From Spirochaetaceae bacterium (GTDB lineage Bacteria; Spirochaetota; Spirochaetia; DSM-2461), in NCBI GenBank assembly GCA_051531975.1, contig JAOPTT010000002.1, positions 313,968 to 377,967 of the forward strand: a stretch of DNA of 64,000 nucleotides, in the 5' to 3' direction. Position 1 is the first letter of the stretch, and each line of letters starts with the position of its first letter. The position numbers and the translations under genes were made by a program. Of the stretch, positions 1 to 64,000 are shown in pieces. The notes under the pieces were generated by a model. That model did not search any database. It had not been told where the DNA came from and saw nothing but the letters and a program-made list of their open reading frames with translations.

Positions 1-414
1 AATAAGTGCACCATTTAAAGAATCCGTTGTTGAATACGCTTTTAAATGCTGAATATGTGCTCGAACACCTTCTGGTATAGTTGAAAAGCTAGCCCCCTGT
101 TTTCCATCAAATGAACCTAATCCACAAAAATTGTTTTGTGTATTTACAACTAATCCACCATAAGATAAAAAACCTGTTTCAAGGCACATCTGGACAAATG
201 CGACATCCCAGTTAATACCCTCTTTTTTTGCTTCCTCTATATAAACGGTTGCAAATTCAATTGTTAACTCATCACCAAGTTCTTCATTACCGCTAGATAA
301 AAAAAGAGCAAGAGTCTCTGGGGAGCTACTACCTATAGAGTATATTTTATCATTAATTCCAAACAAACTATTAGCAAATAGTAATAATAGATTAATTATT
401 AGCAATCTTTTCAT
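1..414 (-). CDS. Secreted glucosaminidase (GH73-like peptidoglycan hydrolase); 3' end runs off the window
   Basis: Not in the ORF track. Manual translation from ATG at 414 gives MKRLLIINLLLLFANSLFG (signal peptide) ... YIEEAKKEGINWDVAFVQMCLETGFL ... QNNFCGLG ... EGVRAHIQHLKAY, and the frame is open to position 1. Confidence 0.85.
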   Translation of the reverse strand, partial: MKRLLIINLLLLFANSLFGINDKIYSIGSSSPETLALFLSSGNEELGDELTIEFATVYIEEAKKEGINWDVAFVQMCLETGFLSYGGLVVNTQNNFCGLGSFDGKQGASFSTIPEGVRAHIQHLKAYSTTDSLNGALI

Positions 415-592
415 ACTTTTTTATTTTAATCTAATATTAGTAAATAAAACAAGTTAAAAAAGCTGATGGTTATTAATTTATATGATATGAATCTGATTTT
501 ATCATTATTGTTTCTATTTTTAATTTAAATAAAGAGTTGAAGATAAATGCATATCTCTTTATCTATATTGTTTAATAATTTAATATAGTTAT

Positions 593-1891
593 ATGAGTAA
601 TGAATTAGAGTTAGTTGATAACAACGAAATAATATCAGAAAAGTGTGAAGCTGCATTTTTAGTTGGTATTAGAGAACAGGGCGAAAAAGATGCTGATGCA
701 CAAGAGCACTTAGAAGAATTAGTATCATTAGTCGACACTATGGGGATACCAGTTGTAGCTACTGCACAAGCAATTATACGAACACCAAATCCTAAACTTT
801 TTATCGGGTCCGGTAAATTAGATGAAATTATTGAAAAAGCCAAAGAAGTCGAGTCTGACTTAATAATATTTGATGCCGAACTTTCTCCAAGACAACAAAG
901 AAATATCGAAGAACTTTCTGGTATGACTATAATTGATCGACAAGAAGTTATTTTAGATATTTTTGCAGATCGGGCTAGTACAAAAGAAGCCACACTGCAG
1001 GTTCAATTAGCCAGATTAGAATATTCACTTCCGAGATTAACCAGAGCATGGACTCACTTATCAAGACAGCGTGGTGGGGCAAAAGGAAACAGAGGGAAAG
1101 GTGAAACACAATTAGAAAGTGACCGAAGAATGGTTATGAAATATATTGGAACACTAAAAAAAGAGATAAAAGAAGTTCAAAAGAGTAGAAATCTAATGAG
1201 AAAAAAACGAGCAGCGAGACCTGTTCCTTCCGCTGCTATTGTAGGTTATACAAATGCTGGTAAGTCTTCCTTATTAAATTTCTTAACAGGCAGTGACGTA
1301 TTAACAGAAGACAAATTATTTGCAACTTTAGATCCAACTTCTAGAAAGATTTCACTACCTGGTGGTCGAGAATTTATATTAACTGACACAGTAGGTTTTA
1401 TTAGGAAACTACCCCACGACTTAGTTGATGCATTTAAATCTACATTAGAAGAGGCAGCTTTCGCAGACTTTATAATTCATGTATTAGATATAACAAACCC
1501 TAATGTAATGCACCATCATAATGTGACATTAGAAGTTTTAGAAGATCTAGGAATCAAAGATAAAAAAATAATCACTGTATTAAATAAAATGGATATACTA
1601 GAAGAAGATACACCAGAAGTTTTAAATATTAGAGAATTTCCAGATGCTGTTCAAATCTCAACTTATACAGGGCAAGGAGTAGATGAGTTAACTGAGAAAG
1701 TACATAGTATATTAAAAGAGATTAATATCGAAATAAAATTACTTATACCTTTAGACCGGTGGGATATAATTGCACTACTTAAAAGAGAAGGTCATATTAT
1801 GTCTGAAGAGTACCTAGATAATGGTATTGAAGTACACGTATCTGTATCTGATAAAATAAGAAATCAATTAAAAGAGTATTCTATAGATTAA
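593..1891 (+). CDS. hflX: Ribosome-splitting GTPase HflX
   Basis: LSPRQQRNIEE, DRQEVILDIFA, G1 GYTNAGKS, LFATLDPT, DTVGFI, NKMD. Confidence 0.97.
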   Translation: MSNELELVDNNEIISEKCEAAFLVGIREQGEKDADAQEHLEELVSLVDTMGIPVVATAQAIIRTPNPKLFIGSGKLDEIIEKAKEVESDLIIFDAELSPRQQRNIEELSGMTIIDRQEVILDIFADRASTKEATLQVQLARLEYSLPRLTRAWTHLSRQRGGAKGNRGKGETQLESDRRMVMKYIGTLKKEIKEVQKSRNLMRKKRAARPVPSAAIVGYTNAGKSSLLNFLTGSDVLTEDKLFATLDPTSRKISLPGGREFILTDTVGFIRKLPHDLVDAFKSTLEEAAFADFIIHVLDITNPNVMHHHNVTLEVLEDLGIKDKKIITVLNKMDILEEDTPEVLNIREFPDAVQISTYTGQGVDELTEKVHSILKEINIEIKLLIPLDRWDIIALLKREGHIMSEEYLDNGIEVHVSVSDKIRNQLKEYSID

Positions 1892-1915
1892 AAGACAACG
1901 TAAAGGGTTACTCCT

Positions 1916-3439
1916 TTACTTGTCCTTTATAGAGTGTTGTATTAGCTGAACCATATAAAATAGTTTTTTATAAGTCTTAAGCATATCAGCTTCTAAGGGT
2001 ACTTCCTGGGTAGCTTGTAGATCTTTCCAGTTAATTATTAGTTCAACCTTTCCAGCTTTAAACTCTTCTAAGATAGCTTTTATAATATTCCCTAAGGTTA
2101 TTAAGTTCTTAACTGAAGTGCTAACAATCTCTTTAGCTTGGGCATTTACGTTTTTAATCTCACTATCTAGAGCGTTTTTAGCAATCATATCTTTACCAGC
2201 TTTTCTTAACATGGCCTTAATTCTACTACCAGTATTTTCGTCATCACTAAGAGATTGATCAAGCTCAAGACTCTGTGGTAATACTTCTTGAATTTGATGA
2301 AATGCCTCAGAAAATTCCTGACTTGTAACATGGGTAGACCACTGGCCTTTAATTAATAATGTCTCAATAACTGTTTTTGTTTCAGTTTTAAAATAATCAA
2401 GATAATAAGCCCGCAAATAGTTTATAGAATCAACATAAGTATATCCTTGCAATTCCTTTTTTTCATATGTTATATTGGCATGTTTAGTATAATACTTACT
2501 ACGTTCTACAGTAGTTACATCACCAAATATCATTTCGATATACTTAGTAATTGCCTGCTCTTTCTTCTGCTTCATGACACCTTTTAGCGCATTCTCTGCA
2601 TCTTCTCTGATAGCTTTTATATAGTCTTCAACTATAGAGATCTCTTCTAAGGAAAAAATAACTTCATAATATGGGTCTTCATCAACTATTTTAACAAGAT
2701 TTAGTAAAATATCTGAACTTTTAACATCCTGAATAGATCTAATAACCTTTGACCAGTTTTTCATATCCATCGTCATATTATCTCTATATTTGGCAAATAT
2801 TGCAAAAATATCTTTCCAATTAGTATTATTATCAACAATAGCTAAAACTTCTAAAAAGTCTTTTAAGTCCTCACCAATATATGTGGCATTAATATCTGAG
2901 AAATTTGGTTTATATAAAAAGTCGTAATTAGGTAATCTTGAATCAAACTTTTTTAATAAGAAGTAGTAGTTGTAACATGACAACTCTTTAAATATTAACA
3001 TTAAAGTAAATGTATTATTTATCTGATTAGTAAGATCACTTGAAAAGCTAGATACTAAGGAAATGATCTCTTTTTGAATTCCACTTGCGCTAAGTTTTAC
3101 ATTTTTACTTGTCTTTAAACGCTTATTTATCGCTTCAATAGATAATCGGTCTACGGCTTCTAATTGCTTTTCAGACATAAAATTTTCAACGATCATTCGC
3201 TTAAATTCTTTAGAGCTTTCAATATTTCCTAAGATATCAGAATAAGGAGCCACAGCTTTATATATATTATAAAAAAATTGAGCAATGTTAATTGTAACTT
3301 CATCTTTTTTTACATTATAAAACTTACTATTTTTTTTGAGACCTTTTTTAATTTCTTTAATAATTTTTTTATTTTTGGCGTTAGGATCTTCTTTCCCACC
3401 AAATATTGTCATTATTTTTTCTATTATATCAGCAAACAT
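1916..3439 (-). CDS. Conserved spirochaete helical protein (DUF5312-like)
   Basis: 507-aa helical ORF. The N-terminus (IFGGKEDPNAKNKKIIKEIKK) resembles treponemal DUF5312 proteins from memory. It has its own TTGACA-17-TAAATT promoter. Confidence 0.55.
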   Translation of the reverse strand: MFADIIEKIMTIFGGKEDPNAKNKKIIKEIKKGLKKNSKFYNVKKDEVTINIAQFFYNIYKAVAPYSDILGNIESSKEFKRMIVENFMSEKQLEAVDRLSIEAINKRLKTSKNVKLSASGIQKEIISLVSSFSSDLTNQINNTFTLMLIFKELSCYNYYFLLKKFDSRLPNYDFLYKPNFSDINATYIGEDLKDFLEVLAIVDNNTNWKDIFAIFAKYRDNMTMDMKNWSKVIRSIQDVKSSDILLNLVKIVDEDPYYEVIFSLEEISIVEDYIKAIREDAENALKGVMKQKKEQAITKYIEMIFGDVTTVERSKYYTKHANITYEKKELQGYTYVDSINYLRAYYLDYFKTETKTVIETLLIKGQWSTHVTSQEFSEAFHQIQEVLPQSLELDQSLSDDENTGSRIKAMLRKAGKDMIAKNALDSEIKNVNAQAKEIVSTSVKNLITLGNIIKAILEEFKAGKVELIINWKDLQATQEVPLEADMLKTYKKLFYMVQLIQHSIKDK

Positions 3440-3445
3440 CCTTAT

Positions 3446-3531
3446 AATTTATGCTATAAACAGCCCAATGTCAACGACAATATATACTACAAAATACTCT
3501 ATTTGAAACTCTTGTATCTATGAACTATACT
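3446..3531. promoter_or_regulatory. Back-to-back sigma70 promoters for the divergent genes
   Basis: Minus strand: TTGACA (3474-3469), 17 nt, TAAATT (3451-3446). Plus strand: TTGAAA (3503-3508), 17 nt, TATACT (3526-3531). Each -10 ends 6 nt before an ATG (3439 and 3538). Confidence 0.7.
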
Positions 3532-4827
3532 ATGATTATGAATAGTATAGCTTTAAAATTAAATCAGGATTTACATGGAACTCAGGCAAGTTTTTTACTT
3601 TCAGATATGGGTAATAGACTTTTTTTTCCAAAAGGAATCGTTGCTCAAGCAGCCGAGGCTTCAGCAAAAGCAAAAAAGTATAACGCTACAGCAGGTATGG
3701 CAATCAAGAATGGGAAACCTTTAATACTTTCCAGTATTGAAAACTGTATCGATGGAATTGAGGCCAAAGATTTTATTACTTATGCACCAACACCTGGAAT
3801 TAAAGAACTCAGAGAATTATGGTTAAAAGGCATCAGAAAGAAGAACCCTAGCATTAAAAACGTTAATACATCATTACCAATTGTTGTCCCAGGTTTAACT
3901 AGTGGTATAAGCTTAACAGCGGATCTATTTTTAAACCCAGGAGATAATATAGTAATACCAGATCTGCACTGGGGAAATTACAACCTTATATTTCAAGCAA
4001 GAAAAGAGGTTAACATTAAAGAGTTTTCATTTTTTAATTCTGGGAACAGAGTAAATACTGAAGGTCTTAAAAATGCTTTAATTAAATCAGCAATAAATAA
4101 CAAAGTATCACTACTATTAAACTTCCCAAATAATCCAACAGGATATAGTCCAACTATAGATGAGGCAAAAACTATTGCTGAAACCTTAAAAGAAGTAGCA
4201 GATACCGGAATAAAAATATTAGTAATTACAGACGATGCATATTTTGGACTTTTTTATGAAGAGAATATCTATAAAGAATCTATTTTCTCTTTAGTTGCGG
4301 ACCTTCATGACAATATTCTTGCAGTTAAAATAGATGGCGCAACAAAAGAAGACTATGCATGGGGTTTAAGGGTTGGATTTATCACTTTTGCAGGTAGAGG
4401 TTTAACTGAGGTTCATACTAGTGCTTTAGAACAAAAACTTATGGGAGCAGTTAGATCCTCTTTTTCAAGTTCTCCAAAACTAAGTCAAAGTCTTGTGATT
4501 AAAGCTTTAAAGTCAGAAAGTTATAATAAAGACAAAAGGGACTTTGAAGATCTAATGAAAAAAAGATATATAAAAGTAAATCAGATCCTTAAAAATAGAA
4601 CTACTGGATTAAAATTAAAAGAGTATCCTTTTAACTCAGGATATTTCATGAATTTTAAAACTGAAAAGGGATATAACGAAAGATTAAGACAAGAGTTATT
4701 AAAACTTGGTATTGGTTCAATTGCTCTAGGAGATACAAGTTTTAGAATTGCATACTCAAGTGTTGATATTGATCAACTAGAAGATCTTTACAATATTATT
4801 TTTGATTGTTCTGATAATCTTCAATAA
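3520..4827 (+). CDS. PLP-dependent aminotransferase class I/II (true start probably ATG 3538)
   Basis: NFPNNPTGY, DDAYFGLFYE, PLP-lysine region KIDGATKEDYAWGLRVGF. Confidence 0.9.
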   Translation: MNYTMIMNSIALKLNQDLHGTQASFLLSDMGNRLFFPKGIVAQAAEASAKAKKYNATAGMAIKNGKPLILSSIENCIDGIEAKDFITYAPTPGIKELRELWLKGIRKKNPSIKNVNTSLPIVVPGLTSGISLTADLFLNPGDNIVIPDLHWGNYNLIFQARKEVNIKEFSFFNSGNRVNTEGLKNALIKSAINNKVSLLLNFPNNPTGYSPTIDEAKTIAETLKEVADTGIKILVITDDAYFGLFYEENIYKESIFSLVADLHDNILAVKIDGATKEDYAWGLRVGFITFAGRGLTEVHTSALEQKLMGAVRSSFSSSPKLSQSLVIKALKSESYNKDKRDFEDLMKKRYIKVNQILKNRTTGLKLKEYPFNSGYFMNFKTEKGYNERLRQELLKLGIGSIALGDTSFRIAYSSVDIDQLEDLYNIIFDCSDNLQ

Positions 4828-5317
4828 ATTTCAAATCCTCTTCTATGTTTTTTATCTCTTTGAGACCTAAACATAGAGGGGTTTTATTTTTATTCTCTTT
4901 TAAATCCTCAATAACAGCTAATTCATATAGTTCCAAAAGTATTTTACCAAATGAGTAAATATTATATTCATAGTTATCAACTAATATATTTCGTACAGAT
5001 TTCTCTTGTGGACTTAAATTTAATTCGAGAGAAGTTATATTAGTAATAGAAGAAAATTTTGGTAAAACATCAGTATTCACACTTTTTAAAAATTCAACAA
5101 AAGGAATAATTACATCGTAAATTTCCTCTATTTTAAAATTTTTTCTACCATACAAAAGACTTTTTTGACCTTCTAAACGAATAATAGTATCCCAATATTT
5201 TTCTTTCATCTTAGCATGTAAAGATATATTTCGAACTGTTTTTGTAAATAGATAGTTATAAAAATGTTGCTGTAATGCATCGATCTTATCTAGCATTTCT
5301 TTGTTTTCTGAAATCAC
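4796..5317 (-). CDS. Hypothetical protein
   Basis: 173-aa ORF. Its GTG start overlaps the stop of the radical SAM gene (GTGA). Confidence 0.65.
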   Translation of the reverse strand: MISENKEMLDKIDALQQHFYNYLFTKTVRNISLHAKMKEKYWDTIIRLEGQKSLLYGRKNFKIEEIYDVIIPFVEFLKSVNTDVLPKFSSITNITSLELNLSPQEKSVRNILVDNYEYNIYSFGKILLELYELAVIEDLKENKNKTPLCLGLKEIKNIEEDLKFIEDYQNNQK

Positions 5318-6246
5318 AACTTCTCCTGTTTAAAATAGTACCCCTGATTGGTTCCTCTAGTATATAGTATATCTCTTACCTTATTATATACAATTGATTT
5401 ATCTAAAAAATATCCAGGGACTAAGTGCCTACTGCCAGGAGTATCTGTATTAACTCTCATTACAACAGTTTTTGGCGATAGTTGTTCTATCGCATCAGCT
5501 ACATATTCAGAATGTCTACTACTAGATGGGAATGACAGTTCTCCTCTTAGATATTCATCATACATTTTAGTTCCGGTTGGGATATGTAAATTATGAAATT
5601 TAATCCCATCGGGCTCTAGTTTAGCAACTTTTATTACACTATCTAATATTTCAGAATAGTCCTCTTCAGGCAGTCCAAAAATCAGATGTACAGCAATTTT
5701 TATATTAAATTTCTTTAACATGTTATATGATTCTAAAAAATCAGAATATGTATGACCTCTATTTATACGTTCTAAAGTATTGTCATTGCATGTTTGAATC
5801 CCAAGCTCAATCCACACATCAAAACCATCGTTTACATAACTTTGTAATAGTTCACAAATCTCAAGGGTTATACAATCAGGTCTTGTTGATATAACAAGCT
5901 CTTTAAAGTTCCCTAAGGATAGACCATAGTCATAAATACTTTTCAATTTAGATACATCCAAATATGTATTTGAATAAGCTTGGAAATAGAGTATAAAATC
6001 TTCTGCATCATACCGTTTTTTTAAAAAAGAGATACTTTTATTTACTTGATCTTTAATTAAAGTTTCACTATCCCCAAGGTAAGCACTTCGTGCCCCAAAA
6101 CTTCCACAGAATGTACAACCATGATCATTACGCCCCTGGACTCTATTAGGACATGAAAAACCACCATCAACACCAACACGATAGACAACTTTGTTATATC
6201 TGTTTTTTAAATAATCGCTATAAGTTAAGAACAGTGCTTTTTCCAT
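5314..6246 (-). CDS. Radical SAM protein, TIGR01212/YhcC family
   Basis: GGFSCPNR...GCTFC cluster motif, YFQAYSNTY, STRPDC, ELGIQT, RINRGH, HLIFGLP, GIKFHNL. Confidence 0.92.
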   Translation of the reverse strand: MEKALFLTYSDYLKNRYNKVVYRVGVDGGFSCPNRVQGRNDHGCTFCGSFGARSAYLGDSETLIKDQVNKSISFLKKRYDAEDFILYFQAYSNTYLDVSKLKSIYDYGLSLGNFKELVISTRPDCITLEICELLQSYVNDGFDVWIELGIQTCNDNTLERINRGHTYSDFLESYNMLKKFNIKIAVHLIFGLPEEDYSEILDSVIKVAKLEPDGIKFHNLHIPTGTKMYDEYLRGELSFPSSSRHSEYVADAIEQLSPKTVVMRVNTDTPGSRHLVPGYFLDKSIVYNKVRDILYTRGTNQGYYFKQEKL

Positions 6247-6321
6247 GTTTTATTATTTCATATCTAAGATATAAAGAACAACCCAATTGACATCTAACAG
6301 AGTGTTATCTAATATAATTTC

Positions 6322-7473
6322 ATGAAACAACTTTTTACACTCACTCTGTTATTATTATTACTATCATGTAATAAAGAAAAATTGACAATATTAACCCTAA
6401 ATACAAATCTCCCTGAGGTTGTACCATTTATCGAAGAGTTCAATAGACAAAATAGAAATATAAAGATTTTATTAGAGTCTACTCTAGATAGTGAAAAACA
6501 AGGTGATCTTGTTATATTTAAAGGAGATAAAAGTGGTAGTCCATATAAAACCTTAAATATTCAACACATGTTAAATAAGCAGATAAATTCTAATCTATTT
6601 TATGTAGATCTATTGGAATCTACAATGAACTCAGATGGTAGTATTGACCTACTTCCTCTTACTTTTGACGTTTCAGGTCTAATTTATAATAAAATAAATT
6701 TCCAACATGAAAGGTCCATAAAAGTAGAAAACTTTATTGATGATCATAATTTAAAATTTTCACCTTACTGGGATACAAGATTTATAATTTGGTATTATTT
6801 AGCGAACTTACCAAACTTTGATTCCCAAAACAGTTATTTTGATAATCAAATATTCAAAAATACAATTCTGAAAACAAATAATTTTTTGAGCGAAAGAACA
6901 GATGACTGGAATGAAGACATATTTAACAATAAATATCTCCACTTATCTCCAGAACTGCTGCTTAATACTTCAAAAATTGATTATTACTACCTCACCTTTT
7001 GTGAATATATAAAATTAAATACAACTGAATCAAATATAATGTTTTCATTTCTAAGCACTAACGATTTAATTCTTACGAATGACTTTTTGACATATATTGG
7101 TATAACAAAGCAGAGCAAAAACAAAAAGAAAGCTGAGGATGTATTAACTTGGATGTTTAATGAAAAAAACCAAGAAAATTTTATTAAAGCAAATTCAAAT
7201 AGATCAGCTACAACGAATCTTTTAAATGGAGAACTTTCCACTCTTAAAAATATAACTATAAACATACTACCCAAATACTACCCGGGATTAAAAAAACTAA
7301 TTCCACAAATTGATATTTTTACCGTTCCTAAAAATTTACCACCACTATGGAATAGCTTAAAAGATGAAGTATTTATCCCTTTATTAAAAGAAAGTAAATC
7401 TAAACTAAACATGAATTGGCAAAAGAAATATGATGATTTGTATGAAGAATGGTCAAAAAAGCATAATAAGTAA
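6322..7473 (+). CDS. Lipoprotein resembling a divergent sugar ABC solute-binding protein
   Basis: Lipobox LLLSC. SBP family-1-like segments include IEEFNRQNRNIKI, LLPLTFDVSGLIYNK and GITKQSKNKKKAEDVLTWM. Confidence 0.6.
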   Translation: MKQLFTLTLLLLLLSCNKEKLTILTLNTNLPEVVPFIEEFNRQNRNIKILLESTLDSEKQGDLVIFKGDKSGSPYKTLNIQHMLNKQINSNLFYVDLLESTMNSDGSIDLLPLTFDVSGLIYNKINFQHERSIKVENFIDDHNLKFSPYWDTRFIIWYYLANLPNFDSQNSYFDNQIFKNTILKTNNFLSERTDDWNEDIFNNKYLHLSPELLLNTSKIDYYYLTFCEYIKLNTTESNIMFSFLSTNDLILTNDFLTYIGITKQSKNKKKAEDVLTWMFNEKNQENFIKANSNRSATTNLLNGELSTLKNITINILPKYYPGLKKLIPQIDIFTVPKNLPPLWNSLKDEVFIPLLKESKSKLNMNWQKKYDDLYEEWSKKHNK

Positions 7474-7482
7474 CATTTTTAT

Positions 7483-7511
7483 TTGACAAGTCATGATAGT
7501 CATAATATATT
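7483..7511 (+). promoter_or_regulatory. sigma70 promoter of the ABC ATPase gene
   Basis: TTGACA (7483-7488), 17 nt, TATATT (7506-7511). Confidence 0.6.
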
Positions 7512-7549
7512 AACTTCATAAAATAAAATAATCCTGAAGGGGTGGTCGA

Positions 7550-8653
7550 ATGGCTGAAGTAAAATTAAAAGACATCGTTAAAGTATATGACGGTGGAGTA
7601 AAGGCAGTTGATAACGTAAATATCGACATAAAAGATGAAGAGTTTGTAGTATTAGTTGGACCTTCTGGTTGTGGTAAATCTACTACACTAAGAATGGTTG
7701 CTGGTTTAGAGGACATTACTGACGGTGAGTTAACAATCGATGGTAAAAGAATGAACGAGGAAGCACCTAAAGATAGAGATATCGCAATGGTTTTCCAAAA
7801 CTACGCATTATACCCACATATGAGTGTTAGAGATAACATGGCATTTGGTTTAAAAATCAGAAAGTATGCTAAAGAAGAGATTGAATCTCGTGTTTCTGAA
7901 GCAGCTGGAATACTTGAAATTGAAGAGCTATTAGAAAGAAAGCCAAAAGCTTTATCTGGTGGACAGAGACAAAGAGTTGCAGTAGGTAGAGCAATTGTAA
8001 GAAAACCTAAAGTATTCTTATTCGATGAGCCTTTATCAAACTTAGATGCTAAATTAAGAGTTCAGATGAGAACTGAGATTTCAGCACTTCATACAAGATT
8101 ACAAGCTACAATGATCTATGTAACACATGACCAGGTAGAAGCTATGACAATGGGTGATAAAATTGTTGTAATGAAAGGTGGAGTTATCCAGCAAATTGGT
8201 AATCCATTATCATTATATAATGAGCCAATAAACCAATTTGTTGCTTCATTTATCGGTTCTCCAGCAATGAATACTGTTTCTGCTAAAGTAAGAGAAGAAA
8301 ATGGTAAAATAATTGTTGATGAGGGTGGATTTGTTATTACAGTTCCTGCTGATAAAGAAGAAGTTATGAAAACATATGTTGGTAAAGATATTCTTATGGG
8401 AATTAGACCAGAAGATGTTGAAGTTAACGAAAAAGCTACTTCTGATGCATACATTAAAGGTACAATTGAAGTTGTTGAACCATTAGGTGATGAGACAATT
8501 TTATATATCAGTACTGCTGATCACCAAATTGTTTGTAAAGTTGAGCCAACAGCTATTTGTAAAGTTGGAGACGAGTTAACATTAACTCCAAACGTTGATA
8601 AGATTAAGTTCTTCGATGTTGAAACTGAAAAATCAATATTCTATAAAGGTTAA
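7550..8653 (+). CDS. Sugar ABC transporter ATP-binding subunit (MsmX/MalK/UgpC family)
   Basis: GPSGCGKST, VFQNYALYPHM, LSGGQRQR, FDEPLSNLDAKLR, THDQVEAM and a C-terminal TOBE region. Confidence 0.96.
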   Translation: MAEVKLKDIVKVYDGGVKAVDNVNIDIKDEEFVVLVGPSGCGKSTTLRMVAGLEDITDGELTIDGKRMNEEAPKDRDIAMVFQNYALYPHMSVRDNMAFGLKIRKYAKEEIESRVSEAAGILEIEELLERKPKALSGGQRQRVAVGRAIVRKPKVFLFDEPLSNLDAKLRVQMRTEISALHTRLQATMIYVTHDQVEAMTMGDKIVVMKGGVIQQIGNPLSLYNEPINQFVASFIGSPAMNTVSAKVREENGKIIVDEGGFVITVPADKEEVMKTYVGKDILMGIRPEDVEVNEKATSDAYIKGTIEVVEPLGDETILYISTADHQIVCKVEPTAICKVGDELTLTPNVDKIKFFDVETEKSIFYKG

Positions 8654-8675
8654 TCAGCACAATTATATTAAATCC

Positions 8676-8705
8676 AAGCCGACTTTTTTAAGTCGGCTTT
8701 TTTTT
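8676..8705 (+). terminator. Rho-independent terminator
   Basis: AAGCCGACTT-tttt-AAGTCGGCTT followed by a T-run. Confidence 0.9.
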
Positions 8706-8764
8706 AGTCGATTGATTTCGCAACAGAATCGTGATATTATATATCATCAATTAATGGAGCAATT

Positions 8765-10285
8765 ATGACTAAAATAAAATGGCTATTTACAATTTTAATA
8801 ATATTTATAGTATCATGTGCATCTACACCTGATGAAACAGTCGAAGAACCTACAACAGATCAAGTAGATCAGACTGTAGTGGAACCAACAGAAGTGGTTA
8901 CTGAAAGTACAGAAACTATTGAAGTTGAACCAGAACCTATTGTAATTGAAGAAGAACCAATTATTATAGAAGAACCGATCGTAATAGAACCTGTAATAGA
9001 AGATATTCCAGAACCATTAGATGAAACTCTTTTAAAAGATGCTAAAAAAGATATTTTTAAAGCACAAGAAGCTAAGGCTCAAACCTATTTTCCATCAAGA
9101 TTGAATGATTTAAAAAATAAATTAGCTGAAGCAAATGCTTTAAAAGATAGCGACCCTGATAAAGCTAGGTTATTATTAGCTGAAATATCAGTAGAAGCAA
9201 AAAAGTTAACACAAGACTCATTAGATGCTTTAAAACATGCATGTATTGAAGTAATAGATTATAAAACAACTAGTTTATTAAAACTTAAAGCCGATAAATA
9301 TACACCAGAAGAATTTATGTTAACACAAGAACAAGCAAAACAAGCAAAAGATGCTTTTGATGCTAACCTCTTTACTGAATCTTTAGCACTTTATAGAATT
9401 TCATATACATCTTTAACAAATCTTTATAACTCATTATCAAAGAATCTAGGGTATTTAGAAAATTTATTGAGACTAATAAATAACTACAAAACTGAAGGCG
9501 AAGCAATTAGTGCAGAAATGTGGGCTCCAAACGAGTACAAACTAGCAGTAGAAAGTTATAAAAAATCCTCTAAGTTATTTTATCAAGATTATGATGCAAT
9601 CGCTGGTGAAGCATCATTAAGAGAGACACACTTTTTAGCTAGAAAAGCTGTAGAACAGGCTAAAATAAATATTGAAGTTGCTAAAACAGACCAGGAGATA
9701 TTAGAATTAATGGCCGAGCTAGAATCAGCATCATCACTAACGATTTTAGACGCGGATGATAATATTATCTCTCCAGAGGAATGGGAAGGAACTGCTGATT
9801 TTATTGAGTCACCAATTGAAGCGGAAGTTGAAAAAGATGAAGAGTCTGGTTTAGAACCTGTTGATTTAGATAAAGATGTGAAAGTAGAATATCCAGAAAT
9901 ATCACAAGCAATAATAAAAATCATACCAAATACTACAAAAGTTCTTGGTGTATTTGATGCAAGAAAATCTATGTTAGCTGAAGCCAAAGAGTTTTGGGCA
10001 TTAGGAATTGAGGCTAGAAACAACGGAGATTTAATTGCAGCGAAACAGTATCTTGCTAAGTCTAAAGTTTACTTAGAAGAGTACAAATCCATGGCAGTAG
10101 ATTACATATATACCGTAATACTGAATCCAGAATTAAGAGATTGTTTATGGAGAATCTCTGAAAAAGATGACTTTTACGGAGATCCATTTTTATGGCAAAA
10201 TATATGGGAAAGGAATAAAAAACTAATACAAGATCCAGACTTAATATACCCTGGCTGGAAACTTATAATTCCCCCATTAGATTAA
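8765..10285 (+). CDS. Lipoprotein with helical repeats and a C-terminal LysM domain (BB0323-like)
   Basis: Lipobox IVSC, E/P-rich tether, C-terminal YTV...DCLWRIS...YGDPFLWQNIWERNK...PDLIYPGWKLIIP. Confidence 0.85.
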   Translation: MTKIKWLFTILIIFIVSCASTPDETVEEPTTDQVDQTVVEPTEVVTESTETIEVEPEPIVIEEEPIIIEEPIVIEPVIEDIPEPLDETLLKDAKKDIFKAQEAKAQTYFPSRLNDLKNKLAEANALKDSDPDKARLLLAEISVEAKKLTQDSLDALKHACIEVIDYKTTSLLKLKADKYTPEEFMLTQEQAKQAKDAFDANLFTESLALYRISYTSLTNLYNSLSKNLGYLENLLRLINNYKTEGEAISAEMWAPNEYKLAVESYKKSSKLFYQDYDAIAGEASLRETHFLARKAVEQAKINIEVAKTDQEILELMAELESASSLTILDADDNIISPEEWEGTADFIESPIEAEVEKDEESGLEPVDLDKDVKVEYPEISQAIIKIIPNTTKVLGVFDARKSMLAEAKEFWALGIEARNNGDLIAAKQYLAKSKVYLEEYKSMAVDYIYTVILNPELRDCLWRISEKDDFYGDPFLWQNIWERNKKLIQDPDLIYPGWKLIIPPLD

Positions 10286-10317
10286 AATAAACTTAATAGA
10301 ACAAACGGAGATAAAAT

Positions 10318-11628
10318 ATGATCGCATTAGTTGGCTGTGGAACAGTAGGTGGTGGTACAGCACTTTTACTTACAAGAGACTTTGATTTTTTAAAAAATAA
10401 AACAGGATTAAACCTAGGATTAAAGTATGTTGTTGATATAAATTTTGAACATGCAAAATCTATTGGAATACCTCCTGAGCTTTATGAGACAAACTACCAG
10501 AAGGTCTTAGATGATCCTGAAGTAACTATAGTTATAGAACTTGTTGGTGGCTTAACATTTGCAAAAGATGTTGTAACTAAAGCCTTAGGAGCTGGTAAGA
10601 ATGTTGTCACTGCAAATAAAGCACTTTTGGCTACATTTGGTGAAGAGTTATTTGCATTAGCTAGAAAAAATGATGTATGTATAGGTTTTGAAGCCAGTTG
10701 TGCAGGTGGAATTCCAATAGTTAAATCAATAACAGAAGGCATGGCTGTAAATAAAGTTGATGCTATTTATGGTATTGTTAATGGAACATGTAACTATATT
10801 TTAACTCAGATGATGGATAAAGATAAAAGTTATAAATCAGCACTTAAGGGAGCACAAGCTGCCGGTTTAGCAGAAGCTGATCCAACATTAGATGTTAATG
10901 GTATGGATTCTGCGCATAAAATATCAATAATGGCTTCTTTAGCATTTGGATATAACTGTAAGTTAGAAAATGTTTCAGCTACTGGAATAGAAGATATAGA
11001 TATTTACGATGTAAAACTAGGAAATGACATGGGTTACACCATAAAATTACTTGCTATTGGAGAAACTTCTGGCGATAAAGTTAGCCTTAGGGTTCAACCA
11101 GCATTTATTAGTAATGAACATCCTTTAGCACGAATATCTGGTCCATTTAATGGTGTTAGTTTATATGGTCACGCAGTTGGACATACAATGTATTATGGTC
11201 GTGGTGCAGGTGATCTTCCTACAGCTAGTGCTATTGGTGCAGATATAATTGGTGTAGCGCAAGGAACACAAAAAATAACTTTTGATAACTATAAATTTTG
11301 GCCAGATATAACAGAAGAACCTAGTTATTTAGACCCTTCAGAAGTTGAATCTGAATTTTATCTTAGATTAAATGTTGCCGATCATATTGGTGTGACTGCA
11401 ATTGTTACTACAATACTTGCAAAGAATTCTATTAGTATTTCTGCTATTTCTCAGAAAGCTCCAAAAGATGATGAAACACACCAGAGTATACCACTTGTAA
11501 TTCTTTTACACACAACTAAAAAAGGTCAACTAGATAATGCTATTAAAGAACTTAGAAAAGAAACTGAAATATCTAAAAATATTGTCGCTATTCCTGTAAT
11601 AGCAGAAAAGAAAGAAACTATCAAATAA
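10318..11628 (+). CDS. hom: Homoserine dehydrogenase with ACT domain
   Basis: GCGTVGGG, VVTANKA, FEASCAGGIP, GIVNGTCNYIL, AEADPTLDV, GRGAG..PTASA. Confidence 0.95.
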   Translation: MIALVGCGTVGGGTALLLTRDFDFLKNKTGLNLGLKYVVDINFEHAKSIGIPPELYETNYQKVLDDPEVTIVIELVGGLTFAKDVVTKALGAGKNVVTANKALLATFGEELFALARKNDVCIGFEASCAGGIPIVKSITEGMAVNKVDAIYGIVNGTCNYILTQMMDKDKSYKSALKGAQAAGLAEADPTLDVNGMDSAHKISIMASLAFGYNCKLENVSATGIEDIDIYDVKLGNDMGYTIKLLAIGETSGDKVSLRVQPAFISNEHPLARISGPFNGVSLYGHAVGHTMYYGRGAGDLPTASAIGADIIGVAQGTQKITFDNYKFWPDITEEPSYLDPSEVESEFYLRLNVADHIGVTAIVTTILAKNSISISAISQKAPKDDETHQSIPLVILLHTTKKGQLDNAIKELRKETEISKNIVAIPVIAEKKETIK

Positions 11629-11631
11629 TAT

Positions 11632-11660
11632 AAATGTCCGGAACCCGTTTTCGGACATTT
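11632..11660 (+). terminator. Hairpin, probable terminator after hom
   Basis: AAATGTCCG...CGGACATTT inverted repeat. Confidence 0.65.
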
Positions 11661-11693
11661 AACTCTATTTTTTAAACCAAAAAATATAAAAAC

Positions 11694-11721
11694 TTGACAT
11701 TAATCTCCCTCTAATTACAAT
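11694..11721 (+). promoter_or_regulatory. sigma70 promoter of glgP
   Basis: TTGACA (11694-11699), 16 nt, TACAAT (11716-11721); SD AGGAG at 11736-11740. Confidence 0.7.
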
Positions 11722-11739
11722 TGTAGTAATGGAAAAGGA

Positions 11740-14184
11740 GTGAAAACGATGAAATTTAACAAAGATGAATTTAAATTAAATGTAATTAATCGTCTAGATA
11801 ACGATTATGGTCGTACTATTAAAACTGCTACAAACGAAGAAATATATTACTCAGTATCAAGGGCTGCACTAAGTTCAATTTGGAAACAATGGTCTGATAG
11901 AAATAGAGATGTATACAATAAGGATACGAAACAAGCTTACTACTTTTCGGCTGAATTTTTAATGGGTCGAGCTATGAGTAACAATCTTGTAAATTTAGAA
12001 ATGCTCGATGGTGTAAAAGAGGTTTTAAAAGATTTAGATGTTAACTTTAATATAATTGAAGAGACAGAATCAGATGCTGGATTAGGGAATGGTGGTCTTG
12101 GTAGACTCGCTGCATGCTTTTTAGACTCATTAGCAACACTTGGCCTACACGGTCATGGGTACGGTATTAGATATAAATATGGGATGTTTAAACAACATAT
12201 AGAAAACGGTTATCAGATGGAATATCCAGATAACTGGCTACATTATCAGGATCCTTGGTCTGTAAAAAGAGAAGCAGATGCTGTTGAAGTTAACTTTTAT
12301 GGAAATGTTGAAACAGTAACAGATGATGATGGAAGAGTTCATTTTAAAACCATGAATACTGAGAGAGTAACAGCGATCCCTTATGATATGCCTATTATTG
12401 GATATGGAAACGGTGTTGTTAATACGTTAAGACTTTGGGAAGCTCATAGTCCTGATGGGTTTGATTTACAATTTTTTAATAAAGAGATGTACACAGAATC
12501 TGTTGAGAAAAAAAATAGAGCTGAGGATATATCTAGAGTTTTATATCCAAGTGACTTAGGTCACAGCGGTAAAACATTGAGACTAAGACAACAGTATTTT
12601 TTCTCATCTGCATCGTTAAAAGATATAATTAGAAAATACAAAGTTACATATGGTACCGATTTTTCACATTTTAATGAAAAGAATGCTATACAGTTAAATG
12701 ATACTCATCCTGTAGTTGCAATACCTGAATTGATGCGAATATTAATTGATGAAGAAGGATTAACCTGGGATACAGCTTGGCAGATATGTTGCAAAACATT
12801 TGCCTATACAAACCATACAATTTTAGCTGAAGCACTAGAAAAATGGCCTATTGAAATTATGAGTCATTTACTACCTAGGATCTACCAGATTATTGAAGAG
12901 ATAAATAGACGATTTATAACTTATGTTAATACTGCATACCCAGGTGATTGGGATAGAGCTCAAAGAATGTCTATAATATCTCACGGAGTTGTTAAAATGG
13001 CATGGTTAGCAATTGCAGGTGCTTTCTCTGTTAATGGTGTTGCCGCTCTTCATACAGAAATCCTTAAAAATCATGAGTTAAAAGATTGGTATGAACTATT
13101 TCCTGATAAATTTAATAACAAAACTAATGGTATCACACAAAGAAGGTGGTTATTAAAATCTAACCCAGAGCTTTCCGCATTTATTACTAAACATATTGGT
13201 AAGGGGTGGATAACAGAATTTGCACAAATGCAGAAGTTAGTACCACTAAAAGATGATAAAAGTGCACTAGATGAGCTTATGGCAATTAAAAAGATTAAAA
13301 AAGTTGAGCTAGCAAAATATATAAAAGAACACAATGATATTGATGTAGATCCAACATCTATTTATGATATCCAGATTAAACGTCTTCATGAATACAAAAG
13401 ACAACTTCTAAACATATTTCATGTTATGTATTTATATAACAAAATTAAAGCAGACCCAAGTTTTGACTTATACCCAAGAACTTTTATTTTTGGAGCGAAA
13501 GCCGCCTCTGGTTATACAAGAGCTAAACAAATAATTAAATTAATTACCAAAATGGGAGATATAATTAATAATGATACTTCCATCAATAACAAAATTAAAG
13601 TTGTCTTCATTGAAAACTACAATGTTTCTGTAGCTGAAAAGTTATTCCCTGCAGCGGATGTTTCAGAGCAAATATCTACAGCTGGAAAAGAGGCATCTGG
13701 TACTGGTAATATGAAATTTATGGTTAATGGAGCTATTACAATTGGAACTTTAGACGGCGCTAATGTTGAAATTGTAGAAGAAGCTGGAGAAGATAATGCA
13801 TTTATTTTTGGGTTAAAAGCCGATCAAGTACAAGAACTAAATATGTCCCATAGTTACAACCCAATTGCAGAATTAAACTATAATAAAGATTTAAAACTTA
13901 TCTTAGATCAGTTAACAAATGGATTTTTAGGACATGAGTGTCATAATGATTTTAAACCAATTGCAGATTCGTTACTTTATGGTGTAGATGGTGATAGACC
14001 AGACCCATACTATGTAATCAAAGATTTTTCTGAGTACTGCGTAGCTCAAGATAGAGTTTCTAGAGCATTTGTAGATACCCAAGAATGGGCAAAAATGTCA
14101 TTAATGAACATTGCAAAATCAGGTAAATTTTCTTCGGATAGAACAGTTGCACAATATGCCGAAGAAATTTGGAAGATATCATAG
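11740..14184 (+). CDS. glgP: Glycogen/maltodextrin phosphorylase (start probably ATG 11749)
   Basis: SAEFLMGR, GLGNGGLGRLAACFLDS, QLNDTHP, YTNHT, KRLHEYKRQ, PLP site EASGTGNMKF. Confidence 0.97.
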   Translation: MKTMKFNKDEFKLNVINRLDNDYGRTIKTATNEEIYYSVSRAALSSIWKQWSDRNRDVYNKDTKQAYYFSAEFLMGRAMSNNLVNLEMLDGVKEVLKDLDVNFNIIEETESDAGLGNGGLGRLAACFLDSLATLGLHGHGYGIRYKYGMFKQHIENGYQMEYPDNWLHYQDPWSVKREADAVEVNFYGNVETVTDDDGRVHFKTMNTERVTAIPYDMPIIGYGNGVVNTLRLWEAHSPDGFDLQFFNKEMYTESVEKKNRAEDISRVLYPSDLGHSGKTLRLRQQYFFSSASLKDIIRKYKVTYGTDFSHFNEKNAIQLNDTHPVVAIPELMRILIDEEGLTWDTAWQICCKTFAYTNHTILAEALEKWPIEIMSHLLPRIYQIIEEINRRFITYVNTAYPGDWDRAQRMSIISHGVVKMAWLAIAGAFSVNGVAALHTEILKNHELKDWYELFPDKFNNKTNGITQRRWLLKSNPELSAFITKHIGKGWITEFAQMQKLVPLKDDKSALDELMAIKKIKKVELAKYIKEHNDIDVDPTSIYDIQIKRLHEYKRQLLNIFHVMYLYNKIKADPSFDLYPRTFIFGAKAASGYTRAKQIIKLITKMGDIINNDTSINNKIKVVFIENYNVSVAEKLFPAADVSEQISTAGKEASGTGNMKFMVNGAITIGTLDGANVEIVEEAGEDNAFIFGLKADQVQELNMSHSYNPIAELNYNKDLKLILDQLTNGFLGHECHNDFKPIADSLLYGVDGDRPDPYYVIKDFSEYCVAQDRVSRAFVDTQEWAKMSLMNIAKSGKFSSDRTVAQYAEEIWKIS

Positions 14185-14205
14185 ATTATACAAATTAAAG
14201 TCAAA

Positions 14206-14251
14206 ACCACCGTTAATGTTTATGCAACATAATATTGACGGTGGTATTTTT
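14206..14251 (+). terminator. Long hairpin, probable glgP terminator
   Basis: ACCACCGTTAAT...ATTGACGGTGGT (one G-U pair) followed by ATTTTT. Confidence 0.7.
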
Positions 14252-14302
14252 GCATGGTATTCTATATTTATAAAGTAATTAATAAATGTTGGAGTTTAAA
14301 AA

Positions 14303-14584
14303 ATGAGTATCAATGAAAAAATCTATTGTGCAAATTGTATGCAGTGTAAACTTGTACCTTCTGAGACTGATAAAGGTCATGTTTTAAGAGTTCGATGTTC
14401 TGCTGGTCTTTGGAAAAAAAAGTTAGGCGAAGAAAAGTTATATAAGTACTTTACAATAGCAAGGAGAACACCTGAGTCTTGCGCCCACTATGAACCAATG
14501 GGTGATTTAAAAGACTTCTTAAAAGACTTAAAGAAAAACCTTCCAGTTCGGGATGAGGTAATAAAAATTCAAGAAGTTGGTTGA
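14303..14584 (+). CDS. Small Cys-rich, possibly metal-binding protein
   Basis: 93 aa, CANCMQC...C...C pattern, GGAG SD. Confidence 0.7.
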   Translation: MSINEKIYCANCMQCKLVPSETDKGHVLRVRCSAGLWKKKLGEEKLYKYFTIARRTPESCAHYEPMGDLKDFLKDLKKNLPVRDEVIKIQEVG

Positions 14585-14598
14585 TATAAAAAAAGCAT

Positions 14599-15741
14599 CT
14601 ATTTAGATGCTTTTTTCTTTTCTTCTTCTACTTCTGTTCTCTTTTTGTCTTTTAACATAATTGGAAATATTGTTATTTTGTTATCTCTAGACATTTGATA
14701 TACCATTTCGCTGGTAATTTCACCTCTAGGTTCTGGATGTGGTGGGGCATCACCTACTTGTACAATTATTTTTGCACTATTTTTCCATTCTAAAGTTGTT
14801 TGTGCTGCATATAATGCTTCAAAAACAGCTTCTGGAATATCTCTGCCACCAACGACTTTTATTGAATTTAATATCATTTGAACTTTTTCAAAATCATCAA
14901 CAAAATCGTATTTTAAAGTTAGATATTTTTCTTTGTAATCTCTATATAATATAACACCTATTCTTACTGATTTAAAACTTTCTATTTTTTTCTGTACAAG
15001 AGGTATTAGTTTTTGTCGTATAAACTCAACATCATCTTTCATACTTATTGTAGTATCTACTACTAAAGCGAGATCAACATCTTGTCCTGTATATCTATCT
15101 AATATTTCTCCAATTTTATCGACAGCACCATCACCATCAAATTCTTCAGAATAATCACCATTTGTTTCTCTAGCTATTTCTTCAAATATATTCTCAGTAG
15201 GTTCAGGTTTAATAACTTCTTCATGAAGTCTGATTATAAATGGGTTATCTTGAAATCCTTGATCATAATCACCATATTTAATTGGGAATGTTCTTATATT
15301 AAGCCAACTACCCTCCCCCATGTCAATTTGGCCTTCTCTAGACCATGGATATCCATAAGAAACACCTCTAGGAATATATATATGAAAGGCAAAACCAAAA
15401 ACCTCATTAACCTCTACTGTTGAATCAATTAAGAAGTTATAGGAAGGATCTAATTGTATACCATTCAGAAGTCTAATTTCACCTTTAACAGTTTCATTTA
15501 TATCAAAATCCTTAAGTGCAAAAACACTCCGTTCATTTGTTGGGTCCTCTGTAGAATCTGTTAATAAAATAGATTCAATCCCATCCTTTTTCCTTACAAA
15601 AAGATGTAAGCCATCCTCTCCATCTTTAGATTCAATATACGTATCTTCTGATAAAAGAATGAGATCTGATAATCCAGTTTCATCTGAATAGATATTTATA
15701 GCAATTAATAAAATAGAAAGTAAGGTGATAATTTTTCTCAT
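14599..15741 (-). CDS. Secreted von Willebrand factor A domain protein
   Basis: Signal peptide, MIDAS-like VVDTTISM, YRDY, GGRDIPEAVFEAL, VGDAPPH. Confidence 0.85.
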   Translation of the reverse strand: MRKIITLLSILLIAINIYSDETGLSDLILLSEDTYIESKDGEDGLHLFVRKKDGIESILLTDSTEDPTNERSVFALKDFDINETVKGEIRLLNGIQLDPSYNFLIDSTVEVNEVFGFAFHIYIPRGVSYGYPWSREGQIDMGEGSWLNIRTFPIKYGDYDQGFQDNPFIIRLHEEVIKPEPTENIFEEIARETNGDYSEEFDGDGAVDKIGEILDRYTGQDVDLALVVDTTISMKDDVEFIRQKLIPLVQKKIESFKSVRIGVILYRDYKEKYLTLKYDFVDDFEKVQMILNSIKVVGGRDIPEAVFEALYAAQTTLEWKNSAKIIVQVGDAPPHPEPRGEITSEMVYQMSRDNKITIFPIMLKDKKRTEVEEEKKKASK

Positions 15742-15818
15742 ACTAATAATATCGGTAAAAAATATGAAAACAGGAGAATTTTTGAAAAAAAACAGTCTAT
15801 ATATATTATGAGGTATTT

Positions 15819-16814
15819 ATGAAAAATTCTTATATGATATTATTATTAATATTAACTTCTTGTGGTGATTTCACTGATATCACTACAATTGATATTGATT
15901 TAATCCCACCGTTTTTAGAGAGTATAAAAGTAATTGATAGTAGAACATTGCAAATAAATAGCAGTGAACCAATTAGTCTGATAAGTAGCTCTTTTGTTTC
16001 CAGAGAAGATTATATAATTGAGGATTTTGTAGAAGATACAAATTCTCTGATTTTAACTTTTAATAAAGACCTTATTGCTGGTATCGAATATTGTAGTGAA
16101 TTTAGAATTGAGGATGAAAATAGTAACTCATTATCATTTATATCAAATTATTTTGGATATAATGATTCTATACCAAATTTAATGATAAACGAATTTATGT
16201 GTCGTGGAAGTAAAACAAATCCTGATAAAGTTGAGTTGTATATATTATCTTCTGGAAATATGGCTGGATTAACAGTTTTTAATGGCACAAAAAACAGTTA
16301 TGATTCATTTTTCACATTTCCTTCAATTAACGTAAACCAGGGTGACTATATAGTTATTAGATCAATATCTGATAATTATTCTATACCTTTCATCGAAACA
16401 GATAATTTAGATATTGAACATGATAAGAAGTTTTTACCTGGTATACGAGATCTTAGAGTAGAAGATTTTTCGTTATCTACAACTAACGGTGTTTTATCAA
16501 TCTATAGTGACCCTTATGGAGAGCCTATTGATGCTGTGGTTTTCTCAAAAAACATTAACGATGACAGTAAAAATTATAGAAACTTTGGTTTAAGTAAAGT
16601 TATTACCAGGATTGATGAGATATCAGAGCAGGGTTTATGGGATGGGATAACAGATATTATATTTCCCGAAGATGCTGTATTTGTAGGTAATTCAACTACA
16701 ACTAGAACTTTAAATAGACAAAACTTCTTAGATTCAAATACAAATGAAGAGTGGTATACTGTTGATACGGGTGAAGATAGTTTTGGTTATGTTAATTCTA
16801 CAATTGTTTATTAA
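15819..16814 (+). CDS. Lipoprotein with a lamin-tail-like domain
   Basis: Lipobox LTSC; LMINEF...DKVELY...FPSINVNQGDYIVI. Confidence 0.65.
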   Translation: MKNSYMILLLILTSCGDFTDITTIDIDLIPPFLESIKVIDSRTLQINSSEPISLISSSFVSREDYIIEDFVEDTNSLILTFNKDLIAGIEYCSEFRIEDENSNSLSFISNYFGYNDSIPNLMINEFMCRGSKTNPDKVELYILSSGNMAGLTVFNGTKNSYDSFFTFPSINVNQGDYIVIRSISDNYSIPFIETDNLDIEHDKKFLPGIRDLRVEDFSLSTTNGVLSIYSDPYGEPIDAVVFSKNINDDSKNYRNFGLSKVITRIDEISEQGLWDGITDIIFPEDAVFVGNSTTTRTLNRQNFLDSNTNEEWYTVDTGEDSFGYVNSTIVY

Positions 16815-17578
16815 CCTTTTTTCAGATCAGCTAATCTAAAGTTATATACAACCTGACTAATATAATTATATCCATCTACTGCTGAACCAGGGGGAATTGA
16901 ATCCAAAATACTTCTTCTATATAGATCTAAAAGATCATTTAGAAAAAAGGCAACCTGCTTCATACATGCTTGTTCGGCAATGGAAATTGCTTTTAAATCT
17001 TGCTCAGGTCTTTCTAATAAAAATATATATTTATCTAATACCGGGGGATTCCTAGATTTAGTACCTACTAATAGCCATAAATCATTCTCTAAATGATCAA
17101 CCATTCGACCTTCAGGGGTAGCTGTCTTAATATACCTACTAATACTATTCCAGTATCTATCTTCAAATATTTTTAAAGAACCATATAATTTTCTAACTTC
17201 TGGACTAGCATCATCTGTTATTTTTACTTCGGGGTACATTTTTATTCTTTCAGAATACTCTTTTAAAACCTTATCGGCATAGTCTCCATTTTTTGATCTT
17301 TCCCGTCTTTTATTGGCTAAGTCTCTATCTTTTTCTTTTAAGGCTATTTTGTCTTCTTCAATCTTTACTAATTCCATTACTATTAGTATCTCATTTTTGA
17401 AAAAAACTGCCATATTTTCTCTATATTTTGCAGCAAAAAAATAACGATTTTCAAATTCATCTTTTGCTCTTGAGGGTTTGAGATACGATACAATGTAGTC
17501 ATTGTACTCTTTTCTTATTTTTTTTAGGGTTTTGGCTATCTCTTCTTTAGATAATCCCCGATCAAATAGTTTAAACAT
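16811..17578 (-). CDS. Hypothetical protein
   Basis: 255-aa ORF with an N-terminal coiled coil and no recognised motif. Confidence 0.7.
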   Translation of the reverse strand: MFKLFDRGLSKEEIAKTLKKIRKEYNDYIVSYLKPSRAKDEFENRYFFAAKYRENMAVFFKNEILIVMELVKIEEDKIALKEKDRDLANKRRERSKNGDYADKVLKEYSERIKMYPEVKITDDASPEVRKLYGSLKIFEDRYWNSISRYIKTATPEGRMVDHLENDLWLLVGTKSRNPPVLDKYIFLLERPEQDLKAISIAEQACMKQVAFFLNDLLDLYRRSILDSIPPGSAVDGYNYISQVVYNFRLADLKKG

Positions 17579-17621
17579 TATAACTAATTTATCGGGGTTA
17601 AGGATGTTAAAATTAACTTAT

Positions 17622-18008
17622 TTATACAGTAACTTCTATGACTTCATCTTCAGTCTGCTGAACTTCGACTTTCTCACCTGTAAATATAGGTTTGAACTCT
17701 ACATGTTCAGCAACAACTTTAATTCTAGAATGCATCTGTTCCTGGTCATCTAACCACCGGTCCTGTTTTAAACGACCAACAACCCGAACTCCCCTTCCCT
17801 TACAAAGATGCTTAATACAGCTCTCAGCTACTGAACCCCATACATCTACATCAAAATAGGAAACTTCCTTAACATAGTCCTCTTCCTTCTTGTAGCTTCT
17901 ATTAACAGCAACAGTAAAACTACATACAAGTGAATCTCCAGATGTTCTTCTTTCTACTGGATCTTTAACCAAATTTCCTTCTAATAACAGCGAATTTAAA
18001 CTATTCAT
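17622..18008 (-). CDS. ssb: Single-stranded DNA-binding protein (short, no C-terminal PF tip)
   Basis: OB-fold pattern: LEGNLVKDP, FTVAVNR, FDVDVWG, KGRGVRVVGRLKQDRW, KVVAEHVEF. Confidence 0.92.
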   Translation of the reverse strand: MNSLNSLLLEGNLVKDPVERRTSGDSLVCSFTVAVNRSYKKEEDYVKEVSYFDVDVWGSVAESCIKHLCKGRGVRVVGRLKQDRWLDDQEQMHSRIKVVAEHVEFKPIFTGEKVEVQQTEDEVIEVTV

Positions 18009-18074
18009 ATACTCTCCTTAAATTGTATCTACATCTTTTATAAGAAAATATTGAATATAAATTCAGTTATAAAT

Positions 18075-18103
18075 AAAAAAAACACTCTCCGAAGAGAGTG
18101 TTT
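18075..18103 (-). terminator. Strong intrinsic terminator of the Msp-like gene
   Basis: Minus strand AAACACTCTC-TTCG-GAGAGTGTTT plus a long U-tract; cUUCGg tetraloop. Confidence 0.92.
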
Positions 18104-18130
18104 GTATAATCAATTTTTAATCAGTAAGGA

Positions 18131-19519
18131 TTAAAGAGAGATTTTAGCACCTACGTAGAAAGTACCTGATGTATCATCAGTACTGAAACCACTATAGTTA
18201 ACTGTTAAAACTGTGTTCTCTAATCCAGTAATTGCAGAATCAAAGTCTAAGTTTAAGTTATCTAATGTGAAATCAACATCACCGTTAAGTGTAGTTTCTA
18301 AAGTAGCAGTAAGACCAGTTACACCAGTAAAACCAGCATCTAATCCCATTTCACCAAAGTCAGCAACGTTTCCTAAATCAGCAGTTACGTTGTAAACATC
18401 AGCAGTAAAAGAAACTTCAACATCAAAGTTAGTATCAGAATCCATTTCACCTAAGTCAGATCCAACAGCAACTTTTGCAGTACCAGCATCTAAAGTATAT
18501 GCAACACTAGCGTTTAAAGTAGTTCCAACATAATCTTCAGTTGCAGTAATTGAGTTAGCAGTTAATACATCTTCAGCAACTGTCATGTAGTGAAAATCTA
18601 AACCGAAAGTTAATGCATCCATTGTATATGCAACAGTTGGTAATAATTCCATTGCAGTACCAGCATCAGTAGTTAAGAAGTCAAAAGGAACAATAACTGT
18701 TAAACCATCTATTGGCGAACTAGTTACTTTAACACCAACTGCAGTTTTTTTGTCAGCATCGTCTAATAAAGTACCAGTAGCGTTTGTAGCTAAAGCGAAA
18801 TCTAAAGTAAAGATTGCACCAGCAGTATACATAGCTGTAGCTCCGATGAAATAACCATCTTCGTCAGTAGGAATAGTATCGTCAGCTGTAACTTCATCTA
18901 CATTAACAATTTTATCTTCAGCGATAATATCAGTATCTCCAACATAACCTTCATCAGTTGTATTATCATTTCCATCATGTAAGAAACCATCAGTTTCGTT
19001 TGCAATAGTTAACTCAATTGACATAGTATCAGTAGCATAACCTAAAGAAACACCTTCGTTTTCGTCGAAAGAAGGTTTAACCCAATAGTCTTTGTCACCA
19101 TCAACAAAGTTAGCAGCTAAATCAGATTCAGATCCAACAGTTACATAAGCACCGTTAGCGAAATCTATCTTAGCAGAAATCTCACCTAAGTCTCCAGTAC
19201 CAATTAGTTCACCTTGGTCATCATCAACAGAACCCCAAGCATAGTCACCATCATCAGTAGTTAAGTTTAAATCTAAAGTTATAGTAGTTCCAGTAATTGA
19301 AGCTGCACCATATGCATCCTCACCTTCTGTAGCCGCTTCACCAGCCGCTAATGGAATTGTAACTGTTACAGATGCATCAGTTTCAAAACCGTTAGTTTCG
19401 TCGTCTAAATTAACTCCCCATTTAGTTTCAGCAGAACCAGAAATTGATGGTGCTAACTGTGCAAATGCAGAACTTGTTAATACTACTAATGTAGCTAAAA
19501 GAGCAATAGCTTTTTTCAT
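18131..19519 (-). CDS. Major outer sheath protein / porin-like (Msp/Tpr-like)
   Basis: Signal peptide ending SAFA, then QLAPSISGSAETKWGVNLD...GFE...VTIPL, resembling the treponemal Msp N-terminus. The C-terminal beta strand is GTFYVGAKISL. Codon bias looks highly expressed, with a GGAGG SD and a strong terminator. Confidence 0.75.
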   Translation of the reverse strand: MKKAIALLATLVVLTSSAFAQLAPSISGSAETKWGVNLDDETNGFETDASVTVTIPLAAGEAATEGEDAYGAASITGTTITLDLNLTTDDGDYAWGSVDDDQGELIGTGDLGEISAKIDFANGAYVTVGSESDLAANFVDGDKDYWVKPSFDENEGVSLGYATDTMSIELTIANETDGFLHDGNDNTTDEGYVGDTDIIAEDKIVNVDEVTADDTIPTDEDGYFIGATAMYTAGAIFTLDFALATNATGTLLDDADKKTAVGVKVTSSPIDGLTVIVPFDFLTTDAGTAMELLPTVAYTMDALTFGLDFHYMTVAEDVLTANSITATEDYVGTTLNASVAYTLDAGTAKVAVGSDLGEMDSDTNFDVEVSFTADVYNVTADLGNVADFGEMGLDAGFTGVTGLTATLETTLNGDVDFTLDNLNLDFDSAITGLENTVLTVNYSGFSTDDTSGTFYVGAKISL

Positions 19520-19597
19520 TTTTTATTTTCCTCCAGTTAATTGTATGAAAGACATAACAAACTGTCATGTTTGACCTTTCTTCTTTTTAACTTATTC

Positions 19598-19629
19598 GCA
19601 ATGTTATCATTGCCCTTGACAGCTGTCAA
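19598..19629 (-). promoter_or_regulatory. sigma70 promoter of the Msp-like gene, overlapped by two palindromes
   Basis: TTGACA (19629-19624), 17 nt, TGn-TAACAT. The palindromes are TTGACAGCTGTCAA and GCAATG-ttat-CATTGC. Confidence 0.7.
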
Positions 19630-19825
19630 CAAAAAAAGTTTAGTATTTTTTCTAACTTTCTTGTTTAAAGTCGGTCTAAGGCCTTCTTATAATAACATTA
19701 ATGTATTAATCGTCAATTATAGATAAAAATGTTACTTTTATTTCTTGATTATTTGACTAAGTTTCCCAATAAATGTACGATTTCTTATATTTAATGAATA
19801 TGTAATGTATTTTTAAGGAGTTATT

Positions 19826-20842
19826 ATGGCATTTACACTTAGTATGCACCCATGGATTTATGTAGCAAAATATAGTGATGGATCTTGGTCACAAGAGTAT
19901 TTAAAAGAAGATGACTTTTCACGGTTCCCACTTGTTAATTACACAACACAATATGGTATGGGTTGTTTTGAAGGAGCAAAAGCATATCCACAAAAAGATG
20001 GTTCTATTAAAGCATTTAGACCCGATGAAAATGCCAAACGTATGTTTAACTCTATGGAGGGTCTCTTAATGCCAGGTTTAGATCCTAAAAAACTTGAAGC
20101 AGGTATTTTAGAAAGCACTAAACGGAACATGGAAACTGGAACACTTCCTATATATAATAAAGAATGGGAGAAAAATAACTTCCTAACAGCAGATGCTGTT
20201 TATATAAGACCTTTTTCATATGCTGAACCAGGAATAGGTTTAGGAGTGTGTGAAGAACCTTGGGTAATATCTGTTTCTACGAATGTAAGTGGATATTTTA
20301 AAGAGGGTATGCGAAACCGTGCAATTGTAACAGATAAAACTAGAGCAACTGCAGGTGGAACAGGATGGATTAAATGTGCATCTAACTATGTTATACCTAT
20401 ATTAGTTAAAAAGATTGCTGAGAGAGATGGTTATATGGAAGCTGTATTTTTAGATGCTATTGAAAAAAAGTATGTAGAAGAGGGCTCGAGCTGTAACATT
20501 TTCTTTAAAATGGCTAATGGTATTCTAGTAACTCCTGAACTTGGTGAAACAATTCTGCCTGGAATTACAAGAAAATCAGTTATTGAACTTGCAAAAGATA
20601 TGGGTGTTGTAGTTGAAGAGAGAAAAGTAACTATAGACGAAGTAATGGAGAATGCTGTTGAAACATTTGTAACAGGTACAGCTGCTGGTGTTAATCACTT
20701 TGAATCCCTAACCTATAAAGGAACAGAAAAAGTCTTTGGTGATGGTAACATAGGTGAACTAACAGAAAAACTTCAGAAAACATTAAAAGGTATCCAATAC
20801 GGGCTGATTGAAGATAAATTTAATTGGATGAAATCTATATAA
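19826..20842 (+). CDS. ilvE: Branched-chain amino acid aminotransferase
   Basis: QYGMGCFEGAKAY, FRPDENAKR, YIRPF, IKCASNY, EEGSSCNIF, ILPGITRKS, GTAA. Confidence 0.93.
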   Translation: MAFTLSMHPWIYVAKYSDGSWSQEYLKEDDFSRFPLVNYTTQYGMGCFEGAKAYPQKDGSIKAFRPDENAKRMFNSMEGLLMPGLDPKKLEAGILESTKRNMETGTLPIYNKEWEKNNFLTADAVYIRPFSYAEPGIGLGVCEEPWVISVSTNVSGYFKEGMRNRAIVTDKTRATAGGTGWIKCASNYVIPILVKKIAERDGYMEAVFLDAIEKKYVEEGSSCNIFFKMANGILVTPELGETILPGITRKSVIELAKDMGVVVEERKVTIDEVMENAVETFVTGTAAGVNHFESLTYKGTEKVFGDGNIGELTEKLQKTLKGIQYGLIEDKFNWMKSI

Positions 20843-20847
20843 AATAT

Positions 20848-23800
20848 CTATTCTTGATTTAGACTAGAAACAATACCTAGATTTAAATCTTTAAAATCTT
20901 TGGAGATGGAGTTATATAACATTAGTTCCATCTCTTTATCAGGGTATAAAATTGCCTTAGTGTTATAATATGCTAAATCTTTTAAACCAGACCTTATTAA
21001 AAAATCAGGATCTCTAGTTAAATAATCATACTTCTCTGTAGATTTTGTAAAAGCCATACCTACTTCTGGTAATGCCTTCTCTCCATATAGTTTATACAGA
21101 GTAACACCCATGTTGTTATATACTCTTATTGTGTTTTCAATAATGGCTAAATGAGCTTCATTCTCTTCTGGATATAATACTTCATGTTCATCTTCCTGTT
21201 TTTTAAGATATCTTAGATGCATGTTATAATATGTTAGGGCAGAACTATAACTACCTCGTTTTGATAAAGTATTAGCTTTTGCAAAAAGAATAGACTCACG
21301 GCTTACTCTAATGTCTTCAGCTTCATGAAATTCAAACAGAGCATCTTTTAAATTATCCTGCTGATAGTTAATGAATCCTTTTTTATATGATAACTCAGGA
21401 GTATTGTACATATTCTCTTCAGCTTTATTATATAGATTGTATGCGGAACTATAACTATTACCTGCATAATAAAAGATATCCCCATAATCAGCATAAATAG
21501 CGCCAAACTTCTCATCTGTTTCTACAAAGTTTCTATCTCTTAGGTTTTCATATAATGATACAGCACCTTGAAAGTTCTGTTCTGCAGCAAGGTATCTCTC
21601 TTCTTTAGAATAAAGTAGACCTAAAAGTCTTTTGGAGTCTACAAGGTATGCCAGCTCTTCTGCAGTTAAATGACCACCATATTCATAATAAAAAATAGCG
21701 TTTCTAGCAGCTTTCTCAACTTCCCTATCATTATCTATAGATTTAAAATATCGAGCTAATTGGTAGTGAAGGTTTGGATTTCTAGGATCATCTTTAATTC
21801 CTCTAAACAGTGTCTCACGTACATTCTCGACAATATCTTTATCCATTAAGTAACCAGCCATTCTAGCGTAGGAATCCCCTTCAACTTTAACTGATTCACT
21901 TATTTCGAACATTCGCCTATATGCTTGTACTTCTTTTAAATTATCTGTTGCAATAAAATAATTCAAAAACTTAAAAAGAACCCTAGGTTTTGGACCATGG
22001 GTAGTCATAGTCTCTGCATACCATAATCTAGCATCTTCATATCTTGCAGGGTCAACTTTACTCCACTGCATATATAAATCAGCTAATGTTTCCATTATAT
22101 CGTAATTTCTGTAACCGCGATCAATATATCCAATTAGAAAATTAGTTGCTTTCTCGTATTCGCCTTCATCAAACCCTTTCATTTGAGCGTAGGCTAATAT
22201 TGTGCCTAAATCAGTTGAGTTCTCATTTAAAATCTGAAGATATATTATTTCTGCAAATCCAAATGCTTTTCTTTGATGATAAGTATCTGCATATATATGA
22301 TACCATTTAGTCTTTCTGTGGGTATTAAAAGCTAATAAAAATTCATCGTAGGCTTCTTCATATTTATCTATTAATATTAATTCATGACCATTTTTATATA
22401 TTTGTTCTGACTTTAATATTTTATAACCCCAGAAATATCCAGCTAAATATAACAGTGCAAGAACAATAGTTATTGGAAAAATCCATTTTAATTTAGGTAA
22501 AACAGTATTCAATAATATGTAGGAAAATGTTAATTTCTTTTTTTCGAAGTCAGTTGCTGTTAGTTTTGCAAAGGATGAAGATATTTTAATTTTATGACCA
22601 AGTTTTTTATTTAAGTACTTAACAATTTCTTTTAATGTTGCATCTTCTATTAATAAATCTACTAATCCATCTAACTTTGAACCAAACAGTCCATTTTCAG
22701 CTATCTCTTCTTCAATGACTATTTTAACATTTAATGGTAATCCAACTAATGCTTTTTTAATATTATCAAATTCTTCCTGTGTATACTGTTTTTCTTGAGT
22801 TTCTTCTTCGACTTCAGGGGCATCGTCAGAAAACTCTTCTAAAACAATACTTGAGGAACTGTCTTCTTTATCAAAATTAAAACTATCCCCAAAGTCTCCT
22901 AATGAAAACTCGTCTGAATCATCATCTTCTAAGGCACCAAAGTCATCTTCTAATACTTCATCTTCAATTGATAATTCATCAAAGTCCATAGTATCAGTGG
23001 TCTCTTCTTCCATACCTATGTCATCTATATCTATCTCTTTAATACCATCATCACTTAAGGATTCTGGAGAGGTATCTAAATCTTCGTCGGAAAGTTCACC
23101 TAACTCCTCTAACTCAAATGGCTCATCTGTGTCAGAATTGCTAATATCATCTAGATTAAGGGGTTCATCACTACCGGTTGCAGTATCGTCGACCTCATCT
23201 AATCCATCAAGGTCAAGAAAGTCATCGGATACTGTATCTGTAGTTTCAAGATCATCTAAACCATCAAGGTCAAAAGAGTCTTCAGAATCAGTTTCTGCAA
23301 TATCAAGATCCTCTAAGGAGTCAATATCTAAGGATTCTGAATCTGAAGTTCCAAGATCATCTAAACCATCAAGGTCAAAAGAATCATCAGGTTCTGTATC
23401 TGTAGTTTCTGTCATATCAAGGTCATCTAAAGTATCAATGTCTAAGGATTCTGTTTCATCGACTGCAATATCATCTAATGCATCAAGATCAAAAGAGTCT
23501 TCAGGTTCTGTTTCAGTACTACCAATATCATCTAGATCTAAAGAGACGTCAGGTTCTGCATCTGTAATACCAAGATCATCTAAGGTATCAATATCTAAAG
23601 GGATTTCAGGTTCAATATTACCAAGGTCATCTAAACTTTCTATATCTAAGGAATTATCAGGTTCAACATCGGTATTACCAAGATCATCCAAGCCATCTAA
23701 ATTAAATGTATCTGCTGGAACAACCTCCGTATTATCTGATACATCAACATCATCTAAAGAAAAATCATCATCTATCTCTAAATCTGGAGCACCTATATCT

Positions 23801-24033
23801 AGGTCATCATCATCTGCTAACAGATCGTCATCATCAAAGAGATCAAGACCAGCAGTTAAGTCTGGAGTATCTGTATCGTCTAGATTTGCTAAAAATGGAT
23901 TTGCTTCGACAGGTGTCTTGTCTGGAACAACAGCTGGTTCAATTTCTTGACCACGTTTTTCTAACAGTTGGGGTTCATCCCCTAATGAGTTCAAAAGTTG
24001 TACGAATTTATCGATATTCTTTATACTTGGCAT
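20848..24033 (-). CDS. flcA: Periplasmic flagellar collar protein FlcA-like (acidic cytoplasmic repeats, one TM segment, TPR periplasmic domain)
   Basis: N-terminus MPSIKNIDKF...LGDEP...RGQE, about 370-aa D/E-rich region, one TM helix and TPR-like helices. This architecture matches spirochaete FlcA as recalled. Confidence 0.7.
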   Translation of the reverse strand: MPSIKNIDKFVQLLNSLGDEPQLLEKRGQEIEPAVVPDKTPVEANPFLANLDDTDTPDLTAGLDLFDDDDLLADDDDLDIGAPDLEIDDDFSLDDVDVSDNTEVVPADTFNLDGLDDLGNTDVEPDNSLDIESLDDLGNIEPEIPLDIDTLDDLGITDAEPDVSLDLDDIGSTETEPEDSFDLDALDDIAVDETESLDIDTLDDLDMTETTDTEPDDSFDLDGLDDLGTSDSESLDIDSLEDLDIAETDSEDSFDLDGLDDLETTDTVSDDFLDLDGLDEVDDTATGSDEPLNLDDISNSDTDEPFELEELGELSDEDLDTSPESLSDDGIKEIDIDDIGMEEETTDTMDFDELSIEDEVLEDDFGALEDDDSDEFSLGDFGDSFNFDKEDSSSSIVLEEFSDDAPEVEEETQEKQYTQEEFDNIKKALVGLPLNVKIVIEEEIAENGLFGSKLDGLVDLLIEDATLKEIVKYLNKKLGHKIKISSSFAKLTATDFEKKKLTFSYILLNTVLPKLKWIFPITIVLALLYLAGYFWGYKILKSEQIYKNGHELILIDKYEEAYDEFLLAFNTHRKTKWYHIYADTYHQRKAFGFAEIIYLQILNENSTDLGTILAYAQMKGFDEGEYEKATNFLIGYIDRGYRNYDIMETLADLYMQWSKVDPARYEDARLWYAETMTTHGPKPRVLFKFLNYFIATDNLKEVQAYRRMFEISESVKVEGDSYARMAGYLMDKDIVENVRETLFRGIKDDPRNPNLHYQLARYFKSIDNDREVEKAARNAIFYYEYGGHLTAEELAYLVDSKRLLGLLYSKEERYLAAEQNFQGAVSLYENLRDRNFVETDEKFGAIYADYGDIFYYAGNSYSSAYNLYNKAEENMYNTPELSYKKGFINYQQDNLKDALFEFHEAEDIRVSRESILFAKANTLSKRGSYSSALTYYNMHLRYLKKQEDEHEVLYPEENEAHLAIIENTIRVYNNMGVTLYKLYGEKALPEVGMAFTKSTEKYDYLTRDPDFLIRSGLKDLAYYNTKAILYPDKEMELMLYNSISKDFKDLNLGIVSSLNQE
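23150..23850 (-). repeat. Intragenic degenerate tandem repeats encoding (S)(F/L)D(L/I)Dx(L)DD(L/I) units
   Basis: Many 16-20-aa units; an exact 31-bp DNA repeat sits at 23247-23277 and 23352-23382. Confidence 0.85.
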
Positions 24034-24121
24034 AGTTCTATTATATTTTCGACCAATTTAAGAAAAACAAAAGAAATTCTTAATTTTTTTATATTGGTAC
24101 CGAAACTATAGTAACAGAATT

Positions 24122-24832
24122 ATGAAAAACCTTAAATATATTTTTTTTACAACTTTATTTTTTATCTCATTTACAGGGCTATTTGCAGCTGAACAAGAGG
24201 GAATACAGATTCCATCTCTTTCATTGCATATTAAAATAACAGAGATGTTAGAGAGTCAGGCTCCATTTATTATTGGTGAAAATCTAATATTTACCTATAA
24301 ACCATCTAAAAAAAGGGTTAGACATGTTGGAATATCCTTTGGGAATGAAAATTACTCCAAAATTCATAACCTATATAAAAATGAAAATGGTATCTATTTC
24401 TTTATATATAAATATCCAAAAGAAGAAAAAATTGAGTATAAATATATAGAAGATGGTGTCTGGATAACAGATAAAAAAGCTCAAATGAACTTTATTGATA
24501 ATAACTTCATCTCTTTATCATCATTTAAAATACCAGAAAAAAATATAAAAGAGCACATTTCACCTATAATTAATGGAAGTAGTGCTACATTTACAATAAA
24601 AGCAGAACCTGAAAGTTCAATATATTTAACTGGGGACTTTAATAGTTGGAATCCCTTCTTATATAAACTAAATGAAGAAAAGCCAGGTCTGTTCTCTATA
24701 ACAATTAGACTACCAGAGGGACAATATGGTTATTATTATATTTTAAATGGTGAAAGAACCTTAGATATTGAAAACCCTATTAAAGGCAGAAGTAACATTG
24801 GAGAGAAGGTATCTCTTTGCACAATAGAATAA
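24122..24832 (+). CDS. Secreted tandem CBM48/AMPK-type glycogen-binding domain protein
   Basis: Signal peptide; IYLTGDFNSWNP...LPEGQYGYYYILNGERTLDIENP; a second N-terminal copy ends YKYIEDGVWITD. Confidence 0.8.
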   Translation: MKNLKYIFFTTLFFISFTGLFAAEQEGIQIPSLSLHIKITEMLESQAPFIIGENLIFTYKPSKKRVRHVGISFGNENYSKIHNLYKNENGIYFFIYKYPKEEKIEYKYIEDGVWITDKKAQMNFIDNNFISLSSFKIPEKNIKEHISPIINGSSATFTIKAEPESSIYLTGDFNSWNPFLYKLNEEKPGLFSITIRLPEGQYGYYYILNGERTLDIENPIKGRSNIGEKVSLCTIE

Positions 24833-25476
24833 AACATATTATTTTCGATGTAGATAAAACGATCTATCCAGAATCATGTGGTTTTGGAGATGAAATGGAT
24901 AGGTTAATTAGCGAATATACTTCATCATTCATCAATATTGATCTAGATAGTGCGAATAAGTTACGAAAAGGTTCTGTTAAGAATTATGGAACAACACTTA
25001 GATGGTTACAAAAAGAACATGGGTTAATTGATACAGACCACTATTTAGATTTTGTCCACCCAATAGATGTTGAAAACTACCTTCCTAATAAACAACAAAT
25101 CCATGATACTTTTCACGGTATGAATATACCAATGTCTATATTATCCAATGGTCCAATAGAAAATGTAGATAGAGTTTTACATTTTTACAACATTAAACAT
25201 CTTTTTAACCCAATAATTGATATAAAAATGAATAATCTTAAAGGAAAGCCCTATATCCAGGTCTATGAAAAAATTGTAAAACAGATTAACCTTCCAATAA
25301 ATCAGATTCTATTTGTTGACGATGTAGAAGATTATCTATTACCTTTTTATGATATGGGTGGTAACGTTTTACTAGTTAATGAAACATCGAAAACTACAAA
25401 AATGGGATTTGATCAGATAAAAACAATAACTGAGCTTAAGGAGTATTTACATGTCAATTATGGACCTACACGGTGA
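24817..25476 (+). CDS. HAD hydrolase, pyrimidine 5'-nucleotidase-like
   Basis: IFDVDKTIYP, YGTTLRWL, LSNG, KP, FVDD. Confidence 0.85.
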   Translation: MHNRIKHIIFDVDKTIYPESCGFGDEMDRLISEYTSSFINIDLDSANKLRKGSVKNYGTTLRWLQKEHGLIDTDHYLDFVHPIDVENYLPNKQQIHDTFHGMNIPMSILSNGPIENVDRVLHFYNIKHLFNPIIDIKMNNLKGKPYIQVYEKIVKQINLPINQILFVDDVEDYLLPFYDMGGNVLLVNETSKTTKMGFDQIKTITELKEYLHVNYGPTR

Positions 25477-26335
25477 TCTTGTTGCAAAATTAGTTGCAAA
25501 TGATACAGGAGATAATGAATTCAGACCAGATAACGTATTACAACAGGGAAATCCAAAAAATAGAGCGATAATTTCAAAACTTTTAGATGGACTATTATTA
25601 AAAGGTAGTAGAATAGATGGAGCAGAGAACATAGAAGAGTTATTTGAACTTTCTAAATCTGGTAAATCATGTCTATTTTTAATGGAGCACTACAGTAACT
25701 TCGACTACCCTCTTTTATATAAAATGATAGAAGATAATTTAAAGGCCAATGCTGAGGATATGTTTCCTATGGCCGGTATGAAATTAACAGAAACAGATGA
25801 CAAAGTTTCAGCTTTTTCTAATGCTTACACTAAAATTGTTATATACCCAAGTAAAGGTATAGAGAATGAAACAGATCCAGAAAAACAGAAAGAGATGAGA
25901 GCTTTTAGTGCTCCTTTTAACTTAGCTGCAATGAAGGCTCTAACCAAGAGTAAAAATAGTGGTAAAGTTGTACTTGTATTTCCTGCAGGAACAAGAGTAA
26001 GACCATGGAGTCCCGATTCTAGAAAGGGTGTTAGAGAGATGTTCTCTTATATAAAGACTTTTGACTATATCTGTTTTGTTGGTAAAAATGGGAATATTCT
26101 TCCTCCCCACGAGAGTGATGACATGGAAATGGATATGCCTACTAAAGATTTAGTAATATTAACTGCGGAAAAACCTATAAGAGGTAGAGCCTATGTTAAA
26201 TCTATTTTAGAAAATCTCCCGGAAGGTGAAGAGCAGAAACAATATGTTGTAAGCCAAGTTATGAATCATCTATTTGAGTTACATGATAAAGTAGAACCTA
26301 ACAGATTAAAAGAAAAAGAGTCTCTTAAGGTCTAA
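25451..26335 (+). CDS. Glycerol-3-phosphate/lysophospholipid acyltransferase (soluble type)
   Basis: Catalytic HxxxxD (EHYSNFD) and VFPAGTR. Confidence 0.85.
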   Translation: MSIMDLHGDLVAKLVANDTGDNEFRPDNVLQQGNPKNRAIISKLLDGLLLKGSRIDGAENIEELFELSKSGKSCLFLMEHYSNFDYPLLYKMIEDNLKANAEDMFPMAGMKLTETDDKVSAFSNAYTKIVIYPSKGIENETDPEKQKEMRAFSAPFNLAAMKALTKSKNSGKVVLVFPAGTRVRPWSPDSRKGVREMFSYIKTFDYICFVGKNGNILPPHESDDMEMDMPTKDLVILTAEKPIRGRAYVKSILENLPEGEEQKQYVVSQVMNHLFELHDKVEPNRLKEKESLKV

Positions 26336-27236
26336 AACTTAGTTCCTGGAAGGCTATTTTATAGCCTTCTAGTTCTAAAAAGTGTATAAGCCATGAACTT
26401 TCACCCTGGCAATTAACAGTAAAATCTTTAAAATCCCCATCTTTAAATTGTGTTAAAACCCTGTTTAGTAACATTTTACCAATACCTAAACCTCTAAATT
26501 CAGGTTCAACATATAACTGTAATAGTTCCATTCCAGAGAATGAATCACATAATGTATAACCAGTAGCCCAAACAAAACCAGCATTATCCCCTAATGGAGT
26601 TTTAGCAACAGTTATAAAGTCAGCTTCAAACATTGTTAAATTAAGCATTTCATCTCTTTTTTTTAGATAGATCTCATCAATAACAACTTTAGGGTAGTGG
26701 GAATAGAGTTCATTGAATCCCTTCTTGTCAGAATCTAAAATATATTCCAGATCAATGCTGCATCCATCAGTTATATTAAAATCAAAATTTAGTAGATCTT
26801 GGTCATCTTCTAAATCATCTTGAGTAAGACTTTCTAGTCCCGCATACTCACGAATTTGATTATACCAATTAAGGACTTTTGATTTAATTTGCTCTTTTTT
26901 AAAGTTGTACCACATTTTTTGGATATCGGGACTACTTTTTAAGGTGTTTTTAAATTTCCTAAAAACACCATGACCTGAATTTAATACTATTACTAATTCA
27001 TCTTTTAAAATTAGGTTTTTTAAGCCGGAAACAAAATCATTCATTATTCTAAAACCTTCCACTGGTCCCCATTTTGGAAGTGGATATGTATTATTAGAAT
27101 CATAGTTATCAGGTGTTACTTCATCATCATATAAAATTTCACCAGAACTTATGACGACAAAAGCATCCTTATTTTGATTTTCCATATTATATAAAATTTC
27201 ATTTAATTTTGAGCTATCAAGTTTAAAAACGTCCAT
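26325..27236 (-). CDS. UPF0158 domain fused to a GNAT acetyltransferase
   Basis: N-terminal LPKWGPVEGFRIMNDFV...GHGVFRKFKNTL (UPF0158); C-terminal LYVEPEFRGLGIGKMLL (GNAT motif A). Confidence 0.85.
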   Translation of the reverse strand: MDVFKLDSSKLNEILYNMENQNKDAFVVISSGEILYDDEVTPDNYDSNNTYPLPKWGPVEGFRIMNDFVSGLKNLILKDELVIVLNSGHGVFRKFKNTLKSSPDIQKMWYNFKKEQIKSKVLNWYNQIREYAGLESLTQDDLEDDQDLLNFDFNITDGCSIDLEYILDSDKKGFNELYSHYPKVVIDEIYLKKRDEMLNLTMFEADFITVAKTPLGDNAGFVWATGYTLCDSFSGMELLQLYVEPEFRGLGIGKMLLNRVLTQFKDGDFKDFTVNCQGESSWLIHFLELEGYKIAFQELSFRP

Positions 27237-28939
27237 TAATTATTACTCTCTCTTGATTTAATACTATTATATGTCTCTTCAATTTTATCTAAGTCCACCA
27301 GCCATTTTTCTCTATCTTTTCTAGTACAAAATTCAACTTTTCCATCTTCGATATATCTCTTTGATACTACAATTCTTAATGGTATTCCAAGAAGTTCGGC
27401 ATCTCTAAATTTTACACCCACAGATTCGTCACGATCGTCAAACAGAACAACTTTACCTAGCATTTCTATAACTCTATTTGTCAAGTCGTTCACTAAATCC
27501 GATTTACCGATAGAAATTAGAAAAACCTTAAAAGGAGCTAAAGCCCAGGGCCAAACTATACCTTTATCATCTCTATTTTTATCAACAACGGCTTGAATCA
27601 ATCGTCCCATACCTATTCCGTATGAGCCCATAAAAGGATGTTTTTGCCTGCCGAGATCATCCTGATAATTCAAGTTCATCCTTTTAGTATAATAATCATC
27701 TAATTTAAATATATTACCAACTTCTAAACATCTTGTTTCAATTAAAGGTTCTCCACACTGAAAACATAGATCATTAGCTTTTACATTTGTTATATCATGA
27801 ACTAATCCAGTACTAAAATCCACACCAAAGTTTACATTTACAAAAGAGTGACCCTCTTCATTTGCCCCAAAGACTAAGTTTGGAGTATTTGCTATAGAAT
27901 CATCAATTATTATTTCTATATCTAGATCACTTGATAAGTTTACTGGGGAGAAATAACCAGAGACAAGTCCAACCTCTTCAACTTCCTCTTTTGTTGCTTT
28001 TCTTGTTATGTTATCACCAAGTATTTCTGAGAGCTTATGCAAAGAAACTCCATAATCGGCTCTAACAACTGCCATTACCAAACCTTTTTGCTTCTTAAAA
28101 ATAACACACTTAGCAAGTTTCCTTTTGGGGAGATCAAAAAACTCAGCTAATTTTTCCATATTAATGGCACCTGGAGTTGCGATCTTACTCATAAAAAGTA
28201 TGTCATCTTGATAATATTCTTTTACTCCAACGGCAATTTTCTTTTTGGCACTATACTCACAATTAGGACAAGTAATAACTAAATCTTTACCATGTTCCGA
28301 TGGTGTTAAGAATTCGTATGCTTTAGAACCACCCATGAAACCTACAGCTGATTCAGCTGAAATAACATCTAGATTACATGTCTTAAAAATATGCATATAT
28401 GCCGCATGCATCTGAGGGAAAAAGTTATTTAAGTCAGAATAGGATCGGTGAAATGAGTACCCATCATTCATTATAAACTCTTTACTTCTTAAAAGTGATG
28501 CCCTAGGTCTCTCTTCATCTCTAAATTTAGTCTGAAACTGATATAAAAAAAATGGCAGATCTTTGTATGAATTAAAAGCAGTTCGTGCTAACTCTACAAA
28601 TGCCTCTTCGTGGGTAGGGGACAGAACATAATTTTTCCCAGTTCTGTCTTTAAATCTTAGCATCTCACGATCGATAAGATCAGCTCGGCCACTAGTTTCC
28701 CATAAATCAGCAGGATTTACTAAAGGGACTAATACTTCCTCTCCACCTAGAGTATTCAATTCTAGCCTAATAACTTTCTTTAATTTATTGTAAACACGCA
28801 TTCCTAAAGGTAAGAATGAATATAAACCTTTCCCTAAAGTTCTAAAATAACCACCTTGAACAAGTAAGGCCCAGGCTTTGTCTTTTTTCTTAGAAGAGGG
28901 GAATTTATAACTTTTTCCGAACAACATGGAGTATCTCAT
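27236..28939 (-). CDS. proS: Proline--tRNA ligase, bacterial type with INS editing domain (divergent)
   Basis: LSPTHEE, YQFQTKFRDEERPR, EVGNIF, MGSYGIG, anticodon domain DDRDESVGVKFRDAELLGIP. Confidence 0.88.
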   Translation of the reverse strand: MRYSMLFGKSYKFPSSKKKDKAWALLVQGGYFRTLGKGLYSFLPLGMRVYNKLKKVIRLELNTLGGEEVLVPLVNPADLWETSGRADLIDREMLRFKDRTGKNYVLSPTHEEAFVELARTAFNSYKDLPFFLYQFQTKFRDEERPRASLLRSKEFIMNDGYSFHRSYSDLNNFFPQMHAAYMHIFKTCNLDVISAESAVGFMGGSKAYEFLTPSEHGKDLVITCPNCEYSAKKKIAVGVKEYYQDDILFMSKIATPGAINMEKLAEFFDLPKRKLAKCVIFKKQKGLVMAVVRADYGVSLHKLSEILGDNITRKATKEEVEEVGLVSGYFSPVNLSSDLDIEIIIDDSIANTPNLVFGANEEGHSFVNVNFGVDFSTGLVHDITNVKANDLCFQCGEPLIETRCLEVGNIFKLDDYYTKRMNLNYQDDLGRQKHPFMGSYGIGMGRLIQAVVDKNRDDKGIVWPWALAPFKVFLISIGKSDLVNDLTNRVIEMLGKVVLFDDRDESVGVKFRDAELLGIPLRIVVSKRYIEDGKVEFCTRKDREKWLVDLDKIEETYNSIKSRESNN

Positions 28940-28945
28940 GCCATA

Positions 28946-28974
28946 ATTCTAATTGTTCTTAGTGGTTCTGGCAA
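28946..28974 (-). promoter_or_regulatory. sigma70 promoter of proS (leaderless geometry)
   Basis: TTGCCA (28974-28969), 17 nt, TAGAAT (28951-28946), 6 nt, ATG; no SD. Confidence 0.75.
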
Positions 28975-29084
28975 GAATAGTTATTATATTATCTATTTAA
29001 TTAACATTTAACTTGACCTTTACCTCTATTTTAATCATATTTTATAGTAATAATATTATAAATAATTTTTTAGGAGAAATATAA

Positions 29085-30380
<1,296 letters not shown>

Positions 30381-30414
30381 TAATTAGTATAGATTACTGT
30401 ACTTTTAATTAACC

Positions 30415-30445
30415 AAGGGCTACTATTTAATTATAGTAGCCTTTT
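30415..30445 (+). terminator. Terminator after eno
   Basis: GGCTACTAT-ttaatt-ATAGTAGCC followed by TTTT. Confidence 0.8.
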
Positions 30446-30466
30446 CTATTTATAAGGAGTAAATAA

Positions 30467-31906
30467 ATGTATAGATCTATTAGAGTTAGAGCTTCAATTT
30501 TAATCTGTACAATTATTGGTTCATCATTTCTATTTTTAGGTATTTATAATTACAATATTAGCAAAACATCTATTCATAACCAGATTGTAAACTCGTCTAT
30601 TCCCCTACTTCGAGAAAATATATATTCTGAAATAGAGAAAAGTTTTGTCCCAGCATTAGGTGTTAGTGCAGTTATGGCTCAAGATTCGTTTTTGATAAAC
30701 TGGGTAATTAATAATGAAAACGAATTAGGTCAAATAACACAGTACCTAAATAAGTTGAAAAATGAATTCGGCTATACTACAGCTTTTTTTATATCTGAAA
30801 GAACTGGGAAATACTATTATTACAATGGTATTTTAAAAGTTTTAGACCGGAAAAATGACCATGATAAATGGTATTATACTTTTATAGAATCCGGGTTGGA
30901 TTATGATTTAGATGTTGATTTTGATGAAGCTGATAATAACAGATTAACTATATTTATAAATAACAGAGTAAAGGATTTTGATGGGAAGCTTTTAGGTGTT
31001 GCCGGAATAGGAATAACTATGGAAAATTTCTCAGAGTTTCTTTCGAAGCAACAAGAGGATTATAACAGAACAATTTATTTAGTTGACCAAAATGGAGTAG
31101 TTCAAGCCCACTCAGATATTAAATTTGTAGAAAATGAAAATATAAATTCAAAAGAGGGTATAAAATCTATTTCTAAGAAACTTATAGATAATACAGAGCC
31201 TACTATTGAAAATTATAAATTAAATGGGCAAAGCATATTAGTAAGCTCTAAATATATAGATGATGTTAATTGGTACTTAATAGTAGAGCAAAATGAAACA
31301 GTGGCATTAAAAGGTGCTTTTAATACACTTATTCGAACTTTAATAGTAGGAATACTGTTATTAACAGTTATTTTATTAGTGATACTTCAAGTCCTTAATT
31401 ACTTTTCAAAAAAACTAGAAGTCCTTGCGGCAACTGATCCTTTAACAAGTTGTTATAATAGAAGAGAATTTGATACACAATTAAATAAAGTCCTTATTAT
31501 GAAAAAAAGAAATGCTGCTCCTGTATCTATTATAATGATAGATATAGATAATTTTAAGATGATAAATGATGCCAATGGACATCAGTTTGGAGATTTTGTA
31601 TTGACAGAGCTTACATCTTTAATCAAACAAATAAAGAGACCAAATGATATATTATGCCGCCTGGGTGGTGACGAGTTTGCCATACTTCTTGAAAGCAACT
31701 TATATGAGACTAAAATGCTTGCTAACAGAATAAGAACAGATCTATCAAATAAGATAATACAAACTAAAAAAAACAAGGAATATAGGGTTACTCTAAGCAT
31801 GGGAGTATACGAAGCTGGGGTAGATGACACTATGGAAGTTGTTATTAACAATAGTGATAAAGCACTTTATCGTGCTAAAGAGTCAGGAAGAGATTGTATT
31901 AAATAA
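30467..31906 (+). CDS. Membrane diguanylate cyclase with a periplasmic Cache sensor
   Basis: Two TM segments, Cache-like DKWYY region, DPLTSCYNRR, DIDNFKMIND, RPND I-site and RLGGDEF. Confidence 0.93.
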   Translation: MYRSIRVRASILICTIIGSSFLFLGIYNYNISKTSIHNQIVNSSIPLLRENIYSEIEKSFVPALGVSAVMAQDSFLINWVINNENELGQITQYLNKLKNEFGYTTAFFISERTGKYYYYNGILKVLDRKNDHDKWYYTFIESGLDYDLDVDFDEADNNRLTIFINNRVKDFDGKLLGVAGIGITMENFSEFLSKQQEDYNRTIYLVDQNGVVQAHSDIKFVENENINSKEGIKSISKKLIDNTEPTIENYKLNGQSILVSSKYIDDVNWYLIVEQNETVALKGAFNTLIRTLIVGILLLTVILLVILQVLNYFSKKLEVLAATDPLTSCYNRREFDTQLNKVLIMKKRNAAPVSIIMIDIDNFKMINDANGHQFGDFVLTELTSLIKQIKRPNDILCRLGGDEFAILLESNLYETKMLANRIRTDLSNKIIQTKKNKEYRVTLSMGVYEAGVDDTMEVVINNSDKALYRAKESGRDCIK

Positions 31907-32803
31907 TTAACCTTCATATGGAATTTTTGCTGCCCTCTGAGTTAAAAATAGACCAGTAACTACTATAAAAATACCTATAACCTCTCTGATAGAAAAACTT
32001 GTACCTAACATTAAAAATGAGATAATACCTGTGATTATAGGGATTGTATTTGAAAATGCACTTGTTTTCGTAACTCCAATTTTTTTTAGAACCGAGATAT
32101 AAAGTAAAAAAGATAAAACTGATGGAAAGATCGCTAAAAATAACATAGCAAGAATAAATTCATTATTAAGCAGATCTAACGATATGTCTTTAACCTCTAA
32201 TGTCAAAAATAGTGGTAAGAACAGAATGGTCCCTACTAAATTTTGTATTGATATAATTGTTAAAGATGAGTAACTATTTCCTAATTTAACAATTAATAAG
32301 CTATTGGCAACAGCAGCAAAAACTGCAAAAAACATCAAGATAATTCCTATCATTGAACCCTTTTGATTTATTACATCTAGACCGATCATGATAATGATTC
32401 CAGTAAATGATATAAATACACCAGTTATATTAACTTTAGAGACTCTTTCTCTATAAAATATCATAGATGCTAACATAGCAAAAACAGGAATTGTAGCAAT
32501 TATTACTGAAGCGTGGGTAGAGGAAATATATTTCATTCCATACCCTTCTCCAATAAAATATAAAAATGGTTCAGTAAAACCCATTAAAAAAAATGTTAAG
32601 TAGTCTTTTTGCTGAATCTTCTCTCTATTTTTATTTAAAACATAAATAAACATTAGAGCTGTCGATGCAATAATAAGTCTACCAAAAATCATGGTAATAG
32701 GGCCTGTATATTTATATACGATTTTAATAAATACAAAAGACGCACCCCAAAAAAGCATTGCAAAAAGCATGAGTATATAGTTCTTAGTAGTTGAATTAGG
32801 CAT
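31907..32803 (-). CDS. DMT/EamA family transporter
   Basis: About 10 TM helices; FWGASFVFIK. Confidence 0.9.
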   Translation of the reverse strand: MPNSTTKNYILMLFAMLFWGASFVFIKIVYKYTGPITMIFGRLIIASTALMFIYVLNKNREKIQQKDYLTFFLMGFTEPFLYFIGEGYGMKYISSTHASVIIATIPVFAMLASMIFYRERVSKVNITGVFISFTGIIIMIGLDVINQKGSMIGIILMFFAVFAAVANSLLIVKLGNSYSSLTIISIQNLVGTILFLPLFLTLEVKDISLDLLNNEFILAMLFLAIFPSVLSFLLYISVLKKIGVTKTSAFSNTIPIITGIISFLMLGTSFSIREVIGIFIVVTGLFLTQRAAKIPYEG

Positions 32804-33590
32804 TTAGAAGTTTCTCCATATATTTTGCAACTCCATCTTGGTCGTTAGTGAAGTCAGAATTTTCAAATTTATCTTTTAGACTCTGAAAACCATTTTTCAT
32901 TACGATTCCCTTTCCAGCGTACTCTAACATCTCAAGATCATTAAGACCGTCACCAAAGGCAATTATCTCATGTTGTTTAATCCCGTATGTTTTTGCTACG
33001 CTATCAAGAGCTTTAGCCTTAGAGGCACTGATATCCATAAATTCTAAAAATGTTGGTTTTGAAAATGCGATATAACCAACTTTATTAAATTTAGGTATAA
33101 ACTCTTTTTCTAAGTTTATTAGTGTCTGATGTTCATCTATTAAGATACATTTTGTAAAAGATAGTTGTTTTAGTTTATCAAAATTTACTTTAATACCACT
33201 AAGACCAGTAAGTTCAGCGTATTTTTGGGTTTCTATAGTCTCTTTTTCATAATAGAAGTCCCCATTTATATAACTAACTAGAGTAATATTATCTCTTCTA
33301 GATACTTTTATTAAATCTTTAGCAATATCTTCTGGTAGATTACTATCATGAATAATTTCATCTGTTTTACCGTCTCTTATCATTGCGCCATTATAACAAA
33401 TAACTGGGTATTCAAGTTTTAGGATATGAATTTTAGGTTTTAATGAGCTATAGCTCCTTCCAGTAGCAATAACTATTTTTACACCTTTTAATTCTAACTC
33501 TTTTAATATATTAGCTGTAAAATTAGATATGGAACCCTTACTGTCTAATAAAGTTCCATCTAGATCTAATGCGATTAATTTATATTTCAT
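32796..33590 (-). CDS. Cof-type HAD-IIB hydrolase
   Basis: DLDGTLL, ATGR, NGA, SKA, FGDGLNDLEML. Confidence 0.93.
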   Translation of the reverse strand: MKYKLIALDLDGTLLDSKGSISNFTANILKELELKGVKIVIATGRSYSSLKPKIHILKLEYPVICYNGAMIRDGKTDEIIHDSNLPEDIAKDLIKVSRRDNITLVSYINGDFYYEKETIETQKYAELTGLSGIKVNFDKLKQLSFTKCILIDEHQTLINLEKEFIPKFNKVGYIAFSKPTFLEFMDISASKAKALDSVAKTYGIKQHEIIAFGDGLNDLEMLEYAGKGIVMKNGFQSLKDKFENSDFTNDQDGVAKYMEKLLNA

Positions 33591-33608
33591 GGTAATAGTA
33601 TAAATTAA

Positions 33609-34364
33609 TTACAATTTATTTATAAGTTTCTCAAAGCTTTTTTGTAATATATCAAACATATAGGATTGTACGTAATCTTTATCATCTTCTATCATATCTT
33701 CAAATGAAATAAAATAGTCTCCATTATCAAACCTTTTAAGAAGATAACCTACTACTTGTAACTCTCTTTCATTTATTAAAAATGAAACTCTTTCAACATT
33801 ATCGTCGTCATCGATTTTACCTTTTTTAGGTTCCGCTAATATCCCAGCACTACTTATACTTTTAATTGTACCCTTCATGGAGTAACCTTTTAAGGTAAAT
33901 ATTTTTACTGATAGATTAGTTATATTTTCATTTTTATCAAAATCTAGACGAACACTTTTACGTCTACCTCTTGCTTCGTTTAATTCTAATACCTGGTTCA
34001 CTAATTCAACAGTTTTCCAATTATCTTCTTCAAGATGTATATAACCACCTTTTATACCAATATCCATTAGAAACGTTCTTTTTAGTGAAGGTGTCTCTTT
34101 TTTAGAAAATACAGTAATCGCGACATTTTTATATTTCTTATTTAGTTTGTTAATATATTCAGCCCATTGAATGTAGCTTAGATCCTGGTCAATATTTATA
34201 AATACAATTGCATCCTTAAACATATCTAACAGCTCTTCTATTTTACTTTTGTTTTCTAATAAATAAATTTCAAACTCTTGTCTGAATATATTCTCAAGGA
34301 ATGGTCCTTTTAATGACTCAGGGGGATGTATAAAAAATATTTTTCTTCCAAATTTAGATATCAT
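33609..34364 (-). CDS. PilZ-like domain protein
   Basis: RxxxR (RGRRKSVR) followed by SISSAG, a variant of the D/NxSxxG motif. Confidence 0.6.
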   Translation of the reverse strand: MISKFGRKIFFIHPPESLKGPFLENIFRQEFEIYLLENKSKIEELLDMFKDAIVFINIDQDLSYIQWAEYINKLNKKYKNVAITVFSKKETPSLKRTFLMDIGIKGGYIHLEEDNWKTVELVNQVLELNEARGRRKSVRLDFDKNENITNLSVKIFTLKGYSMKGTIKSISSAGILAEPKKGKIDDDDNVERVSFLINERELQVVGYLLKRFDNGDYFISFEDMIEDDKDYVQSYMFDILQKSFEKLINKL

Positions 34365-34456
34365 ACATTATTTATCGGTATTTTTTTAGTAAACAGTAGG
34401 ATAATCTAATTTATAGATTTAGAAAGGATTTGAAATGGTGCAGGTGAAAAGATTTT

Positions 34457-35206
34457 TTAATTGGATGAAGAATTAAAATAATAATCCTGAAGTATTCCAA
34501 CCTCCTCTATCGCAGATTCATATCTAGAAAGTAATTCACCTCCGGTAATCTTGGAAAAGCCATCATAATGTTTACCCATATTTTTACCAAGCATTTCTTG
34601 GGGAACATCTAATACCATAAGCTCATCTGATTTATTATGATTAAGTTCTTTTTTAAAACCATTATATGAATTCATTGATGGAAAAAATGCCATATCAAAT
34701 GACCCTGCCACTAAGCGCATTAAAACTGCTTTACCCCAATTATTTCCGGAAACATATTGAATATCGATTCTTTTATCTTCTGAAAATTTTGGCATTATCA
34801 TATCTAAACAGTATCCAATTTTATACCCGTATAGATCTTCGTTGGAATCAATAATTAAATCTGCATATTCTTTCCTCACTACTATAGGTGCGTTGTCATA
34901 CCAACTTGGAGTATCTGAATATAGAATATAATCCTTTCTCTCATTTGTCCTAGACATAGCATAAAACATATCCAGATTACCATTTTTTAGATAGACTAAT
35001 ATTCTGGCAAAGGGCAGCGGGCCAATCCACTCAACTTTTACTCCCATAGAAGGAGCCAATAGTTCCTCATAATACTCTTTTATTCTGTTATCAAGAACTC
35101 CATTACTGGTGTCATTTATAAGATATCCTATACGCATAATACGTTCATCAGCACCTAAAAATTCTAAAGAGATAATAACAATAATTATAAGTAATAATGG
35201 TTTCAC
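34457..35206 (-). CDS. Periplasmic substrate-binding protein, family 3
   Basis: Signal peptide, LPFARILVYLKNGNLD, RTNERKDY, DLYGYKIG. Confidence 0.85.
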   Translation of the reverse strand: MKPLLLIIIVIISLEFLGADERIMRIGYLINDTSNGVLDNRIKEYYEELLAPSMGVKVEWIGPLPFARILVYLKNGNLDMFYAMSRTNERKDYILYSDTPSWYDNAPIVVRKEYADLIIDSNEDLYGYKIGYCLDMIMPKFSEDKRIDIQYVSGNNWGKAVLMRLVAGSFDMAFFPSMNSYNGFKKELNHNKSDELMVLDVPQEMLGKNMGKHYDGFSKITGGELLSRYESAIEEVGILQDYYFNSSSN

Positions 35207-35370
35207 AATTTAATCTTAATCTTTAAAGATTTTTTATTCAAACAAATATTGAACATATCAATTATAAATATCTACAAAAGATGCTATTTCCTATATCAAT
35301 TACTTTATGAATCAAACTTCTAATTATGAATTTAATTAAAATAATGTTCTATATAAATACTGAGGTATAG

Positions 35371-36030
35371 ATGTATAAATTCAGAGAAGGTATTTCTCAC
35401 CTGCAGCCAAGAGAGAAAGCTGTCCAGTACGGTATTAAAAACTTAAGTGATAGGGAACTTCTAACTATACTATTAGGTAGTGGTTCAAGGGAGAACCCCG
35501 TAAATAAACTTGCAACAAAAATACTGCTACTTTTAGATAAAACCGATGGGGAAGTATCTACAGATGATTTACAAAAAATAAAAGGAGTTGGAACAGCTAA
35601 AGCTACACTGATTCGAGCATCCCTAGAGTTCTCTAGACGTAGACTCTGTCCCAATGTAACAAAAATAGCCTACCCTACCGATATTCTTCCTGCTGTTAGA
35701 CACTATGTTACGAGGCCACAAGAGTATTTTATTGTAATATCCTTAAATGGTGCCCACGAGATTATCACTACAAATGTTGTAAGCATAGGTATATTAAATA
35801 GAACATTAATTCATCCAAGAGAAGTCTTTTCAGATCCTTTAAAGGAAAGAGCTGCTTCGTTAATTTTATGTCATAATCATCCTAGTGGGAATCTAGAACC
35901 TAGTCCTGAAGATAAGGAAGTAACAGATAGACTAGTTAGTGCTGGAGAATTATTAGGAATTAAAGTTCTAGATCATATAATCTTCTCAGATAAGCACTAT
36001 TATAGTTTTACTGAAGATTCACTTATTTAG
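35371..36030 (+). CDS. radC: RadC/UPF0758 JAB-domain protein, full length with HhH
   Basis: PREK...LSDRELL, IKGVGTAKA, HPREVF, HNHPSG...PSPED, LDHIIF. Confidence 0.95.
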   Translation: MYKFREGISHLQPREKAVQYGIKNLSDRELLTILLGSGSRENPVNKLATKILLLLDKTDGEVSTDDLQKIKGVGTAKATLIRASLEFSRRRLCPNVTKIAYPTDILPAVRHYVTRPQEYFIVISLNGAHEIITTNVVSIGILNRTLIHPREVFSDPLKERAASLILCHNHPSGNLEPSPEDKEVTDRLVSAGELLGIKVLDHIIFSDKHYYSFTEDSLI

Positions 36031-36123
36031 CATAAAAGACAAAGTTTCTCTCTATTTTATATTTACATATTTGACAAAACGTAAAAATAAGGCAACAATG
36101 TAAGTTAACAAGAGGAGACTTAA

Positions 36124-37629
36124 TTGATACTACATCACCAATTTATTCAAACAGCAAAGAAATTTTCCAGTAAAATGGCAATTTTAGATAAAATGACTGG
36201 TTCAGAGGTTTCATATTCCAAAGCTTTAATTGCTTCATTAATTTTAAGTAAAAAGTTTTCAAAATATAAACAGGAACATATTGGTATTATGGTTCCAACT
36301 TCAGCAGGAGCAATGTTATCAACTATTGGAGTTTTAATGGCAGGGAAAATCCCTGTAATGATAAACTACTCAACTGGGGCTCCAGAAAATTGTCATTATG
36401 CACAAAAAAAATGTAATTTTGATACTATAATAACATCAAGAGCTTTATTAGAAAAAATAAATTGCCCAATATTAGATGGGATGATATGTCTAGAAGATAT
36501 AATGAAGTCTATATCTACTTTTGAAAAGATATCTGCTGCGCTTAAAACAAAGTTACCTGTAGCTTCAATAATAAAGTTATTACCAAAGGCAAATATAGAA
36601 GATACAGCTTGTGTTTTATTTACTAGTGGAAGTGAAAAAGATCCAAAGGGAGTTCAACTATCTCATAAAAATCTTGGTTGTAATGTGGATGATGTTGTTA
36701 ATGTACTTGAGCTAAAAGAAAAAGATATTATATTTTCTGTTCTCCCACTTTTTCATGTATTTGGAATTCAAACTAACTTCTGGATGCCTTTGACTAGGGG
36801 TATGACAGCGGTAACATATGCAAATCCATTGGATTTTAAAATGATTCCTAAAATAATCAAAGAGATGAAATGTACTATGATCGCAGCTACCCCAATTTTC
36901 TTAGCTGGTTATGTACGATCCGCATCTAGTGGGGATTTTGAAAACCTAGAACTTGTTGTAGCTGGTGCTGATAAAACTCCTGATTGGTTAAGAGAAGAAT
37001 ATAGAAACAAGCATAATATTGAGATTATTGAAGGTTATGGTGCCACAGAAGCTAGCCCAGTTATATCTGTGAATCATAGAGATAAAAACAAGCCAGGAAG
37101 TATTGGTCTTGTGGTACCACATGCAACTGTGAAAATTACACATATAGAAACTGGAGAGACTCTACCTAATGGAGAAGAAGGAAAGATCCTTGTTAAAGGT
37201 GATCTAGTAATGAAAGGTTATCTCGATTCTGAGAAAACTAAAGAGGCTATTGTTGATGGCTGGTACTATACAGGAGATATCGGTGTTTTAGACGACGATG
37301 GATTTTTATGGCATAAAGGACGTCTTAAACGGTTTGTAAAGGTTGGTGGTGAGATGGTATCCTTAGTACATACAGAAATTATACTTTCAGAGATATTAGG
37401 AAGTGAAATAGATTGTTGTGTAGTTGGTCTACCGGATGACATAAAAGGCTCTACATTAATCGCTGTTATTACAAAAGAGATAGATACTAATGATGTAAAA
37501 AAGCAGCTTTCTAAAGAACTACCTGCTATTTGCATACCAAAAAAATTCGTAGTATTACCGGAACTACCTAAGATGGGAACCGGTAAAATAGATTTTAGAA
37601 AAGTAACAGATTTAATGTTAAAATCATAA
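36124..37629 (+). CDS. Acyl-ACP synthetase-like AMP-binding enzyme (Aas C-terminal domain)
   Basis: LFTSGSEKDPKGV, LPLFHVFG, EGYGATE, YYTGD, GRLKRFVKVGGEMVSL, LPKMGTGKID; TTG start with AGGAG SD. Confidence 0.88.
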   Translation: MILHHQFIQTAKKFSSKMAILDKMTGSEVSYSKALIASLILSKKFSKYKQEHIGIMVPTSAGAMLSTIGVLMAGKIPVMINYSTGAPENCHYAQKKCNFDTIITSRALLEKINCPILDGMICLEDIMKSISTFEKISAALKTKLPVASIIKLLPKANIEDTACVLFTSGSEKDPKGVQLSHKNLGCNVDDVVNVLELKEKDIIFSVLPLFHVFGIQTNFWMPLTRGMTAVTYANPLDFKMIPKIIKEMKCTMIAATPIFLAGYVRSASSGDFENLELVVAGADKTPDWLREEYRNKHNIEIIEGYGATEASPVISVNHRDKNKPGSIGLVVPHATVKITHIETGETLPNGEEGKILVKGDLVMKGYLDSEKTKEAIVDGWYYTGDIGVLDDDGFLWHKGRLKRFVKVGGEMVSLVHTEIILSEILGSEIDCCVVGLPDDIKGSTLIAVITKEIDTNDVKKQLSKELPAICIPKKFVVLPELPKMGTGKIDFRKVTDLMLKS

Positions 37630-38482
37630 TTACTGATACAACGATACTTAAAGAGAGGGTATTTGTTACGTACCCTAAATTTTTATGATCGTCTTGATCC
37701 ATAAATATTGATACTACAAATGGTGGTGGCATTAAAAACATTACTAATACCCCATATTCAAATATGATTGGTAGCCCTAAAAAGCTACTAATAATAAACT
37801 TATTAACTAACAGTGCACTAATAAAAAGAAGTGTTTTTCTAAATATCACAGTTTTTAATGCAAGTAGAAATCCTTCTTTTTTAAACTCTATTTCATACCC
37901 TAAACTAATCATAATTAATGGCATGGTTAAACTACCAAGGATATCAATAATTTCAATTTGAGTTATATCTATATTTATTAGGCCAATTATTAATCCAGAA
38001 ATTATAGCAATAATCACTGGTGATTTAATAAATGTTTTTGAGATCTCTTTAATAGAATTTTTCCCACTCTTTAACTGCCCAAGAGACGGTATTAAAACAA
38101 AAAATACAAATAGAACCTGTCCTAAATCTATAACTGCAATTACTGGAAGATTTTCTTGGCCAAATATAGTTAAAAAAAGAGCATAACCAAGCATACCCAT
38201 TTCAAAACCACCTAATAGATGGGGAAGATAAGGGCTTTTAATCTTAATGACTTTTTTTAAGGGTCTGGCTAATAAAAAGATACAAAGAGGAATACAAAAC
38301 ATCAATATAACAATAAGTAAGTACTCTTTCTGAAAGTCTATTCCAGAGAACCCTTTAAAAAGAAGTGCAGGAAGAGTAACATTTGCAACTATTTTTTTTA
38401 AATCTCTAATGGTTTGTGTTTTAAGGAATTTAGAAAACTTAAAAAAAACTCCTAATAAAAACAGTAAAAAAATTGATAACAT
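37595..38482 (-). CDS. AEC family membrane transporter (start reassigned to ATG 38482)
   Basis: VTLPALLF, SPVIIAI, PLIMISLG, about 10 TM segments. The ATG lies 1 nt after the upstream GGDEF stop. Confidence 0.82.
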   Translation of the reverse strand: MLSIFLLFLLGVFFKFSKFLKTQTIRDLKKIVANVTLPALLFKGFSGIDFQKEYLLIVILMFCIPLCIFLLARPLKKVIKIKSPYLPHLLGGFEMGMLGYALFLTIFGQENLPVIAVIDLGQVLFVFFVLIPSLGQLKSGKNSIKEISKTFIKSPVIIAIISGLIIGLINIDITQIEIIDILGSLTMPLIMISLGYEIEFKKEGFLLALKTVIFRKTLLFISALLVNKFIISSFLGLPIIFEYGVLVMFLMPPPFVVSIFMDQDDHKNLGYVTNTLSLSIVVSVIMILTLNLLLF

Positions 38483-38483
38483 A

Positions 38484-39599
38484 CTACCCTCTCTTAACTT
38501 TATACATATGACTATCGGCATCGTGAATTAACTCTTTATAATTTGAGTGTTTATTAGGATCGTACATTACTGCTCCTGCACTAAATTTAAGTTTATATGG
38601 TTTAATTTCTTTATTATTATATTCTTCGATATCGGTACTTATTCGATTAATAGCTTTTTCAATAATTAACTCATAAGATGAATCCACAATTATTAAAAAC
38701 TCATCTCCACCATAACGACCAACTATATCTTTCTTTTTAAAAAGGATATTTATAATGTTTGAGAATATTTTTAATGCTTCGTCTCCCTCTTTATGTCCAA
38801 AGTTATCGTTTATCTCTTTAAAGTCGTTTAAATCTATAACAATAACAGCAAATGTTTTTTTTATATTTGGATTTCGCAGTCTATTTATAATCCATAACTC
38901 AAGTTCTCTTCTTGTTGATAACCCTGTTAGGAAATCTTTAGATAAATTTCGTAGTTCTAAAATAACAAAAGTAGCTAAACATGCTAATGCTGCAGAGTTC
39001 CATATAAGCAGAGTGTTCATAAAATAGGTCTGGAATAAAACTGAGCAGATGGGGAAAAAAGTAAAAAAGAAATAAGATGTTATTATACTTGTATCTAGAG
39101 AGCGTTTATTTTTTATTAATATAGGAATCGAAGCTAAAAGAATAAGCCACAGATATACAAATATAAAAATACTATATGGTCCTCTTTGGTATAAATTATT
39201 ATTAAAACTATAAAACCAACCTGTTTTTATATTAATAATCATGAATACAATTGCAATAATTACAAATTCTGATGCAAATATTCTTCTTTTTAATCTCGCT
39301 AATGAACCAACTACTTTATAGTCTATATATACTAACCAAACGGCAGGAACTAATGGATTTAGGGAGAAAAAAACAAAATGAGAAACTTCATTCAATCTTT
39401 TAGAAAAATCACCTGTTTTACCATCGGTATACCATAATAAACTTTCTAAAAATAACATTAAAATTATTGATGCAATTAACACTATAAATATACGGTTTGA
39501 AATTGATAAATGTTGCCGACTATATACTAATGCAAATAGAAGAATGATTAATATTCCTATTGAGAAAAAATTTATATCAACAACTATAAAGAGATCCAT
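38484..39599 (-). CDS. Membrane-anchored diguanylate cyclase
   Basis: About 6-7 TM segments, DFLTGL, DLNDFKEINDNFGHKEGD, RYGGDEF. Confidence 0.92.
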   Translation of the reverse strand: MDLFIVVDINFFSIGILIILLFALVYSRQHLSISNRIFIVLIASIILMLFLESLLWYTDGKTGDFSKRLNEVSHFVFFSLNPLVPAVWLVYIDYKVVGSLARLKRRIFASEFVIIAIVFMIINIKTGWFYSFNNNLYQRGPYSIFIFVYLWLILLASIPILIKNKRSLDTSIITSYFFFTFFPICSVLFQTYFMNTLLIWNSAALACLATFVILELRNLSKDFLTGLSTRRELELWIINRLRNPNIKKTFAVIVIDLNDFKEINDNFGHKEGDEALKIFSNIINILFKKKDIVGRYGGDEFLIIVDSSYELIIEKAINRISTDIEEYNNKEIKPYKLKFSAGAVMYDPNKHSNYKELIHDADSHMYKVKRG

Positions 39600-39660
39600 A
39601 AATTAATCATAATACATTAAAATACTTTTATCCATGGATTAAAATCGATATACTAGCAAT

Positions 39661-40341
39661 ATGACATTTCATAAACCTACAATGCTAGCTTCTTTAAAAG
39701 CATCTTCTCCCGTTTTTTTTGGATATATTTCCATTGGTTTTGCATATGGATTTATTTTAGTTAAGGCTGGATTTCCATGGTACTACGCACTAATAATGTG
39801 TATTGTAATATTTGCTGGGGCAGCTCAGTTTATGGCAATAAGTCTACTTTTATCCGATAAAAGCCCATTAGAGATTGGATTAGCAGTTTTTTTAGTAAAT
39901 GCGAGGCACATGGTATATGGATTGTCTCTTTTAGAACGGTTTAAAGGTTTTAAAAAGTTAAAAAAATACCTGATCTATGGTTTAACCGATGAAACATACG
40001 CCTTATTAACTACACTAGAGACTCCTAAAGGTTCTTCCCCAGAGGTGTTTGACTTTTGGATTACTGCATTTAACCAGAGTTATTGGACTATGGGAAGTTT
40101 ATTAGGTGCACTACTTGGTACCATTGTAAGTTTTAATGCTCCTGGTTTAGATTTTGCCTTAACAGCACTATTTATAGTTTTAACTATTGAACAGATAAAG
40201 GCAATAAAAAAAGTTGGTCCTTTTTTATTACCAATAATAATAATATTGGGTCTACAAATAACTGGATTCACCAATGACATTCTAATTATTTCTATAGTTT
40301 TAAGTTCCATTGGATGCTTTTTTATTGGAGGTAAAAAATGA
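39661..40341 (+). CDS. azlC: AzlC family branched-chain amino acid exporter permease
   Basis: FAGAAQF, VNARHMVYG, LTDETYA, GLDFALTALF. Confidence 0.93.
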   Translation: MTFHKPTMLASLKASSPVFFGYISIGFAYGFILVKAGFPWYYALIMCIVIFAGAAQFMAISLLLSDKSPLEIGLAVFLVNARHMVYGLSLLERFKGFKKLKKYLIYGLTDETYALLTTLETPKGSSPEVFDFWITAFNQSYWTMGSLLGALLGTIVSFNAPGLDFALTALFIVLTIEQIKAIKKVGPFLLPIIIILGLQITGFTNDILIISIVLSSIGCFFIGGKK

Positions 40342-40646
40342 GAATATTTTTAGCTATCTTAGCAATGGGAATTGCAACTCAGTTAACTAGAGTTTTCCCA
40401 TTTTTACTGTTTAGTAAAAGAGAAGCACCTAGATGGTTATTAACCGGTGCAAAGCTAATTCCAGGTGCTGTAATGTTAACTCTTGTATTAACATCTCTAC
40501 CACTTTCAGTAGCTGCACAGAATTTTAAATTGCAATGGTTAGGTGCGGCTTCTGTTGTAACACTTCATCTGCTATTTAAACATCCCCTAGTTAGTATTTT
40601 TGGTGGAACTGCTGTATATATGCTACTACTACAATTGACATTATAA
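40338..40646 (+). CDS. azlD: AzlD family protein
   Basis: TRVFPF, SIFGGTAVYM; ATGA overlap with azlC. Confidence 0.88.
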   Translation: MRIFLAILAMGIATQLTRVFPFLLFSKREAPRWLLTGAKLIPGAVMLTLVLTSLPLSVAAQNFKLQWLGAASVVTLHLLFKHPLVSIFGGTAVYMLLLQLTL

Positions 40647-40663
40647 AACTAGAGCATTAGAAT
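40635..40663 (+). promoter_or_regulatory. Near-consensus sigma70 promoter of the YkgJ-like gene (leaderless geometry)
   Basis: TTGACA (40635-40640), 17 nt, TAGAAT (40658-40663), 6 nt, ATG 40670. Confidence 0.8.
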
Positions 40664-40669
40664 CATGCA

Positions 40670-41179
40670 ATGATTGACGAAGAGTATGCAAAATTATTAA
40701 GAGAAGCTGAACTAGACTATGAGAACAATAAAAAGTTTGTCATGGTACTTAAGAATGTAAGAGCTAAAAACCTTGATAGAGAGTTTAATGTTCTACATGA
40801 TAGAGCTTTTGAAGAGATTGATTGTTTAAAGTGTGGAAACTGCTGTAGAACTGTCGCTCCTATATATCAGCAAAAAGATATTGTTAGATTGGCTAAAAGA
40901 TTTAACTGTCGTCCTATTGTTTGGGAAAAAGAATATACTGATGTAGATGATGACAATGATAGAATTGCAAAGACAACTCCATGCCCATTTCTTGCAGAAG
41001 ACAACTATTGTATCTATTACGAAGACAAACCAAAATATTGTAGAGATTACCCATACACAGATAAAACTAGGCTACGAAACTATTTAAGAGAAACAATGCA
41101 AAATACGAAAGTATGCCCTGCTGTTTACTTAATGGTTAAGTGGTTAAAAGAGAGTGTAAACAACGGTACGCTTAGATAA
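40670..41179 (+). CDS. YkgJ family cysteine cluster (CxxCxxCC) protein
   Basis: CLKCGNCC...CPFL...CIYYEDKPKYCRDYP. Confidence 0.9.
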   Translation: MIDEEYAKLLREAELDYENNKKFVMVLKNVRAKNLDREFNVLHDRAFEEIDCLKCGNCCRTVAPIYQQKDIVRLAKRFNCRPIVWEKEYTDVDDDNDRIAKTTPCPFLAEDNYCIYYEDKPKYCRDYPYTDKTRLRNYLRETMQNTKVCPAVYLMVKWLKESVNNGTLR

Positions 41180-41232
41180 ATTTTGCTTGATCCTGGAGTG
41201 TCACTTTTGATATTGTAGGATCAAGCAAAATT
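41179..41232. repeat. 16-bp perfect inverted repeat forming a long hairpin
   Basis: AATTTTGCTTGATCCT (41179-41194) and AGGATCAAGCAAAATT (41217-41232). Confidence 0.85.
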
Positions 41233-41278
41233 AAAATTAGATCCTAATTAAATAAACCAACATCTTTATGTTTAATGT

Positions 41279-41306
41279 AAAAAAAAGCCACCCTAAGGTG
41301 ACTTTT
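41279..41306 (-). terminator. Terminator of the Lol-like operon
   Basis: Minus strand AAAAGTCACC-ttag-GGTGGCTTTT plus a U-run. Confidence 0.8.
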
Positions 41307-41325
41307 ATAACAACAATGAATGGTC

Positions 41326-42810
41326 TTAGAAACTTCCACCACCTAGGTTAACAGTTAAACTAATAGCAAACTCATCACCAAAATCATATTCGTCTCCATC
41401 ATCACTAACATCGAAAGTTGCACCTAATGACATTGAAAGATCATCAAACAGTGAATAAGTTATAGATGGTTTGATAAATCCTGATACATCAACAAGGTTT
41501 AATAGTGAAAATGCACTAATTGATAAATCTTCGTTATCAAAAAGATTACTAATACTAAAACTAAGACCTAAATAATGTTTATGTCTGTTTGTTAAATCAC
41601 TAAATCCTACTCCATCAGCTAACAAAGGTGCTAATGTCACGGCAGCAGAAAGATCTTCCTGAGCCATAAGTGAATATAGTGCTGTGACATCCTTCACAAT
41701 TGTTGAATCACTATCATAACCTTCACCATTATAATAATACTGCCCAATAAATCTGAAACTATTTTCTAGTATATCTTTAGACCACATAAAACCAGCTGTA
41801 CCATTAAAAAACAGTTTTTCGTCGTAAGTAGTTGTAGTATAATCATCTTCTATAAAGGTTTTATCTGAACCATATAGTCCTACTGCTTCACCAAAAAATG
41901 ACCACTGACCAAAGTTTGAATTTGTACCATATGTTGCACTAACCATTCCTCTAGGAGCACTATCTTTCTGATAATAGAAACCTGTACTAACTTCAGTTTC
42001 ACCTAATAATATCTGATACATAGGTGCTACAATTAGGTCTGAAATACTAGCATCTGATGAGTCCTCAAATACTGAATTTGGAACTGTAATAAAAGTATAT
42101 AAATTATCAAGTCCAAAAGGCATACTCATCTTTATTGCAATAGGTCCTTCTCTATCAGCTTCAGGATTTTCTGGATCTATAGATTCTAGACTTAAAAAAT
42201 CTGCAGGACTGAAGAAATAACCTACACCCCATTTTGCATTTTGCTTTCCAACTCTAAAAAACAGTTTATTATCATAATTAAAGTCTGTAAAAAGCTCCTC
42301 AATTGTAATTGCTGGAATCTGAACTTCAGCAAAATTACCTTCAAGAACATCTCCTGGGTTATCTGAATCTTCTAACAGTGCGTTAGCAGAATTGTAGAAT
42401 GGTATTGAAGTTGAAACTTTACCATAATATCTAGTTGAATCCGTTGGTCTTGCATTAAAATACAAAGTAGCACTTAGATCAGGAGAAAAAGTCTCCTCAT
42501 TCTCATCTGGATCTGCTAAGTCACTAAAACCAGGCAGGTCCGTATAAGTTAATCCAGCAGAGATTGAAGCAGAAAATGAACCGCCCCACTCAACACCCTT
42601 AGTTGTTAAAAGTTCAGAGGAAGTTTCAGCAACCTGGTCAGATGTATCTTCTACAACCTCCAAGAAAGAGTCATCTCCTTCTTCTCCAAACATATCGTCA
42701 AAATCAAAATTCTCTAGGTCTACATCGTCTGAGAAGAAATCCTCACCGACCTCTTCTGCAAAGATAAAAAACGATGAACACATCAGTATAATTGCTAATA
42801 TTTTTTTCAT
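41326..42810 (-). CDS. Putative outer-membrane beta-barrel with an acidic N-terminal tail
   Basis: Signal peptide, amphipathic strands, RVGKQNAKWGVGYFFSPAD motif, terminal Phe. Confidence 0.7.
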   Translation of the reverse strand: MKKILAIILMCSSFFIFAEEVGEDFFSDDVDLENFDFDDMFGEEGDDSFLEVVEDTSDQVAETSSELLTTKGVEWGGSFSASISAGLTYTDLPGFSDLADPDENEETFSPDLSATLYFNARPTDSTRYYGKVSTSIPFYNSANALLEDSDNPGDVLEGNFAEVQIPAITIEELFTDFNYDNKLFFRVGKQNAKWGVGYFFSPADFLSLESIDPENPEADREGPIAIKMSMPFGLDNLYTFITVPNSVFEDSSDASISDLIVAPMYQILLGETEVSTGFYYQKDSAPRGMVSATYGTNSNFGQWSFFGEAVGLYGSDKTFIEDDYTTTTYDEKLFFNGTAGFMWSKDILENSFRFIGQYYYNGEGYDSDSTIVKDVTALYSLMAQEDLSAAVTLAPLLADGVGFSDLTNRHKHYLGLSFSISNLFDNEDLSISAFSLLNLVDVSGFIKPSITYSLFDDLSMSLGATFDVSDDGDEYDFGDEFAISLTVNLGGGSF

Positions 42811-42816
42811 AATTAC

Positions 42817-43566
42817 CTACTTATTATTTATTCTTTCTAAATATGCCTTTGTAAATACATCATCTGGTATTTTTGCATTAGAGATATTTGATACCGACAT
42901 CTGAGTCTTTTCACCTTTTTTTAAGTTATCTTGGATAAGTGTCTGTGATGCCATATATTTTCCACCAACAGTTGTCCATTTAGGAATGATAATAGTTCGA
43001 ACTAATCTATCCGATAGAGAGTACTCTTCCTGCTTCAAAGGTAGACCTTTATCTTTTCTAATCCATATTTTTAACTTTGGAGTTGTAACTTCATTTGTTT
43101 TAGCTTCTAGAGTCAGGATATGTACAGAAATTTTTCCTAACTTACTCTCTGCTGTATCTACAATGTTATAGTCTTCAACATATGAAGATGCTCTAACATC
43201 GTTATTTTGAGCATCAGAATCACCAATGTTCTCTTTTAACGAGAAGTGAGAAAACTTTCTACTACCTGGGTCGTAACTCCATGCATTATCACCTGACATT
43301 AAAAAACCCTGTCCTTTATCAACTTCTGGTTTTAAAAATAGGTATAAAGCATTCTCTTCAGAATCTCTTCTAAATATCTGAATTTTAGTTACACTTTTAT
43401 CTTCACCTGGCTTTGTAGAAACTATTGTCCACACCATTGATAAATCCATTCCTTCAAAATCTTGTAAATCGTCAAGTTTTTGTAAAATGCCATTATAATC
43501 TGTCTCTGCGAAGGATGACGTCATCCCAAACAAAGCTAATGTTAAAATCAATATTATTTTTTTCAT
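42817..43566 (-). CDS. LolA-like outer-membrane lipoprotein-sorting protein (start reassigned to ATG 43566)
   Basis: AGGAG SD and signal peptide MKKIILIL; FLKPEVDKGQGFL...WSYDP, IGDSDA, IPDDVFTKAYLE. Confidence 0.85.
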   Translation of the reverse strand: MKKIILILTLALFGMTSSFAETDYNGILQKLDDLQDFEGMDLSMVWTIVSTKPGEDKSVTKIQIFRRDSEENALYLFLKPEVDKGQGFLMSGDNAWSYDPGSRKFSHFSLKENIGDSDAQNNDVRASSYVEDYNIVDTAESKLGKISVHILTLEAKTNEVTTPKLKIWIRKDKGLPLKQEEYSLSDRLVRTIIIPKWTTVGGKYMASQTLIQDNLKKGEKTQMSVSNISNAKIPDDVFTKAYLERINNK

Positions 43567-43650
43567 GTTAACTCCTATCTTAGGTTGCATTGTCGAGCAG
43601 TATTCGTAGAATACGACCCACAAAGCATGTCTTTGTGTATATAACTAAAC

Positions 43651-44958
43651 TTAGTACATCGAGGCTATAGCTTTAGCCGGGTCTAATTTTGCTGCGTTAT
43701 TAGCTGGGAATAGCACTACAAGTACTGTTAAACCACTAACTAAAACTACATTTCTTAATATTATGAAAAATGATGGGATAAATAACAAATGCCCATTATT
43801 TAATAGTAGAGCTATGAAACTCTCTGTTCCAAAGTTTATAAAACTTAGACCAAATGCTACAATTCCAGATAATAAAACACCAGATAATGAACCAGCTAAG
43901 GCTAAAAACATTCCTTCAAATAGGAATATAGCTCTAATACCACTCTTTTGCATTCCCATAGCTCTCATAGAACCAATCTCTTTAACTCTGTCGTACATAA
44001 TCATTCTAAATGTATTTGCAATACCAACAATAATTACCATAAACAGAATACCTAAAACAACTAAACTAATAATGTCTATTACTTTAATAAATACATCAGT
44101 AAAACTAGTCATCTCAGTAATTGTCATAAGTCTATATCGATCTCCAAACCATTCTGGTTCTTTAGTACTAAATGCTAATGACATCATATTTGGACCATCA
44201 CCACCAGTTTCTCTCTCTTTAAATTGAAAATGTGCACTTAGTTGTTCATATAGAGTATCTGCATAACCATCTACTAAATCGATATCGTCAACTGTTAATA
44301 TAATTGACTGAAAGTCATCAGGTTGAAGACCAATCAGACTGTTTAAGAATGATAGATTGGCATAACCTGTAGAAGATGCAAAAAAGCTACTAGATTTTAA
44401 TATACCTACAACTTTAAAATCTGCGACATTAACTTGACCAGTAATTGAGTTTAATTTTGCTATTACGTAATCCCCAACTATAACGTCTAAATCCTCAGCC
44501 ATTTTATCAGTAATTAATATTGCATCTGGTTGGTTTATATCTTCTAAACTTCCTTCTACAAAATTAAAACCTTTTTTAACTTCTTCTTCGACATCCCAGT
44601 TCATTCCATTTAAACTAGATCTGGAACTATTATCTGAAAATATAAGTTCTACACGAACATCACATCTTTTATTTATTTTTGTAATTGGAACACCAGAGTC
44701 CTCAATCATGTTCAGGATTGCTTCTTTGTCAGCCATGTTAGAAATTACTTTTCCACTCTCTAGCTTTTGTTCTCCACCAATTATAATATGTCCATCTAAC
44801 ATTTTAGTAATATTTGTACTCATGGATTCAACAACTCCAAAAGATAACATACTAACAAGTGTTACAATAAAAAGTCCAAATGCAATTGCTGCCGCAGGTA
44901 AGAAGGATCTCTTTTTCTCCCTTAATATATTTCTTAAGGCCATTTTTATATATTTCAT
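43651..44958 (-). CDS. FtsX/LolE-like ABC permease
   Basis: MALRNILREKKRS, a 1+3 TM layout, DRVKEIGSMRAMG, PANNAAKLDP. Confidence 0.9.
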   Translation of the reverse strand: MKYIKMALRNILREKKRSFLPAAAIAFGLFIVTLVSMLSFGVVESMSTNITKMLDGHIIIGGEQKLESGKVISNMADKEAILNMIEDSGVPITKINKRCDVRVELIFSDNSSRSSLNGMNWDVEEEVKKGFNFVEGSLEDINQPDAILITDKMAEDLDVIVGDYVIAKLNSITGQVNVADFKVVGILKSSSFFASSTGYANLSFLNSLIGLQPDDFQSIILTVDDIDLVDGYADTLYEQLSAHFQFKERETGGDGPNMMSLAFSTKEPEWFGDRYRLMTITEMTSFTDVFIKVIDIISLVVLGILFMVIIVGIANTFRMIMYDRVKEIGSMRAMGMQKSGIRAIFLFEGMFLALAGSLSGVLLSGIVAFGLSFINFGTESFIALLLNNGHLLFIPSFFIILRNVVLVSGLTVLVVLFPANNAAKLDPAKAIASMY

Positions 44959-44967
44959 ATCCCCTCC

Positions 44968-46446
44968 CTAACTCTGTATCGCTTTAATAGGATCTATTTT
45001 TAATGCTATGGACACTGGATAAAAACTAGATACTATTCCAATTAGTATACTAACCCCATAACCTAATAATATTGTTTTAAGACTTGTCACTGGGTATAAA
45101 ACCTCTCCAGCAAATAGTGCTTCTAAAATTGCATTTCCATTAAATGATATTCCAACTTTATTGAATATTAAGAGAACAATCAGACCCATAATTATTCCTA
45201 TAGTTCCAAATACTATGGATATGGTGAAAGTCTCTGCAATAAACAGTCTTCTAACAAATCCTTTTTGGGCACCAACAGCTCTCATTGTTCCAATTTCAGA
45301 TGTTCTCTCCATTATTGATACAACTAGAGTATTCATAATTATAATAACAGTTACGATAGCAACAATAATAATGAAGATGTTAATTACAAATTTTAATTGG
45401 TTTATAGTTTCACCTGTTGTTCCAGCGGACTCTTCCCATGTTTGAACTTGTAATGGAATATCATTTTCTAATGACCATGCCTCAATATCTGCTTTAACAT
45501 TATCGATATCACTAATTTTATTTAACATTAAAAGTGTAAAGTTCCATGTTCCTGTACTTGGCTGAGTTAATGCATCTCTAACAGATAGATCACCTAATAC
45601 TTCATCAAAGTCAAAGGATTCATCAATACTTCCCTCTTCAATCTCTTCTGAAAACATTGAGTCAAAATCGAAATCACCATCTAGCAGTTCTAAATCAGAA
45701 TCTTCAACATCGATTTCATCAACAGTTCCAACAATCATCCTAGCTAATATTCTATAGGACTCAACATCTATAATACTCATATTAAAAACAGAGCTATTTC
45801 CATTTTTATACTTAAAGATACCTTTTAAAGGTACTTCGTGTAGTTTCATTCCCCCAGATATAGATTGAAAAGTAACTATATCACCAACTTTAAGGTCTTT
45901 ATCTAGTTCTTCTTGAATATCTTCGATTAACCTATAGTTTAAAATAACACCCTGCTCGTTAGAATTTAGAAATTCTCCTTCTAACATTTCGATATTATCT
46001 GGGAACATTACTGTGTATGAATCAGGATCAATTCCCCATAACTGGGTAAATGCAACATTATCCATAGTTTCATCAAACTTAATCAGGGTTCTAACTCCAG
46101 CAGTTTGCGAGTTTACAGCTTTAGCTTTTGGAATACTATTTAAATATTCGTATACTTTAACATACTCAGGTATTGTTGGGTTTGGTGAATCCCCCATCAT
46201 CTGCGCAGTCATTCCAGCTTCAAATCCAAAGGCAGACATTTTACCTTCATCCATCTTTTTAGATACTAAAAGGTGAGCAGTATAGTTTTCTATAAAAACT
46301 TCTTTACTACCTTTCTCTGCGGAATCAAGGATAGAGTTACTTAAAATCATAACCATAATTCCAATTGCAATTAAGATACCTATAATAAGAGTCTTTGCTT
46401 TATGCTCTCTTAGGTTTCTTATTGCTATTTTTTCAATAGTTCCCAT
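44968..46446 (-). CDS. FtsX/LolC-like ABC permease with an acidic periplasmic insertion
   Basis: IAIRNLREH, ERTSEIGTMRAVGA, YPVSIALKIDPI. Confidence 0.9.
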   Translation of the reverse strand: MGTIEKIAIRNLREHKAKTLIIGILIAIGIMVMILSNSILDSAEKGSKEVFIENYTAHLLVSKKMDEGKMSAFGFEAGMTAQMMGDSPNPTIPEYVKVYEYLNSIPKAKAVNSQTAGVRTLIKFDETMDNVAFTQLWGIDPDSYTVMFPDNIEMLEGEFLNSNEQGVILNYRLIEDIQEELDKDLKVGDIVTFQSISGGMKLHEVPLKGIFKYKNGNSSVFNMSIIDVESYRILARMIVGTVDEIDVEDSDLELLDGDFDFDSMFSEEIEEGSIDESFDFDEVLGDLSVRDALTQPSTGTWNFTLLMLNKISDIDNVKADIEAWSLENDIPLQVQTWEESAGTTGETINQLKFVINIFIIIVAIVTVIIIMNTLVVSIMERTSEIGTMRAVGAQKGFVRRLFIAETFTISIVFGTIGIIMGLIVLLIFNKVGISFNGNAILEALFAGEVLYPVTSLKTILLGYGVSILIGIVSSFYPVSIALKIDPIKAIQS

Positions 46447-46449
46447 AAT

Positions 46450-47148
46450 TTACCTACTAGTTCTCTCATTTTTAATTATCTGACCATCTTTTAATCTAAT
46501 AATATGGTCAGCCATATCTACAATAGTTGCGTCATGTGTTGAGAAGATAAAAGTTGTATTCTGTTCTCTATTAATCTTCTTCATTAAATTAAGAATATCT
46601 TCTCCAGTTTTTGAGTCTAGGTTTGCAGTTGGCTCATCTGCTAATACAATCTCTGGTTTTGTAACTAATGCTCTAGCAATAGCAACTCTCTGTCTCTGTC
46701 CACCAGACAGTTCGTTAGATCTGTTTTTAATTCTATCAGCTAATCCAACTTCTTCGATTAAGTGTTGTATCCACTCTTTCTCTTCTGCTCTGTTACCCCG
46801 TTTACCATCACCTAAAAGTAGTGGAAACTCTATGTTCTCATATACGTTTAATACAGGTATTAAGTTAAATGATTGGAAAATAAAACCTAATGTATCGTGT
46901 CTAAGGTTAGTAATTGTTTTATCTTTTAATCCTCTAGTATTAATTCCATTTATTAGAACGTCACCTTCGGTAGCTGTATCTATACAACCTATCATATTTA
47001 ATATAGTAGATTTACCTGACCCAGATGGACCTGCTATTGATACAAAATCCCCTTTTGTTATTTCGAATGAAACACCACGGACTGCATGTACCTCAGTTTT
47101 CCCGAGAGGATATATCTTATGAACATCCTTTAGTTCTACAATTGCCAT
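46450..47148 (-). CDS. LolD/MacB-type ABC ATPase
   Basis: GPSGSGKST, GFIFQSFNL, LSGGQRQR, ADEPTANLD, STHD. Confidence 0.95.
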   Translation of the reverse strand: MAIVELKDVHKIYPLGKTEVHAVRGVSFEITKGDFVSIAGPSGSGKSTILNMIGCIDTATEGDVLINGINTRGLKDKTITNLRHDTLGFIFQSFNLIPVLNVYENIEFPLLLGDGKRGNRAEEKEWIQHLIEEVGLADRIKNRSNELSGGQRQRVAIARALVTKPEIVLADEPTANLDSKTGEDILNLMKKINREQNTTFIFSTHDATIVDMADHIIRLKDGQIIKNERTSR

Positions 47149-47368
47149 ATAATTAATCTCCTTTTATGTTATTTAAACTAATATTTTTATGAAATCTATT
47201 ACTATAAAATAATAAATTTACACAAAGTAATCAAATATAATTGCTTCTGATACTCAATATACTTACAAAATGTTAAAAAAACATTGGTTAATTCTTAAGA
47301 GTTTATTAATTTGAAATTGACTTTAATAGTAATGAGTACTAACCTAACTATTACTAACTGGAGGAATT

Positions 47369-48583
47369 ATGGAACTTTTAGCACCAGCAGGAAATATAGA
47401 GAAACTTAAATACGCCTACGAATACGGGGCAGATGCAGCATATATAGGTATTAGAAACTTTAGTTTACGGGCTAAGGCGGACAACTTTAAAGAAAACGAA
47501 CACCTAGAAATCGCAAAAATTAAGGGTGATAAAAAACTTTATTGTGCCTTAAATATATATTTTATGAACGAGGATATTAAAAAACTAGAGGCGGAACTTG
47601 AATATTTTCAGCAGTACCCATTTGATGGTTTTATAATAAGTGACCTTGGAATACTTAATTTAATGAAGAAGTATTTTCCAGATAAAGAACTACATCTTAG
47701 TACTCAAGCAAACTGTACAAATAGTGAAGTTGCCAAATTGTATTACGATCTAGGTTTTAGTAGAATTGTACCAGCTAGAGAGATATCTTTAAAAAATATA
47801 TCGGAAATTAAAACTGCTGTTCCAAATCTAGAAATTGAGTGTTTTGCCCATGGAGCGATGTGTATTGCTTATTCAGGCCGTTGCTTTTTAAGTAGTTGGA
47901 TGACAGATCGGTCAGCAAATCAAGGTAGTTGTTCACACTCATGTCGTTGGGATTATAAAGTATTGGAAGAAGGTAAACGACCTGGAGAGTACTACCCTAT
48001 TGAAGAACATGAACATGGTGTTTCAATAATGTCATCAAAAGATATTTCTATGATTAATCACTTAAAAGATATGAGAGATGCTGGAGTTGATAGTCTTAAA
48101 ATAGAAGGAAGGATGAAATCCATCTACTACACTTCAGTTGTAACAAGAGCATACCGGAAAACTTTAGATGACTTAAATGGTATAGATGTTCCTAATTTAA
48201 AAGGTTACCAAGACGAAATTAACAAAGTGAGCCACAGAGAGTTCTCTACTGGTTTTTACTACGACAACGCGGACATTTCCCGTTCTAGTAAAGAGTCATA
48301 CTCTAGAGAGTTTGTATTTTTAGGTGCAATTGGCCGGAAACAAGCTGATGGAACCTATCTAATAGATGTTAAAAACCAGATTGTCGAAGGTGATGATTTA
48401 GAATTTATTGGTCCTGACCTACTATATATTAAAGATAGTACCTTTGAGTTATTTGATAAAAACAAAGAAAGAACAAATAAAACAGACCACTGTAAAACAT
48501 CTTTTATTAAAACTAGTGTCCCTGTGAAAGAGGGTTATATTATTAGAAAACAAGCCCCAGAACTTCTAGGTGGAAACAGATAA
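47369..48583 (+). CDS. U32 peptidase family Fe-S protein (TrhP/YegQ-like tRNA hydroxylation protein)
   Basis: ELLAPAG, HLSTQA, HGAMCIAYSGRC...CSHSCRW, LKIEGRMKS; upstream TTGACT-17-TAACCT promoter. Confidence 0.9.
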   Translation: MELLAPAGNIEKLKYAYEYGADAAYIGIRNFSLRAKADNFKENEHLEIAKIKGDKKLYCALNIYFMNEDIKKLEAELEYFQQYPFDGFIISDLGILNLMKKYFPDKELHLSTQANCTNSEVAKLYYDLGFSRIVPAREISLKNISEIKTAVPNLEIECFAHGAMCIAYSGRCFLSSWMTDRSANQGSCSHSCRWDYKVLEEGKRPGEYYPIEEHEHGVSIMSSKDISMINHLKDMRDAGVDSLKIEGRMKSIYYTSVVTRAYRKTLDDLNGIDVPNLKGYQDEINKVSHREFSTGFYYDNADISRSSKESYSREFVFLGAIGRKQADGTYLIDVKNQIVEGDDLEFIGPDLLYIKDSTFELFDKNKERTNKTDHCKTSFIKTSVPVKEGYIIRKQAPELLGGNR

Positions 48584-49946
48584 CATAGTGAAAAAACAGC
48601 TTCTTGTTCTATTTTTTCTTTTAACTTCTTTTGTTAAAATATCATCTCATCCCCATGTCTTTATTGATATTGGGTTAGAGATATTAGAATTAAATAGAGC
48701 AAGGATCTCTTGGACTTTTGATCCTTTAGAATCAGAAAACAAAATCTATTTTTTTGATGATGATGTCGATGGCATTTTAAGTTCAAAAGAAGTGACAACA
48801 CTATATGATGAAGGTTTTAAAAACATTCAGGAGTACAACTATTTTATTATATTAAAATCCGATGGGTTACAGCAGCCAGTTCAAGAAGTATCAGATTTTA
48901 ACGCATATATCGAAGAAGATAGACGTCTAACTTTTACCTTTATTATCGATCTCCCAGAACTAGGAAGTGATAATAAATTATCTATCAGCCATTTTGATAC
49001 ATCATATTTTATAGCTTTTGCAGATCCTGATAAAAACAATATTATATTAAATGAAAATTTGTTCTCTGCAGTACTTAAAAATTCTAATAGACCATTCTAT
49101 TATGACCCTAATGCTGGTAGAGGTGAAATATTAGATACTTCAAATCCTAAACCGGGTTGGATAAAAGCTTACTTAACAGAAGTTTTTATTAGTACAGATC
49201 CAATATTAAGTTCTTTTGGTGACTATAAAATAAATTTGAAAGAGAGTTTAACTCAACTGCAAAGATTAGTGTATATTAAGCTTTCAGAATATCTTGTATT
49301 AGTGAGAGAGAAGCCATCAGCTGTATGGTTTATTTTACTATTTTCTCTTATTTATGGTGTTGTTCACGCTTTAGGTCCAGGACATAGAAAAATTGTTATT
49401 TCATCATATATTTTATCAAAAGATAGTATATCCTACAGTAAGGCAATTGGTATTAGTATAGGCTCAGCCTTAATTCATTCAGGAACTGGAGTTTTATCCA
49501 TACTTCTACTAAATGTGATATTCCAAAGTATAAAACCACTTTTTATAACGAATATAACAACATATTTAGAAATTATTAGTTACGGTTCTATTTTAGTTTT
49601 ATCATTAGTTCTAATATTTTTAAAACTATTTAGAAGAAAAAGTAATACTAAAGACAAACCTGTAGGTCTATCACTTATTATTTTATCAAGCCTAGTACCC
49701 TGTCCTGGTGCTATTACTATAATGCTCTTCTCATTATCATTAAATATGTTAACTATTGGTGCCATTACGGTGCTATTTATGTCTTTAGGAATGGCTACTA
49801 CACTCTCTGTAATATCGATAATAACATTAAAAGGTAAACACCTAGTAAATAACAGTGGGAAGTTTAAAGTTATAACTAAGATTCTAGAATGGACTGGACT
49901 TATTTTACTACTACTATTTTCTATTTTTATGATTATAAATGTATAA
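48570..49946 (+). CDS. Fusion of a DUF1007-like periplasmic domain and an RcnA/NicO-like Ni/Co transporter (start possibly GTG 48588)
   Basis: Signal peptide then HPHVFID (DUF1007-type N-terminus); C-terminal YGVVHALGPGHRK, ALIH, LVPCPGA, MSLGMA. Confidence 0.8.
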   Translation: METDNIVKKQLLVLFFLLTSFVKISSHPHVFIDIGLEILELNRARISWTFDPLESENKIYFFDDDVDGILSSKEVTTLYDEGFKNIQEYNYFIILKSDGLQQPVQEVSDFNAYIEEDRRLTFTFIIDLPELGSDNKLSISHFDTSYFIAFADPDKNNIILNENLFSAVLKNSNRPFYYDPNAGRGEILDTSNPKPGWIKAYLTEVFISTDPILSSFGDYKINLKESLTQLQRLVYIKLSEYLVLVREKPSAVWFILLFSLIYGVVHALGPGHRKIVISSYILSKDSISYSKAIGISIGSALIHSGTGVLSILLLNVIFQSIKPLFITNITTYLEIISYGSILVLSLVLIFLKLFRRKSNTKDKPVGLSLIILSSLVPCPGAITIMLFSLSLNMLTIGAITVLFMSLGMATTLSVISIITLKGKHLVNNSGKFKVITKILEWTGLILLLLFSIFMIINV

Positions 49947-49952
49947 TATAAA

Positions 49953-49984
49953 AATAATAGGCTCCTATTTTGAAGCCTATTATT
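49953..49984. terminator. Bidirectional hairpin between convergent genes
   Basis: AATAATAGGCT...AGCCTATTATT. Confidence 0.65.
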
Positions 49985-50004
49985 GTAGTTTAACTATTAT
50001 TCTT

Positions 50005-51714
50005 TTACGGTAGAGCTATAATCACTTGTACTGCGAATTCAGCAAACTCTAGAATATTACTTGTTCCTGAAGATGCATCTAATGAAACATCAAAAGTTAC
50101 ACTATCTCCTACTGGAACAGTAAGTGATAAGTTATGTGTAGCTTCTACTGTATAGTCAGTATTAGATAAAGTAGATGTATCTGAACTTAAGCTATTATCA
50201 ACAGTAGATCCCGTTTCTGCTCCTGTCCCATCTAAAGTCGTAACAGTAGTCTCTGTTGTACCACTTTTAGTTTCAGTTGTTTCATACTCACATATAAATG
50301 AAGGAGTACTTCCCAAAGTCAATGAGAATAACCAACCATTTGGTGCAACAGTTAGAGCCATAGGAAGTTCTAATGTTGTAGTTAAGGTTGTTACTGTAGA
50401 AGCATCACTACCAGCAATATTAGTATTTTCTAATACCTGAATTGTAGTAACCTTTGTATCTACCGCATCAGTGAAAACACCATTAGTATCAGTATCAGTA
50501 TTCACAACATCAGTTACCTTGGTTTGTAGTGCATCAGATTCTGATTTAATACCAAAACTAGCAAAGGGCTTAACAATAAATAAAACCATAGAACCTAAGT
50601 CGAAGTAAAAACTATTTGATGCATTAACTATAAAATCTAAAGAAGTACCATATTGAAAATCAGTAGTGCTTGTATCTTCATCTCTTTGGCCTATAACAGC
50701 TGCAGCCCCACCACCAGCATAATCTACACTTTGAGTTATTAATGAAACACTAGCTTCTGGTATCTCAAAACCTCCTGTAATATCTCCACCTAGGGTTAGC
50801 GCATTTCGATTATCAGATCCAAAACCTCTAAAAATAACGTCATATGATCCACCAAAAGATAATGTTGTTAAAGTATCTATATTTTCTGACTCCTCTGTAT
50901 TTAGAACTGTACCAATAGCGGTATCAGGAGTACCTGTATACGCTTCTACCATAGTAGTAGAAGTATCAACATTATTATAGTTGAAAGTAACATTACCTAT
51001 AGTACCAAGACTTCCTAAGGCCATATAAAATGGAATACCCACTGCAAAACTTAAATCTTTTCCATCAGCATCAGTTTCTGTTCTTACCCGAGTATAGTCT
51101 GCTGTAGCTACAGGAATAACCCCTGCACCTGCAGCATTATAAAAATTTTCCTCAGTTTCAGTAAAGCTATCTGTTGGGTAAAGTACATCCACTATATCTA
51201 GGCTGAAATATAAACCTGTATTTATATCACCAAACATAAAAAGATATTGAGCCGCGAAATTAAGGGAATCAAATAATTTATTGGCACTATAAACTGTATC
51301 AACACTCTGGCTATTCCATTGATGATCAGTAGATGATGTTCCATCAACAACAGTCTCTGGTGCGCCTGCTGTATAAGTTGTATCATCAGCTATATTAAAC
51401 GTTGAATCTACTGCTGTAAAACCAGTAAAAATAGACCAAGGATTATCTGCATTATGATAATATCCAAGCCACATAGGGTTACTTGTATAAGTTTCTGTAC
51501 CTAGTAAAGTTGAGCCAAGCTCCATATTAGTAAGCCCACCAAAAAGATAGGAATTATCAAGCATAGAAAACTCCTTACCTACCCCAGATGCATGATCTAA
51601 CGGGTTTGTAATTAAACTATCCGTTGTACTAGACGATACAGATTCTAACCCCACATTCTGAGCAGAAAGAGTAATAGTAATTGTTAAAAAAATTGCAATT
51701 ATAATTTTTTTCAT
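50005..51714 (-). CDS. Putative Thr/Asp-rich outer-membrane beta-barrel protein
   Basis: Signal peptide, long amphipathic strands and Thr-rich loops. It may be TDE2508-like, which is uncertain. Confidence 0.6.
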   Translation of the reverse strand: MKKIIIAIFLTITITLSAQNVGLESVSSSTTDSLITNPLDHASGVGKEFSMLDNSYLFGGLTNMELGSTLLGTETYTSNPMWLGYYHNADNPWSIFTGFTAVDSTFNIADDTTYTAGAPETVVDGTSSTDHQWNSQSVDTVYSANKLFDSLNFAAQYLFMFGDINTGLYFSLDIVDVLYPTDSFTETEENFYNAAGAGVIPVATADYTRVRTETDADGKDLSFAVGIPFYMALGSLGTIGNVTFNYNNVDTSTTMVEAYTGTPDTAIGTVLNTEESENIDTLTTLSFGGSYDVIFRGFGSDNRNALTLGGDITGGFEIPEASVSLITQSVDYAGGGAAAVIGQRDEDTSTTDFQYGTSLDFIVNASNSFYFDLGSMVLFIVKPFASFGIKSESDALQTKVTDVVNTDTDTNGVFTDAVDTKVTTIQVLENTNIAGSDASTVTTLTTTLELPMALTVAPNGWLFSLTLGSTPSFICEYETTETKSGTTETTVTTLDGTGAETGSTVDNSLSSDTSTLSNTDYTVEATHNLSLTVPVGDSVTFDVSLDASSGTSNILEFAEFAVQVIIALP

Positions 51715-51736
51715 TTTTCTCTCCTATATTATATTA

Positions 51737-51830
51737 ATTATAATTCAAGTGCTTTGGATATTCCAAGAGTTTTTTATGGCTCTGCCCTGAGGAATATTTG
51801 AGGAATATGGGGGGGTATTGGGGGGTTATC
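51737..51830 (-). promoter_or_regulatory. Promoter with an upstream phased repeat / G-tract array
   Basis: Minus strand TTGGAA (51766-51761), 18 nt, TATAAT (51742-51737). The plus strand carries TGAGGAATAT twice and then G7-TATT-G6 at 51788-51829. Confidence 0.6.
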
Positions 51831-51924
51831 ACTTCAGAGTGCTATTTTTTACATTGTGACATATTTTATAAAATTTTGACTGTGTTAGACCTATTCCACT
51901 ACTTCTATATTTATGAGTATTAAC

Positions 51925-52257
51925 TTATAGCTTCGCTGTAATAAAGTTATTAAACATTTCCACATCTTTTTTTATCTGGGCTAAATATTGTTCAATTAAA
52001 AGATTGTCATGATCAGCCGCTGCAAACTCAAGATCTTTTGATGTTAATTCTAGACTTTTTGCCATTAGGTTTCTTGCCCCACCTTTAATGGAGTGAGCCT
52101 CTCTATTTAGTGTATTGTAGTCTCTATTTATATATAATTCTTCCATTAGTGGTAATTGGTTATTTATTGATTTAATGAATTCATCAATTATCATATTTAC
52201 AACATCTAAATCCTGATCCATCTCTTCTAGAAATGAGTCATAATCCATTATATTCAT
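51925..52257 (-). CDS. Stand-alone Hpt phosphotransfer protein
   Basis: EAHSIKGGARNL motif in a 110-aa helical protein. Confidence 0.92.
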   Translation of the reverse strand: MNIMDYDSFLEEMDQDLDVVNMIIDEFIKSINNQLPLMEELYINRDYNTLNREAHSIKGGARNLMAKSLELTSKDLEFAAADHDNLLIEQYLAQIKKDVEMFNNFITAKL

Positions 52258-52416
52258 TTGTTAGTCCTTACTTTATTATTTATGTATTTATGTAATAAAA
52301 TAATAGTATAATAAAAGGGTAAAAGCCTCAAGATTCCTTGACTTTAATTTGCTAGATATATAATATACAAATTCTGCATACATTAAGTATGTAAATAAAT
52401 TTTAAGAGAGGCAGTA

Positions 52417-53034
52417 ATGGCAAGAAATTCCAAAGCAAAAGGTAAAATTGTCCGTCGATTAGGCGTCAACATTTACGGTAATAGTAAATACGATAAATTA
52501 CTAAAGAAAAAACCTCAAGGTCCTGGAAAGGAACGAGGTGTTAGAAGTCGAAACAAAGTTAGTGACTTTGGTAAGCAACAAAACGAAAAGCAGAAGATTA
52601 GATTTGCTTACGGTATGTCTGAGAAGCAGTTTTATAACTCTTTCTTAAAGGCTAAAGCTATGCCAGGTTTAACTGGTGATAACATGATGATCATGTTAGA
52701 AAGAAGATTAGACAATGTAATTTACCGATTAGGTATGGCTACAACTAGATGCCAGGCTAGACAATTAGTAAGTCATGGTCACGTTGTATTCAACGGTAGA
52801 AAATTAAATATTCCATCTGCAATTGTTAGAGAAGGTGATATCATTGGCATTAAGCAAAATGATACTTCTGTAAAAATGGTTAGAGAGAACATTTCTAAAG
52901 CTGGAAGACCAACTCCAGCATGGTTATCTTTAGAAGCTGACGATTTAAAAGCTAAAGTTGAGAGAATCCCATTTAGAACTGATATCGATACTATTGCTAA
53001 CGAGCAGGTTGTTGTTGAGTTCTACTCTAAATAG
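52417..53034 (+). CDS. rpsD: 30S ribosomal protein S4
   Basis: EKQKIRFAYG, LERRLDNVIYRLG, ARQLVSHGH, VVEFYSK. Confidence 0.98.
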   Translation: MARNSKAKGKIVRRLGVNIYGNSKYDKLLKKKPQGPGKERGVRSRNKVSDFGKQQNEKQKIRFAYGMSEKQFYNSFLKAKAMPGLTGDNMMIMLERRLDNVIYRLGMATTRCQARQLVSHGHVVFNGRKLNIPSAIVREGDIIGIKQNDTSVKMVRENISKAGRPTPAWLSLEADDLKAKVERIPFRTDIDTIANEQVVVEFYSK

Positions 53035-53088
53035 AGTATAGGAGAATCTTTAGATTCTACTATTAATTATTTAGACAAACTTATATAC

Positions 53089-53117
53089 AAAAAGGGAAAC
53101 TACGGTTTCCCTTTTTT
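53089..53117. terminator. Bidirectional terminator
   Basis: AAAAAGGGAAAC-TACG-GTTTCCCTTTTTT with a cUACGg loop. Confidence 0.92.
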
Positions 53118-53151
53118 ATTTATAAATCTTGTAATTATATATTATGTTCTA

Positions 53152-55881
53152 TTAACCTTCTAAATTATTATTTTGAATAATGAGGTCTAAGGCTGACTCA
53201 CCTTTATCATTCTTTTTATTTACATCCGCACCCTTTTCAATCAAATAATCAATTATATTTCTATTGTCCTGATAATAAGAAGCATACATCAACGCTGTCC
53301 AACCCTCATTATTAGTAAAATCAATATCATCAATATATTCTAATAACAAGTCTAAGACTTTAGTACTGTTTTGAAATTGTGATGCAGACATGAATATAGA
53401 CTTACCTTTATTCGTAACGAAGTTAATATCGGCACCATTTTCTAATAACGCTTTTACAATATCTGGGTTAACATTATTCTCAACTGCTATAGCCAGGGAT
53501 GGAACACCATTAGGTAGTCCTTTATTTGGGTTTGCACCATTAGAAATAAGTGTTGATATTATTTCTGGATTATCTTGAAATTGAGATGCAATCATTAAAG
53601 CAGTCCAACCAAACTCATTTTCATTATCTATATCCTTAATATTGTTTAATAGAACCTGCAATGTTTGTGCGTCATCAGTAATTTCAGCCGACAGATGCAC
53701 TGAATTAACACCGTTATCTAAGGATTCTAATGGATCTACACCTACACTAATTAGTAACTCTATAACTTTTGGGTTCTTATGATACTGAATAGCATACATT
53801 AACAGATTTCTTCCGTTTGAGTCTTTAAAACTCATATCTGTACCAGAATCAACCAATGTTTTAATTAATGTAATATCCAAATTACCTTTTATCGCCCATA
53901 GAAGAGGTGTCTCTCCATAGTCGTTTATACTATTTGGATCTGCACCGTTATCTACTAATGTTTTAATAATTTCTAGATTCTTATTATTTTGTACCGCTAT
54001 AAGTAGTGGTGAAGCACCATTTGATAGAGTTTTATTAGGATCAGCACCATTTAAAATAAGTGTTGATATAATTGGGGGATTATCTTGAAATTGAGATGCA
54101 ATCATTAAAGCAGTCCAGCCATTATTGTTTGTTTTATCTACATTAGAAACGTTCTTTAATAAGGTCTCAAGGGTTTTGGGATTATTAGATATTTCTGCAG
54201 AAAGATGAACTGAAGTAGTACCACTACCAAAAGAATCTAATGGGTTGATACCTGCATCAACTAGTATCTTTATTACACTAGGATCTTTATTATATTCTAG
54301 AGCAAACATTAAAAGGTTTCTTCCATTAGAGTTTTTGTACTTTAAATCAGCTCCGGCTTCAACCAAAGTCTGAATGAATAATGTTTCTTTGTTATTTTTA
54401 ATTGCCCATAACAGAGCAGTCTCTTCTTTATTATTTTTCTGGTTAGGATCTGCTCCTTTTTTTAGTAAAGCTTTTAATACTCCAACAGAGTCTTGGTCTG
54501 TTACAGAGTAAAATAGTGGCGAGACACCATCATCATCTGTAACCAATAGATCAGATCCATTATCAATTAATACATTTATTACTTCAGGGTTATCTTGTTT
54601 CATTGAAGCAAGTATTAGCTCGTTCCAACCAAAGACTCCTTTCCTATTTATTTCTGATCCTGCTTTAATAAAAGCTTTAACATTAACTACACTTGAGTTC
54701 ATCGATGACATCATGAAAGGAGTTAAATTATAATTACTTAGATTATGAATATTTGCACCACGACTAATTAGTAACTCAATTATGTCTTTATTATCATCTT
54801 CAATCGCAGAATAATTTAGTGCTGTCCATTTTTGATTATCTTTTAAGTCTATATTAGCTCCATAATCTAATAATAGTTTTACAATCTCATATCCATCACT
54901 TCTATGGGATGAATTCATTATTGGGGTAACGTTAGACTCTCCACGGAAATTTGGGTCAGCACCAGCATCTAAAAGTATTTTATATTTATCTATGTTATTA
55001 TCAAATTTAGATAAAATGATTAAAGCACTATTACCCCGCTTATCTGGATAATTTGGATCTAACCCCTCATCTAAATATTTCTTTAAATCTTCATTATTAG
55101 ATTCGGTTAGTTTATTTATAATCCCATATAACCTCATATCATCTAATAATAGACCTCTAAAAGTCTTAAACTTTTCTGAAGTAGGTTCTAATTCAATTGC
55201 TCTATCTATAGTATCTAAAGATTCTTCATACATTTCTAATCTTAAATAAGTTACAGCTAAACCATGAATAGACCAGCCCCTTGGTTCCATTTCAACTGCG
55301 ATTATTCTGTGTTCTAATGCTTTCTGGTGTTGTTCATCTGCCCCTAATACATTAGCAAATGTCTGATGTACTAAAACTGGTGCAATGTCCCAAATATCTA
55401 GAATATCTTTATAAACTTCTATACCTATCTTATTTAAACCATGGTTTCTACATTGAACTGCTAACATCCATAACAATATTGTATGTTCTCTATTCTCCTG
55501 GACAAAACTTTGAAATTCATGGAAAGTATCTTCTATCTCTTTTTGATTATCTAACATCAATATATAAGTAGCTGCGGATCCCCATAAAGAGTTGCTATCT
55601 AAATCAATAACTTTCTTGAAAAGTACATTTGATTCTTTTTCAAGAAATCTAGATCTTTTTAAAGAAGCATAATAAAAAAGGATCTCCTGATTTTTAGGAT
55701 TTTCAGACATCATGTTATACGTATATAACTCTGCTTGATCCTGTTTCCCACTACTTAAAAGGTCATTAATATTTGACACTACATTTGTTTCAAACTTATT
55801 TGACTCGACATTTGTTTCGGACTTGTTAGAAACACAGCTAACACTCAAAATGAGTAATATTATTGTAATAATTTTTTTCAT
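53152..55881 (-). CDS. Lipoprotein with N-terminal TPRs and about 19 ankyrin repeats
   Basis: Lipobox LSVSC, TPR helices, repeated G.T(A/P)L..A...LI..GAD.N units. Confidence 0.92.
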   Translation of the reverse strand: MKKIITIILLILSVSCVSNKSETNVESNKFETNVVSNINDLLSSGKQDQAELYTYNMMSENPKNQEILFYYASLKRSRFLEKESNVLFKKVIDLDSNSLWGSAATYILMLDNQKEIEDTFHEFQSFVQENREHTILLWMLAVQCRNHGLNKIGIEVYKDILDIWDIAPVLVHQTFANVLGADEQHQKALEHRIIAVEMEPRGWSIHGLAVTYLRLEMYEESLDTIDRAIELEPTSEKFKTFRGLLLDDMRLYGIINKLTESNNEDLKKYLDEGLDPNYPDKRGNSALIILSKFDNNIDKYKILLDAGADPNFRGESNVTPIMNSSHRSDGYEIVKLLLDYGANIDLKDNQKWTALNYSAIEDDNKDIIELLISRGANIHNLSNYNLTPFMMSSMNSSVVNVKAFIKAGSEINRKGVFGWNELILASMKQDNPEVINVLIDNGSDLLVTDDDGVSPLFYSVTDQDSVGVLKALLKKGADPNQKNNKEETALLWAIKNNKETLFIQTLVEAGADLKYKNSNGRNLLMFALEYNKDPSVIKILVDAGINPLDSFGSGTTSVHLSAEISNNPKTLETLLKNVSNVDKTNNNGWTALMIASQFQDNPPIISTLILNGADPNKTLSNGASPLLIAVQNNKNLEIIKTLVDNGADPNSINDYGETPLLWAIKGNLDITLIKTLVDSGTDMSFKDSNGRNLLMYAIQYHKNPKVIELLISVGVDPLESLDNGVNSVHLSAEITDDAQTLQVLLNNIKDIDNENEFGWTALMIASQFQDNPEIISTLISNGANPNKGLPNGVPSLAIAVENNVNPDIVKALLENGADINFVTNKGKSIFMSASQFQNSTKVLDLLLEYIDDIDFTNNEGWTALMYASYYQDNRNIIDYLIEKGADVNKKNDKGESALDLIIQNNNLEG
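53567..54117. repeat. 41-bp exact intragenic direct repeat, 510 bp apart
   Basis: GGATTATCTTGAAATTGAGATGCAATCATTAAAGCAGTCCA at 53567-53607 and 54077-54117. Confidence 0.92.
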
Positions 55882-55922
55882 TATGAATGTTAACTAGTAA
55901 ACAGTTATATGTAAATTCTTTT

Positions 55923-56582
55923 TTATAATAGCTCTAAAATAGTACTAGGTTTAAAACTTTTTTGGCCGTCTGGGTAATAATCATAAGCTTTTGATTGTAA
56001 CTCTTTACTTTTATTCCCTATTGAATCAAACCATATACACTTCATTCCTGCTCGAACTGCTGACCTAAATCCAGTAGAGGTATCTTCAAAAACTAAACAC
56101 TCTTCGGGTTTAAGACCTAGTTCACTAGCAGCATGTATATAAATATCAGGCTGTGGTTTGTCATATTCAACTAATTCAGAAGAATAAAGCTTATTAATAT
56201 ATTTTAAGAGCCCTGTTCGTTCTGCTATTGTCTCAATAATCCATTGGCTACTACCGGAAGCGACTGCCATTGGAATGCCTTTTTTGTGTAGATCTTTAAT
56301 TAGAGATAACATCTTTGGATATATCTCTACATTATCATCAGCAATATCTAAAAAAATCTTATTATTTAATGCAATTAGTTCATCTACTGATCGATCGGTA
56401 ATATTTAGTCGACTCATCATGGACTCAACAAAATATCGAACTCCTCCACCAACAAACTCATTATGATCAATATCTTCGTAAACACCACCAAGTGCCTTGG
56501 CGAACTCTATATCTGTCAACGCGTACGCCCATAGCGTATCCACTAATGTACCATCAAAATCAAAAATAACACCTTTGAACAA
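55923..56582 (-). CDS. HAD-IA phosphatase (beta-phosphoglucomutase/CbbY-like)
   Basis: FDFDGTLVDT, VASGS, KPQPDIY, FED. Confidence 0.9.
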   Translation of the reverse strand: MFKGVIFDFDGTLVDTLWAYALTDIEFAKALGGVYEDIDHNEFVGGGVRYFVESMMSRLNITDRSVDELIALNNKIFLDIADDNVEIYPKMLSLIKDLHKKGIPMAVASGSSQWIIETIAERTGLLKYINKLYSSELVEYDKPQPDIYIHAASELGLKPEECLVFEDTSTGFRSAVRAGMKCIWFDSIGNKSKELQSKAYDYYPDGQKSFKPSTILELL

Positions 56583-56749
56583 ATTAAACTCCTATACTTT
56601 GTAATATTATATAAATTGTAAATAACAACTATTGCAGTAAACGCAACATTAAGTAGTTATCATTTCACTATCAAACATATTGAGAAATTATGCAATTAGG
56701 ATATAATATATTTAAGCATTGTGGTTTTAATGCATAAGGAGATACCGAG

Positions 56750-58594
56750 ATGAAGTTTGAGTATAGAAGTTCCACAACAAAAAAGGGAAGAAGAATGGCT
56801 GGAGCAAGAAGTCTCTGGAGAGCAAGTGGTATGACAGAAGAACAACTAGATAAACCTGTTATTGCAATTGCAAACTCATTTACACAATTTGTACCTGGTC
56901 ATGTTCACTTACACCAAGTTGGACAGGACTTAAAAAATATAATAGAAGAGAGTGGCGCATTTGCTGCTGAGTTTAATACAATGGCTATTTGTGATGGTAT
57001 TGCAATGGGTCACGATGGAATGTTGTACTCATTACCATCAAGAGAATTAATTGCAGATACTGTAGAGTATATGTGTAATGCACATAAGGTTGACGCATTA
57101 GTATGTATCTCTAACTGTGATAAAATTACTCCAGGAATGGCAATTGCTGCTATGAGGTTAAATATACCTACGATCTTTATTTCCGGTGGACCAATGGAAG
57201 CTGGGAAAGTTGATAAAATGAAACTAGACCTTGTTGACGCAATGGTGATGGGTGCAGATGATTCAATTGATGATGCAACAGTAGACAAAGTTGAGAAATC
57301 AGCATGTCCTACATGTGGTTCGTGTTCAGGAATGTTTACTGCGAACTCTATGAACTGTTTAACAGAAGCTTTAGGGCTTTCCCTTCCAGGTAACGGTACA
57401 ATTGTTGCTACTCATGAGAATAGAAAAGAGTTATTTAATAAAGCTGCAAAACGAATAGTAGAGATGACAGAAGAGTACTATGTTAAAGGTAATGTTAATG
57501 TACTACCTAGATCTATCGCAACAAGAGAAGCTTTTAAAAATGCTATGAGTTTAGATATTGCAATGGGTGGTTCTACAAATACAGTACTTCACTTATTGGC
57601 AATTGCAGCTTCTGCTGAAGTTGATTTTACTATGGACGATATGGATGAATTATCTCGAAAAGTTCCTATCCTATCAAAAGTTGCACCAAATAAAGTTCCT
57701 GATGGAAGAGTATTTCATATAGAGGATTGTAACAGAGCTGGAGGTATTTTAGGTATTTTAGGTGAGTTAGACAGAGGTGGTTTATTAGATACAACAACTT
57801 ATAGAGCAGACGGTTTAACACTGAAAGAAGCTATAGACCAATACGATATTAAAAGAGATACAGTTATCCCAGAAGCAATTAATATTTATAAATCCGCACC
57901 AGGTGGCGTTAGATCAATAGTTATGGGTAGTCAAAAAGTTAATTTCAAGGAACTAGATACTGATAGAGAAGATGGTTGTACAAGAAATATAGAGAACTGT
58001 TTTGATACTGAAGGTGGTTTAGCTGTACTATTTGGTAATATTGCATTAAATGGTTGTATTGTTAAAACAGCAGGAGTTGATAAATCTATTTACAATTTTT
58101 GTGGTAATGCGAAAGTATACCACTCCCAAGATGATGCTGTTGAGGCAATATTAGCAGATAAAATAGTAGAAGGTGACATTGTAATTATTACATACGAGGG
58201 ACCAAAAGGTGGACCTGGAATGCAGGAGATGTTATACCCTACTTCATACTTAAAATCTAAACATTTAGGTGCACAGTGTGCACTGTTAACTGATGGTAGA
58301 TTTAGTGGAGGAACATCTGGCTTATCTATTGGTCATGCATCTCCAGAAGCTGCTGCAGGTGGTGCTATTGGGCTTGTTAAAAATGGTGATAAAATTGAAA
58401 TATCAATTCCAAATAGAACTATTAACGTTATGGTATCCGACGAGGAACTTGCAAAGAGACGGAAAGAAGAAGAGGCTTTTGGTAAGGCAGCATTTACTCC
58501 TAGAGGTCGAGGCCGAGTAGTATCTGATGCTTTAAAAGTCTATGGAATGTTAGCAGCATCTGCTGATAAAGGAGCAATGAGAGTTTTAGATTAA
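56750..58594 (+). CDS. ilvD: Dihydroxy-acid dehydratase
   Basis: [57 protein letters not shown]. Confidence 0.98.
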
Positions 58595-58625
58595 TTATAT
58601 GAAACTCACATAAAGTCCCCTACTA

Positions 58626-58678
58626 TGAGGTGAACCCCTATTGTTGGACAATATTCAACAATAGGGGTTTTTTTATTA
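58626..58678 (+). mobile_element. Possible IS3-family (IS150 group) left-end remnant
   Basis: TGAGGTGAACCCCTATTGTTGGACA followed by a self-complementary arm and TTTTTATT, resembling IS150/IS861-type left ends. No transposase is present. Confidence 0.5.
58633..58675 (+). terminator. Terminator after ilvD
   Basis: 14-bp stem AACCCCTATTGTTG/CAACAATAGGGGTT plus a T-run. Confidence 0.9.
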
Positions 58679-58682
58679 ATAA

Positions 58683-59312
58683 ATGGGTTATACTAGACCC
58701 ATGATTAAATGGCATAATTTAAACCATCGGTTTGATGATAAAATAATATATGATAACTTTAATCTTGAAGTTAAAACTGGGGAGAAAATCCTTATTAAAG
58801 GTAACTCAGGATGTGGAAAATCAACACTATTTAAAGTAGCACTAGGGCTATTGGTCCCAGATTCAGGAACTATTATTGCAAATAACTTGGAACTAAATCC
58901 TCAGAGTATTACAGAGATTAGAAAGCAAATATTCTATTTAGATCAGGATGTTAACCTTCCTAATATTGAAGTATCAGAAATACTAAAACAGATACTTGAC
59001 TATAAAAATAATAAGTTAACATACTCAGAAAATATTGTCTTAGAAATGTTTGAAGAGTTTAGACTTGAAAAAGATATACTGTATAAAAATGTTAAAGACC
59101 TTTCAGGCGGAGAGAGACAGAGAATTGGAATAATTATTGGACTGCTTTTAGATAGACCTATTTGGTTATTAGATGAACCAACATCGGCACTTGATACCGA
59201 GCTAAAAGAGAAGGTTTTTAAAAAATTAACAGAAAAAACCATAACGATGTTAGTTACATCCCACGATGGGTGTTGGAACGGCTTAAAACAGTATAAGTGG
59301 GGTGAAAAATGA
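58683..59312 (+). CDS. ABC ATPase, FetA/YbbL-like (start probably ATG 58701)
   Basis: GNSGCGKST, LSGGERQR, LLDEPTSALD, TSHD. Confidence 0.88.
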   Translation: MGYTRPMIKWHNLNHRFDDKIIYDNFNLEVKTGEKILIKGNSGCGKSTLFKVALGLLVPDSGTIIANNLELNPQSITEIRKQIFYLDQDVNLPNIEVSEILKQILDYKNNKLTYSENIVLEMFEEFRLEKDILYKNVKDLSGGERQRIGIIIGLLLDRPIWLLDEPTSALDTELKEKVFKKLTEKTITMLVTSHDGCWNGLKQYKWGEK

Positions 59313-60070
59313 GTTTTTTACTTCTACTTTTACTCCTAATACCTATAATTATAATGAACCGTTTACTTAAACTCACTTTTAGCAAAGAGTTAATAATTTC
59401 AGTTATTAGAATGTTATTACAACTCTCTTTTGCTGGACTGTATTTACAATATATTTTTAAATTAAATAATCCAGTTATTAATATATTATACCTTTTATTA
59501 ATGATAACTATAGCATCTGCACATTCACTACGATCAAGTTCTCTAAAGCTTAAAGAGTTATTTATACCAATATTTATTTCTGTTGCAGTACCACAGTTTA
59601 TAGTTCTTTTAGCCTTTAATTTAACCGTCGCTGGAGCTGATAAACTGCTTGATGCAAAGTTTTTAATACCGGTTGGAGGAATGTTGTTAGGTAACTGTCT
59701 TAACGGTAATATTTTAGCATTAAATACTTTTTATAGTGGAATTAAAGATGATTCAAAAAGATATAATTTTTCTCTAACGTTAGGAGCAAGCCATAATCAG
59801 GCACTACTACCCTACCTTCGAAATAGTATGAATCTTGCCATAAAACCAACTTTGGCATCAATGGCAACAACTGGTCTTGTAGCATTACCAGGGATGATGA
59901 CAGGGCAGATCTTAGCTGGTTCACTACCACTTACTGCAATTAAGTATCAGATAGCTATATTTATAGCTATTTTAACCGCAAAATATTTTAGTGTATTATT
60001 ATCGATGGTTATATCTAGAAGTAAAGGTTTTACAAAATATTACACTCTAAATTCAGAGATATTTAGATGA
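59309..60070 (+). CDS. ABC permease, FetB/YbbM (UPF0014) family
   Basis: RMLLQL, IPVGGMLLGN, GLVALPGMMTGQILAG..P..AIKYQI. Confidence 0.92.
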   Translation: MSFLLLLLLLIPIIIMNRLLKLTFSKELIISVIRMLLQLSFAGLYLQYIFKLNNPVINILYLLLMITIASAHSLRSSSLKLKELFIPIFISVAVPQFIVLLAFNLTVAGADKLLDAKFLIPVGGMLLGNCLNGNILALNTFYSGIKDDSKRYNFSLTLGASHNQALLPYLRNSMNLAIKPTLASMATTGLVALPGMMTGQILAGSLPLTAIKYQIAIFIAILTAKYFSVLLSMVISRSKGFTKYYTLNSEIFR

Positions 60071-60120
60071 TATTTATGAGAAGTTAAGCCGCTAGTATTT
60101 ATCTAAAAGAGAAATAATTG

Positions 60121-60170
60121 TGACTTATAATAAAGGAAAATCATCATGATTTATAATAAAGGAAAATCAT
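60121..60170 (+). repeat. Tandem 24-bp direct repeat (period 26) upstream of the RluA gene
   Basis: TGACTTATAATAAAGGAAAATCAT and TGATTTATAATAAAGGAAAATCAT, identical at 23 of 24 positions. Confidence 0.92.
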
Positions 60171-60173
60171 TTA

Positions 60174-61130
60174 ATGACTAGAAAGAGAGAGATAATTATA
60201 CAAAATGAAGAAGTTGGAGAAGTCTTATTAAACTGGCTAACTAGGCGTTATACATATCATGATAAAGATAAATGGGAACAGTATATAAATGAAGAAAGAA
60301 TACTTATAAATGGATCAAAAGTAAAACCGCGAACTCTTTTACAAAAGAATGATATTGTAATCTATTATCCAGAGCCAATTATAGAGCCACCTGTAGATTT
60401 TAATTACAAAACTATTTACGAAGATGATGATCTTTTAGTTATAAATAAACCATGTGATCTACCATGCCATCCTGGTGGAATATATTTTGAAAATACATTG
60501 TGGCATTTATTAAAACAGAAATACCCCTACATATCTCTAGTAAATAGGCTAGATAGAGAGACCTCAGGCGTTATGTTAATTGCAAAGACAAAAGAAAGTG
60601 CAAAGTTCTACTTTAATAAGATGATGGAAAGAGAGATAGAAAAAGAGTATATAGTATTAGTCCACGGAGATATAAACCATGAGTTAGATGCTAAAGGTTG
60701 GCTTTTGCCTGATAGTGATAGTGTCATTAGAAAAAAAAGAAAATTCGTTCTTGATCATGAAGCAGCACAACCTGAAGGTGAAGGTGATAAAGAGAGACAA
60801 TTCTGCCATAGTAAGTTCTACCCTCTTATATCAGAAAATGGATTAACTCTACTAAAATGCCAACTATTAACTGGCCGAACACACCAGATTAGAGCAACTA
60901 TATGCAGTTTAGGATTTCCAGTTGTGGGAGATAAAATATACGGACTTGATGATAGTTATTTTTTTAAATTTATTAACGATGAATTAACTTCAGAGGATTG
61001 GTTTAAACTTAAGTTAAAAAATCAAAGTTTACACAGTTATAAAACAACTATCCCAATGATTGACGGAAAAATAAGATCTTATATCGCTTCTGCTCCTTTA
61101 AATTGGCCAATAACAATAAATAATGAATAA
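60174..61130 (+). CDS. RluA family pseudouridine synthase
   Basis: S4-like N-terminus, INKP...HP, NRLDRETSG, TGRTHQIR, GFPVVGDKIYG. Confidence 0.94.
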   Translation: MTRKREIIIQNEEVGEVLLNWLTRRYTYHDKDKWEQYINEERILINGSKVKPRTLLQKNDIVIYYPEPIIEPPVDFNYKTIYEDDDLLVINKPCDLPCHPGGIYFENTLWHLLKQKYPYISLVNRLDRETSGVMLIAKTKESAKFYFNKMMEREIEKEYIVLVHGDINHELDAKGWLLPDSDSVIRKKRKFVLDHEAAQPEGEGDKERQFCHSKFYPLISENGLTLLKCQLLTGRTHQIRATICSLGFPVVGDKIYGLDDSYFFKFINDELTSEDWFKLKLKNQSLHSYKTTIPMIDGKIRSYIASAPLNWPITINNE

Positions 61131-61170
61131 AAAAGTTGTAACAACACAATTTATTTCCTATAGTTAAATA

Positions 61171-62763
61171 GTGAAGCTACAAACTAAGATTATTACAACT
61201 GTAATAATTATCTCTATAAGTATAAATTCTCTATTTCAGTATAACGATGTGCGATTAAAAAGAAAAACAGCGCTAGAAAACCTCAATATAAAGATCCAAA
61301 AAACAAGTGATCTGTTAAGTAATGTAAATTCAGGACCACTGTTTTATTACGATGTAACATTGATAGAGACAAATATTTACTCATTTTTAAAAGACTCTGA
61401 AATTAGGTCGATCCATGTATTAGAGGAAAGTGGAGAGATCGATATACACAGAGAAAATGAAACTATTAGTGGTTTAGATTTAATTGAAGTAGAGACAGAT
61501 GTTTATTACGAGGAAGATAAGGTAGGTAGAATTATTACCACATATACTAAGGATATTATTAACAAAAAAATTGCAGACTCAGTGAAATACTCAATTATTA
61601 CACTAATAGCAACCTCATTATTAATATCTATATTTCTTTTAGTTATATTAAGAAAAATAACTAAGCCAATAGCAGAACTAACAGAACTAACATATGAGAT
61701 AAGTAACGGTCATTTAGACAAAGAGATAAAAATATTTAGTTCCGATGAAATTGGAAACCTTGCTAAAAGTTTTATTCGAATGCGTGACTCAATCAAACAA
61801 CAAATTCTATTTTTAAAAATAGAAAATGATGAGAGAAAAAAGGCCGAAATAGAATTATTAGTAAAAACAGAAGAACTTGCAGAAGCAAATAATGAGCTAA
61901 CAGAACACAGAGTAAACCTAGAAGAACTAATAAATAAAAGAACTTTCCAATTACAAGAATCATTAACTAATCTTGAGAAAACTCAATACCAGCTAGTTGA
62001 ATCTGAAAAGATGGCATCTTTAGGAAATTTAGTAGCAGGTGTAGCACACGAAATAAATACTCCTATAGGTATTGGAGTAACAGCAGCATCCCACTTAGAA
62101 CATGAAACAAAAGAATTTCTTAAAGCATATGAGAAAAATGAAATATCCAGAAGTTTGTTAGAGAGGTTCTCAGTTATGGTTGGTGAAAGTTCTAAAATGA
62201 TCCTATCAAATATGTTAAGAGCTGCAAGTTTAATACAGAGTTTCAAGAAAGTAGCAGTTGACCAATCAAGCGAAGAGATCAGATCATTTATGATAAAAGA
62301 GTACATTGATGAAGTATTTATGAGTATACACTCTAAATTTAAAAATACTTCTATTGAGATAGTGATTGAATGTGAGGAAGATTTTAGTATTACAAGTTAT
62401 CCTGGAGCTTTGTCACAAGTAATAACTAATCTTTCAATAAATTCATTACAACATGGTTTTGAGAATATAAAAGAAGGTAAGATTGAAGTTAAAATATTCA
62501 AAGATGATGAGACTGCAAAAATAGAATATTCCGATACGGGTTGTGGGATCTCTGAGGATAATATTAAACAACTCTTTGAGCCATTTTTTACTACCAAAAG
62601 AGGCCAAGGTGGTAGTGGTTTAGGAATGAATATAGTTTATAACCTAATTAACCAAACACTAAGAGGTTCTGTCGAGTGTAGTAGTAAACTTGGAGTAGGA
62701 ACTAAATTTAAAATAAACTTCCCTATAAAAATTGATAATTTAAAAAGGAGATACAATGTTTGA
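61171..62763 (+). CDS. Membrane HAMP sensor histidine kinase
   Basis: Two TM segments, HAMP (DEIGNLAKSF), H-box GVAHEINTP, DTGCGI, FFTTK, GSGLG; TTGTAA-17-TATAGT promoter. Confidence 0.95.
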   Translation: MKLQTKIITTVIIISISINSLFQYNDVRLKRKTALENLNIKIQKTSDLLSNVNSGPLFYYDVTLIETNIYSFLKDSEIRSIHVLEESGEIDIHRENETISGLDLIEVETDVYYEEDKVGRIITTYTKDIINKKIADSVKYSIITLIATSLLISIFLLVILRKITKPIAELTELTYEISNGHLDKEIKIFSSDEIGNLAKSFIRMRDSIKQQILFLKIENDERKKAEIELLVKTEELAEANNELTEHRVNLEELINKRTFQLQESLTNLEKTQYQLVESEKMASLGNLVAGVAHEINTPIGIGVTAASHLEHETKEFLKAYEKNEISRSLLERFSVMVGESSKMILSNMLRAASLIQSFKKVAVDQSSEEIRSFMIKEYIDEVFMSIHSKFKNTSIEIVIECEEDFSITSYPGALSQVITNLSINSLQHGFENIKEGKIEVKIFKDDETAKIEYSDTGCGISEDNIKQLFEPFFTTKRGQGGSGLGMNIVYNLINQTLRGSVECSSKLGVGTKFKINFPIKIDNLKRRYNV

Positions 62764-64000
62764 AGATGATGACTTACTAATATTTACAGATGATAATATT
62801 ATCCCAAATGACGACATAGTTATTGAACCATGGAGAGTACTTATTGTTGATGATGAGATAGATATACATACCTTAACAAAAATGGTTTTAAAAGGTTTTA
62901 CATTTGAAAATAGGCCTTTAGAGATAAATAGTGTATATTCAGGTGCCGAGGCCATCGAGTTTCTAAAAATAGAGTCGGATATCGCTATTATTTTGTTAGA
63001 TGTTGTAATGGAAACAGAGGATGCTGGTCTTAGATGTGTAAAGATAATACGTGAAGAATTACAAAATCTAGAAACAAGAATTATTTTAAGGACTGGTCAA
63101 CCAGGACAAGCTCCAGAACAACAAATAATAGTTAATTATGACATAAATGACTATAAAGCTAAAACAGAATTAACAGCTTCTAAGCTCTTTACAACAATTA
63201 CTTCTTCATTAAGATCATACCAATATATTCAGACTATAAACCAAAATAAAATCGGACTTGAGAATATTATTGCTGCATCTAGTTTCTTATTTGAAGTTCA
63301 GTCATTCAGTCTCTTTGCTAAGGGTATTTTAAAGCAATTAACAGCTATTTTGAGTTTAGATAAAGATGCTTTATACATAAATTCCTCAAGTTTTTCTGCA
63401 TTTAAAGAGGCCGAGAAACCACAATATAGTATTCTGGCAGGAACGGGATCTTTTGCAAATCATGAAAAGAAAATTGTAGAAGATGTTTTATCTACAAGTA
63501 TTCAACAAAGGCTACAAAATGCTGTAGATAGACATGAAAGTATATTTGATGAAAATACATACACAGGTTATTTTGAAACCGTAAAAGGAGAACACACTTT
63601 ACTATATCTTCAGTGGCAAAGACCACTTACAGATGTAGATAAACATCTTATATCTATATTTGCAACTAATGTCGCTGCAGCATTTGAAAATATATCATTA
63701 CATAATGACATGTCTGAAGCTCAAAGAGAAATAGTTTATACCTTATCTGAAGTAATTGAAGGATTATCTAGTAATACTCCTTGCCATATAAAAAGTGTAA
63801 CCGATATTTCTTGTATTATTGCTCAGAAGCTAAAGTTAAGTGATCACGATATAGAAAACCTTAAAATGGCCGCTCCACTATATGATATTGGTAAAATTGC
63901 TGTTCCAAAATCAATTTTAATAAAACCAGGAGCTCTAACACCAGAAGAACGGGAAATTATGGAAAACCATACAAATAAAGGTTTTGAAGTATTTTCCGGT
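62756..64000 (+). CDS. Response regulator REC-DUF3369-HD-GYP with a degenerate HD motif; 3' end runs off the window
   Basis: Not in the ORF track. ATG 62756 has an AGGAG SD. Translation gives WRVLIVDDE, LLDVVMETEDAGL, RIILRTGQPGQAPE, YDINDYKAK, then AAPLYDIGKIAVPKSILIKPGALT. Confidence 0.92.
   Translation, partial: MFEDDDLLIFTDDNIIPNDDIVIEPWRVLIVDDEIDIHTLTKMVLKGFTFENRPLEINSVYSGAEAIEFLKIESDIAIILLDVVMETEDAGLRCVKIIREELQNLETRIILRTGQPGQAPEQQIIVNYDINDYKAKTELTASKLFTTITSSLRSYQYIQTINQNKIGLENIIAASSFLFEVQSFSLFAKGILKQLTAILSLDKDALYINSSSFSAFKEAEKPQYSILAGTGSFANHEKKIVEDVLSTSIQQRLQNAVDRHESIFDENTYTGYFETVKGEHTLLYLQWQRPLTDVDKHLISIFATNVAAAFENISLHNDMSEAQREIVYTLSEVIEGLSSNTPCHIKSVTDISCIIAQKLKLSDHDIENLKMAAPLYDIGKIAVPKSILIKPGALTPEEREIMENHTNKGFEVFSG

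Follow-up and report, generated by a model that had tools for sequence, protein, structure and literature searches.

Related transport systems

The available texts on the Lol system describe LolC and LolB as both engaging LolA through a Hook (10.64898/2026.09.01.748475), which in Escherichia coli is accompanied by a Pad in LolC (PMC10865981) and by a Belt in LolB (10.64898/2026.09.01.748475). AmeABCD of Castellaniella defragrans and the DUF1302-DUF1329 pairs, as far as the accessible text goes, comprise an inner-membrane pump, a LolA-superfamily protein and an 18-stranded OccAB/AlgE-like barrel for hydrophobic cargo (PMC6394551, PMC13499233), and a DUF1302-DUF1329 complex has been predicted at an ipTM of 0.84 (PMC13499233). 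Among the spirochaetes, the Borrelia cluster BBJ23-29, which includes a MacB-like ABC transporter with a homodimeric permease, a LolA-like protein, an Omp85-type outer-membrane barrel and TPR proteins, has been proposed in the available part of that account to export a non-polar ligand (PMC13078400). The pump-shuttle-barrel module is already known in outline.

Organisation of the operon

The window is a 64,000-nucleotide stretch of a Spirochaetaceae genome. Five contiguous genes on its minus strand encode an ATPase, permease A, permease B, a LolA-like protein and a barrel, as the initial annotation had described. The features are as follows.

46450-47148, minus: LolD/MacB-type ABC ATPase, 232 aa (PF00005; TIGR02211, 236 bits)
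44968-46446, minus: permease A, type VII (LolC/E-fold), 492 aa, with acidic insert (PF02687; AF2 pLDDT 85)
45547-45735, minus: acidic 63-aa insert in the periplasmic domain of permease A, aa 238-300 (35% D+E; pLDDT 55-62)
45643-45672, minus: main permease motif FDFDSMFSEE, core D-S-M-F (sequence; helix 261-265 in the model)
45595-45618, minus: second, weaker acidic-aromatic element SFDFDEVL (sequence)
43651-44958, minus: permease B, type VII, 435 aa, without insert (PF02687 and PF12704)
44434-44448, minus: permease B hairpin tip at the Hook position, S-I-T-G-Q, consensus T-x-x-G-Q (conservation)
42817-43566, minus: LolA-like periplasmic protein, 249 aa, signal peptide (PF17131, 142 bits)
41326-42810, minus: outer-membrane beta-barrel, 494 aa, 18 predicted strands, C-terminal Phe (AF2 model)
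42598-42756, minus: acidic N-terminal tail of the mature barrel, aa 19-71 (40% D+E)
42679-42708, minus: barrel motif FDFDDMFGEE, core D-D-M-F (sequence; one helical turn on D-D-M-F, AF2)
41283-41306, minus: terminator-like hairpin at the operon end (consensus scan only)

The LolA-like gene likely starts at the ATG at 43566, which has a GGAG site ahead of it; the open reading frame listing had placed the start at a TTG at 43623. A promoter scan gave no excess over shuffled sequences. Contigs from one metatranscriptome covered four of the five genes in part, which is too thin for a reading of expression or of a single transcript.

Like the E. coli Lol system, the operon combines a type VII ABC transporter with two different permeases and a LolA-fold shuttle. 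It differs in its scores against the Lol models, the ATPase reaching 236.3 bits (TIGR02211 cut-off 307.75) and the permeases 60.8 and 81.9 bits (TIGR02212 cut-off 362.45). The best LolC/E matches of the genome are on contig C18 and, at 198 and 180 bits, also fall below the TIGR02212 cut-off. The receiver is an integral barrel, encoded after the LolA-like gene in 83 complete operons, and not a LolB lipoprotein. Nor does the LolA-like protein belong to LolA proper: PF17131 was the only family it matched, and PF03548 was not matched. The sole PF03548 match of the genome lies away from the operon (G000:C2:434075).

AmeABCD has an HAE3/MMPL RND motor where this operon has an ABC motor, and the five genes here include no AmeC. 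As described in the available texts, AmeABCD and the DUF1302-DUF1329 pairs also differ in having DUF1329 in place of PF17131, and the barrel here has no DUF1302 Pfam match. The Borrelia cluster is also from a spirochaete and also has a MacB-like ABC motor, but the present operon has two permeases, a porin-like 18-stranded barrel, acidic segments on permease A and the barrel and no TPR gene. We refer to these segments as tethers, and as matched tethers where pump and barrel share a motif. The accessible portions of PMC6394551 and PMC13499233 make no mention of them for AmeABCD or DUF1302-DUF1329, those of PMC13749626, PMC13721041 and PMC11885536 do not describe these operons, and no description of matched tethers was found in the literature searched.

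Structural predictions for the components

The nearest folds to the permease A model were LolE, LolC and MacB, with LolE closest (E=5e-21). The acidic insert was present in all 83 permease A orthologues and in none of the 48 permeases of other ABC/LolA-like operons. The equivalent segment of permease B has a median length of 24 aa, and one of 82 has the motif. Compared with LolF, the hairpin at the Hook position is shorter by 7 residues in permease A and by 5 in permease B, and T171, G174 and Q175 of permease B are at least 80% conserved (82 sequences).

The barrel was without a match in Pfam and NCBIfam searches (Pfam at E up to 0.1, including DUF1302, PF06980). Its AF2 model (pLDDT 88, pTM 0.85, 18 strands) folds like OprD, MOMP and AlgE (Z about 19), the matches to OpdQ (Z 19.1, rmsd 4.5, 306 aligned), MOMP (18.9) and OccAB4 (18.7) being tied, while TamAB/BamA entries gave Z 10-12 against 19 for the porins. 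Omp85 barrels have 16 strands. The nearest named Atlas cluster was DUF1302 (0.94, 166/256 features), which is a lead only.

Both tethers are predicted to lack order over most of their length and to form a single helical turn at the motif. The insert was modelled as short helices within its low-pLDDT segment (55-62), and in monomer models of permease A and the barrel the motif was not folded confidently onto its own protein.

The LolA-like protein matched PDB 3BUU (E=2e-21) and 9TP6 (E=1e-5) as well as 4Z48 and 3BK5; 3BUU, 4Z48 and 3BK5 are cited for the LolA superfamily in the available text of PMC6394551. NE2245 (3BUU) and LolA3 of Porphyromonas gingivalis (9TP6) belong to the same LolA-like family by sequence, and LolA3 is described, in the part of the source available, as binding LolB weakly and as mainly positive around its opening (PMC13103446). 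R66-R67 is conserved in the clade. It need not be the site that takes the motif, because its position equals that of the beta2-beta3 loop arginine that LolA proteins have according to the same partial source (PMC13103446). The C-terminal [IL]-P-D-x-[VIL]-F of the LolA-like protein resembles the motif but was set aside as not specific, since its Phe also occurs in 3BUU and in LolA-like proteins from tether-less operons. Among 8,000 longer candidates there was no natural fusion of the LolA-like protein, which is weak evidence.

A motif shared by permease A and the barrel

All three peptides of the initial annotation were present, DFDFDSMFSEE at 45643-45675, and the match it gave between FDFDSMFSEE of permease A and FDFDDMFGEE of the barrel (8 of 10 positions identical) was confirmed. 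FDFD.MF occurs in 2 of the 5,120 open reading frames of at least 100 aa in the genome, namely these two. The wording of the motif did not survive comparison. Co-conservation in orthologues had been set beforehand as a check, and FDxDxxF was found in both proteins in only 1 of 82 operons, that of the window, so neither it nor FDFD was kept as the conserved motif. The part that stood was the core [DE]-x-[LMI]-F, a pattern picked, like the others, after the sequences had been inspected. It was found in 76 of 82 permease inserts (shuffle mean 9.4, maximum 19 in 500) and 56 of 82 barrel tails (mean 7.0, maximum 15 in 500), and in both proteins of 53 operons under the strict and 69 under the relaxed definition, the relaxed motif being missing from 13 of the 82 tails. 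When the set was filtered to LolA below 55% identity, 22 of 24 inserts and 18 of 24 tails retained the core. Conservation of the Phe is 90% or higher in both proteins (F265 of permease A, 80 aligned sequences; barrel, 139-sequence alignment). SFDFDEVL does not match the core; by eye, a similar element recurs in some permease A orthologues.

In the other ABC/LolA-like operons the barrel motif was found in 3 of 23 (3.3 shuffled). Within the genome, the motif was no commoner in acidic windows than in shuffled ones (311/3,450 against 325), nor was it enriched in signal-peptide N-termini (44/915 against 52.5), and it occurred in 5 of 60 acidic N-tails of exported proteins. Co-conservation and the comparison with shuffled acidic segments were two of the three refuting conditions named in the initial annotation, and with the motif redefined neither went against its reading. 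Short acidic-aromatic motifs are common recognition tags, and a general factor outside the operon, such as a chaperone, protease or assembly factor, might recognise both peptides. This seems improbable given the lack of enrichment in other exported proteins and the use of different motifs by paralogous operons of one genome.

Resemblance between insert and tail was stronger within operons than between them. In the ABC operons the insert was more like its own tail than in permuted pairs (6.25 against sd 0.80), and in each of the three tethered operons of the genome the insert matched its own barrel best (35, 28 and 34, against 21-27). Phylogeny-aware independent-pairs tests of single motif positions were not significant, with 6 of 7 results readable and few independent pairs. 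Both segments are low-complexity and related operons share sequence. In one pair (L053), 12 of 13 residues are the same, and one RND insert (L174) is a tandem repeat. The segments might simply be acidic spacers whose likeness reflects similar composition, common descent or copying of DNA inside the operon. We consider this very improbable. Composition-preserving shuffles reach about one-tenth of the observed counts, the 25 best insert-tail pairs use the same codon at only 92 of 159 identical residues, and the matched design is present in two unrelated pumps. Sequence comparison indicates that the same motif is under selection in the pump insert and the barrel tail.

Matched tethers in a second pump class

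A clade of MMPL/RND, LolA-like and barrel operons, one of them on contig C7 of the same genome, also has matched tethers, with the motif S-F-F in the pump insert and the barrel tail. In the insert-bearing operons, SF[FY] was found in 21 of 30 inserts (shuffle 1.6) and 11 of 26 tails (shuffle 1.9), and in none of the 82 inserts or 82 tails of the ABC set; conversely, DxLF was found in 4 of the 30 inserts and 0 of the 26 tails of the RND operons. The own-versus-permuted signal was weaker (2.25 against sd 0.73) and some permutations exceeded it. The LolA-like proteins of the two designs lie apart on the tree and their pumps are unrelated folds. Co-presence of the tethers is not strict, because three loci (L147, L151, L153) encode barrels with acidic Y-x-x-L-F tails although their RND pumps have no insert.

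Apart from the LolA-like protein and the barrel, the ABC and RND designs have no component in common, which makes a common partner inside the operon likely, and on this comparison the partner would most simply, and probably, be the LolA-like shuttle. Permease B could be the partner in the ABC operons and cannot serve the RND operons. The barrel, as the only other common component, might instead carry the site on its periplasmic face, where the tail would block it until displaced by the permease tether, bridging the membranes. A conserved Arg-Pro after the second strand (R103-P104 of the mature barrel, 139-sequence alignment) is consistent with such a site. However, the tail was unplaced in the model built with 139 sequences (mature residues 1-35, pLDDT <50) and a 63-residue loop fixed at both ends would have limited reach, and we regard this arrangement as rather unlikely. 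The ligand of both peptides might also be the membrane surface, a metal ion or the cargo, for instance a cationic or amphipathic substrate picked up at each end, in place of the shuttle. Acidic-aromatic arms would suit cationic amphiphiles, two or more motif copies are found in 18 of the 82 inserts and in as many of the 82 tails, and differing cargo could account for class-specific motifs. Against this, motifs present as a single copy have a constant offset (median 23, 10th-90th percentile 21-25), and D-x-L-F is kept by operons whose genomic surroundings are unrelated, among them a polysaccharide-cluster subclade, and whose cargo would probably differ; binding of this kind is also unlikely.

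A proposed route for the cargo

The operon is predicted to encode an accessory trans-envelope exporter in which the D-x-[LM]-F motifs of insert and tail, judged from their conservation, probably both serve as a flexible bait that a single site of the LolA-like shuttle recognises. The permease pair would extract a hydrophobic or amphipathic cargo using ATP, and the empty shuttle would be caught by the permease A tether and loaded at the T-x-x-G-Q hairpin of permease B. The loaded shuttle would then diffuse, the barrel tail would capture it through the site used before, and the cargo would be released into or through the barrel. With one site serving both ends in turn, the two docked states would be mutually exclusive, and motifs that differ between operons would prevent mix-ups among the seven LolA-like proteins encoded in this genome. 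A similar element at both ends would thus engage the shuttle, as in the Lol system of the available accounts, but that element would be a linear acidic motif carried by an arm predicted to be disordered, and not a beta-hairpin. The idea of a common bait, already put forward in the initial annotation, gains from co-conservation of the redefined motif and from the second pump class with matched tethers, and loses its FDFD form. If it is correct, linear-motif docking joins the known hairpin docking of Lol, the coexistence of seven LolA-like proteins without cross-talk is explained, and the shared four-residue motif offers a handle for trapping shuttle-cargo complexes and hence for identifying the cargo.

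A lipid, glycolipid or other amphiphile is a likelier cargo than bulk lipoprotein. Lipoprotein, one of the options first offered, has lost ground because the housekeeping Lol genes lie outside the operon, where the genome encodes a LolA of its own and proteins that match LolC/E better. Neighbouring genes pointed to no cargo for the branch of the window operon. The proposed route, if true, bears on lipid or glycolipid movement to the spirochaete outer membrane.

More tentatively, with the odds slightly against it, the motif comparisons may reflect an address code among spirochaete exporters, in which the same motif on the disordered arms of pump and barrel catches one site on the LolA-like shuttle of that operon, insulates paralogous pathways within one periplasm and has arisen at least twice, as D-x-L-F with type VII ABC pumps and as the S-F-F type with MMPL/RND pumps.

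Distribution

A scan of a genome-contig collection found only two close loci, and a plasmid search gave 27 LolA-like matches, all distant. One apparently barrel-less operon (L120) was rejected as such, its barrel gene being missing through an assembly gap. Operons with a pump, a LolA-like protein and a barrel are widespread, PF17131 being found in 178 of 251 genomes of the host phylum.

Organisation of the operon and its products

The five contiguous minus-strand genes of the initial annotation were present:

46450–47148, minus strand: ATPase (Pfam ABC_tran)
44968–46446, minus strand: permease A (Pfam FtsX), bearing an acidic insert
43651–44958, minus strand: permease B (Pfam FtsX and MacB_PCD), its insert-less partner
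42817–43566, minus strand: LolA-like protein (Pfam LolA_like, PF17131)
41326–42810, minus strand: barrel protein of 494 aa with a signal peptide and a terminal Phe

The barrel gene (41326–42810) matched no Pfam family, and a terminator-like hairpin on its 3′ side closes the operon. On the opposite strand upstream, a gene that we take to be U32-peptidase-like (47369–48583) adjoins the operon only within the same genus. The AlphaFold2 model of the barrel has 18 strands (pLDDT 88), and the nearest solved folds are the OprD-family, MOMP, chitoporin and AlgE barrels. In the acidic N-terminal tail of the mature protein, the first 35 residues have pLDDT <50, and D-D-M-F forms a single helical turn. 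LolE and LolC are the closest folds to the permease A model, in which the insert (pLDDT 55–62) has a helical turn over F-D-S-M-F. The peptides previously noted in insert and tail were located where described and are identical at 8 of 10 positions; among 5120 ORFs of the genome, FDFD.MF was restricted to these two proteins.

Conservation of the motif in insert and tail

Searched against 401 genomes of the phylum, the LolA-like protein had matches at E ≤1e-20 in 121. One hundred loci were fetched, 20 via a barrel query and 80 hand-picked for spread from approximately 135 LolA-query matches, and three operons of the same genome were added. A LolA-like gene was found in 101 of the assembled loci, and permease A (assigned at a score of at least 115), permease B and the barrel in 83. 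All 83 permeases A contained the acidic insert. Exclusion of L070, a locus lacking a signal peptide, left 82 operons.

FDxDxxF, proposed initially as the shared form, was common to permease A and barrel in the window operon alone. Using patterns fixed after the sequences had been viewed, a core [DE]-x-[LMI]-F (D-x-L-F) was found in 76/82 inserts (shuffle mean 9.4) and 56/82 barrel tails (7.0), and in both proteins of the same operon in 53/82. The relaxed form, [DEN]-x-[LMIF]-F, was in 81 inserts, 69 tails and both in 69 of the 82. In a subset of 24 operons with LolA-like proteins <55% identical, 22 inserts and 18 tails had the strict motif (shuffles 3.1 and 2.1). Amongst 150 library barrel representatives, 108 of 132 usable tails included it (shuffled 15.9), a count that leans upward as the query contained the tail. 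The only insert without the relaxed motif was that of L107, where the barrel tail also lacks it and the LolA-like protein keeps F-R-R-D.

No excess was detected in the proteome of the same genome, either in acidic 50-residue windows (311/3450 versus 325 shuffled) or in signal-peptide N-termini (44/915 versus 52.5); acidic N-terminal tails had the motif in 5/60. The insert was absent from all 48 permeases (one a misassigned distant gene) of ABC/LolA-like operons from other branches, which have at most 35 residues at that position versus a median of 82 in permease A, and the relaxed motif was in 3/23 of their barrels versus 3.3 shuffled. The matched motif pair is real and conserved, and is probably functional.

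A paralogous five-gene ABC operon in the same genome (G000:C6:243986–249861) has the motifs M-D-D-L-F and E-D-S-L-F, and its permease A (611 aa) includes a second insertion of about 120 aa. Downstream are two exported proteins (G000:C6:240370–243836) with an N-terminal domain that may be caspase-like. A TetR-led ABC operon (G000:C9:164182–172417) with four permeases and LolA-like and barrel-like genes has neither acidic insert nor tail. In L085 (7325–9061) and about 35 similar loci of one branch, permease B is 570–670 aa long, with approximately 150 aa of extra periplasmic sequence that by eye resembles a second Sabre-type subdomain and has no separate Pfam match.

An independent second case in MMPL/RND operons

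The genome contains seven PF17131 genes. One follows an MMPL/RND pump gene in an operon that also encodes a barrel (L172:3954–8806; G000:C7:175953–180805). The second periplasmic domain of this pump has an acidic insert with D-S-F-F-E-E, which recurs in the barrel tail. Of 29 RND-type loci, 10 had an acidic insert of 101–156 residues and 19 had 12–37 residues. The L172 RND, insert included, served as a search query; among its 30 top-ranking loci, SF[FY] was found in 21/30 inserts and 11/26 barrel tails (shuffles 1.6 and 1.9), and the broader [SG]F[FYGM] in 26/30 and 19/26 (5.8 and 6.2). D-x-L-F was in 4/30 inserts and 0/26 tails, and SF[FY] was in none of the 82 inserts or 82 tails of the ABC set. 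Local variants agree within an operon, as in L145, with D-D-W-G-S in both proteins. The exceptions were L147, L151 and L153, with acidic Y-x-x-L-F barrel tails yet an RND without an insert. In L174, the RND insert has about seven tandem copies of a six-residue acidic unit ending S-F-Y, which suggests that repeat expansion may multiply the motif.

In a midpoint-rooted FastTree phylogeny of 69 LolA-like proteins, those of insert-bearing ABC operons formed one clade (support 1.0) amid other ABC-linked proteins, and those of insert-bearing RND operons fell inside the RND-linked group (support 0.95).

Co-variation of insert and tail

In permutation tests that treat kin as independent, the insert motif was closer to its own barrel motif than to permuted partners in 79 ABC operons (double-centred 6.25, permutation sd 0.80) and in 23 non-redundant ones (8.56, sd 1.59). 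The own barrel also surpassed those of operons with 80–99% identical LolA-like proteins (3.39, 44 ordered pairs), and was the best match in each of the three tethered operons of the genome. In the RND set the own-pair score was 2.25 (sd 0.73), and some permutations exceeded it. Independent-pairs tests on single motif positions gave no significance in the six readable results from seven positions. There is good support for selection on the core motif shared by the two proteins; as the permutations ignore kinship and the independent pairs were not significant, fine-scale co-evolution is suggested at most. In the 25 best insert/tail pairs the same codon was used for 92 of 159 identical residues, a pattern that gives no sign of copying at the DNA level.

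Proposed mechanism and known systems

The occurrence of the same motif in two membranes, and of different motifs with two unrelated pump classes, suggests a partner inside the operon that is common to both designs, which share only the LolA-like protein and the barrel. In the barrel model its own tail is undocked, leaving the LolA-like shuttle as the simplest, and a moderately probable, partner of both motifs. LolA-like proteins of the ABC insert clade have conserved basic residues (K52, R66, R67, K84, R103, K220 and K240) that other ABC-linked LolA-like proteins do not keep, but R66-R67 may be the β2–β3 arginine described as a LolA feature (PMC13103446). At the Hook position the permeases have a hairpin 5–7 residues shorter than that of LolF, and the one in permease B ends in a conserved T-x-x-G-Q tip; from these features, the shuttle would be captured by the permease A tether and loaded at permease B. 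By analogy with known type VII ABC and MMPL pumps, the direction would be export.

The pump–shuttle–barrel outline is already known from AmeABCD (PMC6394551), DUF1302–DUF1329 (PMC13499233), Borrelia BBJ23-29 (PMC13078400) and LolA3 (PMC13103446, PMC11885536). A precedent for like elements at both ends is provided by the Hooks of LolC and LolB (PMC10865981; 10.64898/2026.09.01.748475). No description of matched acidic tethers was found in a full-text literature search that covered main texts and a minority of subscription journals, with most matches judged from listing entries. The operon is proposed to work like the Lol pathway yet is not a member, as its ATPase, permeases, shuttle and receiver each tested outside the Lol families.

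Gene neighbourhood and cargo

Elsewhere, the genome encodes a distinct PF03548 LolA as well as proteins that match LolC/E far better, so by sequence comparison the window operon is not the housekeeping Lol system. No neighbour family recurred in more than 10 of the 82 loci. A clade of 13 operons (support 99; L046, L049, L062, L063, L065, L067, L073, L076, L078, L079, L086, L087 and L114) that does not include the window operon has surface-polysaccharide genes as its neighbours. In 10 of the 13, the operon adjoins genes for priming transferases of the WecA/WcaJ type or for nucleotide-sugar enzymes, which hints at a candidate exporter of lipid-linked glycan in that branch.
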